Part shown: piece by piece, positions 1 through 64,000 of the stretch | How positions within the stretch are numbered: the first letter of the stretch is position 1 | Layout: the number at the start of each line of letters is the position of its first letter | Assembly (NCBI GenBank): GCA_049700315.1 | Contig: JBNAVN010000003.1 | Coordinates: 8,724 to 72,723 of the forward strand | Source: a bacterium | Lineage (GTDB): Bacteria; Hydrothermota; Tepidihabitantia; SM23-42; JAOAFX01 | Direction of reading: 5' to 3' | DNA length: 64,000 nucleotides | Made by a program: the position numbers and the translations under genes | The notes under the pieces: generated by a model | Seen by the model: only the letters and a program-made list of their open reading frames with translations | What the model was told of the DNA's origin: nothing | Database searches by the model: none

Positions 1-7
1 ATAACTA

Positions 8-2308
8 ATGCGAAGAGTCCATTTGAGTGTCAGAGGCATTGTTCAGGGTGTTGGATTCAGGCCGTTTGTTTATCGTCTTGCCTACAAATTAAATCTTGCT
101 GGTTTTGTTTGCAATACATCATACGGAGTGGAAATAGAGATTGAAGGTGATCTAAAAAAAATAAAAGAATTTTTAAAAAGACTCTCCTTAGAGAAACCAG
201 GGGCATCAATAATTGAATTGATCACGGTTAAACAGGTACAACTCAGAAGAGAAAAAAGGTTTGTAATAAAACAAAGTAAACGTGCTGAGGGTTTCACTCA
301 GATTTCGCCGGACATTGCAACCTGCAAAGATTGTTTGAAGGAATTTTTTAACCCTAAAGACCGTAGATTTATGTTTCCTTTTATAAACTGCACAAATTGT
401 GGTCCAAGATATTCAATAATCTATAATACACCTTATGACCGCAAACAGACTTCAATGAAGGAATTCAAAATGTGCCCGGATTGCGAAAAAGAATTTGAAG
501 ATGTAAACAATCGCAGATTCCATGCCCAGCCCGATTGTTGTTTTGTCTGTGGCCCAGAGTTTTCATTGTACAGAATTGACGGAAAAAAGATTAAAACAAA
601 AGACCCGATTGGAGAAGCAATAAATTTGATTAAAAAGGGACACATCATTGCAATCAAAGGGATTGGTGGATTCCATATTGCCTGTGATGCAACCAATTGT
701 GCCACTGTAAATAAACTAAGGGTTTTGAAGAATCGTCCAACAAAACCATTTGCGATAATGGCGAATGAAAAAGATCTTGAGAAGATAGTGAAGATAACAT
801 TACAAGAAAAAAAGATGATAAAATCTCCAATCGCACCAATAGTGCTCCTTGAGAAAAAAAAGAGTGTGGTATGTGAGGAGGTCGCGCCCAATAACCCCTA
901 TCTTGGTGTGATGTTGCCATATGCGCCGGTCCATTATTTACTGCTTGAGAAAATTCCCTTTCTCGTTATGACAAGTGCAAATATCGCAGATGAACCACTT
1001 GTAAAAGATGATACAGAAATGAAAACAAAACTAAAAAAAATGGTTTCATTCTATCTTACACACAATCGCAAAATCATAAACAGGTGTGATGATTCTGTAG
1101 GATTTTATCTCAAAACCCGCGGATTTTCAATCATCCGTCGTTCAAGGGGCTATGTGCCGATGCCGATTGAACTACCATTTTCTGTAAAACCAACCCTTGC
1201 GACCGGACCTTATCTAAAAAACACTTTTACCCTTGCCAATAAAAAAGATGCCTATATTTCTCCTCATATTGGAGACCTTGATAACGCTGACACATTGAAT
1301 TTTTTTTATGAGATGGTTGAGAAATATAAAAGATGGTTCAAGATTGAACCAGAATTGATTGTGCACGATTTACATCCGGATTACCTTTCAACAAAAATTG
1401 CAAGTGAAATGGCAATGAAAAAGGGATTAAAAAAGATTGCTATCCAGCATCACATTGCCCATATCGTTTCCTGCCTTTGTGAGAACAAAATCTTTGAAAA
1501 GGCGATCGGCATTGCATTTGATGGAACTGGATATGGAATTGATGGAAATATCTGGGGAAGTGAATTCTTTATCGGTGATTTGAAGAATCAAAAAAGGGTT
1601 GCCCATTTAGAATATCTTCCATTGCCTGGTGGTGAAGAAAGTATTAAAAAACCTTATCGCATTGCCATCGCATATCTTTATAAGATCTTTGGCTTGGAGT
1701 TCATCCGTAAGGATTTTATAAAAACCTTATGCCTTAACTATCCCTTCAGGGAGATTGATACAATAATCAAAATGATAGACCAGCATTATAACCTTGCCTA
1801 TACATCAAGTATGGGAAGATTATTTGACTGTATTTCAGCAATGCTTGGCATAACTCAGGAAATCACCTATGAGGCAGAGGCAGCAATAAACCTTGAATAT
1901 GTAGCAAAAAAGGGCATAAAAGATTATTATTCATATGAAGTTTTAAGAAAATCAGGGGACAAAGTAGTCAGTTCTTACGATGATGATGAATATGTTGTCC
2001 ATATCCGCCCAATCCTTGAAGGCATCATAAATGATATTATAAAAGGAGTGAACAAAAATATAATTTCATCAAAATTCCATAATACCGTTGTTCAATTCTC
2101 ACTTGACATCGCAAGGAAACTGCGTAGAATTCATAGCGTGAACAAGGTTGTCTTATCCGGCGGAGTCTTTCAGAATAGATATTTGTTAAATCTGATGATT
2201 AAGCGATTTGAAAATAATGATTTTAAGGTCTTTACCCATCATAAACTTCCAACGAATGATGGTTGTATCTCTTATGGGCAGGTGATATGTGGGAACTTAA
2301 TAACTTAA
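8..2308 (+). CDS. hypF: [NiFe] hydrogenase maturation carbamoyltransferase HypF
   Basis: N-terminal acylphosphatase motif (VxGxVQGVGFRPFVYRLA). Two CxxC-x18-CxxC zinc fingers (CKDC...CTNCGP, CPDC...CFVCGP). YrdC-like and Kae1/YgjD-like C-terminal domains. 766 aa, typical HypF length. Confidence 0.9.
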   Translation: MRRVHLSVRGIVQGVGFRPFVYRLAYKLNLAGFVCNTSYGVEIEIEGDLKKIKEFLKRLSLEKPGASIIELITVKQVQLRREKRFVIKQSKRAEGFTQISPDIATCKDCLKEFFNPKDRRFMFPFINCTNCGPRYSIIYNTPYDRKQTSMKEFKMCPDCEKEFEDVNNRRFHAQPDCCFVCGPEFSLYRIDGKKIKTKDPIGEAINLIKKGHIIAIKGIGGFHIACDATNCATVNKLRVLKNRPTKPFAIMANEKDLEKIVKITLQEKKMIKSPIAPIVLLEKKKSVVCEEVAPNNPYLGVMLPYAPVHYLLLEKIPFLVMTSANIADEPLVKDDTEMKTKLKKMVSFYLTHNRKIINRCDDSVGFYLKTRGFSIIRRSRGYVPMPIELPFSVKPTLATGPYLKNTFTLANKKDAYISPHIGDLDNADTLNFFYEMVEKYKRWFKIEPELIVHDLHPDYLSTKIASEMAMKKGLKKIAIQHHIAHIVSCLCENKIFEKAIGIAFDGTGYGIDGNIWGSEFFIGDLKNQKRVAHLEYLPLPGGEESIKKPYRIAIAYLYKIFGLEFIRKDFIKTLCLNYPFREIDTIIKMIDQHYNLAYTSSMGRLFDCISAMLGITQEITYEAEAAINLEYVAKKGIKDYYSYEVLRKSGDKVVSSYDDDEYVVHIRPILEGIINDIIKGVNKNIISSKFHNTVVQFSLDIARKLRRIHSVNKVVLSGGVFQNRYLLNLMIKRFENNDFKVFTHHKLPTNDGCISYGQVICGNLIT

Positions 2309-2363
2309 TAAGTAGGAAGTGGGAAGTGAGAGGCGAGAAGTGGGAAGTGGAAAGTGAGGAGAT
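2309..2363. repeat. Purine-rich spacer with about 5 tandem GAAGTG-containing heptamers between hypF and hypC
   Basis: Sequence gtaGGAAGTGgGAAGTGagaggcgaGAAGTGgGAAGTGgaaAGTGaggag read directly. Ends in GAGGAG, a Shine-Dalgarno for hypC. Confidence 0.5.
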
Positions 2364-2585
2364 ATGTGTTTAGCAGTGGTTGGTAGGATAGAAAAGATTG
2401 ATGGAGATATGGCAATTGCCGAGATTATGGGTGTGCAAAAAGAGATTTCAATCGTGCTCACACCTGAAGTAAAAATTGGTGATTATGTAATGATCCATGC
2501 AGGTTTTGCAATAAACCCCATAGACGAAAAAGAAGCAAAAGAGACCGAAAAACTTTTAAGAGAAGTTGCAAAGTATTCATTCTAA
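2364..2585 (+). CDS. hypC: Hydrogenase assembly chaperone HypC/HupF
   Basis: Starts MCLAV (conserved N-terminal Cys2 of the HypC family). About 73 aa. Immediately downstream of hypF. Confidence 0.8.
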   Translation: MCLAVVGRIEKIDGDMAIAEIMGVQKEISIVLTPEVKIGDYVMIHAGFAINPIDEKEAKETEKLLREVAKYSF

Positions 2586-2604
2586 AAAGATAAAATCTCA
2601 CTTT

Positions 2605-2796
2605 CTAATCAATTTTCCAGACAGGCCTATCGTCCTTCTTTATTTTCTTTGCTATCTCCTGTAATTTTACAAGTATCTTTATTTTTTCCTCAAAGGAAAT
2701 TCGGGCTTGTTCTTTGTGAAAATGCGATTTCTTTTCAAAAAGTTCTCTTCTTGTTATTATTTTACTCTCGTCTATGACTATTTTTACCTCTTCCAT
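2605..2796 (-). CDS. Hypothetical 63-aa protein, in frame with the upstream nucleotidyltransferase ORF; possible C-terminal piece of a disrupted or recoded gene
   Basis: Its ATG lies one codon after the TAG stop of ORF 2800..3303 in the same frame (minus strand reads TAG ATT ATG). Lys/Glu-rich helical sequence. Confidence 0.35.
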   Translation of the reverse strand: MEEVKIVIDESKIITRRELFEKKSHFHKEQARISFEEKIKILVKLQEIAKKIKKDDRPVWKID

Positions 2797-2799
2797 AAT

Positions 2800-3303
2800 C
2801 TAATCCATTTTTAAAAGTTCCAAAAATTTTTCTCTCAAGCCAAATTTATTCAAAATTTCATCAAGCCTTGTTTTGTCAATATCTGTCTGTGTAAGCAATT
2901 TTTCAATCTTTTCCAAATCTTTTTTCCTTCCTGCCCTTAAAAATATTGCTATAAGATATTCAGGATTAACTATTCTAATTTTTATTCCTTCATATTCTAC
3001 TTCTTTAGCATTTTCAACTGCCTCTTTTTCCAGTTCATCTGCAGGAATAAATTGGACTGGAACACCATCAATAATAATATGCTCGCCTTTCCAGGAATAT
3101 CCCTGAGATTTAAGATAATCAAAGATAGGGGTAAGTATTATTAAATTTTTTTCTTTTTCACTCATTGAAATTACAAATATATCTAAGTCATATGTTAAAA
3201 AGGGTTCAACATAAAATAATGCGGCGATACCACCACCTATAGCATAATCAATAATTATTCCCTTATCCTTTAATTCATTGATAACCTTCAGTGTCTCTTT
3301 CAT
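2800..3303 (-). CDS. Minimal nucleotidyltransferase (Pol beta superfamily fold)
   Basis: hG[GS]-x(9-15)-DhDh signature in IIIDYAIGGGIAALFYVEPFLTYDLDIFV. 167 aa. Confidence 0.5.
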   Translation of the reverse strand: MKETLKVINELKDKGIIIDYAIGGGIAALFYVEPFLTYDLDIFVISMSEKEKNLIILTPIFDYLKSQGYSWKGEHIIIDGVPVQFIPADELEKEAVENAKEVEYEGIKIRIVNPEYLIAIFLRAGRKKDLEKIEKLLTQTDIDKTRLDEILNKFGLREKFLELLKMD

Positions 3304-3339
3304 TCAATCTTTTTCTATCCGGTATTGTTTTTCACAAAA

Positions 3340-5271
3340 CTATCTTTCCCTCTTTGCCCACCAATTTTTTTCACCAAGTCCTTCAGTATAACATTTTCCT
3401 TCAATCCGTTCCCAGTCATCAAAAAGTTTACCTTTCAGGATAACTCTTTTCTTCTTCGTCGTCCAATAAAACACATTACGCTCCTTACAATTGACAGCAC
3501 CGTCTGCAAGAAAATCATCTTTTATCAAGAGCGCTGGAATTTCACCATTATAGGTAAGTTCTGCTGTTGGTTGATGCTGAAATTTCACTGTGAGTTGACC
3601 ATTCTTTTCTTTAATTGTCATTTTGAACGAGGCATTGTATGTAATACCATCTTCACCAATCTTGCCGATCCACGTACCAAGAGGGTTTTTCAAAACAATC
3701 ATTCCCAGATCAAGGGTCTCATGCTCACTCAAAGCAATATTGCGGGTGTAAACCTGGTATCCAGGAAAGACAATTTCAACTTTGTGTGGTGTTAAAAGAA
3801 TATTTCCTGAGACGTAGGGGGTCTTACCAACAAGCTCTCCATCAAGATAGACATTTGCACTTTCAGGTTCAGAATTAACCTGAAATACACCGTAAAGTGG
3901 AACAAGGCTTGCCCTGACCACAGCATTTCTACCAAACCCAATATTCACTCTTGTCTGCCATCTTTCGTACCCTGCTTTTTCAATCACAATCGTGTGCGAA
4001 CCCATAAACATTTTTGAAGATTCAAAAACACCTGCTTTCTTAGATTGAGTATCCAATTTTTTTCCATCAATGGAGACCAAGACATCGGTAGCAGGTTCAA
4101 CATAAATAACTATTTTGTTACGCACCAATGTCCATATCAGCAAAATGAAAATGACTATTGCAACCGCACCGATTGAAATGGATATTGTTTTCCTTATGAA
4201 ATTTTTGGTTGAGACCTCCACTTCTATTCTGGTTTTTTCTAACATTTCCTTATACTCAATTGCATCATGATCATACTCAACAGCCTTTTCAAAAAACAGA
4301 ACAGCATTTTTAGATTTTTTCTCTTTAAGATGTTTATCACCAATTTTATAGAAAATTGAAGCCAGTTTTCGCCGTGTCTCTTCATCAAAGCTTGTCACCT
4401 GCGATACTGGTATTCTGTTGATATAATATTCAGCACCTGATAGATCACCATTATCAAATTTCGCCAATGTCAAATAGCAGTTTATCGCACTCATCATTTC
4501 CTCCGAAATATTCTCTTTCACAAGCAAACTATTCAGAAATTCATCTGCCTTATCATATTCGCCATTATCATAATAGTACTTTCCAATCATAAAGCCCAAC
4601 TGAATATCATCAATTTTCATTTCCTCCATCTTCCTGTAATACTTTATCAATCTTTCCATATCATTCTGATCTGTGAAATATTGAACAATTTCTTTGATAA
4701 CCTCCACATTATCAGGAATTAGCGACTCCAGTTTCTGAAGTTCATGAAATGTCTTTTCTTTATCACCTTTTTGCTTGTACAGATTTTTCATTAACATATG
4801 GAACTCAACACTATCAGGTTTGATCTTAAGTATTTTTTCGCCGAGTGCTAGTGCTTCAATGATTTTATTTTGAAGATAATATACCCGGAAAAGTCCAATA
4901 AGTGGCTCCTCCGAATTAGGAGCAATATGTAAAGCAGAACGAAATGACTTTTCTGCATCATTGAGTTCATGGTTTTTGAGGTAAATCAAAGCAGATTTGT
5001 TGTGGGCATCAAAATTATTCGGGTCAATCCCTATTGCTATCTTATATTCATCAAGTGCTTCAAGTAGAAGACCATTTTTTTGATAAAGACCACCAAGTTC
5101 AATGCGGAGTTTTACATCCTTTGGGTCAGATTCAATTTTTTTTCGCAGAAGATTAATATGAGCAGAGGTTTCAGTCCTAAGGGTTATCAGAAATGTTCCA
5201 CATGCGCTACACATCTTGTATTTTTCCTTAATTGGTTTACCACAATGCGGACAATTATCCATAGTTACCAT
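3340..5271 (-). CDS. Zinc-ribbon, TPR-repeat and PEGA-domain membrane protein
   Basis: N-terminal CPHCG...CSACG zinc ribbon. Multiple TPR-like repeats. One TM helix (AVAIVIFILLIWTLV). Two C-terminal PEGA-like motifs (VNSEPESANVYLDGELVGKTP). Confidence 0.6.
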   Translation of the reverse strand: MVTMDNCPHCGKPIKEKYKMCSACGTFLITLRTETSAHINLLRKKIESDPKDVKLRIELGGLYQKNGLLLEALDEYKIAIGIDPNNFDAHNKSALIYLKNHELNDAEKSFRSALHIAPNSEEPLIGLFRVYYLQNKIIEALALGEKILKIKPDSVEFHMLMKNLYKQKGDKEKTFHELQKLESLIPDNVEVIKEIVQYFTDQNDMERLIKYYRKMEEMKIDDIQLGFMIGKYYYDNGEYDKADEFLNSLLVKENISEEMMSAINCYLTLAKFDNGDLSGAEYYINRIPVSQVTSFDEETRRKLASIFYKIGDKHLKEKKSKNAVLFFEKAVEYDHDAIEYKEMLEKTRIEVEVSTKNFIRKTISISIGAVAIVIFILLIWTLVRNKIVIYVEPATDVLVSIDGKKLDTQSKKAGVFESSKMFMGSHTIVIEKAGYERWQTRVNIGFGRNAVVRASLVPLYGVFQVNSEPESANVYLDGELVGKTPYVSGNILLTPHKVEIVFPGYQVYTRNIALSEHETLDLGMIVLKNPLGTWIGKIGEDGITYNASFKMTIKEKNGQLTVKFQHQPTAELTYNGEIPALLIKDDFLADGAVNCKERNVFYWTTKKKRVILKGKLFDDWERIEGKCYTEGLGEKNWWAKRER

Positions 5272-5376
5272 CCTTTTTTGAACTGACCATAATACATTGT
5301 AATTATATTGGTCATTAAGTGAATGTCAATAGCAATGATGGATTGACATTGCTATAAAAAGTACTATAATAAATTG

Positions 5377-5742
5377 ATGCTTCAGCAATTAAATGAATTT
5401 AAATATAATGCAGAGACCGGAAAGAGTTATATTGTATATTTTTTGAAATTCTGGCAGGACAGGAATGATTATATTGTAAAATATCAAATAAGGAGTGAAG
5501 AAAAAGATTTGTTCTGGTTTGGAAGAATTTCAAAAGAACGGGCTTTGATAGATCTGAAAATCACACCTGAAGAAATCAAATCAATTCCTGAGGAAGAAAT
5601 GGCTAAGAAAATAAAAGAACATTTGATGAAGTTGTTTACAGCGGTTATTAAAAAGGGGCTTGATAAGGGATTTGAAGAACCAGACACAGAATTTGTATTT
5701 TATAAAGAACCATTTGTGACAAAAAGAGTCTGGAATGGATGA
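5377..5742 (+). CDS. Hypothetical protein
   Basis: ORF with ATG at 5377, 6 nt after a TATAAT that is preceded by TTGACA at 16 nt spacing. No recognisable domain. Confidence 0.4.
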   Translation: MLQQLNEFKYNAETGKSYIVYFLKFWQDRNDYIVKYQIRSEEKDLFWFGRISKERALIDLKITPEEIKSIPEEEMAKKIKEHLMKLFTAVIKKGLDKGFEEPDTEFVFYKEPFVTKRVWNG

Positions 5743-5759
5743 TGTCTAAGCAAAAAAGC

Positions 5760-6190
5760 AGGGGTTAATTTTCTGACACAACTTTTTATGGCAGATTTGC
5801 GCTTCGTGTTTCGGATTTGAACCGTCAGACAAAACCGTAAAAACGAAAAACGATCTTCAAAGAAGGGTGAAGAAGGGGAAATAAGGGTGAAAAGGGGTGA
5901 AAAGGGGGAATTTTCAATTGGATTTCGGACTGCGAATCGGGTGGTACGCTCTGCTGGGCAAAATGCACTGCGTGCTGTGACAAAACGCTAACGCTGTACT
6001 AAACGCTTCGCTGTAACTGAACGCACTTCGTGCTGGGACTGAAGAGGAACCAATCGTCCATCTAATCCGCCACACTGCATGGCGGATGGACGCTGCAAAA
6101 TCTTTTGAATTTCTCTGTCAGACGAAACCGTAGGCATTTATTTGCAAGGCCAAAGCCTTGCCCTACGATTTCTCCATGAAATTTGTAGGT
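5760..6190. other. ORF-free, GC-richer segment with internal repeats; candidate ncRNA or regulatory region of unknown nature
   Basis: No ORF of 60 aa or more on either strand. By eye, base composition departs from the flanking AT-rich DNA. Direct repeat GTCAGACRAAACCGTA at 5824 and 6118. Purine decamer repeats at 5865-5910. AACGCT/CTTCGTGCTG-type repeats at 5964-6036. Strong hairpin ATCCGCCAcactgcaTGGCGGAT at 6065-6087. Confidence 0.3.
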
Positions 6191-6239
6191 GCGGTGATAA
6201 TAATCCTTGCATTATCAAAAATGTCAGATATAATATCCC

Positions 6240-8678
6240 GTGAAGAAGTTTTTACTACTTGATGCACATTCTTTGATATTCCGTGCCTATTTTGCATTTA
6301 TCAAAAATCCACTCAGGAATTCCAAAGGGCAGAACACCTCAGGAATTTATGGCTTTTTGAATTCAATAAGAAAAATAAAAACAAAATTTGCAAGTGATTA
6401 TATAGTTCTTGCATTTGATGCCCCTGACGAAACCTTCAGAGACAGATTATTCAAAGAATACAAGGCAACCCGTCCAGCCCCACCAAGGGATATCCCATTT
6501 CAGATTGAAAAGGCAAAAGAGATCAGCAAGTTTTTAGGCATGGTAGACTTTGAAATTCCCGGTTTTGAAGCAGATGACATACTTGCAACCCTGACGAAAA
6601 AATTAAAAGATAATGGTGAGGTCTATATCGTGAGTTCTGACAAAGACCTTATGCAACTTATCTCTCAAAATGTCTTTGTTTATGATGCAGTCAATGACAT
6701 AATCTATGATGCAGAAAAGGTGAGAGAAAAATTTGGTGTCCTGCCTGATAGAATTGGAGATTATCTCGCACTCTGCGGTGATTCAATTGACAATGTTCCC
6801 GGTGTTCCTGGCATCGGTCCCCATAGAGCAATAGAAATCCTGAAAAAATATCCGGACCTTAATCAGGCACTGGAAAAAGAACCAAAACTTGCTGAGCACC
6901 GTGAGACCCTGATGTTATCAAGAAAACTCGTGGCACTGGAAACAGATATTCCAATTGAAATAAATCCTGAAGCATTGAAGGCAAAAACCCCGGATGTCAA
7001 AGGTATTTTTGAAATTCTGTCCGAACTTGAATTCCATTCTTTGATAAAAGAATTTGCTGAAAGATATAATACCGAAAGTATAATCAGAAAAACAGATATC
7101 TCAAAGGCAGAAATAAAAAAGTATGCAGGAATCCATGTTGACGAAGACAATTTCTTTGTGAGTTTCAATGAAAATGAAGTCTATGTCGCATCTATAGAAG
7201 ATTCATTCAATATTATTTCCAGACCAGATATAACAAAGATTGGCTACGACCTGAAACAGGTGATAAAAACTGGACATTTGATATCACCTTTATTTGATGT
7301 GAAGATTGCGGTCTGGCTTATTGACCCGAACATAAAGAATAATGAATTTGAAGATATCTGTTTGAAGTATTTGAATTGTTATTGTGCGCCAACACCCGAA
7401 GCAATTTCCACACTTTCTCTAAAGCTCTATCCTATTTTGCAAAAAAAACTTGAGGAACTTAATGAAGTTGATCTCTACCGAGAAATTGAAGAACCCCTCA
7501 TATTTGTCCTTGCGCAAATGGAGAAAAGAGGCATAGGCATTGATGTTAACTACTTGAAAGAATTGAAGAAGCATATTGAAAGGGATATTACGACACTGGC
7601 TGACGAGTGCTACAGGATTGCCGGCAGTGTATTCAATATCAATTCACCAAAGCAACTCGCTCATATTCTGTTTGAAAAACTCAGACTGACACCATTGAAA
7701 AAAGGGAAATCCCACTATTCAACAGATTTTGAAGTGCTCCAGCAATTGAGTTTGAAACATGAATTACCAAAAAAAATCCTTGAATATCGGGAACTGGCAA
7801 AAGTTTCAAGCACCTACATTGACCCTTTGATTGGATTTGCAAGAAACAACAGGATACATACAACCTTCAACCAGACCGGCACGGCTACAGGCAGATTATC
7901 TTCAAACAATCCCAATATCCAGAACATCCCCATCCGCAGTCGCCTGGGTAATGAACTGCGAAAGGCATTTGTAGCACAGAAAGGATTCATGCTTGTTTCA
8001 GCTGATTATTCCCAGATTGAATTGAGAATACTTGCCCATGTCTCAAAAGACAGAAATCTTATTGAAGCATTCAAATCCAGTCGTGATATCCACAATCACA
8101 CTGCCTCATTGATATTTGCTCTTAGCGAAGATGAAGTTGATGACGAAAAAAGGCGCATCGCCAAAGTTGTTAACTATGGGTTAATATATGGAATGAGTGA
8201 CTATGGACTTGCTCAGGAACTCGGAATTTCCGTTGAACAAGCAGGGCAATTCATACAGTCCTATTACGGTTTGTATCCTGAAGTTGATAAATGGCGGCTA
8301 TCAGCAATATCAAGTGTTGAGCAAAAAGGTTATACAGAGACACTCTTCAGCAGAAAAAGACCTATCCCTGAAATAAATTCTGAAAATTATAATCTCAGAG
8401 AATTTGCAAAAAGACTGGCAATCAATACACCAATCCAGGGGACCGCTGCGGATTTGATTAAGATGGCAATGATTGAGGTTGAAAAGAGATTAAACCAGGC
8501 ACATTTCAAAAGTGGACTTCTATTATCAATCCACGATGAGTTGTTGTTTGAAATAGAAGAAGAAAGAACTGATGAAGCAAGAGAAATCATAAAGAAGACA
8601 ATGGAAAATGTCTGTGAGTTCAATGTGCCGATTGTAGTAAATATTAATATCGGAAAAAACTGGGCAGAAGCCCATTGA
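6240..8678 (+). CDS. polA: DNA polymerase I
   Basis: N-terminal 5-prime nuclease domain (LLLDAHSLIFRAYFAF). C-terminal family A polymerase motifs (RRIAKVVNYGLIYG, DYSQIELR). 812 aa. GTG start 5 nt after a TATAAT. Confidence 0.9.
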   Translation: MKKFLLLDAHSLIFRAYFAFIKNPLRNSKGQNTSGIYGFLNSIRKIKTKFASDYIVLAFDAPDETFRDRLFKEYKATRPAPPRDIPFQIEKAKEISKFLGMVDFEIPGFEADDILATLTKKLKDNGEVYIVSSDKDLMQLISQNVFVYDAVNDIIYDAEKVREKFGVLPDRIGDYLALCGDSIDNVPGVPGIGPHRAIEILKKYPDLNQALEKEPKLAEHRETLMLSRKLVALETDIPIEINPEALKAKTPDVKGIFEILSELEFHSLIKEFAERYNTESIIRKTDISKAEIKKYAGIHVDEDNFFVSFNENEVYVASIEDSFNIISRPDITKIGYDLKQVIKTGHLISPLFDVKIAVWLIDPNIKNNEFEDICLKYLNCYCAPTPEAISTLSLKLYPILQKKLEELNEVDLYREIEEPLIFVLAQMEKRGIGIDVNYLKELKKHIERDITTLADECYRIAGSVFNINSPKQLAHILFEKLRLTPLKKGKSHYSTDFEVLQQLSLKHELPKKILEYRELAKVSSTYIDPLIGFARNNRIHTTFNQTGTATGRLSSNNPNIQNIPIRSRLGNELRKAFVAQKGFMLVSADYSQIELRILAHVSKDRNLIEAFKSSRDIHNHTASLIFALSEDEVDDEKRRIAKVVNYGLIYGMSDYGLAQELGISVEQAGQFIQSYYGLYPEVDKWRLSAISSVEQKGYTETLFSRKRPIPEINSENYNLREFAKRLAINTPIQGTAADLIKMAMIEVEKRLNQAHFKSGLLLSIHDELLFEIEEERTDEAREIIKKTMENVCEFNVPIVVNINIGKNWAEAH

Positions 8679-8721
8679 TTATCGCCCATTGATTCTTTGT
8701 CTATTTTGGATATAATAATTT

Positions 8722-8919
8722 GTGATCACCAGAGAAACGAAGGTTGAGAATATTCTCAGAGAATTTCCCGAGAAGATACCTATCTTTGTACAAATGGGTC
8801 TACCCTGCTTTGTCTGCGGTGAACGGTTCTGGGGCACAATTGAAGAATTGTGTCAGAGATATGATATTGAACCAGAAACATTATCAAAAGAATTGAACAG
8901 AATCAATAAAGGGGTGTGA
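8722..8919 (+). CDS. DUF1858-type small redox/disulfide domain protein (hybrid-cluster-protein-associated domain family)
   Basis: 65 aa with GLPCFVCG...ETLEELC core typical of DUF1858. GTG start 5 nt after a TATAAT. Confidence 0.5.
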   Translation: MITRETKVENILREFPEKIPIFVQMGLPCFVCGERFWGTIEELCQRYDIEPETLSKELNRINKGV

Positions 8920-9773
8920 ATATGCAAAAATGGTTATATTGTCCGGTCTGCAGAGGAAGTTTGGTGAAGAAACAATCAGTAATTCTTTGCAAAAAGTGTG
9001 GCTGGCAACATTATAAAAATCCTCTGCCTTCAGTTGCCGGATTTATAATGAATGCTGATGATGAGATATTATTGATCAAACGCGGTGCTGAACCAGAAAA
9101 AGGCAGATGGGCACTACCTTCGGGCTTTATTGAACCCAATGAAACACCAGAGCAGGCAGTATTGAGAGAATTGAAGGAAGAAACTGGGTTGAATGGCACG
9201 ATAAAAAAGATGCTCGGAATTTATGTTGAACCAACAAGGTTCTATGGAGATGTGCTTCTCATTGGTTATGAGATTGAAGGCACCGGTGGCAAGATCAGAC
9301 CCGGCTCAGATACCACAGAAGTCAATTTCTTTTCCAAAAACAAACTGCCAAGAATTCCATTTTTGAGCCATCGCGAAATCATCAATCAGGGAATCAATAG
9401 TCAAACAGATAATGTCTATGTTGAAGTCCTGAAATCAAAGATTTCTGAAGCAGTCATTACTGATACAATTCTCTTTTATAAGGGAAGTATGGGTATAGAT
9501 GCAAAAATTATGCGGTCAGCGCACATTAAGCCCGGAGAAAAGGTGCAGGTTTTAAATTATGATAATGGCGAAAGGCTTGAAACCTATGTTATCCCTGAAA
9601 AACCAGATTCAAGGAAGTTCATCCTTTATGGTCCGGCTTCATTAAAAGGTAAGAAGGGACAGAGATTATGCATACTCTCTTATGCATTTGTTGCCCAGAA
9701 TAAAGCAGAATTTTTTAAGCCGAGGATTGTCATCCTTGATACAAAAAATTTCATCAAAAAAATCAAATCCTAA
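8916..9773 (+). CDS. Fusion protein: zinc-ribbon NUDIX hydrolase (NudC-like) N-terminal domain plus aspartate 1-decarboxylase (PanD) C-terminal domain
   Basis: CPVCRG...CKKCGW zinc ribbon. Nudix box GRWALPSGFIEPNETPEQAVLRELKEETG. C-terminal 110 aa align with PanD, including the Gly-Ser self-processing site (YKGSMGID), NG.R..TY and GPASL regions. One continuous ORF, no internal start for the PanD part. Confidence 0.7.
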   Translation: MNMQKWLYCPVCRGSLVKKQSVILCKKCGWQHYKNPLPSVAGFIMNADDEILLIKRGAEPEKGRWALPSGFIEPNETPEQAVLRELKEETGLNGTIKKMLGIYVEPTRFYGDVLLIGYEIEGTGGKIRPGSDTTEVNFFSKNKLPRIPFLSHREIINQGINSQTDNVYVEVLKSKISEAVITDTILFYKGSMGIDAKIMRSAHIKPGEKVQVLNYDNGERLETYVIPEKPDSRKFILYGPASLKGKKGQRLCILSYAFVAQNKAEFFKPRIVILDTKNFIKKIKS

Positions 9774-10701
9774 AAAATTTATATATGGACCGGTCCCTTC
9801 GCGACGGCTGGGCTATTCATTAGGAATTGATTTACTCATTCCCAAGACCTGCACTTATAATTGTATTTACTGCCAGTTAGGAAAGACAACAAATCAGACA
9901 CTGAAGCGAAAAAAATATGTTCCATCAAGAATGATTTTGAAAGAACTGAGCCATTTGTTAAGAACAAAAACCCGCATTGATTATATCACATTTTCCGGTT
10001 CTGGTGAACCAACCCTGAGTTCAGATATTGGACTATTAATAAAGAAAATTAGACGACTCACAAAAATCCCTGTTGCAGTTATAACTAATTCTTCCTTAAT
10101 GCACAAAAAAGATGTCCAGAAAGGTCTATTAAGTGCGGATGTCATCCTGCCCACACTCACCACGGTTCAGGAAAAAACATTCAGAAAAATTCATCGGTCA
10201 ATCCCGGCGATAACTGCCAAAAAAATCGTTAATGGGTTGATTCGGTTTCGCAAATGTTACAAAGGGAAAATCTGGCTTGAGGTAATGCTTATCAAAGGGT
10301 TGAACGATTCAAAACAGGAAATTCAGGCATTAAAAAAGATAATAAGAAGAATCAAGCCTGATAGAATCCATCTAAATACTGTAGTAAGACCACCAAGTGA
10401 GAAATTTGCCCGACCCTTATCCATATCTGAACTGAAACGGATAAAGAAAATCATCGGAAGGAATTGCGAAATTGTAGCAGAATTCAAGAAACCAGGCAAT
10501 GTTTCAAAATTTAAAGACAATAATGAAATGGTCTTACAATATTTAAGACGAAGACCTGCAACCCTTATTGATATGAACAAAAGTCTGGGCATCAATCAAA
10601 GTGAATTGATAAAAAATCTTGAAAGACTCCTAAAATCCAGAAAAATCAAAAAGAAGAGATATGGAGGTAGAATTTTTTATGAAACAGTCAAAGATAGTTG
10701 A
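9682..10701 (+). CDS. Radical SAM protein (function unknown)
   Basis: CTYNCIYC (CxxxCxxC) cluster motif preceded by GPVPSRRLGYSLGIDL. True start likely near 9760-9775 (non-ATG), as the tracked ORF overlaps the upstream gene by 92 nt. Confidence 0.65.
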   Translation: MHLLPRIKQNFLSRGLSSLIQKISSKKSNPKKFIYGPVPSRRLGYSLGIDLLIPKTCTYNCIYCQLGKTTNQTLKRKKYVPSRMILKELSHLLRTKTRIDYITFSGSGEPTLSSDIGLLIKKIRRLTKIPVAVITNSSLMHKKDVQKGLLSADVILPTLTTVQEKTFRKIHRSIPAITAKKIVNGLIRFRKCYKGKIWLEVMLIKGLNDSKQEIQALKKIIRRIKPDRIHLNTVVRPPSEKFARPLSISELKRIKKIIGRNCEIVAEFKKPGNVSKFKDNNEMVLQYLRRRPATLIDMNKSLGINQSELIKNLERLLKSRKIKKKRYGGRIFYETVKDS

Positions 10702-11206
10702 ACCATATGATTTGTCAAAAGAGGAACTTCTGGAGTTTATTCCTGACCTTGCCAAAAACTGGCTTGCCCATGATGGACTCTGGTTTTTGTGTATTGAACA
10801 GAAATACGGTATTGAATCAGCAATTGAACTTGATAAAAAGGCGTGGGAAAAATTTACAGTAATTGAAGCAGAAAGAATAATGAAACGGCTGAATATAGAG
10901 CCCAATAGCGGTATTACAGGTTTGATTCAGGCGCTAAAATTCCGGCTGTATGCATTTATCAATAAGCAGGAAATTATTGAAATCTCTGACAAAAGATGTG
11001 TGTTGAGAATGAATAACTGCCGTGTGCAGGAAGCGAGAAAGCGCAAAGGTCTGCCTGATTTTCCCTGCAAGCCTGTTGGTATAGTGGAATATGCCTATTT
11101 TGCCCAAACCATTGATAGCCGTATTAAGACCAATTGTATTACCTGTCCCCCAGATTCCCATCCCGACGATTATTTCTGCGCCTGGGAGTTTGTACTTCAG
11201 GATTAA
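10661..11206 (+). CDS. Hypothetical protein with C-terminal Cys/His-rich motif
   Basis: 181 aa with WLAHDGLWF and CITCPPDSHPDDYFCAWE. Overlaps and is co-oriented with the radical SAM gene. Alternative start at 10679. Confidence 0.4.
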   Translation: MEVEFFMKQSKIVEPYDLSKEELLEFIPDLAKNWLAHDGLWFLCIEQKYGIESAIELDKKAWEKFTVIEAERIMKRLNIEPNSGITGLIQALKFRLYAFINKQEIIEISDKRCVLRMNNCRVQEARKRKGLPDFPCKPVGIVEYAYFAQTIDSRIKTNCITCPPDSHPDDYFCAWEFVLQD

Positions 11207-11209
11207 ATT

Positions 11210-11944
11210 TTATTTTTCCTTGATCTGTTCCAGAAGTTTTAATGCCTCTGGTTGGTCATCAAGTATATAATCTGCCACATAAGTAGGATTGTTTATTTCC
11301 AGGACTTTATTCAGATACCACCTTGCCTTTTCATATTCTCTTTTCTTGATGTATACCTTCGCCATATCCACATAAAGAATTGTATAATTTGAATCAATGG
11401 CAATTGCCTGATTCAAATATTCTATTGATTTATTCAGATTACCGCCCATCAGTTTTGGTAATTCGTAATAAAGCATAGCACAAGCATCCATGGCACCGGT
11501 ATGTTTGGGATCAAGTTTTAAGACAATATCAATTTCCTTTTTGATCTCGGGAACCAGACTGAGAGAATTGAGAACACCTTTTGTCTGTCCACTCCTTCCT
11601 AAGTTTACCATATACCAGAAGTGCGCCTGGGCACAGTCCTTGTCCAATGCCATTGCCCTTTTCCCATATTCCATGCCCCGGGTGTAGAAATTCAACTTCT
11701 CGTCCTTTTTTTCAGCATTGTCGCCCATAAGATAATTGATTCTGGAAAGTTCATAATTAGCCCGAAGGTTATCAGGCTCATCCTTAACAATATCAAGCAG
11801 TATCTCATAACTCTTCATTAAATTATCTTTGTTCAAATGTCTTGATTCGTATAAATCAATCGCCTCCTGTATCCTTATGTCTGAGTTCTGTGCAAACAGA
11901 AATACAAAACTTGACAATAATCCAATGTAGATTCTGTAGTTCAT
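11210..11944 (-). CDS. Secreted/lipoprotein TPR-repeat protein
   Basis: N-terminal signal-like hydrophobic segment. Several TPR-like repeats (AxxYxxLG patterns). Confidence 0.55.
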   Translation of the reverse strand: MNYRIYIGLLSSFVFLFAQNSDIRIQEAIDLYESRHLNKDNLMKSYEILLDIVKDEPDNLRANYELSRINYLMGDNAEKKDEKLNFYTRGMEYGKRAMALDKDCAQAHFWYMVNLGRSGQTKGVLNSLSLVPEIKKEIDIVLKLDPKHTGAMDACAMLYYELPKLMGGNLNKSIEYLNQAIAIDSNYTILYVDMAKVYIKKREYEKARWYLNKVLEINNPTYVADYILDDQPEALKLLEQIKEK

Positions 11945-11981
11945 ATAACCTCCTTATATACAAATATTTTGTCTGTTTTTC

Positions 11982-12734
11982 TCAGCATTTTTGATGGCTG
12001 TCCATTTTTAACATTGTCGCAATCGTAAAACAATTGATTGCCTTCTGTTGAAGACGTTCATAATAATACAGAATTGATGGCTTTTCTGAAATCTTCACTC
12101 GCAATGTAAATACATTATCAGTAATGTATATCGCTTCCTTCTTAATACTCAAATCATTCTTTCCATCACCACCAAAACCATATTTGTATCCTGCCTCCTT
12201 AACCTTACTCAGTACTACCGGATTGATTCTATTAAACGGATACGAAATGGCATCAATTGGTCCGAGATATTTCTCTAAAACTCTCTTGGATTCAAATATC
12301 TCATATTCTAACCTTTCAGAATTCATCCGGGCAAGGTTGCAGTGCGACATGGTGTGAGAGCCAAAACTGACACCCGATTCTTTCATTTCCAAAATTTGAT
12401 GCCAATCAAGATGGCGGTTTCTTTTCTTCCAAATTGAGATATCCCAGTAATTTTCCATACCAATATAATCCACTACCAAAAACACAATCGCTGGACATCG
12501 GTATTTTTTCAAAATCGGAAATGCGTAATGATACAAATTTTCTTCACCATCATCAAAGGTGATGATTATCCCATCTTTTTTCTGCTCGGGTAGAATAATA
12601 TCATAGCCACTATCAATAATTGTCTTGATAAAAAAATCAAATTGCCAGGGAAAATTCCAGGTACCGCCGAACTGAAACTGATCAGTTATTCTGTGGAACT
12701 GCAATGCCTTCATTATTGCTTTTTGCCCGAACAA
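11982..12734 (-). CDS. Polysaccharide deacetylase (NodB homology domain)
   Basis: IITFDDGEEN motif (TFDDG) and downstream His-containing motifs typical of the CE4 family. Confidence 0.7.
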   Translation of the reverse strand: MFGQKAIMKALQFHRITDQFQFGGTWNFPWQFDFFIKTIIDSGYDIILPEQKKDGIIITFDDGEENLYHYAFPILKKYRCPAIVFLVVDYIGMENYWDISIWKKRNRHLDWHQILEMKESGVSFGSHTMSHCNLARMNSERLEYEIFESKRVLEKYLGPIDAISYPFNRINPVVLSKVKEAGYKYGFGGDGKNDLSIKKEAIYITDNVFTLRVKISEKPSILYYYERLQQKAINCFTIATMLKMDSHQKC

Positions 12735-14088
12735 TTAAAATCCAGCTTGCGATGGCAAGGACAAACACAATTCCTCCAAAGATAAAAAAGAGAATTTTTC
12801 TGCTTATAAAAGCTGCAAGCGAACCAACAACCAATGCACCAACAACAAATGTTAAATTCAAAAGCCAATCACGGAAAGAAAATATTCTTCCCCGAATTTC
12901 TTCATCTGCATAATGATGGATCAGTGTATCCTGACCAATAAATATTGGCGATGCTGCAGCACCTACAATCAGGGCAATGATAATGAATTGATAGAACTGG
13001 CTAATAAAAGGAAATGCAATCAGTCCAATACCAATAATAACGAAGCAATAAACGATAAAGACCTTCAAATCAAGGTAGTGCCCAAGTGTCCCTGCAATAT
13101 AAGCGCCAAGCAGAAGTCCAATTGCGCCAACTGCAGCAAGCACACCGACACCCCTTGTTCCCCATTCCATATCCTGCTGGATTGTAGGAATTGCCAGAAC
13201 ATATATCACACTCCCCGCAACAATCATCAAAAAAATTGTACCCATTGCAAAACTTAGATTTTTCTTCTTTACAATATGCCTGATTGCCTGAAACATTTCT
13301 TTCAGAATTTTCAGTATCCCATCTTTTACCATTATGACCAGATTCTCAGGTTTCAAATGGCTTGCTTCTTTGGCCCGTTCTCTTAATTTTACCTTCATTA
13401 TATAAAGCATTATCGCTGATATGCCGAATGTAATGCCGTCAATAAGAAATGCAACAATCCAGCCAGCAATGCCCAATACATTCTTCCAGATGGGCCAATC
13501 AATGATCAGTCCGCCTGTTGCCATACCCAAAAATGTCGCTCCTCTACCCACGAGATTGATGATGGAATTTGCCGTTAGCAGTCTCTTTTTTGATACAAGA
13601 TTGGGAATTATGGCACTCCTTGCAGTATTGAAAAATAGAGCAAGCAGGAACATAAAGAAAACAATTCCAAATACTGGATAAATATTTTTTGTGTATATAT
13701 AAACCAGCGGCAGAAAGAATGCACAAATCATCCGAAGTGTATCACATATCACCATAACCTTTTTCTTATGCCAGCGGTCAACCAGAACTCCGGCAATTGG
13801 TCCAAAAATCAATACGGGAAGGGTAATGAATAACGCAAGTTGCGACAACAAGAAAGGCGTCCTCTCTTTGGGAAACAAACCAATAAGAGCGATGAGAGCA
13901 ATGTAGTCAAGTTTATCACCAAATTGACTGACTGTCTGTGAAAACACAAAGATTGAGAAATCCCGTATTTTTAGTATATTCCAGAATTTAACCCTGCTTA
14001 TGACACACCTCAGTGTAAAAATCCAGAACCTGCTTCGTGACAGCTTTCCAGTCGTATTTTTTTGCCTTTTCTCTGCCTGCAGAGCCAA
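12682..14088 (-). CDS. MFS-type transporter
   Basis: About 12 predicted TM helices. VSQFGD motif near the N-terminus, typical of MFS. True start probably downstream of the tracked one (non-ATG). Confidence 0.65.
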   Translation of the reverse strand: MALQAEKRQKNTTGKLSRSRFWIFTLRCVISRVKFWNILKIRDFSIFVFSQTVSQFGDKLDYIALIALIGLFPKERTPFLLSQLALFITLPVLIFGPIAGVLVDRWHKKKVMVICDTLRMICAFFLPLVYIYTKNIYPVFGIVFFMFLLALFFNTARSAIIPNLVSKKRLLTANSIINLVGRGATFLGMATGGLIIDWPIWKNVLGIAGWIVAFLIDGITFGISAIMLYIMKVKLRERAKEASHLKPENLVIMVKDGILKILKEMFQAIRHIVKKKNLSFAMGTIFLMIVAGSVIYVLAIPTIQQDMEWGTRGVGVLAAVGAIGLLLGAYIAGTLGHYLDLKVFIVYCFVIIGIGLIAFPFISQFYQFIIIALIVGAAASPIFIGQDTLIHHYADEEIRGRIFSFRDWLLNLTFVVGALVVGSLAAFISRKILFFIFGGIVFVLAIASWILIVRAKSNNEGIAVPQNN

Positions 14089-15109
14089 GTTTTCTCATCA
14101 ATTCAGGTTGTCTCAGAAGATAAATTACCTTCTCGGCAAGAGAATCAGGATTCATTGGTTCAAAGAACAAACCCTCAATCCCCTCGCCAAGGATTGTTCT
14201 ATATCCTGGTATATCAGATGCGACAATGGGTTTGCCACTTGCCATTGCCTCAAGCAGCACAATGCCAAAACTTTCTGCACCGGTCGCAGGTGAACAATAG
14301 ATATCACAGGAGGCATAATAACGTGGCAGGTCTTCGGGTGTTACAAAACCAACAAATACTACATTTTCCTTTATATGCTCTTCAATATAGCGCCGATAAT
14401 AATGCTCTAAAAATCCCTCACCAACTATCACAAGTTTTGCTTCAGGAAATTCTTTCACTATTTTGGGAAATGCCATCAAAAGATACTTCAGTCCTTTGCG
14501 CGGTTCAAACCTTCCTACAAAAAGAATCTTTGGCGAATATCTCTTAAGTTCTTCTATCTGAGGTAGCGCCGGATGGAATCTCTCTGTATCAATGCCATTG
14601 GGAATAATTCGATATTCACCGATTGGGAAATAACGCAGAACACAATCCCGTGCCACTGTAGAAACTGCAATCATACCATCAATTCTTCTGAAGTATTGTT
14701 CTAAAACAGGTTCCCACAATACATAACCAAAACTCTCTTCATAAGCCGAATGGAAAGTGACAAAATTCCTGGCACTGGAATATTTGATGGCAAGATAAGG
14801 CAGGGTTGGTGCAAGTGCACCATGAAGATGAATAACATCAAACTTCTCTGCCTCCAGAAAACGACGAACCTGCCAGGGCAGGGTGATGCCAAAACTTAAA
14901 ACTGAGAATGAGCGATTCTTTGGAAATTTTATTGCCCTACCCATTCTTATGATTTTTTCATCCACATAGGGATAATTCTTGCCAAATGAAGGTGCAACAA
15001 TCTTTGTTAAATGCCCCATCTGATTCAGATTTTTCCAGAGATGAAGGATGTGTTCTGATATGCCACCGGTATGAGGATAGAAAATATCTGAAACAAGCAA
15101 AATCTTCAA
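13988..15109 (-). CDS. Glycosyltransferase family 4
   Basis: GT-B fold with C-terminal EAMASGKPIVASDIPG motif (EX7E region) characteristic of GT4. Confidence 0.8.
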   Translation of the reverse strand: MKILLVSDIFYPHTGGISEHILHLWKNLNQMGHLTKIVAPSFGKNYPYVDEKIIRMGRAIKFPKNRSFSVLSFGITLPWQVRRFLEAEKFDVIHLHGALAPTLPYLAIKYSSARNFVTFHSAYEESFGYVLWEPVLEQYFRRIDGMIAVSTVARDCVLRYFPIGEYRIIPNGIDTERFHPALPQIEELKRYSPKILFVGRFEPRKGLKYLLMAFPKIVKEFPEAKLVIVGEGFLEHYYRRYIEEHIKENVVFVGFVTPEDLPRYYASCDIYCSPATGAESFGIVLLEAMASGKPIVASDIPGYRTILGEGIEGLFFEPMNPDSLAEKVIYLLRQPELMRKLGSAGREKAKKYDWKAVTKQVLDFYTEVCHKQG

Positions 15110-15588
15110 TCAATACCCCCGGTATGACCAAAACCACCACTTCCCCGTTCGGTTCTATTCAATTTTCTTACCTTTCTAAATTCTGCCTTTATGACCTTTG
15201 CTATTACCATCTGTGCGATTCTATCACCCGGCTTTATTCTAACGCCTTTTCTACCAAAGTTAAAAAGAATCACCTTTATCTCGCCGCGGTAATCTGCATC
15301 TATTGTGCCCGGTGCATTTAGAATGCCGATGCCATATTTCAATGCCAGACCACTGCGGGGTCTAACCTGTGCCTCATAGCCTGCTGGTATTTCAATCTTG
15401 ATACCTGTGGGAATGGCGCAAAAATCATGCGGCCGCAGGACCACTGTTCTCTGAATGTCTGCGTACAAATCGCAACCGGCCGATTGCGGAGTTTGATATT
15501 TTGGTATGAAATTGCCCTTTATTTTGATTCTTATTTTTTCAATGTTCCTATTATTATTAGGTGTTTTGGACTTTAAGTATTTAGGCAT
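15106..15588 (-). CDS. dut: dUTP diphosphatase
   Basis: SAGCDLYA, GTIDADYRGEI and GDRIAQMVI motifs. Start trimmed to MPKYLK so it does not overlap the upstream gene. Confidence 0.8.
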   Translation of the reverse strand: MPKYLKSKTPNNNRNIEKIRIKIKGNFIPKYQTPQSAGCDLYADIQRTVVLRPHDFCAIPTGIKIEIPAGYEAQVRPRSGLALKYGIGILNAPGTIDADYRGEIKVILFNFGRKGVRIKPGDRIAQMVIAKVIKAEFRKVRKLNRTERGSGGFGHTGGID

Positions 15589-15596
15589 TTTGTGAG

Positions 15597-16442
15597 TCAT
15601 TCTATCCACTCTGGATGAAATACAAACCACTGGTCTGGAAACCTAGATATAATCTCTTCAAATCTCTTTATCATAAACTTGTAAAATTCCTTTTCATCAT
15701 CAAACATTTTCATCGGCTCAACGACACCTAAATAGCGCTTTCTTTCACCTGCTCTGTTCAATAAGACCATATATCCAAACAAAACCGGAATTTTCCTTCT
15801 CACAATTATCTCACCCAAATTTTTAGGAAAACTCCTTTTTCCTGAAAAAAATCTGAATATCGTGCCCTGTTTCATTAAATCCCGGTCTGCAAGAACAGCC
15901 AGTATCCGGTTTTTTTTTATTGCTTCAAGAAGCGCATAACTTGCCCGTGATAAAGTAAATGTCTTCAATCCTGTTGCCTCACGGTGTTTTGTATACAATT
16001 TGAACATCTCAGGTTCAGTCTCTTCAACCAGTGCATTCATTGGAAAGCCACAAGCAGCAAGATAACTACCTGCATAATCCCAGTTTCCAATGTGCATGGT
16101 AATCAGGATACATCCCTTATTATGCGCAAGTGCATCATTCAGATTTTCAATTCCCTGAGGAATGACATTTTCTATCAGTTCTTCCTTCTTCAAAAATCCC
16201 AGTCGAAAAAAGTCAATCATACATCGGGCGAAATTCTCAAAGGTCCGGCGACAGAAATAATTATGGTATTCTGGCTTTGAAGGGAATATGTAGTATAAAT
16301 TCCGCAGGATGTATACTCTCTTCTTTTTAAGAAAAAAATAACAGATTCCACCAATAAAGCGCGCAAGTCCATCTGCAATTCTCAAAGGAATTATCTTTGT
16401 CAATCCCACTCCACATTTTTGTAGTCTAACCGCGATATTCAC
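15597..16442 (-). CDS. Lysophospholipid/lipid A-type acyltransferase (LpxL/HtrB-like family)
   Basis: HIGNWDYAG (HX4D-like acyltransferase motif). Size about 280 aa. Confidence 0.6.
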   Translation of the reverse strand: MNIAVRLQKCGVGLTKIIPLRIADGLARFIGGICYFFLKKKRVYILRNLYYIFPSKPEYHNYFCRRTFENFARCMIDFFRLGFLKKEELIENVIPQGIENLNDALAHNKGCILITMHIGNWDYAGSYLAACGFPMNALVEETEPEMFKLYTKHREATGLKTFTLSRASYALLEAIKKNRILAVLADRDLMKQGTIFRFFSGKRSFPKNLGEIIVRRKIPVLFGYMVLLNRAGERKRYLGVVEPMKMFDDEKEFYKFMIKRFEEIISRFPDQWFVFHPEWIE

Positions 16443-16457
16443 CAGTCAATAAATATG

Positions 16458-17696
16458 CTATTGCTTATACTCTCTTAGCGCAATACCCAGTATCTTCATA
16501 GCACTTCTGATATCTTCTTCTTTAAGCACATAGGCAATTCTCACCTGATTTTTGCCCTTTTTTAGTGTTGAATAGAATCCATTTGCGGGTGCAAGCATCA
16601 CTGTCCTATTCTGGTAATTGAAATCGGTCAAGAGCCACTGACAGAAATGGTCTGCATCTTTCACAGGCAAACTCAGTACCGTATAAAATGCACCTTCTGG
16701 TTTATGTCCATAAACATCAGGAATTTCTTTTAAACATTCAAATAGCAAATTGCGTCGATGCTCATATTCCCTGATCATCGGTGTAATATACTTGTTGATA
16801 TTCTTATATGCGGCAATAGCACCAATCTGCTCTAAGGTTGGAGGGCATAATCGCGCCTGACAGAACCTTATTATTGCATCCATTACCTTTTTATTACGAC
16901 TGATAATACATCCGACCCTGGCACCACAGGCAGAAAACCTTTTTGATATAGAATCCATTAAAATCACACGGTCTTCAATTTCCGGCAGGGACAGAGCACT
17001 GATGTGTGCTTTGCCATCGTAGATAAACTCCCGATATACTTCATCAGAAAGAATGAATAGATTGTGTTTTTTACTCAAACGCTGGAGGATAAACATCTCC
17101 TCTTCAGTAAGCACAGTTCCTGTTGGATTATTTGGTGTATTGATAAGAATTGCCCTCGTCCGATTGGTTATTCTCTTTTCAATCTCTGACTCAGGTGGGA
17201 TATGAAAACCATTTTCAATCTTTGTCTCTATTGCAACCAATTTGATATTAGCCATTACCGAGAAACCATTGTAATTTGTATAATAGGGTTCAAAAATAAT
17301 TATTTCATCTCTTGGGTCGCAAACTGTCATCATGGCAAATATTATTGCCTCACTCCCACCAACCGTAATCCAGATATTGTCCAGATCCAGATCAAAACCA
17401 AGATTTCGGTAATAGTCAAGAATTGCAAGACGTAAATCAAGTATTCCACCTGAAGGACCATAACCAAGAACCTTTTCCTTATGCTGGGTAATCGCCTCAA
17501 ATATCTCCGCAGGCGTCTCAATATCAGGTTGACCAATATTCAGGTGATAAATTTTTATCCCCTTTTTCTTTGCCTCATCAGCAAATGAAGACAGTTTTCT
17601 GATTGGTGAATAGGGCATTTTTCCTGCCCTTCGTGAAAGTATATTTTCTCCTGTTTTATTATTAGCCATAGTGAAATTATATCCAGAAGATTTCAA
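16458..17696 (-). CDS. PLP-dependent aminotransferase, class I/II
   Basis: SPIRKL N-terminal motif. SISKRFSACGARVG with the PLP-binding lysine. About 400 aa. Confidence 0.75.
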   Translation of the reverse strand: MKSSGYNFTMANNKTGENILSRRAGKMPYSPIRKLSSFADEAKKKGIKIYHLNIGQPDIETPAEIFEAITQHKEKVLGYGPSGGILDLRLAILDYYRNLGFDLDLDNIWITVGGSEAIIFAMMTVCDPRDEIIIFEPYYTNYNGFSVMANIKLVAIETKIENGFHIPPESEIEKRITNRTRAILINTPNNPTGTVLTEEEMFILQRLSKKHNLFILSDEVYREFIYDGKAHISALSLPEIEDRVILMDSISKRFSACGARVGCIISRNKKVMDAIIRFCQARLCPPTLEQIGAIAAYKNINKYITPMIREYEHRRNLLFECLKEIPDVYGHKPEGAFYTVLSLPVKDADHFCQWLLTDFNYQNRTVMLAPANGFYSTLKKGKNQVRIAYVLKEEDIRSAMKILGIALREYKQ

Positions 17697-17774
17697 AAGT
17701 CAACCACTATGGGACCTGGTTCCTCCCTCATCAAAGGGTGAGGAAAAGCGGAAAGAAATCTGTTTTTAAGATCA

Positions 17775-17802
17775 TTGACATATGCAGGAATTTTCGTATA
17801 AT
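17775..17802 (+). promoter_or_regulatory. Sigma70-type promoter, TTGACA-N16-TATAAT
   Basis: TTGACA at 17775 and TATAAT at 17797, read directly. Upstream of the PAS-GGDEF gene. Confidence 0.45.
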
Positions 17803-17824
17803 ATGAGTCATTAATGGATTGTCA

Positions 17825-19189
17825 ATGATAGGAAGAAAAAAAACTTCTCAGGCTGAACCAGTTGAAGAAATTGTCAGACTTAGAACCCAAATTAAGAAAC
17901 TACAGGAAAATTTAAGACGTTCTCAGGCAATTATCAAGGCAGTATTTGAAAACTCGCCCGTTGGTATAACCGTACGTTTGGGTTCAGGAAAATTGGTTTC
18001 GTTTAACAAAGCCTGGAAAAAAATCTGGAATTTAACATATCACAAAATCGCTGAGAATGAAAGAAAATCTAAAAACTGGAATGTCCGACAGAGATATCCA
18101 TTTCTCAAGGATGCCATACCAAAAGTTCAACGTATCTTTGACAAGGGCGGGGAGATATTTTTGCCAGAAATTCATGTTGCCAATTCAAAGACCAAATTTG
18201 ATAAATGGATTTCCCAGCATTATTACGCAATAAAAAATAATAAAGGCCGGGTGGAACACATTGTTACCATTACTCAGGATATAACCGAACAGAAGCGCAC
18301 TCTTCTGGCGCTTCAGGAAAGTGAGGCAAAATTCAGAACCATTGTCAACAATGTCAATCTTGGGGTTTATCGTTCTACAGTCAAGCCCCCAGGATATTTT
18401 ATCCAGGTCAATCCTGCATTTGTAAAAATGTTTGGTTACAATTCGATGAAACAGATATTGAAAACTCCCGTAGAAAGATTCTACAAAAATCCAAAAGACC
18501 GTATGGAGTTCGTTAATGAATTAATGTCAAAAGGAGAAGTCAGAGATCGAGAGTTGCTATTAAAAAAATTTGATGGTTCACTGTTCTGGGCTTCAATATA
18601 TGCCAAGGCACATTTTGATGAAAACGGAGATCTTCAGTGGATTGACGGCGTGATTGAAGATATTACTGAACGGAAGAGAATGACTGAGACTTTGCACGCC
18701 CTCTCATTTACTGATGAACTCACCGGATTATACAACCGTCGGGGATTTCTTACTTTGACTGAACATCAAATGAAAATCGCTGATAGGACCAAAAAACCAA
18801 TGTTTCTGCTCTTTGTGGATATGGATAATCTTAAAGATATTAATGATGAATATGGGCATCCTATGGGTGACCAGGCGCTTATTCAGACAACCAGGATTCT
18901 GAAGAAGACATTTCGTGGCTCTGACATCATTGCCCGCATTGGCGGCGATGAATTTGTTGTGTTGACCCTTGAAATGCAAAAGACAAAAGGCGAGGTTTTC
19001 TACAGACGTCTACAAAAAAGTCTGGATATTTTTAACGAATCAGCAAGATTACCTTTTAAGATTGCCCTGAGTGGTGGATGGGCTTATTATGATCCCAAAA
19101 GACCACGCACCATTATCCAGTTGTTAAAACAGGCAGATAGAATGATGTATTTGCATAAGCAAAAGAAGAAACGACTTATTAAGAGTTGA
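17825..19189 (+). CDS. PAS-PAS-GGDEF diguanylate cyclase
   Basis: RIGGDEFVV active site with an RxxD I-site 5 residues upstream. Two PAS-like segments. ATG at 17825 chosen over the upstream TTG. Confidence 0.8.
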   Translation: MIGRKKTSQAEPVEEIVRLRTQIKKLQENLRRSQAIIKAVFENSPVGITVRLGSGKLVSFNKAWKKIWNLTYHKIAENERKSKNWNVRQRYPFLKDAIPKVQRIFDKGGEIFLPEIHVANSKTKFDKWISQHYYAIKNNKGRVEHIVTITQDITEQKRTLLALQESEAKFRTIVNNVNLGVYRSTVKPPGYFIQVNPAFVKMFGYNSMKQILKTPVERFYKNPKDRMEFVNELMSKGEVRDRELLLKKFDGSLFWASIYAKAHFDENGDLQWIDGVIEDITERKRMTETLHALSFTDELTGLYNRRGFLTLTEHQMKIADRTKKPMFLLFVDMDNLKDINDEYGHPMGDQALIQTTRILKKTFRGSDIIARIGGDEFVVLTLEMQKTKGEVFYRRLQKSLDIFNESARLPFKIALSGGWAYYDPKRPRTIIQLLKQADRMMYLHKQKKKRLIKS

Positions 19190-19450
19190 TAGTTCATTAA
19201 GAATTTTGATTAAAGGGAAGTAAGAATGAGATATCTTACGATAATAATAAAAGAAAAATCATATAGAGGTTTGAGTGCCGGGAATTATCTCTTGTTATTC
19301 AGCAGAGGCACATAATACACAGTTAGAAAACTAATTATCTACTGAAGTAACCGTCTCTGGATTACCGGCCTTCACTATCTGGACGCAATGCTGTGTAGTA
19401 AATTCATTGGAATCTTATTGACTTAATATCCTAAATATATATAATCTGCT

Positions 19451-20383
19451 ATGAAAATACTCGTTACTGGTGGTGCTGGTTTTATAGGATCGCACATTGT
19501 TGATGCTTATGTTAAAGATGGTCATACTGTAGTAATCATTGATGACCTTTCAACTGGTGATATTAGAAATCTAAATCCCCGGGCAGAATTCTATAGAGAA
19601 GATATTTGCTCATCAGATATTGAAAAAATATTTGAAAGACATAAATTTGATGTTATTAACCATCATGCAGCACAAATAAATGTGCGTCGTTCACTTGAAG
19701 ACCCATTGTTTGATGCCCGTGTCAATATCACAGGTTCTTTAAATCTTCTCAATTTATCATCAAAATACAATATAAAGAAATTTATCTTCTCCTCAAGTGG
19801 TGGCGCAATCTATGGTGAACCCGAAAGATTCCCGATTACCGAAGATTACCAACCCGCACCACTGTGTCCCTATGGTGTTGCCAAACTTGCAGTAGAACAC
19901 TACATCAAGGTATTCGCGAAATTATACAATTTCAAATATGTTATTCTCCGCTATAGTAATGTTTATGGACCGCGCCAGATTTCCAAAAGTGAAGCAGGTG
20001 TAATATCAATTTTTATTAATCAGATCTTGGAAAAGAAAGAATGCTTTGTGAATGGTGATGGCGAACAAATAAGAGATTATGTGTATGTTGGTGATGTAGT
20101 AAAGGCGAACCTATTGGCTTTAGATGCTGAATCAAACTATTTTAATATTGGTACAGGCATTGAGACAAGCGTGAACAAACTCCTCAATGTGCTGGGACAA
20201 ATATTAAATAAGGCAATACCTCATCAACATCGTGCACCAATACCTGGCGAAGTACTTAAAAATGTTTTGGATTTTTCAAAGGCAAAAAAAACCTTGGGCT
20301 GGGCTCCAGAAATTTCCTTAATAAAAGGCATTGAACTGACATATAATTATTTCCATAATGAAAAACAAGGCAAGATATCTTAA
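19451..20383 (+). CDS. NAD-dependent epimerase/dehydratase (UDP-sugar 4-epimerase-like SDR)
   Basis: VTGGAGFIGSH Rossmann motif, YxxxK catalytic motif (YGVAK). 310 aa. Confidence 0.8.
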   Translation: MKILVTGGAGFIGSHIVDAYVKDGHTVVIIDDLSTGDIRNLNPRAEFYREDICSSDIEKIFERHKFDVINHHAAQINVRRSLEDPLFDARVNITGSLNLLNLSSKYNIKKFIFSSSGGAIYGEPERFPITEDYQPAPLCPYGVAKLAVEHYIKVFAKLYNFKYVILRYSNVYGPRQISKSEAGVISIFINQILEKKECFVNGDGEQIRDYVYVGDVVKANLLALDAESNYFNIGTGIETSVNKLLNVLGQILNKAIPHQHRAPIPGEVLKNVLDFSKAKKTLGWAPEISLIKGIELTYNYFHNEKQGKIS

Positions 20384-21248
20384 TTTAGAAGTTCTTGCCC
20401 GTTTATCAAAACTTGATTTAAAGGCAAGATTAGTAGTAGAAGGATTTTTGACCGGATTACACCATAGCCCCTACAAGGGCTTTTCCCAGGAATTTACTGA
20501 TTACCGGCCCTATATGCCGGGTGATGAATTGAAAAGTATTGACTGGAAAGTCTATGGCCGGCGTGATCGTTTCTATATCCGGGAATATCAAGAAGAAACA
20601 AACCTCCGTGCCTACATACTCCTTGATAAAAGCGGCTCTATGGGTTATGGAAGAAATATAACAAAACTTGAGTATGCAAAATTTCTGAGTGCCTGTCTTG
20701 CCTATTTACTATACAAACAACGCGATGGTGTAGGTATTATTACCTTTGATACAAAAATCAACGATTTTGTACCTGCTTCAGCAAAAAAAATGAACTTTAC
20801 ACGCATTCTCCAGGCAATTGATGGAATAAGTCCAGGTAATGAAACATCTCTCGCCCGAGTTCTATTTGAACTCGGGCAGAAGATCAAGCGAAGGGCGCTG
20901 GTCATAATTATCTCGGACCTTTTTGATCAGCCAAATATGGTTTTGAAATCTTTGAAATCCTTTCGTGCGCGCAAACATGAAATAATTGTTTTTCAAATTC
21001 TTGACCCTCAGGAGTTTACATTCCCCTTCAGTGAAACGGCAATTTTCCAGGATATGGAGACAGATGAAAATCTTGTTGTTGAACCCGGTGCAATCCGCGA
21101 TTCATACCGAAAGAAATTCAAAGAATTCTTGAATTCCTATAATCAGGGAATGCTCGAATCCCGGATAGACTATGAGTTGGTCAACACGACAGAAACATTT
21201 GATCGCGCATTGTTTTCATATCTTCAAAAACGCTCAAGACTTGTATGA
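20358..21248 (+). CDS. DUF58 family protein (vWA-like, MoxR-associated type)
   Basis: YRPYMPGDELKSIDWKVYGRRDRFYIREY motif typical of DUF58. Confidence 0.7.
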   Translation: MKNKARYLNLEVLARLSKLDLKARLVVEGFLTGLHHSPYKGFSQEFTDYRPYMPGDELKSIDWKVYGRRDRFYIREYQEETNLRAYILLDKSGSMGYGRNITKLEYAKFLSACLAYLLYKQRDGVGIITFDTKINDFVPASAKKMNFTRILQAIDGISPGNETSLARVLFELGQKIKRRALVIIISDLFDQPNMVLKSLKSFRARKHEIIVFQILDPQEFTFPFSETAIFQDMETDENLVVEPGAIRDSYRKKFKEFLNSYNQGMLESRIDYELVNTTETFDRALFSYLQKRSRLV

Positions 21249-23056
21249 AATTCCTCAATCCTGCATATCTGCCTGGTCTAATTCTTATTTCCGTTCCCAT
21301 TATCATCCATCTATACTTTAGAAAAAGACTGAAGAAAATCCCTTTCTCTTCACTGGTGTTTTTGAAGGGTGCTGAAGCATCAAGATTGAAATGGCTAAAA
21401 CTGAAGGAAATCCTGATTTTGCTTGCCAGGTGTCTGCTTGTCGCCGCCTTATTTCTGGCCCTTGCCCGACCCCAGTACGAAGGTAGAGTCTTCACAGGAA
21501 ACAAACTCGCATCTGTATATCTAATTATTGACAACTCCTTCAGTATGGGGTATGGTAAGAATTTTGAAACTGCCTTAGAACAGGCAGAAAAAATCATTAA
21601 CATATATTCACCGAAAAGTATGTTTTATGTTATTCCAATGTGCGAACAGAAGGATTTCAAATCATTTTGGTGCGACAAGAGTTCTGCGTCCAGAAATCTG
21701 AAGGAACTCAAATTATCAAATTCCACCGGGCGATTGAAAGATTTATATGATAAATTTTTGCACGAAAAAAGTGATTTGCCAAAGGAATTTATATACATTG
21801 GTGATGGTCAGGCAATCAATTTCAAGGGCATTGACACATTAGGCAATTTCTACTGGTTAAGAATACCCCTCGGTAGTAATACTGCAGTTGAATATGTAAT
21901 ATTAAAAAATCCGTTTATGATACCCGAGCAGAATTATCAAATGACGGTAAGTGTAAGAAACTATTCAACTCATTCATACCAGGGTAAGATCCAGATTTCT
22001 GCAGGTAACTATTTTAGTCAGCAGGATTGTAATATTCCGCCGGGACAGGATTATGTAACCAACTTTTCATTACCTGTTACCCTCCAAAAAGGTGTAGTAA
22101 AGATAGACAATGACAGTCTGCCAATTGATAATCAATACTACTTTTGTAAATCTCTTTTGACAAAAACAAAGGTTTTGATTGTGGGTAATGACAACTATAT
22201 TAGATTGGTATTATCACCCTCACAAACGATTAAATCACCATTTGAAATTGAAAATACCCGGGATTTAAAAAGAATAGACCTGCGTCCGTTTCAGGTTATC
22301 ATCCTCAATGGCATTGAAGAAATTACCGAATTTGAAAAATTGAAATTGGCGAACTTTCTTGCACAATCAAGAAATGGAATGATCGTCTTTCTGGCACCAA
22401 AGATCGGCAGACAATTGGCAAGTTTGATTGCTGAGTGTGGTGAAGTTGGTAATTGGATGAATATGGATGGCTACTTGAATATCAAATCTTATGATACAGA
22501 TTATCAAGCATTTCAAATCTTCAAAGAGAACCCCGGATTGAAAACTATTAAATTTTTCAGGTTCTGTGAGGTTAAGCCACGGGGCAATGTACTGGCAGAA
22601 CTGGATAATGGTATGCCCCTTATTATCAATCAAAGGAATATTGTGGTCTTTGCCACAGAAATCAATGAAAATAATACAGATATTATGTATAATCCTAATT
22701 TCCTACCATTACTCCATTCACTTATTTATGGACTGGTAAACAGAAATATAGATAGCGAATTTAAAATTGGAGAGAAATTCCTCAGAACAGGCTTGATAAA
22801 AGGGCCTGAGGGTGAAATTCTGAGTGAAGGTATTTTTTCAAAGCCTGGCTTTTATACAATTGATGGTGAAACACTGGGTGTCAACATAGATCCGATTGAG
22901 AGTAATTTCGCAACAATCAGTCCAGAAATGGCAAAAAATTTAGGAATAAAAACAATTACTATTGAATCATCAGGTGGGCCCGCAGATTTAACTAACTTTT
23001 TTTTGATCCTGGCGCTATGCGCCTTTGTCTGCGAGCTCGTACTTCTTTTGTTGTGA
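21245..23056 (+). CDS. BatA-like aerotolerance-family membrane protein (N-terminal double TM domain)
   Basis: N-terminal NPAYLPGLILISVPIIIHL motif of the BatA/TIGR02226 family. C-terminal TM anchor. Confidence 0.55.
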   Translation: MKFLNPAYLPGLILISVPIIIHLYFRKRLKKIPFSSLVFLKGAEASRLKWLKLKEILILLARCLLVAALFLALARPQYEGRVFTGNKLASVYLIIDNSFSMGYGKNFETALEQAEKIINIYSPKSMFYVIPMCEQKDFKSFWCDKSSASRNLKELKLSNSTGRLKDLYDKFLHEKSDLPKEFIYIGDGQAINFKGIDTLGNFYWLRIPLGSNTAVEYVILKNPFMIPEQNYQMTVSVRNYSTHSYQGKIQISAGNYFSQQDCNIPPGQDYVTNFSLPVTLQKGVVKIDNDSLPIDNQYYFCKSLLTKTKVLIVGNDNYIRLVLSPSQTIKSPFEIENTRDLKRIDLRPFQVIILNGIEEITEFEKLKLANFLAQSRNGMIVFLAPKIGRQLASLIAECGEVGNWMNMDGYLNIKSYDTDYQAFQIFKENPGLKTIKFFRFCEVKPRGNVLAELDNGMPLIINQRNIVVFATEINENNTDIMYNPNFLPLLHSLIYGLVNRNIDSEFKIGEKFLRTGLIKGPEGEILSEGIFSKPGFYTIDGETLGVNIDPIESNFATISPEMAKNLGIKTITIESSGGPADLTNFFLILALCAFVCELVLLLL

Positions 23057-23057
23057 A

Positions 23058-23972
23058 TTAATAAACAACGACTTTAATACGCTGGGGCTTGATATAAACC
23101 GAGCTTAAGAATTCAGGCAGGATGATTTCTGGTGAAAGATCGTATTCACCACCTACAAGGTCCGTCGTCTTAATGCGCAATCCAATGTTTTCTTTTATCA
23201 AACCACTGACCTGGCTGCGCGCTCCCTGAACAATAAGCGTGTCTATGGATTGATTGGAAATCCAGATCTTCTGCCCGGCATTTTTCAAGATATTCACTGG
23301 AACATTTGTAAATATCCTCTGGTCTGATGTATCTATTACTACTCTTACTCTTAAATTTTCAGTTGAAAACTTGATCAAACTGGATACCGGATCAAGTTTA
23401 AGGGTTTTTTCAAAAGTTGCAGACTGATTTTTCACATCCAGGGATTCAACACTTACTTCATTCAATTTCTGCAAAATCTTCTTTGGTCCTGTTATCTGGA
23501 TAGTATCAAGCGATTCAATCGTTGATATTGAAAATCCATTTTTCAGAACTCCTTTGATCGGAATCAATGGCTTGACAGTTTTGCTAACTTTCTCATCAAC
23601 CTCAACATTGATAAATTTCGCACCATAATTTACCAACACATCCTCTAATGGCATTGCAAGATCCTTTGTAGAAATGACATTCTTCCCTGGCACTACCTCA
23701 GAAAGATTACACTCTGCTTCTGGTGGATTTGCCCAGATCCCGAAAAGCGCCTTTCCCTTACCACTAAACGAAATCTTCAATTTTGTTAATGAATCGGTGA
23801 TAATATAAGCCTCCGGCAGACTCGTATATTTGACTAAGATCTCCCGTTCATAACTATATCTGCCATCAATTGCGACAAATAGCCATAGTCCAAAGGCAAA
23901 TAATAATGCCAGAATCTTGCGTGCAGGTTCTAAGGTGAAAAATCCTAAAATTGATTTCAGGATTTTGAGCAT
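23058..23972 (-). CDS. YbbR-like domain protein (CdaR family)
   Basis: N-terminal TM anchor followed by repeated YbbR-like beta-rich segments. 304 aa. Confidence 0.55.
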   Translation of the reverse strand: MLKILKSILGFFTLEPARKILALLFAFGLWLFVAIDGRYSYEREILVKYTSLPEAYIITDSLTKLKISFSGKGKALFGIWANPPEAECNLSEVVPGKNVISTKDLAMPLEDVLVNYGAKFINVEVDEKVSKTVKPLIPIKGVLKNGFSISTIESLDTIQITGPKKILQKLNEVSVESLDVKNQSATFEKTLKLDPVSSLIKFSTENLRVRVVIDTSDQRIFTNVPVNILKNAGQKIWISNQSIDTLIVQGARSQVSGLIKENIGLRIKTTDLVGGEYDLSPEIILPEFLSSVYIKPQRIKVVVY

Positions 23973-24862
23973 AAGAATACCATTATGCCCTTTTGTATGT
24001 GCAAACGGTTTTCTGCCTGATCAAAAACAATTGAATGCGACCCATCAATCACCTCATCAGTAATCTCTTCTCCCCTATGTGCAGGAAGACAATGCATTAT
24101 TATGTAATCATCTTTCTTTGCATTTTTTAGCAGCATACTATTCAACTGAAAGGGCTTGAATATTTTCTTACGCTGCTCTGCCTCTGACTCCTGCCCCATT
24201 GATGCCCAGACATCAGTATAGATAACATCTGCATCCTTTACGGCCTCTGCTGGATTATCGGTTATTTTCACATTCTTTGCCTTCTTCAAATATTCCTTGT
24301 CTGGTTCATATCCATTGGGCGTGGCAATCTTCATAGGAAAACCGAGCAACGCTGATGCGGCTACAAAGGAATTACATACATTATTGCCATCGCCAACATA
24401 TGCCAGGGTAATCTTGTTCAAATCACCTTTTTTCTCAATCACAGTAAAAAGGTCGCAGAGTATCTGACATGGGTGTTCAAGATCACACAACCCATTTATC
24501 ACCGGTACACTTGCATTTTCAGCAAGCTCTTTGATATGATTATGGCTATACACCCTTGCCATAATCAAATCAACCCACCGTGAAAGGTTCTTTGCCACAT
24601 CCTTTACAGTTTCTCTTTTCCCTAATTGTATATCAGCAGGTGCAAGATATATGGCATGACCACCAAGCTGGGTCATACCAGTCTCAAATGTTACCCTGGT
24701 CCTCAATGATGGCTTTTCAAATATCATTGCCAGGGTTCTATCTTTCAAAATCTTGTGTTCAATTCCTTTTTTCTGTTTATCTTTCAGTTCCCGGGTAACA
24801 TCAAATATCTTATAGATTTCATCCCGGCTCAAATCAAAGATTGAAGTGAGGTCTCTTTTCAC
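23957..24862 (-). CDS. argF: Ornithine carbamoyltransferase
   Basis: SLRTRVTFE (STRTR motif), DVWASMG, HCLPAHRGEE motifs. 301 aa. Confidence 0.8.
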   Translation of the reverse strand: MKRDLTSIFDLSRDEIYKIFDVTRELKDKQKKGIEHKILKDRTLAMIFEKPSLRTRVTFETGMTQLGGHAIYLAPADIQLGKRETVKDVAKNLSRWVDLIMARVYSHNHIKELAENASVPVINGLCDLEHPCQILCDLFTVIEKKGDLNKITLAYVGDGNNVCNSFVAASALLGFPMKIATPNGYEPDKEYLKKAKNVKITDNPAEAVKDADVIYTDVWASMGQESEAEQRKKIFKPFQLNSMLLKNAKKDDYIIMHCLPAHRGEEITDEVIDGSHSIVFDQAENRLHIQKGIMVFLCSKS

Positions 24863-24931
24863 TTTTCTCCTCTTTTTGATTATTATATAGAATTTCGGAC
24901 AAAAATCAATAGAACAAGTTAAACCAACCCA

Positions 24932-24959
24932 TTGACAAAAGTAAAAAATGCTTTATAAT
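24932..24959 (+). promoter_or_regulatory. Sigma70-type promoter, TTGACA-N16-TATAAT, 5 nt upstream of the thrS ATG (leaderless arrangement)
   Basis: TTGACA at 24932 and TATAAT at 24954, read directly. ATG at 24965. Confidence 0.45.
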
Positions 24960-24964
24960 TGACT

Positions 24965-26863
24965 ATGTTGAAGATTAAGCTTAATGGCAGCATAATGGAA
25001 GTCCAGGCAGGTAAGAAGATTGCGGATTTAATAACGGATAAGGATTATATTGCGGCTCGGATAAATGGAGAATTGAAAGACCTGAATATACCCATCACCG
25101 AGAACTGCGAAGTAGAATTGATCAAATCCAGTGACCCTGAAGGACAGCAAATCTTCTGGCATTCAACTTCTCATATAATGGCGATGGCAGTAAAGATCCT
25201 GTTCCCTGATGCGAAACTTGCCATAGGTCCTGCAATTGACCAGGGCTTTTACTATGATTTCGACCGTCCGAGTCCATTTTCCACTGAAGACCTTGCAAAA
25301 ATAGAAGAGAAAATGTCTGAGATAATCAAAGAAGATATACCATTTGAACGGATTGTAATGACCAAAGAGGCAGTGATTGAATTTTTTTCGCGCCGCAGTG
25401 AATATTACAAAGTGGAACTGGTCAAAGAAATAAATGATAAAGAAATAAGCCTTTATCGCAATGGAGAATTTGTTGACCTCTGCCGTGGCCCGCATATTCC
25501 AAGGACCGGACTTGTCAAGGCATTCAAACTTCTCAGCGTTGCTGGTGCTTACTGGCGCGGTGATTCAAGATTGCCTATGCTCTCAAGAATATATGGCATA
25601 TCGTTTACCTCAAGTGAACAATTGAAGAATTATCTACACAAACTTGAAGAAGCACAGAAAAGGGACCACCGCAAATTAGGAACTGAACTTGAATTATTTT
25701 CAATTTTTGATGAAGCGGGCGCAGGGTTGGTTTTCTGGCATCCAAAAGGTACGATTGTAAGAAGATTGATTGAAGAATACTGGATCAAACAACATCTGAA
25801 AAATGATTATGAATTGATTGCCACTCCCCACATTGCCCGAAGCAATCTATGGCAAACTTCTGGACACTATGATTTTTACCGGGATAAGATGTTCACTTTA
25901 CCGGTTGAAAATGAAGAATATGTCCTAAAACCTATGAATTGTCCGGGTCATATTCTCATATATAAATCAAAGGTAAGAAGTTATAAAGAACTGCCTATAA
26001 AATATGCAGAACTGGCAACCGTGTATAGAAACGAACTTTCGGGAACCCTGCATGGTTTGCTAAGGGTGAGAGGTTTTACCCAGGATGATGCCCATATCTT
26101 TTGCAGACCTGACCAGATTGAAGAAGAGATTGTAAAAATCCTCCAATTGACCCTGACGATCTTCAAAAAATTCGGCTTTGAAGATTTTCAGGTGAATTTA
26201 TCAGTGCGTGATCCAAAAAATAAAGAGAAGTTTATGGGTTCTGATGAAGAATGGCAAAGGGCAGAGAATGGTTTGATATCTGCATTAAAGAAAGTGAAAT
26301 TGCAATACAAAGTTCAAATAGGAGAGGCAGTATTTTATGGTCCCAAGATTGATATCAATATCCTTGATGCACTGGGTCGTGCATGGCAGGCAACTACGGT
26401 CCAGTTTGATTTCAATCTGCCCAAGCGATTCAGCATTGAATATATGGATGCAAAAGGACAGCACAAAGAGGTTGTGGTTATCCATCGTGCTTTGTACGGT
26501 TCTTTGGAGCGGTTCATAGGAACCCTGATTGAACACTATGCAGGTGCATTTCCTTTCTGGCTTGCGCCGGTCCAGGTGGTGGTAATGCCCATAACGGACA
26601 AGGAAAACACCTATGCCCGGGATGTGTATAATCGGGCTCTGAAACGTGGTTTAAGGGTAGAGTTAAATAGTAAATCTATGAAAATAAACTATCGTATCAG
26701 AGAAGCAGAGGTCAAAAAAATTCCGTACATCCTTGTTGTTGGTCCCAGAGAAGTTGAGAAAAAGACCATTTCTGTAAGAAAAAGGGGACGCGGTGACCTC
26801 GGCGAAATGAAATTGAAAGATTTCTTCAATCTTTGTGATTCAGAACAAGGGGGTGAAGATTAA
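24965..26863 (+). CDS. thrS: Threonine--tRNA ligase
   Basis: TGS N-terminal domain, class II aaRS motifs. Zinc ligands in the catalytic core (CPGH...HRALYGS). About 630 aa. Confidence 0.9.
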   Translation: MLKIKLNGSIMEVQAGKKIADLITDKDYIAARINGELKDLNIPITENCEVELIKSSDPEGQQIFWHSTSHIMAMAVKILFPDAKLAIGPAIDQGFYYDFDRPSPFSTEDLAKIEEKMSEIIKEDIPFERIVMTKEAVIEFFSRRSEYYKVELVKEINDKEISLYRNGEFVDLCRGPHIPRTGLVKAFKLLSVAGAYWRGDSRLPMLSRIYGISFTSSEQLKNYLHKLEEAQKRDHRKLGTELELFSIFDEAGAGLVFWHPKGTIVRRLIEEYWIKQHLKNDYELIATPHIARSNLWQTSGHYDFYRDKMFTLPVENEEYVLKPMNCPGHILIYKSKVRSYKELPIKYAELATVYRNELSGTLHGLLRVRGFTQDDAHIFCRPDQIEEEIVKILQLTLTIFKKFGFEDFQVNLSVRDPKNKEKFMGSDEEWQRAENGLISALKKVKLQYKVQIGEAVFYGPKIDINILDALGRAWQATTVQFDFNLPKRFSIEYMDAKGQHKEVVVIHRALYGSLERFIGTLIEHYAGAFPFWLAPVQVVVMPITDKENTYARDVYNRALKRGLRVELNSKSMKINYRIREAEVKKIPYILVVGPREVEKKTISVRKRGRGDLGEMKLKDFFNLCDSEQGGED

Positions 26864-27389
26864 AAATCTACCAAGGGTCAATACCGAAATAAGAACCGAA
26901 AAAGTCAAACTGGTGGATGAAAATCGTCAGTATATGGGTATCTTTGATACTTCAATTGCCCTGCGCATTGCCCGCGAACGCGGACTTGATCTTGTGGAGG
27001 TTGCACCTGATGCCCAACCACCAGTTTGTCGTTTAATGAATTTCGGACGATATGTTTATGAAAAGAAAAGACAGGAACGGGAATCAAGGAAACATCAACA
27101 TCAGACTCAGGTCCGAGAAATGCGTATGTCAATGAAGATATCAGACCATGATTATCAGGTGAAAATGAACAAGATAAAGGAATTTTTGGAGAGAGGCGAC
27201 CGTGTAAAAGTGAAACTCAGACTGCGCGGCAGAGAGTTAATCCATGCACATTTAGGTATGAATCTGGTTGAAAGGGTGATCAATGATCTCCAGGCTATGG
27301 CCAAGGAAGAAGCACCGCCAAAACAGGAAGAACAGACTATTTCAGTGACTTTGATTCCACAAAGAACAAGAAAGGAGAACAAGGAATGA
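26835..27389 (+). CDS. infC: Translation initiation factor IF-3
   Basis: IRxxEVRL-like N-terminus (EIRTEKVKLVD), conserved C-domain. Start ambiguous: GTG 26835, GTG 26853, or ATT 26859 preceded by GGGGG. Confidence 0.8.
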   Translation: MIQNKGVKIKNLPRVNTEIRTEKVKLVDENRQYMGIFDTSIALRIARERGLDLVEVAPDAQPPVCRLMNFGRYVYEKKRQERESRKHQHQTQVREMRMSMKISDHDYQVKMNKIKEFLERGDRVKVKLRLRGRELIHAHLGMNLVERVINDLQAMAKEEAPPKQEEQTISVTLIPQRTRKENKE

Positions 27390-27574
27390 GTAAACTGAAA
27401 ACCAAGAGAGGCTGGCTAAAACGGGTCAAGATAAAAAAGAATGGTAAGATTCTGCGCTGGAAATCAGGGAAAAGGCATCTTTTAACAGGAAAATCAAGAA
27501 AACGCAAGAGGAGGCTTTCAAAACTAACCCCGGTGTCCAAGGCAGATCTCAAAAGATATAAGGACTTTAGATAG
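27386..27574 (+). CDS. rpmI: 50S ribosomal protein L35
   Basis: MSKLKTKRG...RHLLTGKS signature. 62 aa. Overlaps infC stop (ATGA). Confidence 0.85.
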   Translation: MSKLKTKRGWLKRVKIKKNGKILRWKSGKRHLLTGKSRKRKRRLSKLTPVSKADLKRYKDFR

Positions 27575-27579
27575 ATTGT

Positions 27580-27672
27580 TCTGTCGCAACCAACCTTGAA
27601 TTTTGCACAAGGAACAATCCTGTTGCACCTGGTGTACAGTTTTGCGCCAAGATTGCAAGGTTCGGTTGCTAC
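27580..27672 (+). promoter_or_regulatory. Structured spacer element between rpmI and rplT (long-range stem GCAACCAACCTTG / CAAGGTTCGGTTGC with internal repeats)
   Basis: Complementary segments at 27586-27600 and 27657-27671. Repeated TTGCA(C)AAGG. CACCTGGTG palindrome. Confidence 0.3.
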
Positions 27673-27674
27673 AG

Positions 27675-27703
27675 CCTTGACAGAATTTGTGTTATGGTTA
27701 TAA
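27675..27703 (+). promoter_or_regulatory. Sigma70-type promoter, TTGACA-N16-TATAAT, for rplT-pheST
   Basis: ccTTGACAgaatttgtgttatggtTATAATctc, read directly. Confidence 0.45.
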
Positions 27704-27774
27704 TCTCTCGGAATGCCCGAAAACTGAAATTTCAGGCAATCCAGAAAAAGAATTTAAAGAAAGGAGCATGACAG

Positions 27775-28143
27775 ATGCCAAGAACAAAGAATGCACCATA
27801 TACGAGAAAACGTCGAAAAAAATGGCTTAAGGCAGCAAAAGGATATTGGGGAGCAAAGCACCGCCTTTATAAGACTGCGAGAATACAGGTAATGAAGGCA
27901 TGGCTCTCTGCTTATCGAGAACGAAAACGGAAAAAAAGGGTTTTCAGGGCGTTATGGATCACAAGGATAAATGCAGCCTTAAGGGAAAAAGGATTAAAGT
28001 ATTCTGAATTTATTAATTCTCTGAAGAAGAACAACATAGAGATTGATCGCAAAACCCTGGCAATGCTCGCTTATGAGCATCCTGAGGAATTCAATTCCCT
28101 GGTTGAAGCCTGTAAGGCAATTAAGGAACAGCCAAAGGCATAG
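27775..28143 (+). CDS. rplT: 50S ribosomal protein L20
   Basis: KGYWGAKHRLYKTA...RRERKRKKR...WITRINAA signature. SD AAAGGAG upstream. Confidence 0.9.
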   Translation: MPRTKNAPYTRKRRKKWLKAAKGYWGAKHRLYKTARIQVMKAWLSAYRERKRKKRVFRALWITRINAALREKGLKYSEFINSLKKNNIEIDRKTLAMLAYEHPEEFNSLVEACKAIKEQPKA

Positions 28144-28150
28144 ACAGAAA

Positions 28151-29152
28151 ATGGAAAAAAAATTAGAAGAAATTAAGGCAACGATTGAAAACGAACTGCA
28201 TAATATTAAGGATACAAAGACCCTTGAAGCATTCAGGATCAGGTATCTGGGTAGAAAAGGTATGTTAAATGAATTGATCAAAGAACTTGTGAATCTGCCC
28301 GTTGAGGAAAGAAGAAAAATAGGCAGCGAGATAAATGTCCTGAAGTCAAGATTGAATGAAATCCTGAGTACACGACAAACAGAATTTGCCCAAACCACAG
28401 TCCCGAGAATTGATCCCTTATTACCCGGTAGAATGGGTTATGTTGGACATCGTCACCCCATTTCATTAATCCTTGATGAAATAGAATCATTTTTCGAAAA
28501 CCTTGGCTTTGTTGTTGCCTCAGGTCCAGAGATTGAATATGACTGGTACAACTTTGAAGCATTGAACATACCCAAAGACCATCCAGCACGAGACAATTTT
28601 TCAAGTCTTTATATCTCAGATGAACTTTTGTTGAGAAGCCATACCTCACCGGTCCAGATAAGGGTAATGGAAAAGACAAAACCACCGATCAAAATCATCT
28701 GTCCGGGAAGATGCTACAGATTTGATCCATTTGATCCAAGTCATTCACCGGTATTCCATCAAGTTGAGGTTTTGTATGTTGATAAAGGTGTATCCTTTGG
28801 CGAATTGAAATGGCTACTCGGTGAGTTCGTGAGACATATTTTTGGTCCCAAAACGAAATACGAACTCAGACCGAGTTTCTTTCCATTCACCGAACCTTCT
28901 GGTGAACTCGCGATAAGTTGTTCAGTTTGTCAGGGTGAAGGCTGTCCGGTTTGTGGTAATACCGGTTGGCTGGAAATGTTAGGATGTGGAATGGTCCATC
29001 CCCAGGTCTTAAAGAATGTGAAGATTTCACCAAAGGAATATTCTGGTTATGCCCTGGGTATGGGCATTGAACGAGTCGCCATTATTAAATATCTGATAGA
29101 TGATATACGGGTTTTTTATAATAATGATATGAGATTCTTGGAACAGTTTTAA
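28151..29152 (+). CDS. pheS: Phenylalanine--tRNA ligase alpha subunit
   Basis: Class II motifs (FRxE-like CYRFD, GLGIERVAII). ATG at 28151 (MEKKLEEIKA) chosen over the tracked 5-prime extension that overlaps rplT. Confidence 0.9.
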   Translation: MEKKLEEIKATIENELHNIKDTKTLEAFRIRYLGRKGMLNELIKELVNLPVEERRKIGSEINVLKSRLNEILSTRQTEFAQTTVPRIDPLLPGRMGYVGHRHPISLILDEIESFFENLGFVVASGPEIEYDWYNFEALNIPKDHPARDNFSSLYISDELLLRSHTSPVQIRVMEKTKPPIKIICPGRCYRFDPFDPSHSPVFHQVEVLYVDKGVSFGELKWLLGEFVRHIFGPKTKYELRPSFFPFTEPSGELAISCSVCQGEGCPVCGNTGWLEMLGCGMVHPQVLKNVKISPKEYSGYALGMGIERVAIIKYLIDDIRVFYNNDMRFLEQF

Positions 29153-29199
29153 GAATATGATGGCAAAGGTAGAAAACGAAAGTGTAAATAGGAGAAGGA

Positions 29200-31521
29200 A
29201 TGTTAGTTTCTGTTAAGTGGCTTGAGGAATTGCTCAATTCAAAACTTGATGTGAAAGCACTGGAGAATGCCGCGAACAATCTTGGAATGGAGATTGTCCA
29301 GCAGTACAATTATTGTCCCGGAGATATTATCATTGGTAAAATTCTTAAAATCACACCCCACCCTACTTTAAAGAATTTACAAATACTGGATATCAAAACT
29401 CATGCACACCATCAGATTGTTACATCTGCAACCAACATCAAGTTGAATGATCTTGTGTTTGTAGTACCCGCAGGAAAGAAATTTAAAGACCAGACTGTTG
29501 GAGAAAGAAACTTTGATGGTATTAAATCAAATGGCATGCTTGTGAGCGACGAAGAAATGGGCATTGCAGAAAAATCAACGGGTGTCATTGTCCTGGATAA
29601 GGGAATGGAAGGAAAAGATTTTGTGGATGTGTATGACAATATCGTTCTGGATGTAAAAGTCAGTGCGAATCGTCCAGACCTTTTGTCGGTAACCGGACTG
29701 GCACGGGAATTCAGTTTAGGACTGGGGATAAAATTTGTCTGTAAAGAAAAAATCCCTGACCAGATAAATCACATTGACAAATCCTGGGTAAATATCAAAG
29801 ACCTGGACGGTTGTCCAAGATATACGGCAAGAATATTTGAAGATGTAAGAATTGCGGAGTCTCCATTTTCTATAAAATGGCGCCTTTCCTGTATGGGAAT
29901 GAAAGGTATAAACAATGTGGTTGACATCACAAACATCAATATGTTACTCTTTGGTCAACCTTTGCATCCATTTGACCTTGATTTATTGAAAGAGCCCATA
30001 GTAATCAGACGGGCGCAGAAAAATGAACAGTTTGTAACCCTTGAAGGAACCGTCTTCAAGTTAGATGAAAACGATCTTGTAATTGCTGATAAAAACGGAC
30101 CGGTTGCCCTTGCAGGCATAATCGGTGCCCGGTGTTCCCAGATCACGCACTCAACCCGACGCATATTGTTAGAAAGTGCTTTTTTCAATCCCCAGCGCGT
30201 TGCCCACACAAGAAGACGTCTGGGTATTCAGACCGAGGCATCTATGAGGTTTGAACGCGGTGCAGATTTATCAATGGTTGATGAAGTATCAAGAATAACC
30301 AGTGAAGATTTTAAAACCTGTGCAGGTGCAAAGGAATCAAGATTCATTGGTACCGGGAAAAAAGCAAAACCAAGGATAATACCATTCTCCCGAAATCATT
30401 TGAATACCATACTTTCTCTAAAATTAAGCAGTGATGAAATAAAGAACATATTGAATAAGTCAGAAATCAAAATCACCGGTAAAAATCAACTCAAGGCGAA
30501 AATCCCTCATTATCGTTATGACCTCCAGATTGCCGAAGACCTATATGAAGAGGTAGCACGGATATATGGTTATATGAATATTCCTGATGTCCTGCCTGGA
30601 CGCTGGGCTGTTACTAAAATCTATGATAAGAGCAGAACCTTCGTTAAATTCCTGAAATCATATATGATTGGACTTGGTTTCAGTGAAACCTATAATCTCT
30701 CACTTGTGTCCAGTCAAAGGTTGAGCGAACTTGGATACAGTGAGTTTGTCAAATTAAAGAATCCGTTGAATGAACGTTTTGATGCATTAAGACCCACTCT
30801 GTTTTTAGGATTACTTGATGCAGTCCAATACAATCTCTCAAAGGGAAATTACTCACTAAAACTCTTTGAGGTTGGAAACATACTCCTGGGTGGTGAACCA
30901 TTCCAGGAAAAAAGGCTTGGTGTCATTATGGGTGGTGAACGTTACCCGAATTTCTGGGAAAAGAACGATCAAATTCTAAACTATTATGATGCCAAAGGTG
31001 CAGTAGAGATGATCTTTGAAGCATTGAGAATAAGGGAAATTCGCTTTGTTCACCATAGACAATCAGGATTCAGTCAGGTAACAAGAATCCTGTTTTCTGA
31101 CAAAGACCTCGGATACCTGGGCATCATTGCCCCGGAATTCTGTGAGCGTGAATTCTTCTTTTTTGAATTATCAATTGACCGGATACTTTCGCTTGTTAAT
31201 GAACCATTTTATAATCCGCCACCAAAATTTCCTGCGAATATTCGTGACCTTGCCTTCTTGTTTGATGAGACCACTGAAGTGCCTCAGGTAAAAGATCTTA
31301 TCGCACGCGTTGCTGGTCCAATCCTTGACAAAATTATACTCTTTGATTATTATAAAGGTAAGAATCTGCCCTCAAACAAAAAGAATTTGGGGTTCAGACT
31401 ATTTTTCAAGGCGCCGGACCGGACCTTAACCGATGAAGAAGTTGATCGGTTTGTTAAAAAAATAGTTGATGAGGTCTCAGGTAATTTTGGGGCTATTTTG
31501 AGAACAAAGGAGACAAATTGA
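29200..31521 (+). CDS. pheT: Phenylalanine--tRNA ligase beta subunit
   Basis: N-terminal tRNA-binding (MLVSVKWLEE), B3/B4, B5 and C-terminal FDX-ACB-like domains. 773 aa. Confidence 0.9.
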   Translation: MLVSVKWLEELLNSKLDVKALENAANNLGMEIVQQYNYCPGDIIIGKILKITPHPTLKNLQILDIKTHAHHQIVTSATNIKLNDLVFVVPAGKKFKDQTVGERNFDGIKSNGMLVSDEEMGIAEKSTGVIVLDKGMEGKDFVDVYDNIVLDVKVSANRPDLLSVTGLAREFSLGLGIKFVCKEKIPDQINHIDKSWVNIKDLDGCPRYTARIFEDVRIAESPFSIKWRLSCMGMKGINNVVDITNINMLLFGQPLHPFDLDLLKEPIVIRRAQKNEQFVTLEGTVFKLDENDLVIADKNGPVALAGIIGARCSQITHSTRRILLESAFFNPQRVAHTRRRLGIQTEASMRFERGADLSMVDEVSRITSEDFKTCAGAKESRFIGTGKKAKPRIIPFSRNHLNTILSLKLSSDEIKNILNKSEIKITGKNQLKAKIPHYRYDLQIAEDLYEEVARIYGYMNIPDVLPGRWAVTKIYDKSRTFVKFLKSYMIGLGFSETYNLSLVSSQRLSELGYSEFVKLKNPLNERFDALRPTLFLGLLDAVQYNLSKGNYSLKLFEVGNILLGGEPFQEKRLGVIMGGERYPNFWEKNDQILNYYDAKGAVEMIFEALRIREIRFVHHRQSGFSQVTRILFSDKDLGYLGIIAPEFCEREFFFFELSIDRILSLVNEPFYNPPPKFPANIRDLAFLFDETTEVPQVKDLIARVAGPILDKIILFDYYKGKNLPSNKKNLGFRLFFKAPDRTLTDEEVDRFVKKIVDEVSGNFGAILRTKETN

Positions 31522-31693
31522 ACGGAATAGCAAAACTTGAAGAAAAAGTTGATAGGTTAATAAATTTGATAAATGAATTGAAACAAAAGATCAGTGAACT
31601 TGAAGAAGAAAATAGACAATTGAAAGAGAAAGAAGAAGAAGTAAGAAAACGGGTTGACGGCCTGATTGAAAAGATTGATACAATGACATTATG
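31517..31693 (+). CDS. ZapB-like coiled-coil cell-division protein (58 aa, below the ORF-track cutoff)
   Basis: TTG start overlapping pheT stop. Heptad-repeat sequence LEEKVDRLINLINELKQKISELEEENRQLKEKEEE. Sits immediately upstream of zapA. Confidence 0.45.
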
Positions 31694-31740
31694 AGTGTAT
31701 CTTTTGAGAGTCTGATTTTGCAGAGGCATTAGGAGCAATC

Positions 31741-32037
31741 TTGAAAAAAAGTCAAGCCAACGAAGTTGTGGTCAATATCTTCGGAAATGACTATCGGATA
31801 ACCTCCGAAGATATGGACGAGGAACGAATTAAGAAAATAGCCGAAATTGTGGATAAGAAGATGCGGGATATTCACCGTGAATTTCCCCTGCCATCAACCA
31901 CCAAGATTGCCGTGCTCGCCTGTTTGAATTTGGTTGATGAGTATCTGCAGAAAGAAGAGCATCTTAGCAAGAAAAATTTGGAATTGGAACAAAGAATTAA
32001 TACGTTGATCCTCAAGATTGATGAGGTAATTACTTAA
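31741..32037 (+). CDS. zapA: Cell division protein ZapA
   Basis: VNIFGNDYRI N-terminal motif and C-terminal coiled coil. 98 aa. pheT-zapA linkage is common. Confidence 0.65.
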   Translation: MKKSQANEVVVNIFGNDYRITSEDMDEERIKKIAEIVDKKMRDIHREFPLPSTTKIAVLACLNLVDEYLQKEEHLSKKNLELEQRINTLILKIDEVIT

Positions 32038-32204
32038 TTCGTTCCCTGCGATGCTCGTGATGGGCATTAAGTCTTGAGCCAACACCCATCGTTTGGGAGC
32101 CAAGTTCGGCTACAGGTTTTCCTGTAGTTGACAGGCGCCCACTTTAACCCTGGGTTCAAAGACTTTTTCCCACACGGCATACGCGGGGAACTTTCTAAGA
32201 TTTT

Positions 32205-32232
32205 CCTGGGGCTGATAATTATCAGCCCCAGG
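32205..32232 (+). promoter_or_regulatory. Perfect 28-nt palindrome/hairpin (14-bp stem) immediately 5-prime of the rny Shine-Dalgarno
   Basis: CCTGGGGCTGATAATTATCAGCCCCAGG read directly. Followed by tccAAGGAGGtttatATG. Confidence 0.5.
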
Positions 32233-32247
32233 TCCAAGGAGGTTTAT

Positions 32248-33801
32248 ATGACAGTGCTAATAATCGCCATAATTATTCTGGCTTTAGAAGCAATTCTTGT
32301 TGCTTATTTCTATCTCAGGTATAACCGGGCAAAAATAATCAGTGCCCAGGATGAAGCAAGAAAAATAATTGAGGATGCAAAAAAAGAGGCAGAGAATTAT
32401 CGTAAGTCGGCTGAAATTGCTGCAAAAGAACACTGGTATCAGGAAAAGTTAAATTTTGAAAAAGAAACCCTGAACCGCCGAAGGGAGATTGAAAAAGCGG
32501 AAAGACGTTTACTGGAAAAAGAAAACAGTTTTGAAAGGCGTGAAAGGCTTATCATTGATAAAGAAAAAGAACTGATAAACAAAGAACATAACCTGCAGAA
32601 TAGAGAAAAAATCATCCAGGTAAAATCAGAAAGACTTGACCAGTTGATCAAAGAGGAAACCGAAGCACTACAAAAAATTGCCAATCTTTCAAGGGAAGAA
32701 GCCAAAACCGCCTTGATGAAAAACCTGGAGGATGAGGCAAGACACGAGGCATCTGCCCTGTTGAATCGCATAAAAGAAGAGGCACGACAAAAGGCGGATG
32801 AGACTGCGCGTGAGATCATTATCCAGGCAATCCAGCGGTGCGCGACAGGTCATACTACAGAATCAACAATCTCGGTTGTATCAATCCCTTCAGAAGAAAT
32901 GAAAGGAAGGATCATCGGCAGAGAAGGTAGAAACATTCGGGCATTTGAAAATTTAACCGGCGTTGAGGTAATCATAGATGATACACCAGAAACCATTTCC
33001 TTATCCTGCTTTGACCCGGTACGAAGAGAGATTGCCCGCCTGGCAATGTCAAAATTGATTTCCGACGGCAGAATTCATCCGGCACGCATCGAAGAAGTTG
33101 TGAAGAATGCGCAAAAAGAAATTGAAACGACAATAAAAAATACTGGTGAAGAAATCTGTCTGGAATTGGGAATAATTGGTCTGGCACCGGAGATTGTAAG
33201 ACATTTAGGCAAAATGCGGTTTCGCACAAGTTATGGTCAGAATTTATTGCAACACTCAAAAGAAGTTGCCTTCCTTTCTGCCCTCATTGCCCAGGAGTTG
33301 GGCTTGGACCCGGTCATTGCAAAGCGAGCAGGATTATTGCATGACCTGGGAAAGGTTGCTGATGTCACAATGGAAGGTTCTCATGCCGAGATCGGGGCAG
33401 AACTTGCGGCCAAGTTTAATGAAAGTGACACCATAGTCAATGCCCTTGCTGCCCACCATGAGGAAAGTATGCCAAACACTCCTTATGCGTTCATTGTGGA
33501 GATTGCGGATTCAATTTCAGGCGCAAGGCCCGGTGCAAGACGAGAAACCATTGAGGCATATATTAAGAGATTAAAGGCACTTGAAGAAGTCGTTTCATCT
33601 TTCAATGGTGTGGATAGGGTCTATGCGATTCAGGCAGGTCGTGAAGTGCGCGTAATGGTCAACCCCGGAGCGGTTTCAGATACTGAAGTGACAAATATGG
33701 CAAATGACATCGCCCGCAGGATTGAAAAAGAAATTCAATATCCTGGCCAGATAAAGGTGACCGTGGTGCGCGAGACCAGGGCAATAGAAATAGCGAAGTA
33801 A
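32248..33801 (+). CDS. rny: Ribonuclease Y
   Basis: N-terminal TM helix, long coiled coil, KH domain (GRIIGREGRNIRAFE), HD domain (HSKEVAFLSALIA...LHDLGK). 517 aa. Confidence 0.85.
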   Translation: MTVLIIAIIILALEAILVAYFYLRYNRAKIISAQDEARKIIEDAKKEAENYRKSAEIAAKEHWYQEKLNFEKETLNRRREIEKAERRLLEKENSFERRERLIIDKEKELINKEHNLQNREKIIQVKSERLDQLIKEETEALQKIANLSREEAKTALMKNLEDEARHEASALLNRIKEEARQKADETAREIIIQAIQRCATGHTTESTISVVSIPSEEMKGRIIGREGRNIRAFENLTGVEVIIDDTPETISLSCFDPVRREIARLAMSKLISDGRIHPARIEEVVKNAQKEIETTIKNTGEEICLELGIIGLAPEIVRHLGKMRFRTSYGQNLLQHSKEVAFLSALIAQELGLDPVIAKRAGLLHDLGKVADVTMEGSHAEIGAELAAKFNESDTIVNALAAHHEESMPNTPYAFIVEIADSISGARPGARRETIEAYIKRLKALEEVVSSFNGVDRVYAIQAGREVRVMVNPGAVSDTEVTNMANDIARRIEKEIQYPGQIKVTVVRETRAIEIAK

Positions 33802-33816
33802 GAAGAACATTGGCTT

Positions 33817-33842
33817 GACTTTTGATTTTTTTTTATTATAAT
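33817..33842 (+). promoter_or_regulatory. Sigma70-type promoter TTGACT-N16/17-TATAAT, 5 nt upstream of the tdh ATG
   Basis: ggcTTGACTtttgatttttttttatTATAATtgcccATG, read directly. Confidence 0.4.
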
Positions 33843-33847
33843 TGCCC

Positions 33848-34885
33848 ATGGCAATGATGAAAGCAGTAGTTAAAACAAAATCTGAACCCGGCGCAGAATT
33901 AATTGATGTACCAATCCCGACACCAGGGCCTGACCAGGTTCTGGTAAAAGTTTTAGCAACTTCAATCTGTGGAACTGATCTCCATATCTTCCAATGGAAT
34001 GAATGGGCACAAAAAAGAATAAAAAGAGTTCCTCAGATTATGGGGCATGAATTATGCGGACAGGTTGTTGAAGTTGGCGCCAATGTCCCGCATATTAAAA
34101 AAGACAGCATTATCTCTGCGGAAACCCATATTGCCTGTGGATATTGTTTTCTCTGTCGGAATGGACTTGGACATATCTGCGAGAATGTAAAGATATTTGG
34201 TGTTGATGTTGATGGGGTATTTGCTGAATATGCAGTTATTCCAGCAACCAATGCCTGGGTCATTGAGGATAAAATACCCAATGATTATGTTTCGGTGATG
34301 GAACCACTGGGCAATGCAATCCACACTGTTCTCGCCGGTGATATTGCTGGCAACACGGTGTTGGTCACTGGTTGCGGCCCGATAGGACTTATGTCTATTG
34401 CGGTCTGCAAAATCTGCGGTGCAACCAAAATAATCGCCACAGAAATAAATGAATTCAGATTGCAAATGGCAAAAAAGATAGGAGCAGACATTGTTTTGAA
34501 CCCAAAGAAAAACAAAATCATTGATTCAATAATGCAAAATACCAATGGTAAAGGCGTAGATGTAGTACTTGAAATGTCGGGCAATCAAACCGCAATTACT
34601 GAAGGATTGAAAAGTCTAAGACCTGGTGGCAGGTATTCTATCTTGGGAATTCCAGACCGACCCCTCAAAATAGACCTTGCAGAAATTGTTTTCAAGTACT
34701 TTACAATTCAGGGAATAAATGGCCGGCTAATGTTTTCAACCTGGTATAAGAGCACAAGATTCCTCGCATCTGGCAGACTTGACCTTGATCCTGTCATCAC
34801 CCATCGGTTGCGCCTGGAAGAATTTCAGAAGGGAATGGAATTGATGGAAAGCGGTAATTGTGGTAAAATTCTTTTATATCCATAA
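33848..34885 (+). CDS. tdh: L-threonine 3-dehydrogenase (zinc-dependent MDR family)
   Basis: Near-collinear similarity to classical TDH: ICGTDLHI, GHELCGQVVEVG, CxxCxxC structural zinc (CGYCFLCRNGLGHIC), TGCGPIGL NAD motif. Confidence 0.85.
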   Translation: MAMMKAVVKTKSEPGAELIDVPIPTPGPDQVLVKVLATSICGTDLHIFQWNEWAQKRIKRVPQIMGHELCGQVVEVGANVPHIKKDSIISAETHIACGYCFLCRNGLGHICENVKIFGVDVDGVFAEYAVIPATNAWVIEDKIPNDYVSVMEPLGNAIHTVLAGDIAGNTVLVTGCGPIGLMSIAVCKICGATKIIATEINEFRLQMAKKIGADIVLNPKKNKIIDSIMQNTNGKGVDVVLEMSGNQTAITEGLKSLRPGGRYSILGIPDRPLKIDLAEIVFKYFTIQGINGRLMFSTWYKSTRFLASGRLDLDPVITHRLRLEEFQKGMELMESGNCGKILLYP

Positions 34886-34891
34886 TCACTG

Positions 34892-35242
34892 ATGATAAAG
34901 GGCATCGGCATTGACCTGATTGAAATCAGCCGATTTTCAAAAGTTTCTGATGATTTTCTAAAACAGGTATTCAATTCCCAGGAAATAGAAAATACAAGAA
35001 ACAACCCCCTGTTATCAAGTATCAAATTCTGTTTGAAAGAATCAGTTTTGAAGGCGCTTGGTAAGGGATTGTATTTTGGTTTTTTATGGCATAAGATAAA
35101 ATTAGAAAATGATGAAGTAAATATTTCAGAATCGCTCAGGCAAAGATTGAGTGAAAAAAATATTATACATACCTGTGCAGGCAATTCAAAGAAGTATGCC
35201 TGTGCAATTGCAATAATTGAAGATAAGCAGGAGGTTTTTTGA
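34892..35242 (+). CDS. acpS: Holo-[acyl-carrier-protein] synthase (4-phosphopantetheinyl transferase, AcpS type)
   Basis: GIGIDLIEISRF and KESVLKALGKGL motifs of AcpS-type PPTases. 116 aa. Confidence 0.7.
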   Translation: MIKGIGIDLIEISRFSKVSDDFLKQVFNSQEIENTRNNPLLSSIKFCLKESVLKALGKGLYFGFLWHKIKLENDEVNISESLRQRLSEKNIIHTCAGNSKKYACAIAIIEDKQEVF

Positions 35243-36942
35243 TGTTTAACATTGGCTCATATGAAGAAAGGTACAAAAATTTTGATTGGAAACAGAGTGA
35301 AAAAGAATTGGATTATGGTAAAAACGGTAAATACAATATCGGATATTATTGCAGTGACCGTATCTGTGAATTGGGAATGAGCACTAAGATAGCCCTGGTA
35401 TGGCAGGGGTTCAGCGGTGAAGTGAAAAAGTATACCTATGATGACATTCGTATAAATAGCAACAAATTTGCCCATTTTTTGACTTCACTGGGAATAAAAC
35501 CTGGTGAACGCGTGTGCATCTTTATGGACCGCATCCCTGAACTATACATTTCTTTCATTGGCATTCTCAAGGCAGGATTTATAGTACAGCCGCTCTTCTC
35601 CGCATTTGGTGAAGAGGCATTATTCACGAGACTTGATGATGCAAAAACCACTGCCATAATAACGACCCGCAAACATTTATCAAAAGTGCGGAAAATCAAA
35701 TCACAACTACCTGAATTGAAATTCATCATCGTTTTACACAATGAAGGCAAGCCCCTTGAAGGGCGCGAGATTGAATTCAGTATGGATGCATACCAGCGAA
35801 TTGAAAAATTCAGTATCTACCCTGTGGATAGAGAAACACCTTCGGTACTACATTATACATCTGGTACTACAGGCAAACCAAAAGGTGCACTTCATGTTCA
35901 TTCCTCAATCATTGCCCAATATATCACTGCCAAATGGGTTCTTGATTTGAAACAGAACGACATTTACTGGTGTACAGCAGATCCCGGCTGGGTTACCGGA
36001 ACATCTTACGGCATAATTGGCCCCTGGTCAAACGGCATTACCCAGGTTGTATACGATATTGGGTTTAATACTGAAAAATGGTATGCCTTTATTGAAAAAC
36101 ACAAGGTAACCGTCTGGTATAGTGCCCCGACAGCAATCAGACTTCTGATGAAGGAAGGTGAAGAAGTTGTCAAAAAATTCAATTTAAAATCCTTACGCCA
36201 TCTGGTGAGCGTGGGTGAACCTTTAAATGCTGAGGCCGTTATCTGGTCCGAAAAGGCGTTTGGTTTACCGTTCCACGACTCATACTGGCAGACTGAAACT
36301 GGTTCCATTGTCATATCCAATTATCCGGGGATGAAGATAAAACCTGGTTCAATGGGGAAGGCATTTCCTGGTATTGTCGCAGTTGTTGTTGACCCGAAAA
36401 GATATGAACCAATAGATACCCCAGGCTCAATTGGATTGATCGCCTTAAAACCAGGCTGGCCATCAATGATGAGAACCTATTGGAACAACAAAGAAACCTA
36501 TAATAATAAATTCAAAAATGGCTGGTATATATGCGGTGACCGGGCTTACCTTGATAATGAAGGATATTTCTGGTTTATTGGTCGGGATGATGATGTAATA
36601 AATACTGCTGGTCATCTTGTTGGACCATTTGAGATTGAATCTGCCTTGCTTGAACACCCAGCAGTTGCTGAATCAGCCGCGGTAGGAAAACCTGACCAGG
36701 TCAATATGGAAGTAGTAAAGGCATTTGTAGCCCTGAAACCTGGTTACGAACCCAGTAATGACCTGGAACTTGATATAATGAATTTCATTAGAAAAAAACT
36801 ATCACCCCTGGCAATGCCCCAGGAGATTGAATTTGTTGATTCGCTCCCGAAAACCCGCAGTGGTAAGATAATGCGGCGGTTATTAAGGGCAAAAGAATGG
36901 GGTGAAGAAATTGGTGACCTCTCCACACTGGAGAATGATTAA
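35239..36942 (+). CDS. AMP-dependent synthetase/ligase (acyl-CoA/acyl-carrier-protein synthetase, ACS-like family)
   Basis: YTSGTTGKPKG AMP-binding motif, YWQTETG, GDRAY...GR.DD motifs. N-terminal region resembles acetyl/propionyl-CoA synthetases. Confidence 0.75.
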   Translation: MMFNIGSYEERYKNFDWKQSEKELDYGKNGKYNIGYYCSDRICELGMSTKIALVWQGFSGEVKKYTYDDIRINSNKFAHFLTSLGIKPGERVCIFMDRIPELYISFIGILKAGFIVQPLFSAFGEEALFTRLDDAKTTAIITTRKHLSKVRKIKSQLPELKFIIVLHNEGKPLEGREIEFSMDAYQRIEKFSIYPVDRETPSVLHYTSGTTGKPKGALHVHSSIIAQYITAKWVLDLKQNDIYWCTADPGWVTGTSYGIIGPWSNGITQVVYDIGFNTEKWYAFIEKHKVTVWYSAPTAIRLLMKEGEEVVKKFNLKSLRHLVSVGEPLNAEAVIWSEKAFGLPFHDSYWQTETGSIVISNYPGMKIKPGSMGKAFPGIVAVVVDPKRYEPIDTPGSIGLIALKPGWPSMMRTYWNNKETYNNKFKNGWYICGDRAYLDNEGYFWFIGRDDDVINTAGHLVGPFEIESALLEHPAVAESAAVGKPDQVNMEVVKAFVALKPGYEPSNDLELDIMNFIRKKLSPLAMPQEIEFVDSLPKTRSGKIMRRLLRAKEWGEEIGDLSTLEND

Positions 36943-36997
36943 CTATTCATCCTCACCTTTGTTCTCTCTTTTCGGATAGAGGATGGAAAGGAGAAAA

Positions 36998-37258
36998 ATG
37001 GCTGAAGATTTGAAAAAAATGATAATTGATTATGTGAAAAAAGAATATCTGGATGAAGATTCAGATCAGGAGATCACAGAGAATACCCCTTTGATCTCCA
37101 GTGGCATTGTTGATTCTTTTTCAATGGTTTCACTGAAGACTTTCTTAGAAAAAAAATTCAACATAAAAATTCCTGATGAAAAAGCAACAACCGATGCATT
37201 TGATAGCGTTAACAATATTATTAAATTGCTTGGCGAATTCGTAAAGCTTGATATCTGA
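36998..37258 (+). CDS. Phosphopantetheine-binding carrier protein (DltC/ACP-like)
   Basis: GIVDSFSMVSL motif with the conserved attachment Ser. 86 aa from the ATG at 36998, which follows AAGGAG. Confidence 0.6.
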   Translation: MAEDLKKMIIDYVKKEYLDEDSDQEITENTPLISSGIVDSFSMVSLKTFLEKKFNIKIPDEKATTDAFDSVNNIIKLLGEFVKLDI

Positions 37259-37276
37259 AAATGAAAAGGAGGCAGT

Positions 37277-38524
37277 ATGGCATTTGATACAAAAACCAGA
37301 GAATTGTTTGCCAGCGAATTGAAAGGAATAAGAGAAAAAGGCTTATTTAAGGAGGAAAGGTATATTACTTCCCCCCAGTCAGCATATATAAAAGTAGAAT
37401 ACCCTGCTGGTTCACCACCAAAGGAAGTTATAAATTTCTGTGCAAATAATTATCTTGGATTGTCAAGCCATCCTGAAGTTGTTAAGGCAGCACACGAAGG
37501 ACTTGAGAATAGAGGTTATGGAATGTCTTCAGTTCGGTTCATCTGTGGAACCCAGGATATCCATCGGGAGCTTGAACGAAAACTTACGGAATTTTTAGGC
37601 ACTGAAGATACGGTTCTATTCCCATCCTGTATGGATGCAAACGCGGGTGTATTTGATGTAGTACTGGATAAAGAAGATGCAATGATTGCAGATCGACTTG
37701 TTCATGCGTCGATTGTTGATGGTATGAAACTGTGCAAAGCCCAGACCTTCAATTACAAACACCTGAATATGGCACACCTGGAAGAGAAACTACAGGAAAC
37801 TCAGAATTGCAGATTCCGAATGATCATTACGGACGGTGTTTTTTCAATGGATGGTGATATTGCACCCCTTGATAAAATCTGTGAGTTGGCAGAAAAATAT
37901 AATGCAATGGTGATGGTTGATGACTCACATGCTACAGGATTTCTTGGTAAGAATGGCAAGGGAACTCATGAGCATTGTGGTGTAGTTGGCAAGATTGATA
38001 TCATTACCACAACCCTTGGCAAAGCAATGGGTGGCGCATCAGGCGGGTGTGTAAGTGGTCGTAAAGAAATTGTTGAGATGTGCCGTCAGCGTGCCCGGCC
38101 TTATCTATTTTCAAATACAATTCCCCCGGTTGTAGTTGCGGCAGCAAACAAGGTGGTTGACCTTATTGCCAGTACAACTGTACTAAGGGACAAATTAGAA
38201 GAGAATACAAAATATTTCAGGGCAAAGATCAAAGAGGCGGGGCTTGATATCAGAGAAGGTGTACATCCAATAGTCCCAATAATGCTTTATAATGCAAAAC
38301 TTGCCCAAGATATGGCACGAGATTTGTATAACGAAGGTATCTATGTCATTGGTTTCTTCTATCCAGTTGTTCCGCAAGGGCAGGCGAGAATAAGAGTTCA
38401 GATTTCGGCAGTCCATGAAAAAGAACACCTTGATAAAGCGATTGAGGCATTTAAGAAGATTGGCGAGAAATATAAAATTCTGGGAAAGAAAAAAGATGAG
38501 ATAATTGCGATGTACGGATTATAG
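37277..38524 (+). CDS. kbl: 2-amino-3-ketobutyrate CoA ligase (glycine C-acetyltransferase)
   Basis: Strong collinear similarity to classical KBL: GLFKEERYITS, VINFCANNYLGL, SSVRFICGTQD, PLP-lysine region TLGKAMGGASGG, GIYVIGFFYPVVPQGQARIRVQ. Confidence 0.85.
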   Translation: MAFDTKTRELFASELKGIREKGLFKEERYITSPQSAYIKVEYPAGSPPKEVINFCANNYLGLSSHPEVVKAAHEGLENRGYGMSSVRFICGTQDIHRELERKLTEFLGTEDTVLFPSCMDANAGVFDVVLDKEDAMIADRLVHASIVDGMKLCKAQTFNYKHLNMAHLEEKLQETQNCRFRMIITDGVFSMDGDIAPLDKICELAEKYNAMVMVDDSHATGFLGKNGKGTHEHCGVVGKIDIITTTLGKAMGGASGGCVSGRKEIVEMCRQRARPYLFSNTIPPVVVAAANKVVDLIASTTVLRDKLEENTKYFRAKIKEAGLDIREGVHPIVPIMLYNAKLAQDMARDLYNEGIYVIGFFYPVVPQGQARIRVQISAVHEKEHLDKAIEAFKKIGEKYKILGKKKDEIIAMYGL

Positions 38525-38710
38525 AAAATGCCTAAAATAATGAGTTCCAAAAATCCAAATCCCAATTACCAGGTAAATTTCAAATTTCCATTACCAGACA
38601 GTCTGAGGTCTGCGGAAAATAGTAACTTGGATGTTAATTATTGCTTAGAATTTAGACATTGAAGATTAAATATTGTTTGTGATTTGGGGCTTGGGATTTG
38701 AGATTTAATC

Positions 38711-39838
38711 ATGAATACTGCTGATGTCATAGTAATTGGTGGTGGTATTATAGGCTGTGCCACAGGTTATTATCTCACAAAAAAAGGTTTAAAGGTATTT
38801 CTTTTTGAAAAAGACTATCTTACTGCAGGGTCTACAGGCAGATGTATTGGCGGAATAAGACAACAATTCTCAACAGAATTGAGTATCAAGGTAGCCATGG
38901 AATCAGTAAAAAAATTCAAAGCAATGAACGATGAATTAGAAACAGATGTGGAATTTGAACAAGATGGCTATTTGTTTCTGGCACACGCTCAGGAAAAAGA
39001 AAAGATCTATAAGAATCTGATTGCATTACAGAAAAAGATGGGCCTGGATGTGGAATATGTTGATGTTCCAACCATAGAAAAAATTGTGCCCGGTATCAAT
39101 ACTGAAGGATTACTTGGTGGTGCCTACTGCCCAAGCGATGCCCAGGCAAATCCATTCTTAGTGGTTGATGCCTATGCAAAAAAGATAAAGCAGAAAGGGA
39201 AAATTTTTACCCATTGTGAAGTGAAAAGTATCAATTTCCAGAAAAACAAGGTTATTTCTATAACTGCAGTCAATAACGAGACCTATTATTCACCAATTGT
39301 AGTAAATGCTACTGGACCATTTATAAGAGAATTTACAAAATCTCTTGGCATTGATATTCCGGTATTTGCTGAGCGTCATGAATCACTCATTACCGAACCA
39401 ATTGAAATATTTTTCAAACCAATGGTAGTTGACTATCGTCCTGATGGTTGCTATTTTCACCAGAAATCAAAACAGGGTAGTATCATTGGATGTTTTACAC
39501 CAGTTCCCAATGTGCCGGGTAATGATATCCGTTCTTCATTTGAATTCATAAAAGAAATGGGAAGAAGGATGGCAAGGTTGATTCCAAAACTTGAGAACAT
39601 TAAAATAATCAGACAGTGGGCGGGCAGTTATGAAATGACTCCGGATGGCAACCCAATATTAGACAGGACTGATATTGAAGGACTATGGATAATCAGCGGT
39701 TTTTGTGGTCATGGTTTTATGCTTGGTCCAGAAATTGGTTTTGTAGCATCTGAATATATCACAAATGGAAAACCACCCTATGATATCAGTGAATTTACCC
39801 TGAAACGAGATTTTTCTCGCCAGGAAGTGATGAAATAA
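38711..39838 (+). CDS. FAD-dependent oxidoreductase (DAO family; glycine/D-amino-acid/sarcosine oxidase-like)
   Basis: VIVIGGGIIGCATGYYL dinucleotide-binding motif. C-terminal GFCGHGFMLGP motif typical of the DAO family. 375 aa. Confidence 0.7.
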   Translation: MNTADVIVIGGGIIGCATGYYLTKKGLKVFLFEKDYLTAGSTGRCIGGIRQQFSTELSIKVAMESVKKFKAMNDELETDVEFEQDGYLFLAHAQEKEKIYKNLIALQKKMGLDVEYVDVPTIEKIVPGINTEGLLGGAYCPSDAQANPFLVVDAYAKKIKQKGKIFTHCEVKSINFQKNKVISITAVNNETYYSPIVVNATGPFIREFTKSLGIDIPVFAERHESLITEPIEIFFKPMVVDYRPDGCYFHQKSKQGSIIGCFTPVPNVPGNDIRSSFEFIKEMGRRMARLIPKLENIKIIRQWAGSYEMTPDGNPILDRTDIEGLWIISGFCGHGFMLGPEIGFVASEYITNGKPPYDISEFTLKRDFSRQEVMK

Positions 39839-40011
39839 ACAAAAAATGCCCATTTAAAAAAGCAAAAGATAGCCCTAGATAAACAAAATACAATAAAATT
39901 TCTAAATCAAAAGTTTGGATTAATGATTGTCAAGATTGCAACCGCTTCATAATTCGCCCCATAAATTCATATTGTTCTTGACAGAGTGAAAATAATATAT
40001 ATTATAACAAT

Positions 40012-41138
<1,127 letters not shown>

Positions 41139-41237
41139 CATTCTTGCAATTATATATATAATATTAAAATTTGTTTAAGGGGATTAGCCCCGGGTGCAGT
41201 TAGTTTAAGAATATGGCTACAAAGCAAAGGAGTGAAT

Positions 41238-42278
41238 ATGTTTGGGAAAAAGAAAAGAGTGATCGGTCTTGATATTGGTTCAAGTCAAACAAAGATCGTT
41301 GAGCTTTCGCCAGGCAAGACCAAAAAATTGATCAACTATGGCATATCAAAGATATTGCCGGATGCAATTGTAGAAGGCGAGATAATTGATCGAGAGGCAG
41401 TTCTTGATTCAATTAGAACCCTTCTTGAATCCCGCAATATCACAACCAAAGATGTTGTGATTGGTCTTGCCGGACGGGATGTCATCATCAAAAGAATTGT
41501 AATGGACCGTCTGAGTGAAGCAGAAACCAGGGAACAGATAAAGTGGGAGGCGGAACAATATGTGCCATTTGACATAAATGAAGTCACCCTGGATTTTGAT
41601 GTTGTAAATCCCAACTTTGGCGAAAACCAACAAGAAGTAGTTCTGGTCGCAGCCAAGAATGAATTGATTAGCAATCTGAGTACTCTGTTAAAAGACCTGA
41701 ATCTTAATCCAGTCGTTATTGATACTGCAGCGTTTGCCCTTCAAAATGCATACGAATATAATTATCAGCCAAGTCCGGATGAATCAATTGGATTGTTGAA
41801 CATTGGTGCAGGAATGACAGTAATCAATGTTGTAAGAGGCGGCTCTTCATTACTGGCACGAGATGTCTATTATGGAGTAAACTCATATATCAACAAACTG
41901 CAAAAGGAAATCGGATTCAACTACGAAGATGCAGCCAATGCAGTGAAGGGTACGATTCCGGTTGGTGCTTCTCAGGAATCTATTCAGGGTGTTTTTGAGT
42001 CATTTGTTAATGATTTGAGTACGCAAATTGAGAGAAGTCTACAATTCCTTTCAACTGTGACCGGTGAAGAAAAGGTTAATAGAATGTTCATAACCGGTGG
42101 TGGCGCATTGATACCAAATCTTGTTGAATATCTGAAACGGCGCTTGAATGTAAGTGTTGAAGTCTTTAATCCCTTCAAAAACATTCTTTATGACCCCACT
42201 ATATTCGCACCTGAAGGGGTTGATATAATTGGTCCGGTTTTAACCCAGGCAGTTGGTCTTGCACTAAGGGGGGACTAA
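41238..42278 (+). CDS. pilM: Type IV pilus assembly protein PilM
   Basis: Actin-like ATPase fold with N-terminal GLDIGSSQTKIVEL. ATG at 41238 follows AAGGAG. Confidence 0.8.
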   Translation: MFGKKKRVIGLDIGSSQTKIVELSPGKTKKLINYGISKILPDAIVEGEIIDREAVLDSIRTLLESRNITTKDVVIGLAGRDVIIKRIVMDRLSEAETREQIKWEAEQYVPFDINEVTLDFDVVNPNFGENQQEVVLVAAKNELISNLSTLLKDLNLNPVVIDTAAFALQNAYEYNYQPSPDESIGLLNIGAGMTVINVVRGGSSLLARDVYYGVNSYINKLQKEIGFNYEDAANAVKGTIPVGASQESIQGVFESFVNDLSTQIERSLQFLSTVTGEEKVNRMFITGGGALIPNLVEYLKRRLNVSVEVFNPFKNILYDPTIFAPEGVDIIGPVLTQAVGLALRGD

Positions 42279-42883
42279 TGATAAAAATAGACCTATCGCC
42301 AAGCCCTAAGAAGGCAAAGGCGGCAAAAGCCAAACCCGCAAAACCTGGTGCACCAGCAGTCAAATTGCCATCCATTAAGTTAGGTGCACTGTATATTTTT
42401 GGAATTGCGGTAGTTGTTATTATTATCGCACTTTTTCTGATTATTCAATCAACTAAGATGGGTGGGCTAAATCGCAATATTACTGAGCTGAGAACAAGAC
42501 TTGATGAATTGAAAGTCTATGTTGCAACAGTTGATAGTCTTAAAAAGCGTGAAAAAGAGTTAATGGCACTCATTTCACCTATTCGCGAACTGAATCAAAA
42601 TCGCTTTTTGATTGCCCACATTCTTGATGAAGTATCTGCACGTATTCCTGAATTTACCTGGCTAACCATGCTCAATGTTAGTGCACAGAACATAAATATA
42701 AAGGGAACCACAGCCTCAAATCTCCTGGTTGCTGATTTTATGAACCGTTTAGAAGAATCCCCTTATATTGCAAATGTTGATCTTACGGTCCTTGAGAAAA
42801 AGACGGTTGAAAAACAGGAAATGATGGAATTTACACTTACTGCAAGTGTTAAAATTGATACAATCCCGGGAGGTACCAAATGA
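42278..42883 (+). CDS. pilN: Type IV pilus assembly protein PilN
   Basis: Short cytoplasmic N-terminus, single TM, coiled coil, periplasmic domain. Overlaps pilM stop. Confidence 0.65.
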   Translation: MIKIDLSPSPKKAKAAKAKPAKPGAPAVKLPSIKLGALYIFGIAVVVIIIALFLIIQSTKMGGLNRNITELRTRLDELKVYVATVDSLKKREKELMALISPIRELNQNRFLIAHILDEVSARIPEFTWLTMLNVSAQNINIKGTTASNLLVADFMNRLEESPYIANVDLTVLEKKTVEKQEMMEFTLTASVKIDTIPGGTK

Positions 42884-43452
42884 ATTTGAAAGAACCTAAG
42901 ACCCAGCAAACAATTGTGTTTTTTATTATCCTGATCCTGGTGTTAATTCTCTTTTTCCGATTCCCATATACCTCAAACCAGAAAAAGATAAAAAGCCTTG
43001 AGGCAAAAAGGGATTCATTGCAAATTAAGGTTCAAGAAGCTGAGGCAGCAAAGGCACGTCTGCCTGAATTGCAGGCAAGAATTGCCAGGCTTGAGGCTGA
43101 ATGGGAAGTCGCCAAAGAGATGTTACCACAGGAGAAAGAAATTCCGAAGTTGATCCAGCAAATATCCAATTCTGGAACTAAGGCGGGTGTAAGTTTTCTG
43201 CTTTTCAAACCGAGTGGTCCAGTTTCAAAAGCCAACTATTCAGAAATACCCGTTCAAATCAAGGTGACATGTGGATATCATCAACTTGGCAAATTCCTTT
43301 CAAATATTGGTAATCTATCACGAATTGTTAATGTTCCAGGGATAAAAATTGCACACGGTAAAGATCGCAGTACCGAAGCAGAATTGCAGGCAATCACCTA
43401 TACAGTTGCGAAAAAACAGGAGGTGCCAAGTGGTGCTCCACGCCGTCGGTAG
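42880..43452 (+). CDS. pilO: Type IV pilus assembly protein PilO
   Basis: TM helix then coiled-coil (LEAKRDSLQIKVQEAEAAKARLPELQARIARLEAEW). Operon position. Confidence 0.6.
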   Translation: MNLKEPKTQQTIVFFIILILVLILFFRFPYTSNQKKIKSLEAKRDSLQIKVQEAEAAKARLPELQARIARLEAEWEVAKEMLPQEKEIPKLIQQISNSGTKAGVSFLLFKPSGPVSKANYSEIPVQIKVTCGYHQLGKFLSNIGNLSRIVNVPGIKIAHGKDRSTEAELQAITYTVAKKQEVPSGAPRRR

Positions 43453-43828
43453 TATTCTTTCTTTATTCATTATCTTTAACCAAACACCATCCGGCGACTC
43501 ATTGTTTCCTGTTGAGAAGTACAGTTATGAGCAGGCAGGACGAAGAGACCCATTTGTTCCACTATTGGGAATGGAACTGGGTGGTGGAAAAACTGGTCAT
43601 TTAAGTCCCGAGAATCTGCGTTTGATCGGTGTCCTCTGGGGAGATCGTGGTTATTATGCCTTAGTAAAAGATGGCCAGGATAACGGTTATATTCTTAAAC
43701 GCGGTGACCGCGTTGCAGGCGGTCATGTCAGTGAGATCAATCACCAGGCTATTATTTTTGAAATTATGCATGCGGGAGTAGTAACAAAATATGAATTAAG
43801 GCTTGAAGAGGAAAAAGAAAGGAGGTAA
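43430..43828 (+). CDS. pilP: Type IV pilus assembly protein PilP-like
   Basis: GTG at 43430 preceded by AGGAGG. Hydrophobic N-terminus, RDPF motif. Operon position before the secretin. Confidence 0.5.
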   Translation: MVLHAVGSILSLFIIFNQTPSGDSLFPVEKYSYEQAGRRDPFVPLLGMELGGGKTGHLSPENLRLIGVLWGDRGYYALVKDGQDNGYILKRGDRVAGGHVSEINHQAIIFEIMHAGVVTKYELRLEEEKERR

Positions 43829-43831
43829 ATT

Positions 43832-45427
43832 ATGAGATTTTTGTTGACAATTCTCTCAATACTCTCTCTAATGCAGGCAGTAGTTATTAAAGATGTAATC
43901 GTAAAATCTGAGGGAGTAAACACAAAATTAATTCTTGAAGCGGATGGACCATTCATTGCCAATGCGTTTAGTCTTAAAGATCCATCACGGATGGTAGTTG
44001 ATTGTTCTGGAGTATCAAGTGCCCTGATTGGAAAGACTTACGGCCCTAATTCTGGCGGCATCAAGGATATTTCAGTAACCGGATTTGCCGGACAACCAGA
44101 TCTTATTAGGGTAGTGGCAAAACTGAATCAGGACTATTCTTTTTTGACTGCAACTGAGGGGAATAATTTTGTTGTCACATTGCTAACCGGACTCACAGCA
44201 CCGATACCGCAGTGGCAGGCAGTTGCTTCACAACCCGTCGCTTCAGTTTCAACAGAAACTCCCCCTCCAGTTGTTCCTACCTCAAGACCACCCGTCAGCA
44301 TCACCGGCCGTCCAATTAGTATTGACCTTGAAAATGCTGATATTCTGACGGTCTTAAGGGCATTGTCCGAGTACGCAGGCGTAAATATTGTTGCGGGTAA
44401 AGACGTGAAAGGCACAGTAACAGTCAGACTGCATAATGTTCCCTGGCATCAGGCACTTGAAATCATACTTCGTGCTGCTGGTTATGCATATCGTGAAGAC
44501 CCCGGAGTTATCCGTGTGGATACTGCCGATAATCTTGATAAACAGGATTTTGACCTACCACTGATTTCCAATATATACAAACTTGAATTTGCCAACCCTG
44601 GTGAAATGTTAAACAAGATTACTGCTATGCTATCACCAAAAGGGAAAGCAAATGTTGATGAAAGAACAAATTCTGTTGTAGTAACTGAGGTGCAACCCAT
44701 TCATGATAAGATCAAACAACTGGTAAAGTTACTTGATACACCAACGCCGCAAGTAGAAATTATGGCTAAGGTTGTAGATATTGATGCATCTCAATCCCAG
44801 GGTTTGGGAATTGACTGGACTATCAAAGGGTTGGAGACCAGGTTAATACGCGCTGACCTTACAAGCAATGCCAATCCTGCAATTGCAGGATATGGTGTTT
44901 TCAACATCGGTAGCGTTCCTTCACTGGCACAGGTTTCTGCTACAATCAATTTGCTTGAAGAAAAAGGCAAGGCGAACACAATATCAGCACCACGCGTGTC
45001 AGCAGTGGACAATAAAAAAGCATCAATCCTCGGTGGCCAGCGTTTTGGCATTCCTACAAGAGATCTGGCAGGCAATACAGTAATTCAATTTTACACAGTT
45101 GGTACCAAGCTTGAAGTAACACCACACATAAATTCATTAGAAGAGATTACTATGGAAATCCATGCCGAAGTGAGTGAACTTGACAAAGCATCAGCCCTGG
45201 CTGGAAGACCCATTATTACAACCTCAGAAGCAGATTCAAAAGTCCTTGTAAAAGATGGAAACACTGTCGTCATCGGTGGCTTTATCAGGAAAAAAGAGAC
45301 AAAGAATGTTCGGGGTATACCAATCCTGAAAGATATTCCTATTATTGGTGCGCTTTTCAAAGAGACAACCACAACCTATGAAGACCGTGAACTATTGATA
45401 TTCATCACCCCGACTATAATCAAGTAG
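43832..45427 (+). CDS. pilQ: Type IV pilus secretin PilQ
   Basis: Signal peptide, AMIN-like N-terminal domain, secretin C-terminal domain (VKDGNTVVIGGF, IPILKDIPIIGALF). Confidence 0.8.
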   Translation: MRFLLTILSILSLMQAVVIKDVIVKSEGVNTKLILEADGPFIANAFSLKDPSRMVVDCSGVSSALIGKTYGPNSGGIKDISVTGFAGQPDLIRVVAKLNQDYSFLTATEGNNFVVTLLTGLTAPIPQWQAVASQPVASVSTETPPPVVPTSRPPVSITGRPISIDLENADILTVLRALSEYAGVNIVAGKDVKGTVTVRLHNVPWHQALEIILRAAGYAYREDPGVIRVDTADNLDKQDFDLPLISNIYKLEFANPGEMLNKITAMLSPKGKANVDERTNSVVVTEVQPIHDKIKQLVKLLDTPTPQVEIMAKVVDIDASQSQGLGIDWTIKGLETRLIRADLTSNANPAIAGYGVFNIGSVPSLAQVSATINLLEEKGKANTISAPRVSAVDNKKASILGGQRFGIPTRDLAGNTVIQFYTVGTKLEVTPHINSLEEITMEIHAEVSELDKASALAGRPIITTSEADSKVLVKDGNTVVIGGFIRKKETKNVRGIPILKDIPIIGALFKETTTTYEDRELLIFITPTIIK

Positions 45428-45470
45428 ATAGAATAATATTGTAGAAATAAAATAGCAGAGCACTTAATTT

Positions 45471-45507
45471 TAAGATAAACCCCGAATTACTTCAAATGTG
45501 ATTCGGG
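45471..45507 (+). terminator. Rho-independent terminator after pilQ
   Basis: AAACCCCGAATtacttcaaatgtgATTCGGGGTTTATTG: 11-bp stem then T-rich tail. Confidence 0.55.
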
Positions 45508-45521
45508 GTTTATTGAATACG

Positions 45522-46073
45522 ATGAAGATTATTGCAGGTTTAAATAAGGGTAGATATCTAAAAGTCGCAAAGTCCGGTATGCGACCAACAAGGGCAATTG
45601 TACGATCCGCAATATTTAATATACTGCGCGACCACATTTGCAATGCCAATCTAATAGACATATTTGCAGGTACTGGTGCCCTCGGATTAGAAGCATTGTC
45701 CCAGGGTGCCAAATCTTGTGTTTTTGTTGAAAAAAATCCCAGAATACTACTGAACAATATCAAGCACCTAAAATTACAGAAAAAAATACAAGTCATCAAA
45801 CAGGATTTCAGACCTGCGTTGAAATATCTCCGTGGGGAAAAATTTGATATTGCATTCATTGATCCACCATACAAAGGAGAATTTGTTTCTGAGACTCTAA
45901 AGTTAATCTGTTTTTATCAACTGATAGAAGAACAAGGTATTATAGTAGCTGAATATGCACGATTTAATCGCTTGGTAATACCACAAGAATATATTGTGTT
46001 GAAAGAAAAAAGATATGGTGATACCTCAGTATCATTTCTAAAATTGAAATATAATGACAGGGGGCAGGCATGA
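45522..46073 (+). CDS. rsmD: 16S rRNA (guanine966-N2)-methyltransferase RsmD
   Basis: MKIIAG...RPT...RSAIFNIL and DLFAGTGALGLEALS (SAM motif I), DPPY motif IV. Start moved to ATG 45522, downstream of the terminator hairpin. Confidence 0.75.
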   Translation: MKIIAGLNKGRYLKVAKSGMRPTRAIVRSAIFNILRDHICNANLIDIFAGTGALGLEALSQGAKSCVFVEKNPRILLNNIKHLKLQKKIQVIKQDFRPALKYLRGEKFDIAFIDPPYKGEFVSETLKLICFYQLIEEQGIIVAEYARFNRLVIPQEYIVLKEKRYGDTSVSFLKLKYNDRGQA

Positions 46074-46552
46074 AAAGAGCAGTTTATGCAGGAACATTTG
46101 ACCCAATTACTTATGGCCATATTGATGTTATTGAGCGGGCAACAAAAATTTTTGATAAGGTAATAATCGGCGTAAGCAATGGTCCCAAACAAACCCTCTT
46201 CGCCCTTGAGGAAAGAATTTCCATAATTAAAATCATTTACCGACACAACTCCAGGGTTGTTGTTCAGGGATTTTCATCATTGCTTGTTGATTTTGTAAAA
46301 TCAGTCTCAGCGAAGACAATTATCCGCGGAATCAGGGCAGTTTCTGATTTTGACTATGAGTTTCAACTTGCCCTGATGAATAGAAAATTGAATGCCGAGA
46401 TTGATACATTATTTCTTATGCCTTCCGAAAAATATTTTTTTATCAGCTCATCTCTGGTTAAAGAAATTGCCTTTCTCGGTGGTGATATTTCTAAACTTGT
46501 ACCCCCAGTGGTGCAACGTAGTTTAGCGAGAAAACTAAACCTCAAACCTTGA
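46070..46552 (+). CDS. coaD: Phosphopantetheine adenylyltransferase
   Basis: AVYAGTFDPITYGHIDVI (T/HxGH nucleotidyltransferase motif). 160 aa. Confidence 0.85.
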   Translation: MKRAVYAGTFDPITYGHIDVIERATKIFDKVIIGVSNGPKQTLFALEERISIIKIIYRHNSRVVVQGFSSLLVDFVKSVSAKTIIRGIRAVSDFDYEFQLALMNRKLNAEIDTLFLMPSEKYFFISSSLVKEIAFLGGDISKLVPPVVQRSLARKLNLKP

Positions 46553-48176
46553 TGCTTCTCTCAATAAACATATGGCGCTTTATCTTCTGGGTTGTTGTTT
46601 TTGGGAATTCCTCTTCTCTGATTTCAAATTTCGTTATACGTTTATGAGTAATCAAACCTTCGTTTATCCTCTTAATCTCGTCCCTGAATATCTTCTCAAT
46701 ATCAGAAACACCAAGGGTGATATTTTGATTGATACTATGTTGCTCAAGTAGTTCATAGTCTGGGAAAATTAATGCACAGACTTCTTCTTTCTTGGTTGCA
46801 GGATCAATTCTGGGTACAACGAGTACTTCCTTAATCCATTTACTGGCAATCAACTTTTCTTCCAATTCTTCAGGGATAATATTTTTGCCTGTCGCAGTCA
46901 CAATCAGACTTTTCTTTCTTCCAGTTATATAGATGTACCCTTCATTATCAATGTACCCGAGGTCACCGGTATAGAGCCAGCCATGTTTAAGGATTTCATC
47001 TGTGGCTTCTTTATTATTGTAATAGCCGAGCATGACATTTGGACCACGGGCGATGATTTCACCAATACCATTTTCATCAGGTTCATATATTTTTACCTCA
47101 ACACCGGGAATTGGTTTTCCTACTGAATTGTTTTTAGGTCTTTCAGGGGGATTCACAGAAATAACCGGTGCTGATTCAGTTAGTCCATAACCCTGTAAGA
47201 TTGGAATACCCAACATTTCTAATCCCCGGGCAACTTTGGTTGATAGTGCTGCACCACCCGAAACAGTAAGTCGCAGATTTCCCAAACCCATTTCTTTTCT
47301 AACCTTTCCAAATAATGGTCTGCGCAAAAACCTTAACACTGAAGATATTCCGCTAATTGTCGAAAAAATAACTTTTGTAGGAATTGGTGCACTGGCAATT
47401 TTTCTATGAAGACCAGCAAGAAATTTTTCAAATAGTAAGGGCACAGCGATTAAACAGGTTACTCGTGCTTCCTTCATTGTAGCAATCAACTCATTCGGTT
47501 TTAGACTTGGTGGATAATATATGGCTGAACCTCTGTACAGGGGATATAGAAAACCACAGGTTGCCTCAAAAGTATGATGCATTGGTATGACCGACACAAA
47601 GGTATCATCTTCATATACTGGAATGACTTTCTCAATTGCCAGCAAATTAGCAATAATGTTCTTATGACTGAGCATTACTGCCTTTGCCAAACCTGTAGTA
47701 CCGGATGTGAAAATAAGAACCGCCAGAGAATCAGGATTGATATCAATAGCCACCTCCTCTTTAGTCTCAGAAAACTGCGGTATTTGCTTCATATTTATCA
47801 ACCATTTCAAGTCTTTGAGTTCACCTTTTATGGCTTCAACTTTGTAGGTGTAATTATCTGAACATATCACCCCCTTTGCCCCACTTTCACGCAGAATATG
47901 CAACAACTCACCTTCTGACAGCATTACATCAAGGGGTACGCATACCAGCCCTGCTCTATTTATAGCAAGATAACTTATTGCCCAGTGCGGACTATTTTCA
48001 CCAAGGACTCCAAATCGGTCACCAGGAGAAATTTTCAATCCAAGTAGATGCTTTTTCAAGGCAAGCACGCGCCCTTTTAGCTGCTTATAGGTATAAACAA
48101 CATCGCCTTTTTTCAAGGCAATTCTATCCGGAAAAAACTCTACGGAATTTTCAAAGACTTCACCGATTGTGTTCAA
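46542..48176 (-). CDS. Long-chain-fatty-acid--CoA ligase (AMP-binding family)
   Basis: FTSGTTGLAKAVMLSHKN AMP-binding motif. TGD...GR.K motifs. 544 aa. Confidence 0.75.
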   Translation of the reverse strand: MNTIGEVFENSVEFFPDRIALKKGDVVYTYKQLKGRVLALKKHLLGLKISPGDRFGVLGENSPHWAISYLAINRAGLVCVPLDVMLSEGELLHILRESGAKGVICSDNYTYKVEAIKGELKDLKWLINMKQIPQFSETKEEVAIDINPDSLAVLIFTSGTTGLAKAVMLSHKNIIANLLAIEKVIPVYEDDTFVSVIPMHHTFEATCGFLYPLYRGSAIYYPPSLKPNELIATMKEARVTCLIAVPLLFEKFLAGLHRKIASAPIPTKVIFSTISGISSVLRFLRRPLFGKVRKEMGLGNLRLTVSGGAALSTKVARGLEMLGIPILQGYGLTESAPVISVNPPERPKNNSVGKPIPGVEVKIYEPDENGIGEIIARGPNVMLGYYNNKEATDEILKHGWLYTGDLGYIDNEGYIYITGRKKSLIVTATGKNIIPEELEEKLIASKWIKEVLVVPRIDPATKKEEVCALIFPDYELLEQHSINQNITLGVSDIEKIFRDEIKRINEGLITHKRITKFEIREEEFPKTTTQKIKRHMFIERSIKV

Positions 48177-48558
48177 AGTTACCTCCCAGGATGGTGATAT
48201 TATCCTTTGCCTTTTTCAGCAAAATTGGTATCAGTTCTTCAGCAGTGTATTTTTCACGCAAAAGGAAAAACTCTATGAGCATGGGTAAGTTGACCCCGCA
48301 TAAGATCTTCAATTTCTTATCAATTTTCAAAAGATTCAAACACGATATTGCACAACTGCCACCGGGTAAGTCAACAAACAATATTTTTTCCTGCTCATCC
48401 ACTTCAACTGAATTCTTTATATTTTCTGCAAGTAACTCACATGATAGTCTTTCATTGGAGAATACCTCAACCATCTCCTGTTTACCCAAAATCCTTTCTA
48501 CTGTGTTCAATAGTGCTCGGGCAAATTCTCCGTGCCCAATTATTATTCCCTTAATCAT
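48160..48558 (-). CDS. PTS EIIA component, mannose/fructose/sorbose family
   Basis: MIKGIIIGHGEFARAL with the phosphorylatable His in the GHG context. DLPGGSC motif. 132 aa. Confidence 0.65.
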   Translation of the reverse strand: MIKGIIIGHGEFARALLNTVERILGKQEMVEVFSNERLSCELLAENIKNSVEVDEQEKILFVDLPGGSCAISCLNLLKIDKKLKILCGVNLPMLIEFFLLREKYTAEELIPILLKKAKDNITILGGNFEHNR

Positions 48559-48666
48559 ACCAGAACTCCTTCCTTTGTATTATCATTGTCTTTTTTAGCC
48601 ATCTCATAACCTCATAGTTCTGACCGTCAATTCCCTATTTCTACCTTTCCCTTGCCATAAATCTTC

Positions 48667-49647
48667 TTACTCTATATCTTCATCAAAATGCACGCTTGGC
48701 AATTCCTTCTTCAAAAGAACTCTTTGCAGTTCTTCATTGTATTCACGTGCAGCATTTATTCCTCTCAACTCCAAAAGATAATTCATTGCTACAACCTCTG
48801 TAATTACTGAAATATTCTTTCCTGGTGTGAGTGGCAATAAGATATGGGGAATTTTGACTCCCAAGATTTCCTTAACCTTCTTGGCAAGACCAAGCCTTTC
48901 GTATTCGCCCTTCGTTTCTTCCCAGTATACAAGTTCAATAATGATCTCTATACGCTTACGCAAACGAATTGCTTTTACTCCAAAGATTCTAAAGATATCA
49001 ACTATTCCAACACCCCTAATCTCAAGATGATGTTTCAATCGGTCACTCTTCTCTGCACCGGTCCCAATCAACATTTCACCCCGGCGAACAATCTTTACCA
49101 AATCGTCTGCTACAAGTCTGTGTCCTCTTTCCACAAGATCAAGGGCACACTCACTTTTGCCAATTCCTGGTTTCCCCAGGAAGAGAACTCCTACTCCATA
49201 GATATCCATTAATGTTCCGTGCATAAAAATACTGGGTGCAAGTTTATAATCAAGATAGATGGAAAGTGCATGGATAAAAGGAGTAGTTGATAAAGGGGTC
49301 TTCAATATCGGAATTTTCTTTCTATTTGCCTCTTCAATAATCTTGTTATCAATCTTCAAGTTCTTTGTAACAATAATACAGGGAGTACCGAGCCTCATAA
49401 TTGTCGTAATTCGCTTTTCTTTTATTTTCTCCTGGAGGGTTTTCAAATAGGATGTTTCAGTCTTGCCGATAATCATTATCCGTTCGCTCAAAAAATATCC
49501 TGTGTATCCAGCAAGAGCAAGTCCGGGGCGGAAAATATCGCTACTTGTTATCTCTCTCTGCTTCAGGTATTTCTCACCGGCCATAATCTTAAAAGAAAAC
49601 TCTTTCTTTTTTTCTTCATATAAGGTAAAGGCAGTAATTTTATTCAT
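48667..49647 (-). CDS. hprK: HPr kinase/phosphorylase
   Basis: Walker A GKPGIGKSE followed by CALDLVERGHRLVADD signature. About 320 aa. Confidence 0.85.
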   Translation of the reverse strand: MNKITAFTLYEEKKKEFSFKIMAGEKYLKQREITSSDIFRPGLALAGYTGYFLSERIMIIGKTETSYLKTLQEKIKEKRITTIMRLGTPCIIVTKNLKIDNKIIEEANRKKIPILKTPLSTTPFIHALSIYLDYKLAPSIFMHGTLMDIYGVGVLFLGKPGIGKSECALDLVERGHRLVADDLVKIVRRGEMLIGTGAEKSDRLKHHLEIRGVGIVDIFRIFGVKAIRLRKRIEIIIELVYWEETKGEYERLGLAKKVKEILGVKIPHILLPLTPGKNISVITEVVAMNYLLELRGINAAREYNEELQRVLLKKELPSVHFDEDIE

Positions 49648-49649
49648 AG

Positions 49650-49970
49650 TTATGTCCGTTTAGTTTTAGCAGCAATCCTCTTTCTTTCCTTAAATTTATC
49701 TTCATATTTCTGAAGTTGTCGCTCAGCCTTCTTTGTAATATCTATTATGCCCTGATAAATATCCTGGGTATTAACCTTACACAGAATTGTGGAATGTTTT
49801 ACAAGCAGTGCCAATTCAACAACACTGATTGACTTATCCTTTTCCAAAACCAAATGACCATTGATGATATGATGCTCAAACCTTTTTAGTTTTGCCAGTT
49901 TCTTACCGGCAAACTCGGTCAGCGCATCAGTTAACTCAAAATTCCTTGCTGATATCGTTATGTTCATCAT
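49650..49970 (-). CDS. hpf: Ribosome hibernation promoting factor (short HPF/RaiA type)
   Basis: MNITISARNFELTDALTEFAGKKLAKLKRF typical of the sigma-54 modulation protein/HPF family. 106 aa. Confidence 0.8.
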   Translation of the reverse strand: MMNITISARNFELTDALTEFAGKKLAKLKRFEHHIINGHLVLEKDKSISVVELALLVKHSTILCKVNTQDIYQGIIDITKKAERQLQKYEDKFKERKRIAAKTKRT

Positions 49971-49976
49971 ACCTCC

Positions 49977-50999
49977 TTATATTTTACATGCTTTCGGCAA
50001 AAATATCTTATGAAGATTTTTTTTAAGATTACCTTCAAAAAGATAGGAAGCAATTGCAATGCCGTTAGCCCCAGCATTCAAAACCTTCCTGTAGTTTTTG
50101 CTACTGATTCCGCCAATACCAATAACTGGAATACTCACTCTCTTGCTGATAAGTTTAATTAAGTTCAAACCACAAACCTGTGCATCATATTTTGTTGTGG
50201 TCGGGAAGACCGCACCAACTCCCAGATAGTCTGCGCCTGATTTCTCTGCACTCAGAGCTTCTTTCAAACTATGGGCTGAGGCACCAATTATGAACTTATC
50301 ACCCAAAATTTTCCTCGCACAACTAATTGGTAAATCGTCTTTGCCAAGGTGGACTCCATCGGCACCAACGCCCAAAGCAATATCAATACGGTCATTGATG
50401 ATGAATTTGAATTTTGCATTATTAATTCGTTTTCTGATCCTGATTGCATAATTATGAAAATCTCTGTCTGACAGAGTTTTTATTCTCAGTTGTAACATCG
50501 TTGCTCCTTCTTTCTGAAGGATGTCAATTACGGTCTCCAGACATATTTTGCAAAGATATTTCTCATCAATGATTGCACAAAGCCTCGGATCAAATTTCTT
50601 ATGCTTCTTTTCTATCAACAATTTTTCAAGATCATAAATTTCAAACCTTATTTTCTTAATATCTTTGCTGAGTTTTCTATTTTTCTTTCGCATGATCTCT
50701 TCAACTATTCTCGCTGATTCTTTTGCCCGGGTAAGATTTGCCATCAGAAGATCATTATCAGTGTAACGAGGAACTGTGTCAAATGCCGGTGCTCTACCAG
50801 GATCAACTTCACTCTTCCGATACCCTACCAGGTTGTAAATAGGTATGGCTTTTTTGATATCCAAAAAATCAGCTCGCACTTTTCTTATTTTACCGAGAAT
50901 TAATAGGTCCCCTGTTTCAAACCTGATATAGTCTTCAAGGAATTTTAAGGATTCAGTGAGTCTATTAAAGTTGACATCAAGAATACCTTCCCACGACAC
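49977..50999 (-). CDS. thiE: Thiamine-phosphate synthase (ThiE domain) with about 150-aa N-terminal extension of unknown function
   Basis: C-terminal ThiE/TenI motifs (LQLRIK, INDRIDIALGVGADGVHLG, GASAHS, GADYLGVG, VIGIGGI). N-terminal region has no recognised motifs. Confidence 0.65.
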   Translation of the reverse strand: MSWEGILDVNFNRLTESLKFLEDYIRFETGDLLILGKIRKVRADFLDIKKAIPIYNLVGYRKSEVDPGRAPAFDTVPRYTDNDLLMANLTRAKESARIVEEIMRKKNRKLSKDIKKIRFEIYDLEKLLIEKKHKKFDPRLCAIIDEKYLCKICLETVIDILQKEGATMLQLRIKTLSDRDFHNYAIRIRKRINNAKFKFIINDRIDIALGVGADGVHLGKDDLPISCARKILGDKFIIGASAHSLKEALSAEKSGADYLGVGAVFPTTTKYDAQVCGLNLIKLISKRVSIPVIGIGGISSKNYRKVLNAGANGIAIASYLFEGNLKKNLHKIFLPKACKI

Positions 51000-51078
51000 A
51001 ATAAATTATATTGAAATATGTTTAGCTGTCAACACTTTCAGATAATAACTGCTGAAGAAATCTCTGGAAATGATTAGT

Positions 51079-52374
51079 TTATTTGATAATTGAAATAAGA
51101 ATCAGAACCGCCATTACCGCCAGAATGATAGTAATGATAAAAACGAATTTGTTCAATTTTTTCGCATGAGACTCCTGATTGAGAAAATATTTTAATAGGC
51201 TATCACTGATATTCTGAATACCTACCTTTGTTTCATTCCCCACCTTCAGCAACGATGTAGTTGCCTGACGATTTTCGTCAACTTTTGCACAAACATTCTG
51301 ACTCGTTGATTCATAACAAACACTTAGCTCTTTCAAATCACTCAACATTTTCTGATTAACGGACTGGAACTGGTTACCAATGTGTTCAAGATTCTTTGTA
51401 ATTTCTTGAACAATCAGTTTTTGATTGCTGTTAATGCTGGCAATTGATTGATTTAACTGTATAACCACTTTTTCTATACCCTCAACATTCTTTCTTGAAC
51501 CTGTCTGCAATTCACTGACCGTTTTCTGCAGATTTTCAAGACTGGTGTGCAATGATTTATGGATCAAACTGATTGCTTCTCTTTGCTGCTGGGAAAAAAC
51601 CGACAAAGATTTGTCTATGGCAATAACCACTTCATCAATCCTCATTGCACGACGCAAGTCTTCAAGCACTTTCTGTAAATCACCGGTCAGTCTTTCCATA
51701 CGGTCTATAGATTCAGCATCAATAGAGCTCATGAATTTCTGGGCAGAAGCGCTCCTTTCAGGCTCTTTATCAAGTATCACCGAATGAAGTTCAGATATTT
51801 CAGTTTTTAAATCAGGCACTTTTTCCACAGGTATTTCACTTATCTCTTGCTTAACCTCCTCTGCTTTTTTCTTTTCGCCAAATGTATCATAAATCGTAAC
51901 CATCTTGTCCGCCATTGTGCGATCGCTAACCTTCAGGTTTTTTAACATTTCCATTGCCTTCATTACTTCTTTCTTGTTACCAGCAGACATCTGCCTTTCA
52001 ATGTAAGAAAAAAGATACATTGCCGCATCACTCTTTTCGTCCAGTTCTATGAGTAGTTGGGCAATCGTAAGATTTACATCTATGTTGCCAGGATCATAAC
52101 GCATAATCTTTTTACAAAGAGCAAGGGCATTGCGCAGAAAATTGTCATTTTTAAATGCCTCAATACCCTTTTGATACACAGACAAGGCATCTTTTGGTCT
52201 ATTCATTTTTATATACAGATCGCCAAGCCGATTGAAAAGATTACCATCATTGGGATTCAATTTTATTGCCCGCTCCAGAATAATAATGGCTTCTTTAAAC
52301 TTTCCAGCCATTTCAAGATTGGTGGCATTCTTCAGAAATTCCTTTATATCATCCGATTTTTTTTCTGGAATCAT
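51079..52374 (-). CDS. TPR plus coiled-coil protein with C-terminal TM anchor
   Basis: N-terminal TPR repeats. Long heptad-repeat region. C-terminal hydrophobic helix FVFIITIILAVMAVLILISII. Confidence 0.45.
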   Translation of the reverse strand: MIPEKKSDDIKEFLKNATNLEMAGKFKEAIIILERAIKLNPNDGNLFNRLGDLYIKMNRPKDALSVYQKGIEAFKNDNFLRNALALCKKIMRYDPGNIDVNLTIAQLLIELDEKSDAAMYLFSYIERQMSAGNKKEVMKAMEMLKNLKVSDRTMADKMVTIYDTFGEKKKAEEVKQEISEIPVEKVPDLKTEISELHSVILDKEPERSASAQKFMSSIDAESIDRMERLTGDLQKVLEDLRRAMRIDEVVIAIDKSLSVFSQQQREAISLIHKSLHTSLENLQKTVSELQTGSRKNVEGIEKVVIQLNQSIASINSNQKLIVQEITKNLEHIGNQFQSVNQKMLSDLKELSVCYESTSQNVCAKVDENRQATTSLLKVGNETKVGIQNISDSLLKYFLNQESHAKKLNKFVFIITIILAVMAVLILISIIK

Positions 52375-52392
52375 AATTGCACATCCTTATAA

Positions 52393-52428
52393 AATGTGGA
52401 GCCTGGTTGTACCCAGGCTCCACATCTG
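52393..52428 (-). terminator. Rho-independent terminator downstream of csp
   Basis: TGTGGAGCCTGGgttgtaCCCAGGCTCCACA perfect stem. On the minus strand it is followed by TTTTAT. Confidence 0.5.
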
Positions 52429-52443
52429 GATTCATTGAATCCA

Positions 52444-52695
52444 TTATTCATTTGCAGTGCGTTCGACCTTAATGGCTTTGTCTCCTTTCGGAGTTTGCGT
52501 AATCTCAAACTTAACTCGTTCGCCTTCTCTAAGGACCCGATAACCTTCGCCCACAATATCCTGATAATGAACAAAGACATCACCGGTTCCATCTTCTTTT
52601 TCTATGAAACCATAGCCCTTCTTACCATCGAACCACTTTACTTTTCCGTAGACCAAATTTCCTCCTTTCGAGCCTTCATCGCCCTTGAAATTCAT
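52444..52695 (-). CDS. Cold-shock protein (CspA family) with short N-terminal extension
   Basis: GKVKWFDGKKGYGFI (RNP1-like) and VFVHY (RNP2-like) motifs. ATG at 52695 preceded by AGAGG. Own TTGACA-N16-TATAAT promoter at 52727-52754 (minus strand). Confidence 0.8.
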   Translation of the reverse strand: MNFKGDEGSKGGNLVYGKVKWFDGKKGYGFIEKEDGTGDVFVHYQDIVGEGYRVLREGERVKFEITQTPKGDKAIKVERTANE

Positions 52696-52726
52696 AAGGG
52701 CAACCTCTACGGTCAAAGCTTATTAT

Positions 52727-52754
52727 ATTATATTTATTTTATGAAGTATGTCAA
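52727..52754 (-). promoter_or_regulatory. Consensus sigma70-type promoter for csp
   Basis: Minus strand reads TTGACAtacttcataaaataaaTATAAT. Confidence 0.5.
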
Positions 52755-52776
52755 GAGCAGAATTTATTAAATAAAA

Positions 52777-52812
52777 AAGAGGGAGGCATTTACCTCCCTC
52801 TTTTTACTCTAT
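52777..52812. terminator. Bidirectional rho-independent terminator
   Basis: AAAAAGAGGGAGGcatttaCCTCCCTCTTTTT: perfect 13-bp stem flanked by A-run and T-run. Confidence 0.6.
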
Positions 52813-52813
52813 G

Positions 52814-52870
52814 TTACTTTTTTTTCTTCTTACCCTTCTTTTTAGTTTTCTTTGCCTTGCACTTTGGCAT
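52814..52870 (-). CDS. 18-codon polybasic mini-ORF (MPKCKAKKTKKKGKKKKK)
   Basis: Minus strand: consensus promoter, GGAGG 4 nt before ATG, 13 Lys of 18 residues, TAA stop abutting the bidirectional terminator. Not in the ORF track because it is under 60 aa. Confidence 0.45.
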   Translation of the reverse strand: MPKCKAKKTKKKGKKKKK

Positions 52871-52892
52871 TATGCCTCCTTTTTATTTCTTA

Positions 52893-52920
52893 ATTATATT
52901 CATTATTTCAATTTTGTCAA
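52893..52920 (-). promoter_or_regulatory. Consensus sigma70-type promoter for the polylysine mini-ORF
   Basis: Minus strand reads TTGACAaaattgaaataatgaaTATAAT, 15 nt before GGAGG. Confidence 0.5.
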
Positions 52921-53043
52921 TAGTCGCATGCGATATATGAATCATTATCTCTTGATTTCTGAAAATGTAGTAACAATCATAGATTTATTTCACGCAACAA
53001 TGATTACAATAGACAAATTGATGTACCAAATAGAAACTCTGTA

Positions 53044-53071
53044 TTGACATAGTCAATAATCAGAATATAAT
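53044..53071 (+). promoter_or_regulatory. Consensus sigma70-type promoter for the GYD-ferredoxin-agmatinase-peptidase operon
   Basis: TTGACAtagtcaataatcagaaTATAAT followed by AAGGAG and ATG at 53088. Confidence 0.5.
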
Positions 53072-53087
53072 CACCAAAAGGAGTTTT

Positions 53088-53384
53088 ATGGCAACCTATA
53101 TCTTAGCGACAAAACTCTCTCCAGAATTGACCAGGGATTTGAGAAAAAGGGCTGAAATCGGTCGACAATGGATGGGAAGAGTGAAAAAAGATTGTCCTGA
53201 GGTAAAATTTCTTGCTCACTATGCACTCTTAGGACCTTATGATTTTCTGGACATCTATGAGGCACCCGATGAAGAAACTGCAGCCAAGGTTTCTATGATC
53301 AGTCTTTCCGGGGGTGCAATTTCCGCTGAATCATGGACTGCAATTCCTTATAAGAAATTTCTCGAATTGATAAAAGATTTGTAG
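53088..53384 (+). CDS. GYD domain protein
   Basis: HYALLGPYDFLDIYEAPDEETAAKVSM matches the GYD family signature. 98 aa. Confidence 0.65.
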   Translation: MATYILATKLSPELTRDLRKRAEIGRQWMGRVKKDCPEVKFLAHYALLGPYDFLDIYEAPDEETAAKVSMISLSGGAISAESWTAIPYKKFLELIKDL

Positions 53385-53389
53385 AAGTA

Positions 53390-54106
53390 ATGGAAGATCT
53401 GATCTGTATCTTAAGATGCAAAGGCGGTCTGAACGCCCGTAACCTCTTTGTATACAAAGGTCCCAGAGATTGTTGGTTGAACTGGACACTTTTCGGTGGC
53501 AATAAAGAGTGTTATTACGGTTGTATTGGAGATGGAAATTGTGCTGAAATATGCCCACAAAAGGCAATAACCATGGACAATGACCACCTGCCAATTATCA
53601 ACTCAGATAGGTGCGATGGCTGCGGTGTCTGCGTGAAAGAATGTCCCAGGAATGTTTTAGAATTGATTCCCAGATCTCAATTGATATATCTTGCCTGCAA
53701 ATTATTAGATGGAAAAGAGAACTCAAAACACATCTGCAAAATGGCTTGCTCGGGCTGCAATATATGCGTTGATATTTGCCCTTATGAAGGAGCAATTGAA
53801 ATAGAAAATGCTCTGCCTAAGATAAATTATGATAAATGCAATTCTTGTGGTATGTGTTTTCGCAAGTGTCCTGCAAATTGTTTTATTGACCGTGCCGTAG
53901 CAAGACCTTACGGAATCATTTCAATGAAATGCGATGGCTGTGGTGAATGCGCCAAGGTCTGTAAGTTTGATGCAATTACCGGGGAACTAAATCAAAGACA
54001 TATTATTGACAAAGAAAAATGCATTGGATGTGGCAGATGTTTTGAGGCTTGTCCAATAAGGGCAATTACAATGGTTGGTGCACTTGGTTATACAAAGGTT
54101 GCTTGA
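53390..54106 (+). CDS. Polyferredoxin (six 4Fe-4S cluster motifs)
   Basis: Six CxxCxxCxxxCP-type motifs (CAEICP, CDGCGVCVKECP, CSGCNICVDICP, CNSCGMCFRKCP, CDGCGECAKVCK, CIGCGRCFEACP). Confidence 0.75.
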   Translation: MEDLICILRCKGGLNARNLFVYKGPRDCWLNWTLFGGNKECYYGCIGDGNCAEICPQKAITMDNDHLPIINSDRCDGCGVCVKECPRNVLELIPRSQLIYLACKLLDGKENSKHICKMACSGCNICVDICPYEGAIEIENALPKINYDKCNSCGMCFRKCPANCFIDRAVARPYGIISMKCDGCGECAKVCKFDAITGELNQRHIIDKEKCIGCGRCFEACPIRAITMVGALGYTKVA

Positions 54107-54127
54107 AGATTTAAACAGGAAGGAGTT

Positions 54128-54940
54128 ATGATTATTGAATATGCCAATTCAAAGCTTAGCCAGGCAGATATTGTAATCATCGGTTTTCCTTACGACCGAA
54201 CCTCTTCATTTATTCCTGGCTCAAGATTTGGACCGCGATATATAAGGATGTGCACAGAAAATATTGAATGGTTTTCACCATATCAGAATCACTCAGTAGA
54301 ATCTGTGAAGATTGCAGACCTTGATGATTATGAATTTAAGACTGATGATCAGTTAAAAGAGATGGAAGAAAAGGCATTTGAATTGTATAAAAAGGGTAAG
54401 AGAGTTATATTCCTGGGTGGTGAGCATACAATCTCTTTTCCAATAGTGAAGGGGATAAACAGGGTAATCAAGAAATTTTCAATTATACATTTTGATGCCC
54501 ATGCTGATCTAAGAGATGATTATCATGGCGAAAAGATAAGTCACGCAGCAGCCTTACGAAGGGCAAGTGATGTTGTGGGATTAGAGAACATTTATCAATT
54601 CGGAATTCGCTCTGGCACCGAAGTTGAATTTTCTCTAAATAAGAATCTATTTCGATTTTCAGCATACCAACCACTGAAACAAATAATAGATAGAATTACT
54701 ACGCCAGTCTATGTAACGATTGATGTAGATGTCCTTGACCCTTCGGTATTGCCAGCCGTGGCAACCCCAGAACCAAATGGCATAACTTTCAAAGAATTGC
54801 TTGATTGTCTGTTGCTCTTAAAAGATAAAGAGATCATTGGGGCAGATATTGTGGAATACAATCCTCTGGCAGCATCACCCTATGCCTCTGGTTCAACTGT
54901 TGCGGAGATACTGAGAGAATTGATATTAATAATGAAATGA
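54128..54940 (+). CDS. Agmatinase/ureohydrolase family protein (arginase fold)
   Basis: Mn-binding motifs HFDAHADL, DVDVLDP, SGGEH-like GGEHTIS. 270 aa. Confidence 0.75.
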   Translation: MIIEYANSKLSQADIVIIGFPYDRTSSFIPGSRFGPRYIRMCTENIEWFSPYQNHSVESVKIADLDDYEFKTDDQLKEMEEKAFELYKKGKRVIFLGGEHTISFPIVKGINRVIKKFSIIHFDAHADLRDDYHGEKISHAAALRRASDVVGLENIYQFGIRSGTEVEFSLNKNLFRFSAYQPLKQIIDRITTPVYVTIDVDVLDPSVLPAVATPEPNGITFKELLDCLLLLKDKEIIGADIVEYNPLAASPYASGSTVAEILRELILIMK

Positions 54941-54976
54941 ACTTGTAGGTTTTAGACATCACAGTCAGGAGGTCTT

Positions 54977-56827
54977 ATGACATTTTTGTTGATATTGTTA
55001 TCAAATCAGGAATTTTTTGGCTTGGACAATAAACAGGTATTTTGTCCTGAACCGGTTTATGCGGAATCAACTCATTCATACAATGTGCTACATTATTTCA
55101 TTGACCTTGATCTACCAATGACATCAAGATATCTATCTGGCGCAGTCACGATTGCCATGCGCAGTAATATAAACAATCTGAATATAATTGACCTTTATCT
55201 TGCAGGATTGAATGTTGATTCCATAAAAGTTGATGGAGTAACATCAACCTACACTCATACTGGAGATACACTACTTGTTAACTTACCAGTTCCCTATAAT
55301 CAGGGCGACTCATTCAATGTAAAAGTTGGCTACAGTGGAACCGCATCAGGCAATATGGGCTATCTGTATTATCAAAGTCTGCATCCAATATCATATACCC
55401 TGGGATGTCCTTTTTCAGAAAAACGGTGGTTCCCATGTTATGACCGTCTATGGGATAAGGCAGACTACGGTGTTGAATTTTACATTACTGTCCCAGATTC
55501 ATTCACAGTCTGTGCGACTGGTGAATATCTGGGTAAAGATGTGTCTCAGGGTTACGCAACTTATCATTGGAAACACAATTATCCTGTTTCCCCATATTTA
55601 ATTCATTTTGCATCAAGTATTTATACAACATATTCAGATTGGTATTATCCAGCACCAGGTGAAAGTGTGGAAGTGAAATACTATTTCTGGCCCAATGATA
55701 GTATTGCCGCAGCAAACGCATTCTCGTTAACAACTAACATGCTCTTTTTCTATGATTCATTGTTTGGTGATTATCCATTTGAACGGTATGGAATGAATGT
55801 AGTTAATCCGTTTGCCTATGGTGGTATGGAACATCAAACAATGAGCACAATCCACAGACAATGGCTTATCAATAATGACTATTATGGTATGGCACATGAA
55901 TTGTCCCATCAATGGTGGGGCGATATGATAACCTGTTTTGGCTGGCAAAATGTCTGGCTTAATGAAGGTTTTGCTACATACTGCGATGCACTCTACAAAG
56001 AATACAGAGAAGGACACAATGCATTCATAAATTTGATGCTCTCCCGGTTGAACGCATACTTTAGTGCAGAAAATTCAACGCCTCATCCAATCTACAATCC
56101 ACCATCTAACTTAATATTTGAATGGGGACACAGTTATTGCAAGGGTTCCTGGGTATTACACATGATCCGTTATCTTTGTGGTAACGACAGCATTTGGTTG
56201 AACCTTATGTCAACTTATCGTGATTCATTCGCCTATAAAAATGCCTCAACCGATGATTTGAATATGATAATGAATCAGGTTTTAAACAGCAATTATGATT
56301 GGTTTTTTGATGAATGGGTTTATAATATGGGTTATCCATACTACAGTATTGTATGGGGTAAAACATATGAACCGCCAAACTGGCGCCTTGTGCTTGATAT
56401 CACCCAGATTCAGACAATCGGACCCGCAGTATTTCATATGCCTCTACCCATCAGTATTTATTTTTCAAGCGCGGATACAATCGTTGTTCTCCAGATAAAT
56501 CAGTCTCCCCAGCACTTTGAGATTGTTCTAAATCAAGAACCAACCGCCATTGTTGTTGACCCTGAACATTGGTTAATTCAGAAGAATTTAGTCACGGGTA
56601 TAGAAGAATATGAATCTACGAACTGGTTTGGTGATTTGACCGTTTCCTCAATCAATAAAGAAATAAAAATGAAATTTCTTGATCCTCAGCGTATCAAAAT
56701 CTATGATGTTACAGGAAGGTGTGTTTTGGAAAGGCTTACAAGAAAATTAGATTTTACTCCTGCCAATGCGGGTGTTTACTATGTAAATATTGATAGAATT
56801 TTTAAGAAAATAATAATCGTGAAGTGA
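54977..56827 (+). CDS. M1-family zinc aminopeptidase with C-terminal T9SS-type sorting domain
   Basis: HELSHQWWG plus WLNEGFATY (HExxH-x18-E). GAMEN-like GGMEH. C-terminal beta-rich IYDVTGRCV...AGVYYVNI resembling Por secretion CTD. Confidence 0.7.
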   Translation: MTFLLILLSNQEFFGLDNKQVFCPEPVYAESTHSYNVLHYFIDLDLPMTSRYLSGAVTIAMRSNINNLNIIDLYLAGLNVDSIKVDGVTSTYTHTGDTLLVNLPVPYNQGDSFNVKVGYSGTASGNMGYLYYQSLHPISYTLGCPFSEKRWFPCYDRLWDKADYGVEFYITVPDSFTVCATGEYLGKDVSQGYATYHWKHNYPVSPYLIHFASSIYTTYSDWYYPAPGESVEVKYYFWPNDSIAAANAFSLTTNMLFFYDSLFGDYPFERYGMNVVNPFAYGGMEHQTMSTIHRQWLINNDYYGMAHELSHQWWGDMITCFGWQNVWLNEGFATYCDALYKEYREGHNAFINLMLSRLNAYFSAENSTPHPIYNPPSNLIFEWGHSYCKGSWVLHMIRYLCGNDSIWLNLMSTYRDSFAYKNASTDDLNMIMNQVLNSNYDWFFDEWVYNMGYPYYSIVWGKTYEPPNWRLVLDITQIQTIGPAVFHMPLPISIYFSSADTIVVLQINQSPQHFEIVLNQEPTAIVVDPEHWLIQKNLVTGIEEYESTNWFGDLTVSSINKEIKMKFLDPQRIKIYDVTGRCVLERLTRKLDFTPANAGVYYVNIDRIFKKIIIVK

Positions 56828-56839
56828 TGTCTGTATTAT

Positions 56840-57385
56840 TTATTGGATTTTTTGTGCTGCAGTAATACCGGCGCGAAATGCCTTGACATTGAGTTCTTCT
56901 GTTCCTTTTGGTACCCGAGATAAGATAGCGGATTCCACTGCTTCTTTTGATACTACCCCGGCCAATTCTGTAATTACTCCTAAGGCAACAATATTGGCAA
57001 CAAGTGTTTTCCCCACTTGGTTTTCAGCAATTTCTGTGATGGGTAAAGAATAAATCTTGAATTTTCCTTCTGGACATTTAGTCACATAACCTGAATCAAT
57101 CAAAATAATCCCATTTTCCTTAACATCACGGGCATATTTGTCACATGCCTCCTGAGTAAAGGCAAGCAGAAAATCAATATTAACCGCTTTTGGGTAATCA
57201 ATGTCTTCATCACTGATAATTACCTCAGAGCGACTTGAACCACCCCTTGCCTCAGGTCCATAAGATTGACTCTGAGTAGCATTCTTGCCATCATATATTG
57301 CTGCAGCCTCAGCAAGAATCTTACCGGCAAGAATCAATCCCTGACCACCAGAACCACTTAATCTGATTTCATAACGAAAAGACAC
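56840..57385 (-). CDS. 2-oxoacid:ferredoxin oxidoreductase gamma subunit
   Basis: RLSGSGGQGLILAGKILA N-terminus typical of POR/KOR gamma. 181 aa. Confidence 0.75.
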   Translation of the reverse strand: MSFRYEIRLSGSGGQGLILAGKILAEAAAIYDGKNATQSQSYGPEARGGSSRSEVIISDEDIDYPKAVNIDFLLAFTQEACDKYARDVKENGIILIDSGYVTKCPEGKFKIYSLPITEIAENQVGKTLVANIVALGVITELAGVVSKEAVESAILSRVPKGTEELNVKAFRAGITAAQKIQ

Positions 57386-57421
57386 GGCACCTCCCTTTCA
57401 ATTTTCTAATACCTTGTTGCA

Positions 57422-58234
57422 CTATTCCTTCCTGACCCTTTCCACCAATTTCTGATATTCTTCACAAAATTCAGGTCTCTCAATATCATGAAGCACACCC
57501 ACTGTGATCTTACCCCGCTTTTCTGCATCAGGTAATTTTCGTGCGGTTTCTACAGGAATACTGTTTTCCTTATAGTATTTAAGCATATCAACAGCGTTGC
57601 CAAGACGATTTGGCCTGCCATAATATGTTGGACAGGGTGACAATACTTCAATCAAAGAAAATCCCTTTTTCTGTAATGCCTTTTCTATCAGTTTGTCAAG
57701 TTGAGTTGCATGATAACAGGTAGAACGGGCAACAAATGAAGCACCTGCAGCAATTGCCAGAACAGAGATATCAAAATCTGGTTCTGTGCTACCGTATGGC
57801 GCAGTGCTTGCTCTTTTACCAAACGGGGTTGTCGGCGAAACCTGCCCTCCAGTCATTCCATAAATGTGATTATTGTATAATAAGACAGTCATATCAAGAT
57901 TTCTACGCGCTGCATGGATAAAATGATTGCCACCAATGGCAGTTGCATCACCATCACCGGTTACAACTATGACCTTAAGTTTTGGTTTGGCAAGTTTCAA
58001 CCCGGTTGCAAAAGCAATTGCCCTACCATGGTGTGTATGTAAAGTATTAAAATCCATATAACCCGGTGTTCGGGAAGAACAACCAATACCAGAAACAATC
58101 GCCACATCATCCTTCTGGATTTTTGCACGGTCTATAGCCCTGAGCATTGCCTTCATTATTATACCACAGCCACAACCCGTGCACCAGATATGAGGGAATT
58201 TATCAATCCTTAAATATTTCTTATAAGGAAACAT
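57422..58234 (-). CDS. 2-oxoacid:ferredoxin oxidoreductase beta subunit (TPP-binding)
   Basis: WCTGCGCGI N-terminal Cys motif. GDGDATAIGGNHFIHAARRN TPP-binding motif. Confidence 0.85.
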   Translation of the reverse strand: MFPYKKYLRIDKFPHIWCTGCGCGIIMKAMLRAIDRAKIQKDDVAIVSGIGCSSRTPGYMDFNTLHTHHGRAIAFATGLKLAKPKLKVIVVTGDGDATAIGGNHFIHAARRNLDMTVLLYNNHIYGMTGGQVSPTTPFGKRASTAPYGSTEPDFDISVLAIAAGASFVARSTCYHATQLDKLIEKALQKKGFSLIEVLSPCPTYYGRPNRLGNAVDMLKYYKENSIPVETARKLPDAEKRGKITVGVLHDIERPEFCEEYQKLVERVRKE

Positions 58235-59363
58235 CTCTTATTTTCTCTAAAATTTCCTGAGGTGTGATTAGATTTCCGTCAACCCTGTTCACCTTCACTA
58301 CCTTGGTCATTGTCGCACATTCAACCTCCTGAGCAACCTGTCCCAGATTCATTTCCGGAACCACAAATTTCTTGATCTTCTTTGAAAGATTATTCAGTGC
58401 CTCATAAGGAAAAGGCCAGAGTACCAATATCTGCAATAAGCCAACTTTCAAACCCTGCGCCCTTGCCTCATGCATTGCCCTTCTTGCAGAACGAACACTT
58501 GAGCCATAGGAAACAAGGCATATTTCAGCATCTTCAAGGAATTCAGTCCTGTATGAAATAATCTCATTTTTGTACCTCTCAATCTTACGGTTTATCCGAC
58601 GGTACAACGCATCAATTTTTTTTGGATCGTTCGTCGGAAACCCAGTTTCATCGTGACTTAGACCTGTTACATTAAATCGATAGCCGGTTCCGTAATGGGC
58701 AATCGGTGGAATATCAGAATCAGTGGACTTGTAAGGAAGGTATTTTTCTGGTGGATCCGTAGTAAGAATTCTATCAACTATTTCTATTTCCTTATCATCA
58801 GGAATTACGATTTTTTCATTGATATGGCCCACAATTTCGTCAAGTAAGATAATCACTGGAACACGGTATTTCTCTGAAAAATTGAATGCCTTAATTGTCC
58901 ACCCATAAGTTTCCTGGACTGTTGACGGAGCTACTGCAATGACTGGATGGTCACCATGCGTGCCCCACCGTGCTTGCATTACATCTGCCTGGGAAGGAAG
59001 TGTAGGTAATCCTGTACTGGGTCCCCCACGTTGTACATTGACCACAACAACAGGGACTTCTGCCATTGATGCGTACCCAATATTTTCCTGCATTAAAGAA
59101 AATCCCGGTCCACTTGTTGCAGTCATTGACTTTAATCCTGCCATGGAAGCACCAATCAGTGCTCCCATTGAGGCAATTTCATCCTCCATTTGAATAAAAA
59201 CGCCACCCACTTCAGGTAATCTCTTTGATAGCACCTCAGCAATCTCTGAAGATGGCGTGATTGGATAACCCGCAAAAAAACGCATACCAGCAACAATTGC
59301 TGCCTCAGCACAGGCTTCGTTGCCAGTCATTATCTTTATTGCTTTACCTTCTGCTTTTCTCAT
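58221..59363 (-). CDS. 2-oxoacid:ferredoxin oxidoreductase alpha subunit
   Basis: MTGNEACAEAAIVAGMRFFAGYPITPSSEI N-terminus typical of OFOR alpha. 380 aa. Confidence 0.85.
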   Translation of the reverse strand: MRKAEGKAIKIMTGNEACAEAAIVAGMRFFAGYPITPSSEIAEVLSKRLPEVGGVFIQMEDEIASMGALIGASMAGLKSMTATSGPGFSLMQENIGYASMAEVPVVVVNVQRGGPSTGLPTLPSQADVMQARWGTHGDHPVIAVAPSTVQETYGWTIKAFNFSEKYRVPVIILLDEIVGHINEKIVIPDDKEIEIVDRILTTDPPEKYLPYKSTDSDIPPIAHYGTGYRFNVTGLSHDETGFPTNDPKKIDALYRRINRKIERYKNEIISYRTEFLEDAEICLVSYGSSVRSARRAMHEARAQGLKVGLLQILVLWPFPYEALNNLSKKIKKFVVPEMNLGQVAQEVECATMTKVVKVNRVDGNLITPQEILEKIRDVSL

Positions 59364-59411
59364 AATATGAGCTAAATCCTGATACCCTGATACCCTGATA
59401 TTCCACCCATC

Positions 59412-59615
59412 TCATATCTTCTCCACCTCAATCGCAAAATCAGGACAATATATTTCACACAATTGACAACCAGTGCAGGCTTCAGGATTGGCGACTTTTG
59501 CCTTATCTCTTTCCATTATCAGAACTTTCTTTGGACAAAATGCAACACATATTTCACAACCTTTGCACCATTTTTCGTTGATTTTCACTTCAAATTTCTG
59601 GGTGGAAACTGACAT
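59412..59615 (-). CDS. 2-oxoacid:ferredoxin oxidoreductase delta subunit (2x[4Fe-4S] ferredoxin)
   Basis: CKGCEICVAFCP and CTGCQLCEIYCP motifs. 67 aa. First gene of the four-gene operon. Confidence 0.7.
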   Translation of the reverse strand: MSVSTQKFEVKINEKWCKGCEICVAFCPKKVLIMERDKAKVANPEACTGCQLCEIYCPDFAIEVEKI

Positions 59616-59704
59616 ATATTTTATATTATATTCAAAAAATTCAATATGTCAAGAAATTTTTTCTTGACTTACATAAATGTTCAAATATAATTACAACAGA
59701 GAAA

Positions 59705-60178
59705 ATGCTGATTGTTTTTCTTTTGTTAACTCAGGTGTCCGATTCCATAGAACTACAGAAACCATTAACTGCATTTTATGAACAAGGATTTAAAGATGGA
59801 AAACATCTCGCTGAGAAAAAGTTCTATACAGGCTATTGTGTTGGTGGTTGTCTTATTGGCGCAAGTGGTGGATGTCTTGGCGCATTAGCATGCATTAAAA
59901 TATCAAAGAGTGCTGATTTGGATGGAATAGTTTACTGTTCAGCTGCAGGTAGTTTTGTTGCAGAAGTATTATTGTATCGCAAGCCCAGAATAGATACTCT
60001 TCCCGGAAACATAACATCAAGAGATTCTTTGTACATTAAAGAAATTATTGATGGCTACAATAAAATTGCCGGACCAAGAAAGACTATATACTCGGCTGGT
60101 GGCTGGATTATCGGTAGTGCCCTTTCTTTAGGTATTATGTACTTTGTCTTTGGAGTTCTGAGCGGAATTGATATATAG
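59705..60178 (+). CDS. Hypothetical membrane/secreted Gly-Cys-rich protein
   Basis: N-terminal hydrophobic segment. GYCVGGCLIGASGGCLGALAC glycine-zipper-like stretch. C-terminal TM. Confidence 0.35.
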   Translation: MLIVFLLLTQVSDSIELQKPLTAFYEQGFKDGKHLAEKKFYTGYCVGGCLIGASGGCLGALACIKISKSADLDGIVYCSAAGSFVAEVLLYRKPRIDTLPGNITSRDSLYIKEIIDGYNKIAGPRKTIYSAGGWIIGSALSLGIMYFVFGVLSGIDI

Positions 60179-60209
60179 TAAATCAATTCAATGTTCCTGT
60201 TAGAAAGGT

Positions 60210-63119
60210 CTATTCGTAACACATAGATGCTATAAGTTTCTTGATCGTTTCGCTTACACCTGTACGGGTGTCACAAAATCTTTTGTACAATTCTTCTTCA
60301 TTACCAAAATTCATTGTTAGCACCACATTCTTTAAGCCTTCTTTTGTTATTACATCTGTTGCGCCGATTGTCAAACGATAGATATCCCTGATTGTTTTAA
60401 GAAAATTAAAACTATCAGATAAAAAATTAAATTCACTCTGATATCTGGGCATTTTCTGCGCAAGAATCTCAAACAATTTTGAATTTACGGGTTCAGTGAT
60501 TTCCAAATGTGCTTTCAAAATAAGCATTATCATTTCTATATCTCGTAGACCACCGGGGCATTCCTTTATGTCTATTCCTGAGTTGATATATTCTTTTTCC
60601 GAATGGCGTGAATTCATCTCATTTATCATTCTCTTTATATAAATCTCTTTTTTATCAAAGATTAGAGGCTGAATAATTGTTCTTAGAAACTCCCTTGCAA
60701 ATCGATGTGATCCTGCAATCAGACGCGCACCGAGTATTTGTGATTGTTCAATAAATATATCGGGTCTATCTTCATTAAGTAATTGTTCAATTTCTCTTAT
60801 AATGATTACAAATCTTCCGAAATATTCAGCAAATCTATGATGAGGGATTGTTCCGCGTTTTATTATCTCAGCATTCATTTTGCTTATTACTTTGTTAGAA
60901 TACGAAAGCAAATCAGGATCTTCTGAATTCAGTAACACAATTAAATCATAATCATCATCATAAGCCTGTTCCCTTGCGTGCCCGCCTACCGCAAATATTG
61001 CCAGTACATCCTCCGTAATAATTCTTCTGCTGAATTCTACATCAGTCTCTTCACGGCAAATATCATAGAGAGTTCTAATGTACTGGTCAGCAAATTCAAT
61101 ATATTCGGTATTTGTGAGGTGAATTGGAGCCCCTCTCAAAGTGGCAAGGGATACTCTGACCATCTCAAAATCATAATATTCGCCAAGTTTTCTTATTTTT
61201 TCGCTAAATGTGCGCATTGAATTTGTATCACTATAAATCCCCTCGGCAAATTCCCTTAAAAAATCAGGGTCTTTCAAAAATCTCAAGCATTCAGGATATT
61301 TGTTTGTTATTCTTACAAAAAATCTTTTGAGAAAATAGCTGGATGAAAGATATATTTGAATCAAATTTTTCAACTCATCAACAATTGTAGCAACTTCCTC
61401 TTCATATATCCTTGCCTCTAATGTCTGAATATATCGCTTGAGATTCTCTGGTGTCTCAAAAGAAAACAACTTATTTAAAAGGTCTGGATACCGTGAAAAA
61501 ACAAAGGCAATGTGCCTGACGGCATCCGGAATCAAATCTATATTGTTTAGAAATTCCTTATTCAACATTTGGTATATACCAGTAGAACATTTGTTCTTAC
61601 CCAGTGCGGAAAGAAAAGTAAGTAGTGTATAAAAGTCAAATTTCAACCATTCAATATATTTTTCCACAATCGCATTTTGCTCCAAAGGAACCAGTCTGTA
61701 AAAATCATCTGAGAACTTGCTCAATACTCGCTCACTTCCAAAATCATCAAGTATATCATCCCAGTAAGAAGTTCCTCTGAAAAATCTAAATTTCTCAATA
61801 AAATCGTAAACTAAATTCCCTTGATAGTTACTCTCAAATAATTGAATAAATAACGAATTTTTTTTCAAATGATATTTCAGATCATCTAACAAATGTGGTA
61901 TAACTCTACGAATATTCTGAATATGCTCATAATAATGTACGAGAAGATGCTCTTCCGCATGACACAGTCCGATATCTGTATATCCAACTAATTGGGCAAT
62001 TTTTCTCATATTCTTAAGGACAGCATCATCTATAACAATTTCTTCGTCCTGGGTAACAAACATCTGATAAAGATAGCGAAATATTTCAATGAAGGTTAAT
62101 GATTTCTCAAGTATGTCATATTCTGCTGATCTTTTAGGATCAACCTGTTTCAATTCATCTATGATGTCCCAGGCGTTTACCTTCCAGATATTAAAGACTG
62201 TTTTTTTAGCGGAAATAATGCTCTTTGTTGGTCTCAGACCGTCTTCTTTGAAATTTATGTACGATTTACTGATAGGTCGAGCTAAAAGAGCGCGCACTTC
62301 ACCAAGGATACCACGTAAATAACCTTCATGATATTTCATATCACCATCTGGATGATAAAAATAATGTAAAATTACCTCATTCTGAAATTGTTTAAATAAC
62401 TCATTATCTCCAACAATAACTGCTGCCCCGAGCATTTCATTTATAATCACGAAATCCCTTAATTCCTGTTTTAATGACTCCTTGAACTCATCAATTGAAG
62501 CAGAATAGTGCTCACTTCCGATATGTTCAGATAAGTGAAAGTGCAATGATACTGCATATTTTAACATCTCTTTACTCATTCTTGCAATCGCCTTATTAAA
62601 ACAAATACGATTGTTTGAACCATCGTCAATAATTCCTATGTCAATATCATCCTGGTCAGATTTTGTGCCTACACCCATAATAACAAACTTCGGAAATTCC
62701 ATTTTTTCTTCAAATATGTTTAGCAATTCTTCAATATACGCAGCGGTCAGATAGCGAAATTGATTCCCTGCACGGCGCATAAACTGTTTGTAAACCTGCG
62801 TTCTATCAATATCAGAAGAGAGCAATTCCATCTTCAACATATCAACCAACTGTCGGTTCATCCATAATAGATGAAGGGCAAAATAAGCACCAATGAAATT
62901 GAATTTTTCTTCTGTTGACTTAGCGACACCAGCCACAATTTTTAGTTCTTCTGGAAAATTATTTGAAGGATGTAAGAAATGAATCATTTCACGCTTCTTA
63001 CATATCTCAATGTTTTCCAACATCGGTTCGTAAAATCGCTTCACCGCCTGAAGTTGTTTGCGATAATGATTACCAAACTCTTGTGTCTTTTCAGAAACAA
63101 TCGTTAAAAAGTCTTTCAT
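60210..63119 (-). CDS. GlnE/GlnD-like tandem nucleotidyltransferase (putative protein adenylyl-/uridylyltransferase), 969 aa
   Basis: Two Pol-beta NTase signatures (VIMGVGTKSDQDDIDIGII and FAVGGHAREQAYDDDYDLIVLL). GGLRDIEMIM resembling the GlnE GGxRDIEF motif. No HD domain. Confidence 0.45.
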   Translation of the reverse strand: MKDFLTIVSEKTQEFGNHYRKQLQAVKRFYEPMLENIEICKKREMIHFLHPSNNFPEELKIVAGVAKSTEEKFNFIGAYFALHLLWMNRQLVDMLKMELLSSDIDRTQVYKQFMRRAGNQFRYLTAAYIEELLNIFEEKMEFPKFVIMGVGTKSDQDDIDIGIIDDGSNNRICFNKAIARMSKEMLKYAVSLHFHLSEHIGSEHYSASIDEFKESLKQELRDFVIINEMLGAAVIVGDNELFKQFQNEVILHYFYHPDGDMKYHEGYLRGILGEVRALLARPISKSYINFKEDGLRPTKSIISAKKTVFNIWKVNAWDIIDELKQVDPKRSAEYDILEKSLTFIEIFRYLYQMFVTQDEEIVIDDAVLKNMRKIAQLVGYTDIGLCHAEEHLLVHYYEHIQNIRRVIPHLLDDLKYHLKKNSLFIQLFESNYQGNLVYDFIEKFRFFRGTSYWDDILDDFGSERVLSKFSDDFYRLVPLEQNAIVEKYIEWLKFDFYTLLTFLSALGKNKCSTGIYQMLNKEFLNNIDLIPDAVRHIAFVFSRYPDLLNKLFSFETPENLKRYIQTLEARIYEEEVATIVDELKNLIQIYLSSSYFLKRFFVRITNKYPECLRFLKDPDFLREFAEGIYSDTNSMRTFSEKIRKLGEYYDFEMVRVSLATLRGAPIHLTNTEYIEFADQYIRTLYDICREETDVEFSRRIITEDVLAIFAVGGHAREQAYDDDYDLIVLLNSEDPDLLSYSNKVISKMNAEIIKRGTIPHHRFAEYFGRFVIIIREIEQLLNEDRPDIFIEQSQILGARLIAGSHRFAREFLRTIIQPLIFDKKEIYIKRMINEMNSRHSEKEYINSGIDIKECPGGLRDIEMIMLILKAHLEITEPVNSKLFEILAQKMPRYQSEFNFLSDSFNFLKTIRDIYRLTIGATDVITKEGLKNVVLTMNFGNEEELYKRFCDTRTGVSETIKKLIASMCYE

Positions 63120-63854
63120 TTAATGTTGTAGTATTTTCAAAACAAAATCGGGAATCTCAATATTGCCGTAACCAATCTCAGGTGCAAGTCTTAAAATTGT
63201 GAGAAGTCTATCCTTAAATTCCATTTCTCTGTTTATCCCTATGATTTTTTGCTGAACATACTCCCAGAATTTCTCGTTTGTCAATTCTCTTAAATAAACG
63301 ATGTATATATGCCTTATATCAACACTCATATCTACTTTTAAGTCAATGTCCTTTACAAGACGGGGAGAAAGAACTTTTTCCACAAATAAATCATAGGGGT
63401 GGGCAAGATATAGCTCAATTGGAAATTTACCATCTTTTAATTCAATTACGGCAGCATAAGGCTTTAGCTTTGAAATCTTTTCAGTATAGAACTCAAAAAC
63501 ACCTTCCCTCAAAATATAATCAACATTAAACCAGGTCCTGGTAAATGACCATGCAGTATGAAAACTCGTAATTTTTTCACTTATCATCAGTTCATCATCA
63601 TAATTTACAATCTGAAGATTGTGTGATTTGGGACGGTTAATAAATTCCTTCAAACGATTTGCATTTTTGAATAACAAATCAATATCCCAGAATGCTGTAT
63701 ATTTTAAATAACCCTGGATTAATAGAGATAAAGCACCTATTATAATAAAGTTTAAATCGTTTTTATCCTGTAATTTAGATACTTCAGCAAGAACTCTAAT
63801 AAAATTCAATCGCCTCTTTTCATCAACAAAATTCAACCAATCAGGAACTGACAT
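63120..63854 (-). CDS. Minimal nucleotidyltransferase-like protein, translationally coupled to the GlnE-like gene
   Basis: FIIIGALSLLIQGYLKYTAFWDIDLLF fits hG[AS]-x(n)-DhDh. Its stop TAA directly abuts the ATG of the 969-aa gene. Confidence 0.4.
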   Translation of the reverse strand: MSVPDWLNFVDEKRRLNFIRVLAEVSKLQDKNDLNFIIIGALSLLIQGYLKYTAFWDIDLLFKNANRLKEFINRPKSHNLQIVNYDDELMISEKITSFHTAWSFTRTWFNVDYILREGVFEFYTEKISKLKPYAAVIELKDGKFPIELYLAHPYDLFVEKVLSPRLVKDIDLKVDMSVDIRHIYIVYLRELTNEKFWEYVQQKIIGINREMEFKDRLLTILRLAPEIGYGNIEIPDFVLKILQH

Positions 63855-64000
63855 ACTTCATCCCTTAAATATGAGAATTGAAGATAATCTGTGCCAGATT
63901 TTCATAATCTCTGCTATCAATGAAATGCAATTCATATTTCATTATAATTAAAGAAAAGAATAAAGTCAAGGTGGGCATAAAAGAGCAATTGTTTTAAAAC

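Follow-up and report, generated by a model that had tools for sequence, protein, structure and literature searches.

The window, the 64-kb stretch of DNA analysed here, carries on its reverse strand the gene for a 969-aa GlnE-like tandem nucleotidyltransferase (NTase), preceded by that for a 244-aa NTase, NT244, and followed at 56840..59615 by genes for a 2-oxoacid:ferredoxin oxidoreductase (OFOR) (Table 1). An earlier note had described the junction of the two NTase ORFs, and the TAA of NT244 is indeed followed directly, in the same frame, by the ATG of the 969-aa ORF. Neither ORF arose by chance, since the large protein has 330 homologues, most of them about 970 aa long and full length, and 98 NT244 homologues carry locus tags adjacent to the large gene. 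Together with its confident NTase fold, this adjacency makes NT244 a genuine partner and not a spurious extension.

In their D-A-B-G order the window OFOR genes agree with the four-subunit Kor/Oor enzyme (OorDABC; PDB 8ys5 and 3g2e, gamma 3on3), to which they also come closest in profile and structure searches. OorD, 2-oxoglutarate synthase alpha/beta and OorC are the named models nearest to them, and the gamma subunit matches 3on3 with an E value of 9e-68. Only alpha passes a curated cut-off, that of a generic 2-oxoacid model; beta (326.8 versus 364), gamma (231.6 versus 235) and delta fall just under their equivalog cut-offs. The substrate would probably be 2-oxoglutarate. With a perfect promoter consensus of their own, the window kor genes seem to be transcribed independently. 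The 157-aa ORF on the opposite strand has its own promoter-like site (59664-59691), gave no family match and is kept only in the closest relatives (L004 and L005); it is probably outside the system.

Table 1. Features at the locus, in window positions.
Feature	Position	Strand	Basis
Promoter-like site TTGACT-17-TATAAT, 11/12, upstream of NT244 gene	63941..63969	-	consensus match alone
NT244, 244-aa MenT/AbiEii-fold nucleotidyltransferase (DUF6036)	63120..63854	-	ORF, profile, fold
969-aa tandem GlnE-like nucleotidyltransferase, whole gene	60210..63119	-	ORF, Pfam, homologues, structure model
N-module, NTase + helical HEPN-type domain (aa 20-416)	61872..63062	-	hhalign
N-module NTase motif GVGTKSDQDDIDIGIID (aa 149-165)	62625..62675	-	alignment
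All-helical linker with conserved FRFFRGTSFWDDILD motif (aa 417-597)	61329..61871	-	alignment, structure model
C-module, NTase + PF08335 GlnD_UR_UTase/HEPN-type domain (aa 598-968)	60216..61328	-	Pfam, NCBIfam, profile versus PDB
C-module NTase motif GGHAREQAYDDDYD (aa 712-725)	60945..60986	-	alignment
GGLRDIE motif (aa 856-862)	60534..60554	-	aligns to GAGGIREIEF of E. coli GlnE
157-aa ORF between GlnE-like gene and kor genes	59705..60178	+	ORF
Sigma-70 site TTGACA-16-TATAAT, 12/12, upstream of korD	59625..59652	-	perfect consensus
OFOR delta subunit, 2x[4Fe-4S] ferredoxin	59412..59615	-	closest model OorD
OFOR alpha subunit	58221..59363	-	NCBIfam PRK08659, 582.7 bits (cut-off 411)
OFOR beta subunit, TPP-binding	57422..58234	-	closest model 2-oxoglutarate:ferredoxin oxidoreductase beta
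OFOR gamma subunit, POR domain PF01558	56840..57385	-	profile; PDB 3on3

Architecture of the two nucleotidyltransferases

The N- and C-terminal halves of the 969-aa protein are homologous to each other (hhalign, probability 99.2-99.4%, E 2e-19 to 2e-21). Their NTase signatures, placed about 550 aa apart in the earlier note, lie 565 aa apart. The N-module signature GVGTKSDQDDIDIG occupies aa 149-162, and V150, G151, D157, D158, I159 and D160 are invariant in its motif; the invariant residues of the C-module motif are G712, G713, R716, D723 and D725. Across 51 sequences with identity down to 38%, the catalytic pairs D158/D160 and D723/D725 and the Gly motifs do not vary. F446, F447, W453 and D455 are invariant in the motif of the helical linker, which appears by analogy to sit where the regulatory linker (R-domain) of GlnE sits. 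The N-module is matched by no Pfam model and is confined to the protein's own family. The only Pfam match of the whole protein is PF08335 (aa 828-962, E 1.5e-17); the same search found neither an ACT domain nor an HD domain, the latter in line with the earlier note. The C-module gives partial matches to NCBIfam GlnD models at aa 666-925, its profile matches PDB 1v4a (E 8.6e-6), and the GGLRDIEMIM motif noticed before spans aa 856-865.

The AlphaFold model of the 969-aa protein has a pLDDT of 89.8 and a pTM of 0.77. Foldseek returned significant matches only to GlnE AT-N (1v4a, E 2e-9, TM 0.70) and AT-C (3k7d); its output gives no aligned region, and it is hhalign and the sequence profiles that assign the N- and C-modules to 1v4a and 3k7d. 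A single-sequence search of PDB sequences returned no match for the 969-aa protein or NT244. The large protein has a GlnE/DrrA fold and an internal duplication, and each of its modules retains an intact pair of catalytic Asp residues. The tandem GlnE architecture proposed from the sequence is borne out by the duplication and by the matches to both GlnE halves.

E. coli GlnE (1v4a, 3k7d) likewise has two tandem NTase plus PF08335-type helical modules in a chain of about 950 aa, with a catalytic Gly motif and Asp-x-Asp in each (G151/D158/D160 and G712-G713/D723/D725 in the 969-aa protein), but the identity is just 14-17%. GlnE acts on Tyr397 of GS-I under the control of PII and glutamine. Against cut-offs of 519-1299, the 969-aa protein reaches 25-56 bits with the profiles of GlnE and GlnD; the GlnE equivalog PRK14108 reaches 24.8 bits (cut-off 724), and PF03710 is unmatched at E<=1. 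Compared with GlnE, the Gly-loop of the N-module is four residues shorter, the family has its own invariant motifs (HFHLSEH, YSASIxEY and HEGYLRGILGE), its conserved neighbours are OFOR genes and not nitrogen genes, and some lineages add a small NTase partner. The third catalytic strand departs from the D-x-R-L-R-P motif of GlnE and GlnD, which leaves the chemistry and nucleotide specificity uncertain. In GlnD, the PII uridylyltransferase/uridylyl-removing enzyme, the N-terminal NTase plus PF08335 region aligns with the C-module (aa ~666-925, E about 1e-15), but GlnD continues with an HD and two ACT domains where the 969-aa protein has a second NTase module. The GlnD equivalogs score 51-56 bits, less than a tenth of their cut-offs (519-1299), and no PII gene was found near the 969-aa gene. 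The AMPylation domain of Legionella DrrA/SidM (PDB 6yx5 and 3nku) shares only 10% identity; unlike the two-module protein, DrrA is a secreted effector whose one module is fused with a GEF domain and a PI4P-binding domain. All three enzymes, GlnE, GlnD and DrrA, are textbook cases of the nucleotidylylation of proteins. Profile searches did not place the 969-aa protein as an ordinary GlnE and, with scores below the cut-offs and a different domain content, the earlier view that it is no classical GlnE or GlnD stands.

NT244 has the MenT1/TglT/AbiEii fold with intact catalytic residues, including the G...DxD and downstream Lys/Asp motifs; G40, D57, D59, D86, D112, K160, S163, R165, D179 and R181 are invariant. 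Its match to DUF6036 (PF19502) exceeds the Pfam gathering cut-off (28.0 versus 23.6 bits) and covers only aa 18-74. Where present, it always lies directly upstream of the GlnE-like gene (gaps of -3 to +80 bp). It occurs in WOR-3, Stahlbacteria, TA06 and some Zixibacteria, KSB1 and Cloacimonadota, and is missing from most lineages of the GlnE-like family.

Linkage of the GlnE-like family to OFOR genes

The GlnE-like family is rare, uncharacterised and vertically inherited, and it is linked to OFOR genes across phyla. We sampled 80 loci of relatives from about ten candidate phyla; gene calling was crude, taking for each gene the longest ORF and its first start codon, and the distances between genes are therefore approximate. 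KorG (49 loci), KorB (46) and KorA (43) were the commonest neighbours. KorG lay within 1 kb at 48/80 loci, and within 10 kb at 32 of the 40 whose two flanks each extend for 4 kb or more. The kor genes take four arrangements, namely upstream co-directional (37 loci), downstream co-directional (the window and L008), convergent (L058, L065 and L070) and divergent (L057), and the linkage persists at only 22-26% identity (L083 and L085). The two-headed design is tied to OFOR in WOR-3, TA06, Stahlbacteria, Zixibacteria, KSB1, Cloacimonadota, Eisenbacteria and Acidobacteriota.

The OFOR gamma gene is the neighbour kept most consistently. Most loci have a complete DABG operon; at seven, a lone gamma gene lies directly upstream of the GlnE-like gene. 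Two GlnE-like proteins are fused to a C-terminal KorD-like 2x[4Fe-4S] ferredoxin domain. The divergence of the GlnE-like protein follows that of KorA (Spearman 0.66) and of NT244 (0.89). Loci without kor genes adjoin sdhA/sdhB, PEPCK or OadB.

Counting against a partnership with OFOR are the window kor genes' own perfect promoter and the opposite-strand ORF between, the roughly 20% of long-flank loci with no kor gene within 10 kb, and the quite different neighbours of distant subfamilies. Gene neighbourhood also does not separate a target of the GlnE-like protein from a sensor or a co-regulated enzyme. Y42 and Y84 of gamma differ in five unlinked paralogues and were considered as a linkage-specific modification site; Y42 was rejected because it also occurs in OorC and PDB 3on3, and no gamma residue specific to GlnE-linked copies was found. 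The earlier note had overlooked the conserved linkage to OFOR genes, the most informative feature of the locus.

A possible nucleotidylylation switch on OFOR

We tentatively propose, at somewhat less than an even chance, that the GlnE-like family provides a switch that works reversibly by nucleotidylylation, either on Kor/Oor-type OFOR, above all its gamma subunit, or together with it. A literature search returned nothing relevant on control of OFOR by AMPylation or nucleotidylylation, on GlnE-OFOR links or on the GlnE-like family.

Three other functions appear unlikely. In the first, the protein would be a very divergent functional GlnE, a GS adenylyltransferase/deadenylylase whose nearness to kor would simply reflect the use of 2-oxoglutarate as the carbon skeleton in nitrogen assimilation. 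The shared two-module architecture and fold would fit, as would one locus with an aminotransferase and glutamate dehydrogenase genes just downstream. GS and PII homologues are missing from the window, as the earlier note had remarked for glnA and PII, and from about 90 related loci; E. coli GlnA and GlnB used as tblastn queries gave no match in the window or any locus, a search that a divergent GS-III could escape. In E. coli glnE is itself unlinked to glnA, as is normal for glnE, so the missing GS linkage is weak evidence. The low profile scores and unmatched PF03710 also argue against a functional GlnE, as do the linkage to OFOR and lone gamma genes, which survives rearrangement, and the ferredoxin-domain fusions, unexpected in a GS regulator.

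Gamma-type proteins could instead be sensors that bind CoA or acyl-CoA in a PII-like role, with the tandem NTase modifying another, unlinked protein. Domain III/gamma has a part in binding CoA in related enzymes, and some lone gamma and GlnE-like pairs have no alpha or beta nearby (L060, L064, L069 and L085). The complete operon at most loci speaks against this, as does the full kor operon adjoining three lone-gamma loci (L038, L041 and L047), and the neighbourhood shows no other conserved candidate for a target; we doubt this reading about as much as the first.

A non-protein substrate is comparably improbable, be it nucleotidylylation of a small molecule or cofactor, a nucleotide signal, or a role in OFOR assembly or maturation. 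NTase folds are chemically versatile, the nearest structural relatives of NT244 act on tRNA or antibiotics, and the distant subfamilies adjoin nucleotide-sugar enzymes (UDPGP and a GlmU-like protein). Against this, the 969-aa protein has strong structural relatives only in the two GlnE halves and DrrA, all of them protein-tyrosine AMPylators, and in that class the helical PF08335 domain is the part that binds the partner (PMC3710099).

The earlier note had suggested a regulatory or conflict-related module; the conflict-related option found no support. A toxin-antitoxin or anti-phage module, with NT244 as a toxin of the MenT/AbiEii kind and the large NTase as its regulator or effector, is very improbable despite the fold of NT244 and the name "AbiEii/AbiGii toxin family" on one UniRef homologue, and was dropped because neither protein has a PADLOC match, phages hold no copies and plasmids only weak glnD matches. 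Compared with the MenT1/MenT3(TglT)/MenT4 and AbiEii (DUF1814) toxins, NT244 lacks a PF08843 match and an AbiEi/MenA antitoxin neighbour, is missing from most lineages and has its set place between korG and the GlnE-like gene; this position inside a core metabolic operon is constant across phyla, and the genes co-diverge with the operon. NT244 would be a MenT/AbiEii-fold NTase in an apparently housekeeping, non-toxin role.

In the proposed switch on OFOR, one module, probably the canonical C-module, would by analogy with GlnE attach AMP or UMP to a side-chain hydroxyl on the OFOR complex or its gamma subunit, and the second would take it off again, giving a reversible switch at the 2-oxoglutarate/succinyl-CoA/ferredoxin node. 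NT244 would be a lineage-specific third component, made by coupled translation just ahead of the large protein, and might prime, regulate or adapt it. The narrower version, in which all three NTase units form a system that reversibly AMPylates or UMPylates 2-oxoglutarate:ferredoxin oxidoreductase, probably on gamma, is possible but on the doubtful side. If true, no earlier covalent on/off switch would be known for this ancient class of enzymes, the system would be a carbon-side counterpart to the GlnE/GlnD nitrogen switch, and many uncultured anaerobic phyla would gate oxidative versus reductive TCA flux by OFOR nucleotidylylation. The proposal suggests an undescribed post-translational control of a key TCA/reverse-TCA step, would give a role to what is so far a hypothetical protein, one that many candidate phyla have kept, and makes a concrete, testable prediction, a nucleotide adduct on a Kor subunit. 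The other fixed neighbours of the distant subfamilies hint that tandem GlnE-like NTases may form a wider class of metabolic switches.

Architecture of the GlnE-like protein

The sequence statements of the earlier note on this DNA all hold: the two ORFs, their same-frame TAA-ATG junction, two nucleotidyltransferase (NTase) signatures and a GGLRDIEMIM motif. In the 969-aa GlnE-like protein, the signatures lie at aa 149-162 (GVGTKSDQDDIDIG) and aa 712-725 (GGHAREQAYDDDYD), and GGLRDIEMIM at aa 856-865. The sole Pfam match is PF08335 (GlnD_UR_UTase; aa 828-962, E 1.5e-17), a HEPN-type helical domain joined to the protein-tyrosine AMPylator NTase class (PMC3710099); as the note had proposed, Pfam detected no HD domain. 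NCBIfam returned partial GlnD-model matches at aa ~666-925 and one weak GlnE match, with scores (25-56 bits) far under the cut-offs (519-1299), indicating that this is not an ordinary GlnE. The architecture resembles that of GlnE, whereas the GlnE profile tests are failed; the GlnD tests are failed as well, and the HD and ACT domains of GlnD are absent. The protein is therefore assigned to neither family.

The AlphaFold prediction, made from 51 homologues, has high confidence (pLDDT 89.8, pTM 0.77). Significant Foldseek matches in the PDB are limited to both halves of E. coli GlnE (1v4a, E 2e-9, TM 0.70; 3k7d, E 1e-7), so that the nearest structural relatives are all protein-tyrosine AMPylators. 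Profile-profile comparison of the N- and C-halves of the family (probability 99.2-99.4%, E 2e-19 to 2e-21) pairs aa 20-416 (N-module) with aa 598-968 (C-module). Judged from its sequence, the protein carries an internally duplicated NTase plus helical module, the GlnE design, which bears out the tandem arrangement first noted. Both Asp-x-Asp pairs and the glycine motifs are invariant in 51 sequences with identity down to 38%. The protein thus combines a GlnE/DrrA-class fold, tandem duplication and intact active sites. The N-module is better conserved, has a glycine loop four residues shorter and carries the family-specific invariant blocks HFHLSEH, YSASIxEY and HEGYLRGILGE; FRFFRGTSFWDDILD is conserved within the helical linker.

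Searching 1.84 billion representative proteins with the N-module region (aa 1-560) gave 146 clusters (E <= 1e-3), almost all of which are ~960-1010-aa proteins matching twice, or pieces thereof. A word index gave 330 homologues of the large protein, almost all full length and without an assigned name, from MAGs of WOR-3, TA06, KSB1, Latescibacteria and the like. None of the 80 best genome loci is from a cultured organism.

NT244 and the organization of the window

Features of the window
Feature	Position	Strand	Remark
NT244 ORF	63854..63120	minus	244 aa
GlnE-like ORF	63119..60210	minus	969 aa
157-aa ORF	59705..60178	plus	glycine-rich
Four-subunit Kor/Oor-type OFOR	59615..56840	minus	delta-alpha-beta-gamma; after GlnE-like gene
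OFOR gamma subunit	56840..57385	minus	
M1-type peptidase-like ORF	54977..56827		
Polyferredoxin and arginase-family protein	53390..54940	plus	238-aa polyferredoxin
Small stand-alone NTase	2800..3303	minus	167 aa; DUF2204

The small NTase partner suspected earlier, NT244, proved to be a genuine gene with 98 homologues, whose locus tags adjoin the large gene, a DUF6036 match above the Pfam threshold and a confident model (pLDDT 91). It is a real MenT-fold partner, and its invariant residues (G40, D57, D59, D86, D112, K160, S163, R165, D179, R181) suggest that it is probably catalytically competent. Wherever NT244 occurs (26 loci), it immediately precedes the large gene and is read from the same strand, with gaps of -3 to +80 bp save for one apparently frameshifted copy. 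NT244 and the large protein diverge in step (Spearman 0.89), and NT244 is missing from most lineages.

In the window, NT244 ends in ...CAT TAA and the GlnE-like ATG is the very next base. An AAGGGA Shine-Dalgarno-like element precedes NT244, unlike the GlnE-like gene, which has none; this arrangement would fit coupled translation. The gene pair has a slightly lower G+C content (0.33-0.34) than the remaining window sequence (~0.38). Promoter-like sites before korD (12/12), NT244 (11/12) and the opposite-strand 157-aa ORF (11/12) suggest three separate transcription units. Here the link between the GlnE-like gene and the 2-oxoacid:ferredoxin oxidoreductase (OFOR) is one of neighbourhood rather than operon. 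The 157-aa ORF, between the GlnE-like gene and korD, has no family match and is kept at the equivalent place in the closest relatives only (L004, 65%; L005, 48%). A few kb past the kor genes, beyond the peptidase-like ORF, lie the polyferredoxin (five Fer4 stretches) and arginase-family genes. A second small NTase (GGGIAALF...DLDIFV) adjoins a TPR/PEGA protein.

Linkage to OFOR across relatives

Loci from relatives, 80 of them from species-representative genomes and several more from exact look-up, were searched with the window's proteins. The commonest neighbours over the 80 are KorG (49), KorB (46) and KorA (43), followed by NT244 (26). KorG lies within 1 kb in 48/80 and within 10 kb in 32 of the 40 loci whose flanks each extend 4 kb or more; among the 67 with 1.5 kb or more of upstream sequence, 44 have a co-directional KorG gene as the immediate upstream neighbour. 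Most often korD-A-B-G comes first, then NT244 if the locus has it, and last the GlnE-like gene. Rearranged loci keep the link, with OFOR genes downstream and co-directional (window, L008), convergent (L058, L065, L070) or divergent (L057), and so do L083 and L085, at 22-26% identity to the window's N-module. The GlnE-like protein and KorA vary together in their identity to the window's copies (Spearman 0.66, n = 46), which fits vertical co-inheritance. The linkage, above all to the gamma subunit, is strong, spans phyla and survives rearrangement.

Three further observations all point to OFOR. A lone gamma-type gene (POR domain) lies directly upstream in L038, L041, L047, L060, L064, L069 (about 9300-10000) and L085:7436-7999; these seven loci have no alpha or beta genes on the same strand, and in three a complete, more distant kor operon adjoins divergently. 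A KorD-like 2x[4Fe-4S] ferredoxin domain forms the C-terminus of ~1090-aa GlnE-like proteins in L037:5790-9065 (unclassified uncultured bacterium; 41% identity to the window's KorD, Fer4 E 2.6e-11) and L044:10001-13294 (labelled Eisenbacteria). In kor-less loci, the gene adjoins those for succinate dehydrogenase/fumarate reductase, PEP carboxykinase or oxaloacetate decarboxylase beta. Downstream in L083 there are, in addition, genes for an aminotransferase and glutamate dehydrogenase.

Heterodisulfide-reductase-like genes, encoding HdrA fused to an MvhD/FlpD domain, an HdrD-like protein with a CCG domain and an HdrC-like protein, recur <10 kb from the GlnE-like gene in L003, L006, L008, L014, L015, L020, L021, L029, L031, L044 and L057. 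In KSB1-type loci, genes for nucleoside diphosphate kinase, FolE2 and a butyrate/acetate kinase are repeatedly found downstream.

Possible function and distant relatives

We tentatively propose, at somewhat less than even chances, that the GlnE-like enzyme acts on the OFOR complex as a reversible nucleotidylyltransferase, or that the gamma subunit is its working partner. As in GlnE, nucleotide addition would fall to one module and removal to the other, and the switch would govern the 2-oxoglutarate/succinyl-CoA/ferredoxin node. The best match to the window's gamma subunit is PDB 3on3 (E 9e-68, roughly 70% identity by eye), a structural-genomics entry named 'keto/oxoacid ferredoxin oxidoreductase gamma subunit', followed by OorC of 2-oxoglutarate:acceptor oxidoreductases; a solved structure thus already exists for the likely partner or target. 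A gamma modification site sought among residues that set linked gamma subunits apart from local paralogues was rejected, those residues occurring also in unlinked Oor and 3on3 proteins. Our literature search turned up neither OFOR nucleotidylylation nor the GlnE-like family.

A very divergent true GS adenylyltransferase, with the GlnE design but sub-threshold profile scores, is unlikely; no PII or GS homologue was found in any fetched locus or, as the note had stated, in the window, in searches with E. coli queries that a GS-III could escape. The gamma subunit could instead be a PII-like sensor for a target elsewhere, an equally doubtful reading that shares the gamma linkage. A non-protein substrate or a maturation role is improbable to the same degree, beside structural relatives that modify protein tyrosines. 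A toxin-antitoxin or defence module, the conflict-related option raised earlier, is very improbable: NT244, a DUF6036 member, shares its fold with MenT/AbiEii toxins but all their contextual hallmarks are missing, PADLOC matched neither protein, no copy of the large gene was found in phages, and plasmids gave weak glnD matches only.

Distant ~975-1000-aa tandem NTases (L084:6497-11750, L086:7238-12165, L090:7105-12137; 22-24% identity to the window's N-module) always have Cu-oxidase_4 (PgeF/YfiH-like) upstream and a UDPGP-family uridylyltransferase downstream. In the L088 and L089 subfamily, the tandem NTase is followed by isochorismatase, a GlmU-like gene and GlmS. The fixed neighbours of these distant ~970-1000-aa subfamilies suggest a broader class of tandem NTases tied to different metabolic enzymes. 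A bona fide AbiEii/AbiEi pair (L087:1485-2796) lies ~3 kb upstream of another distant homologue and is probably unrelated to it.
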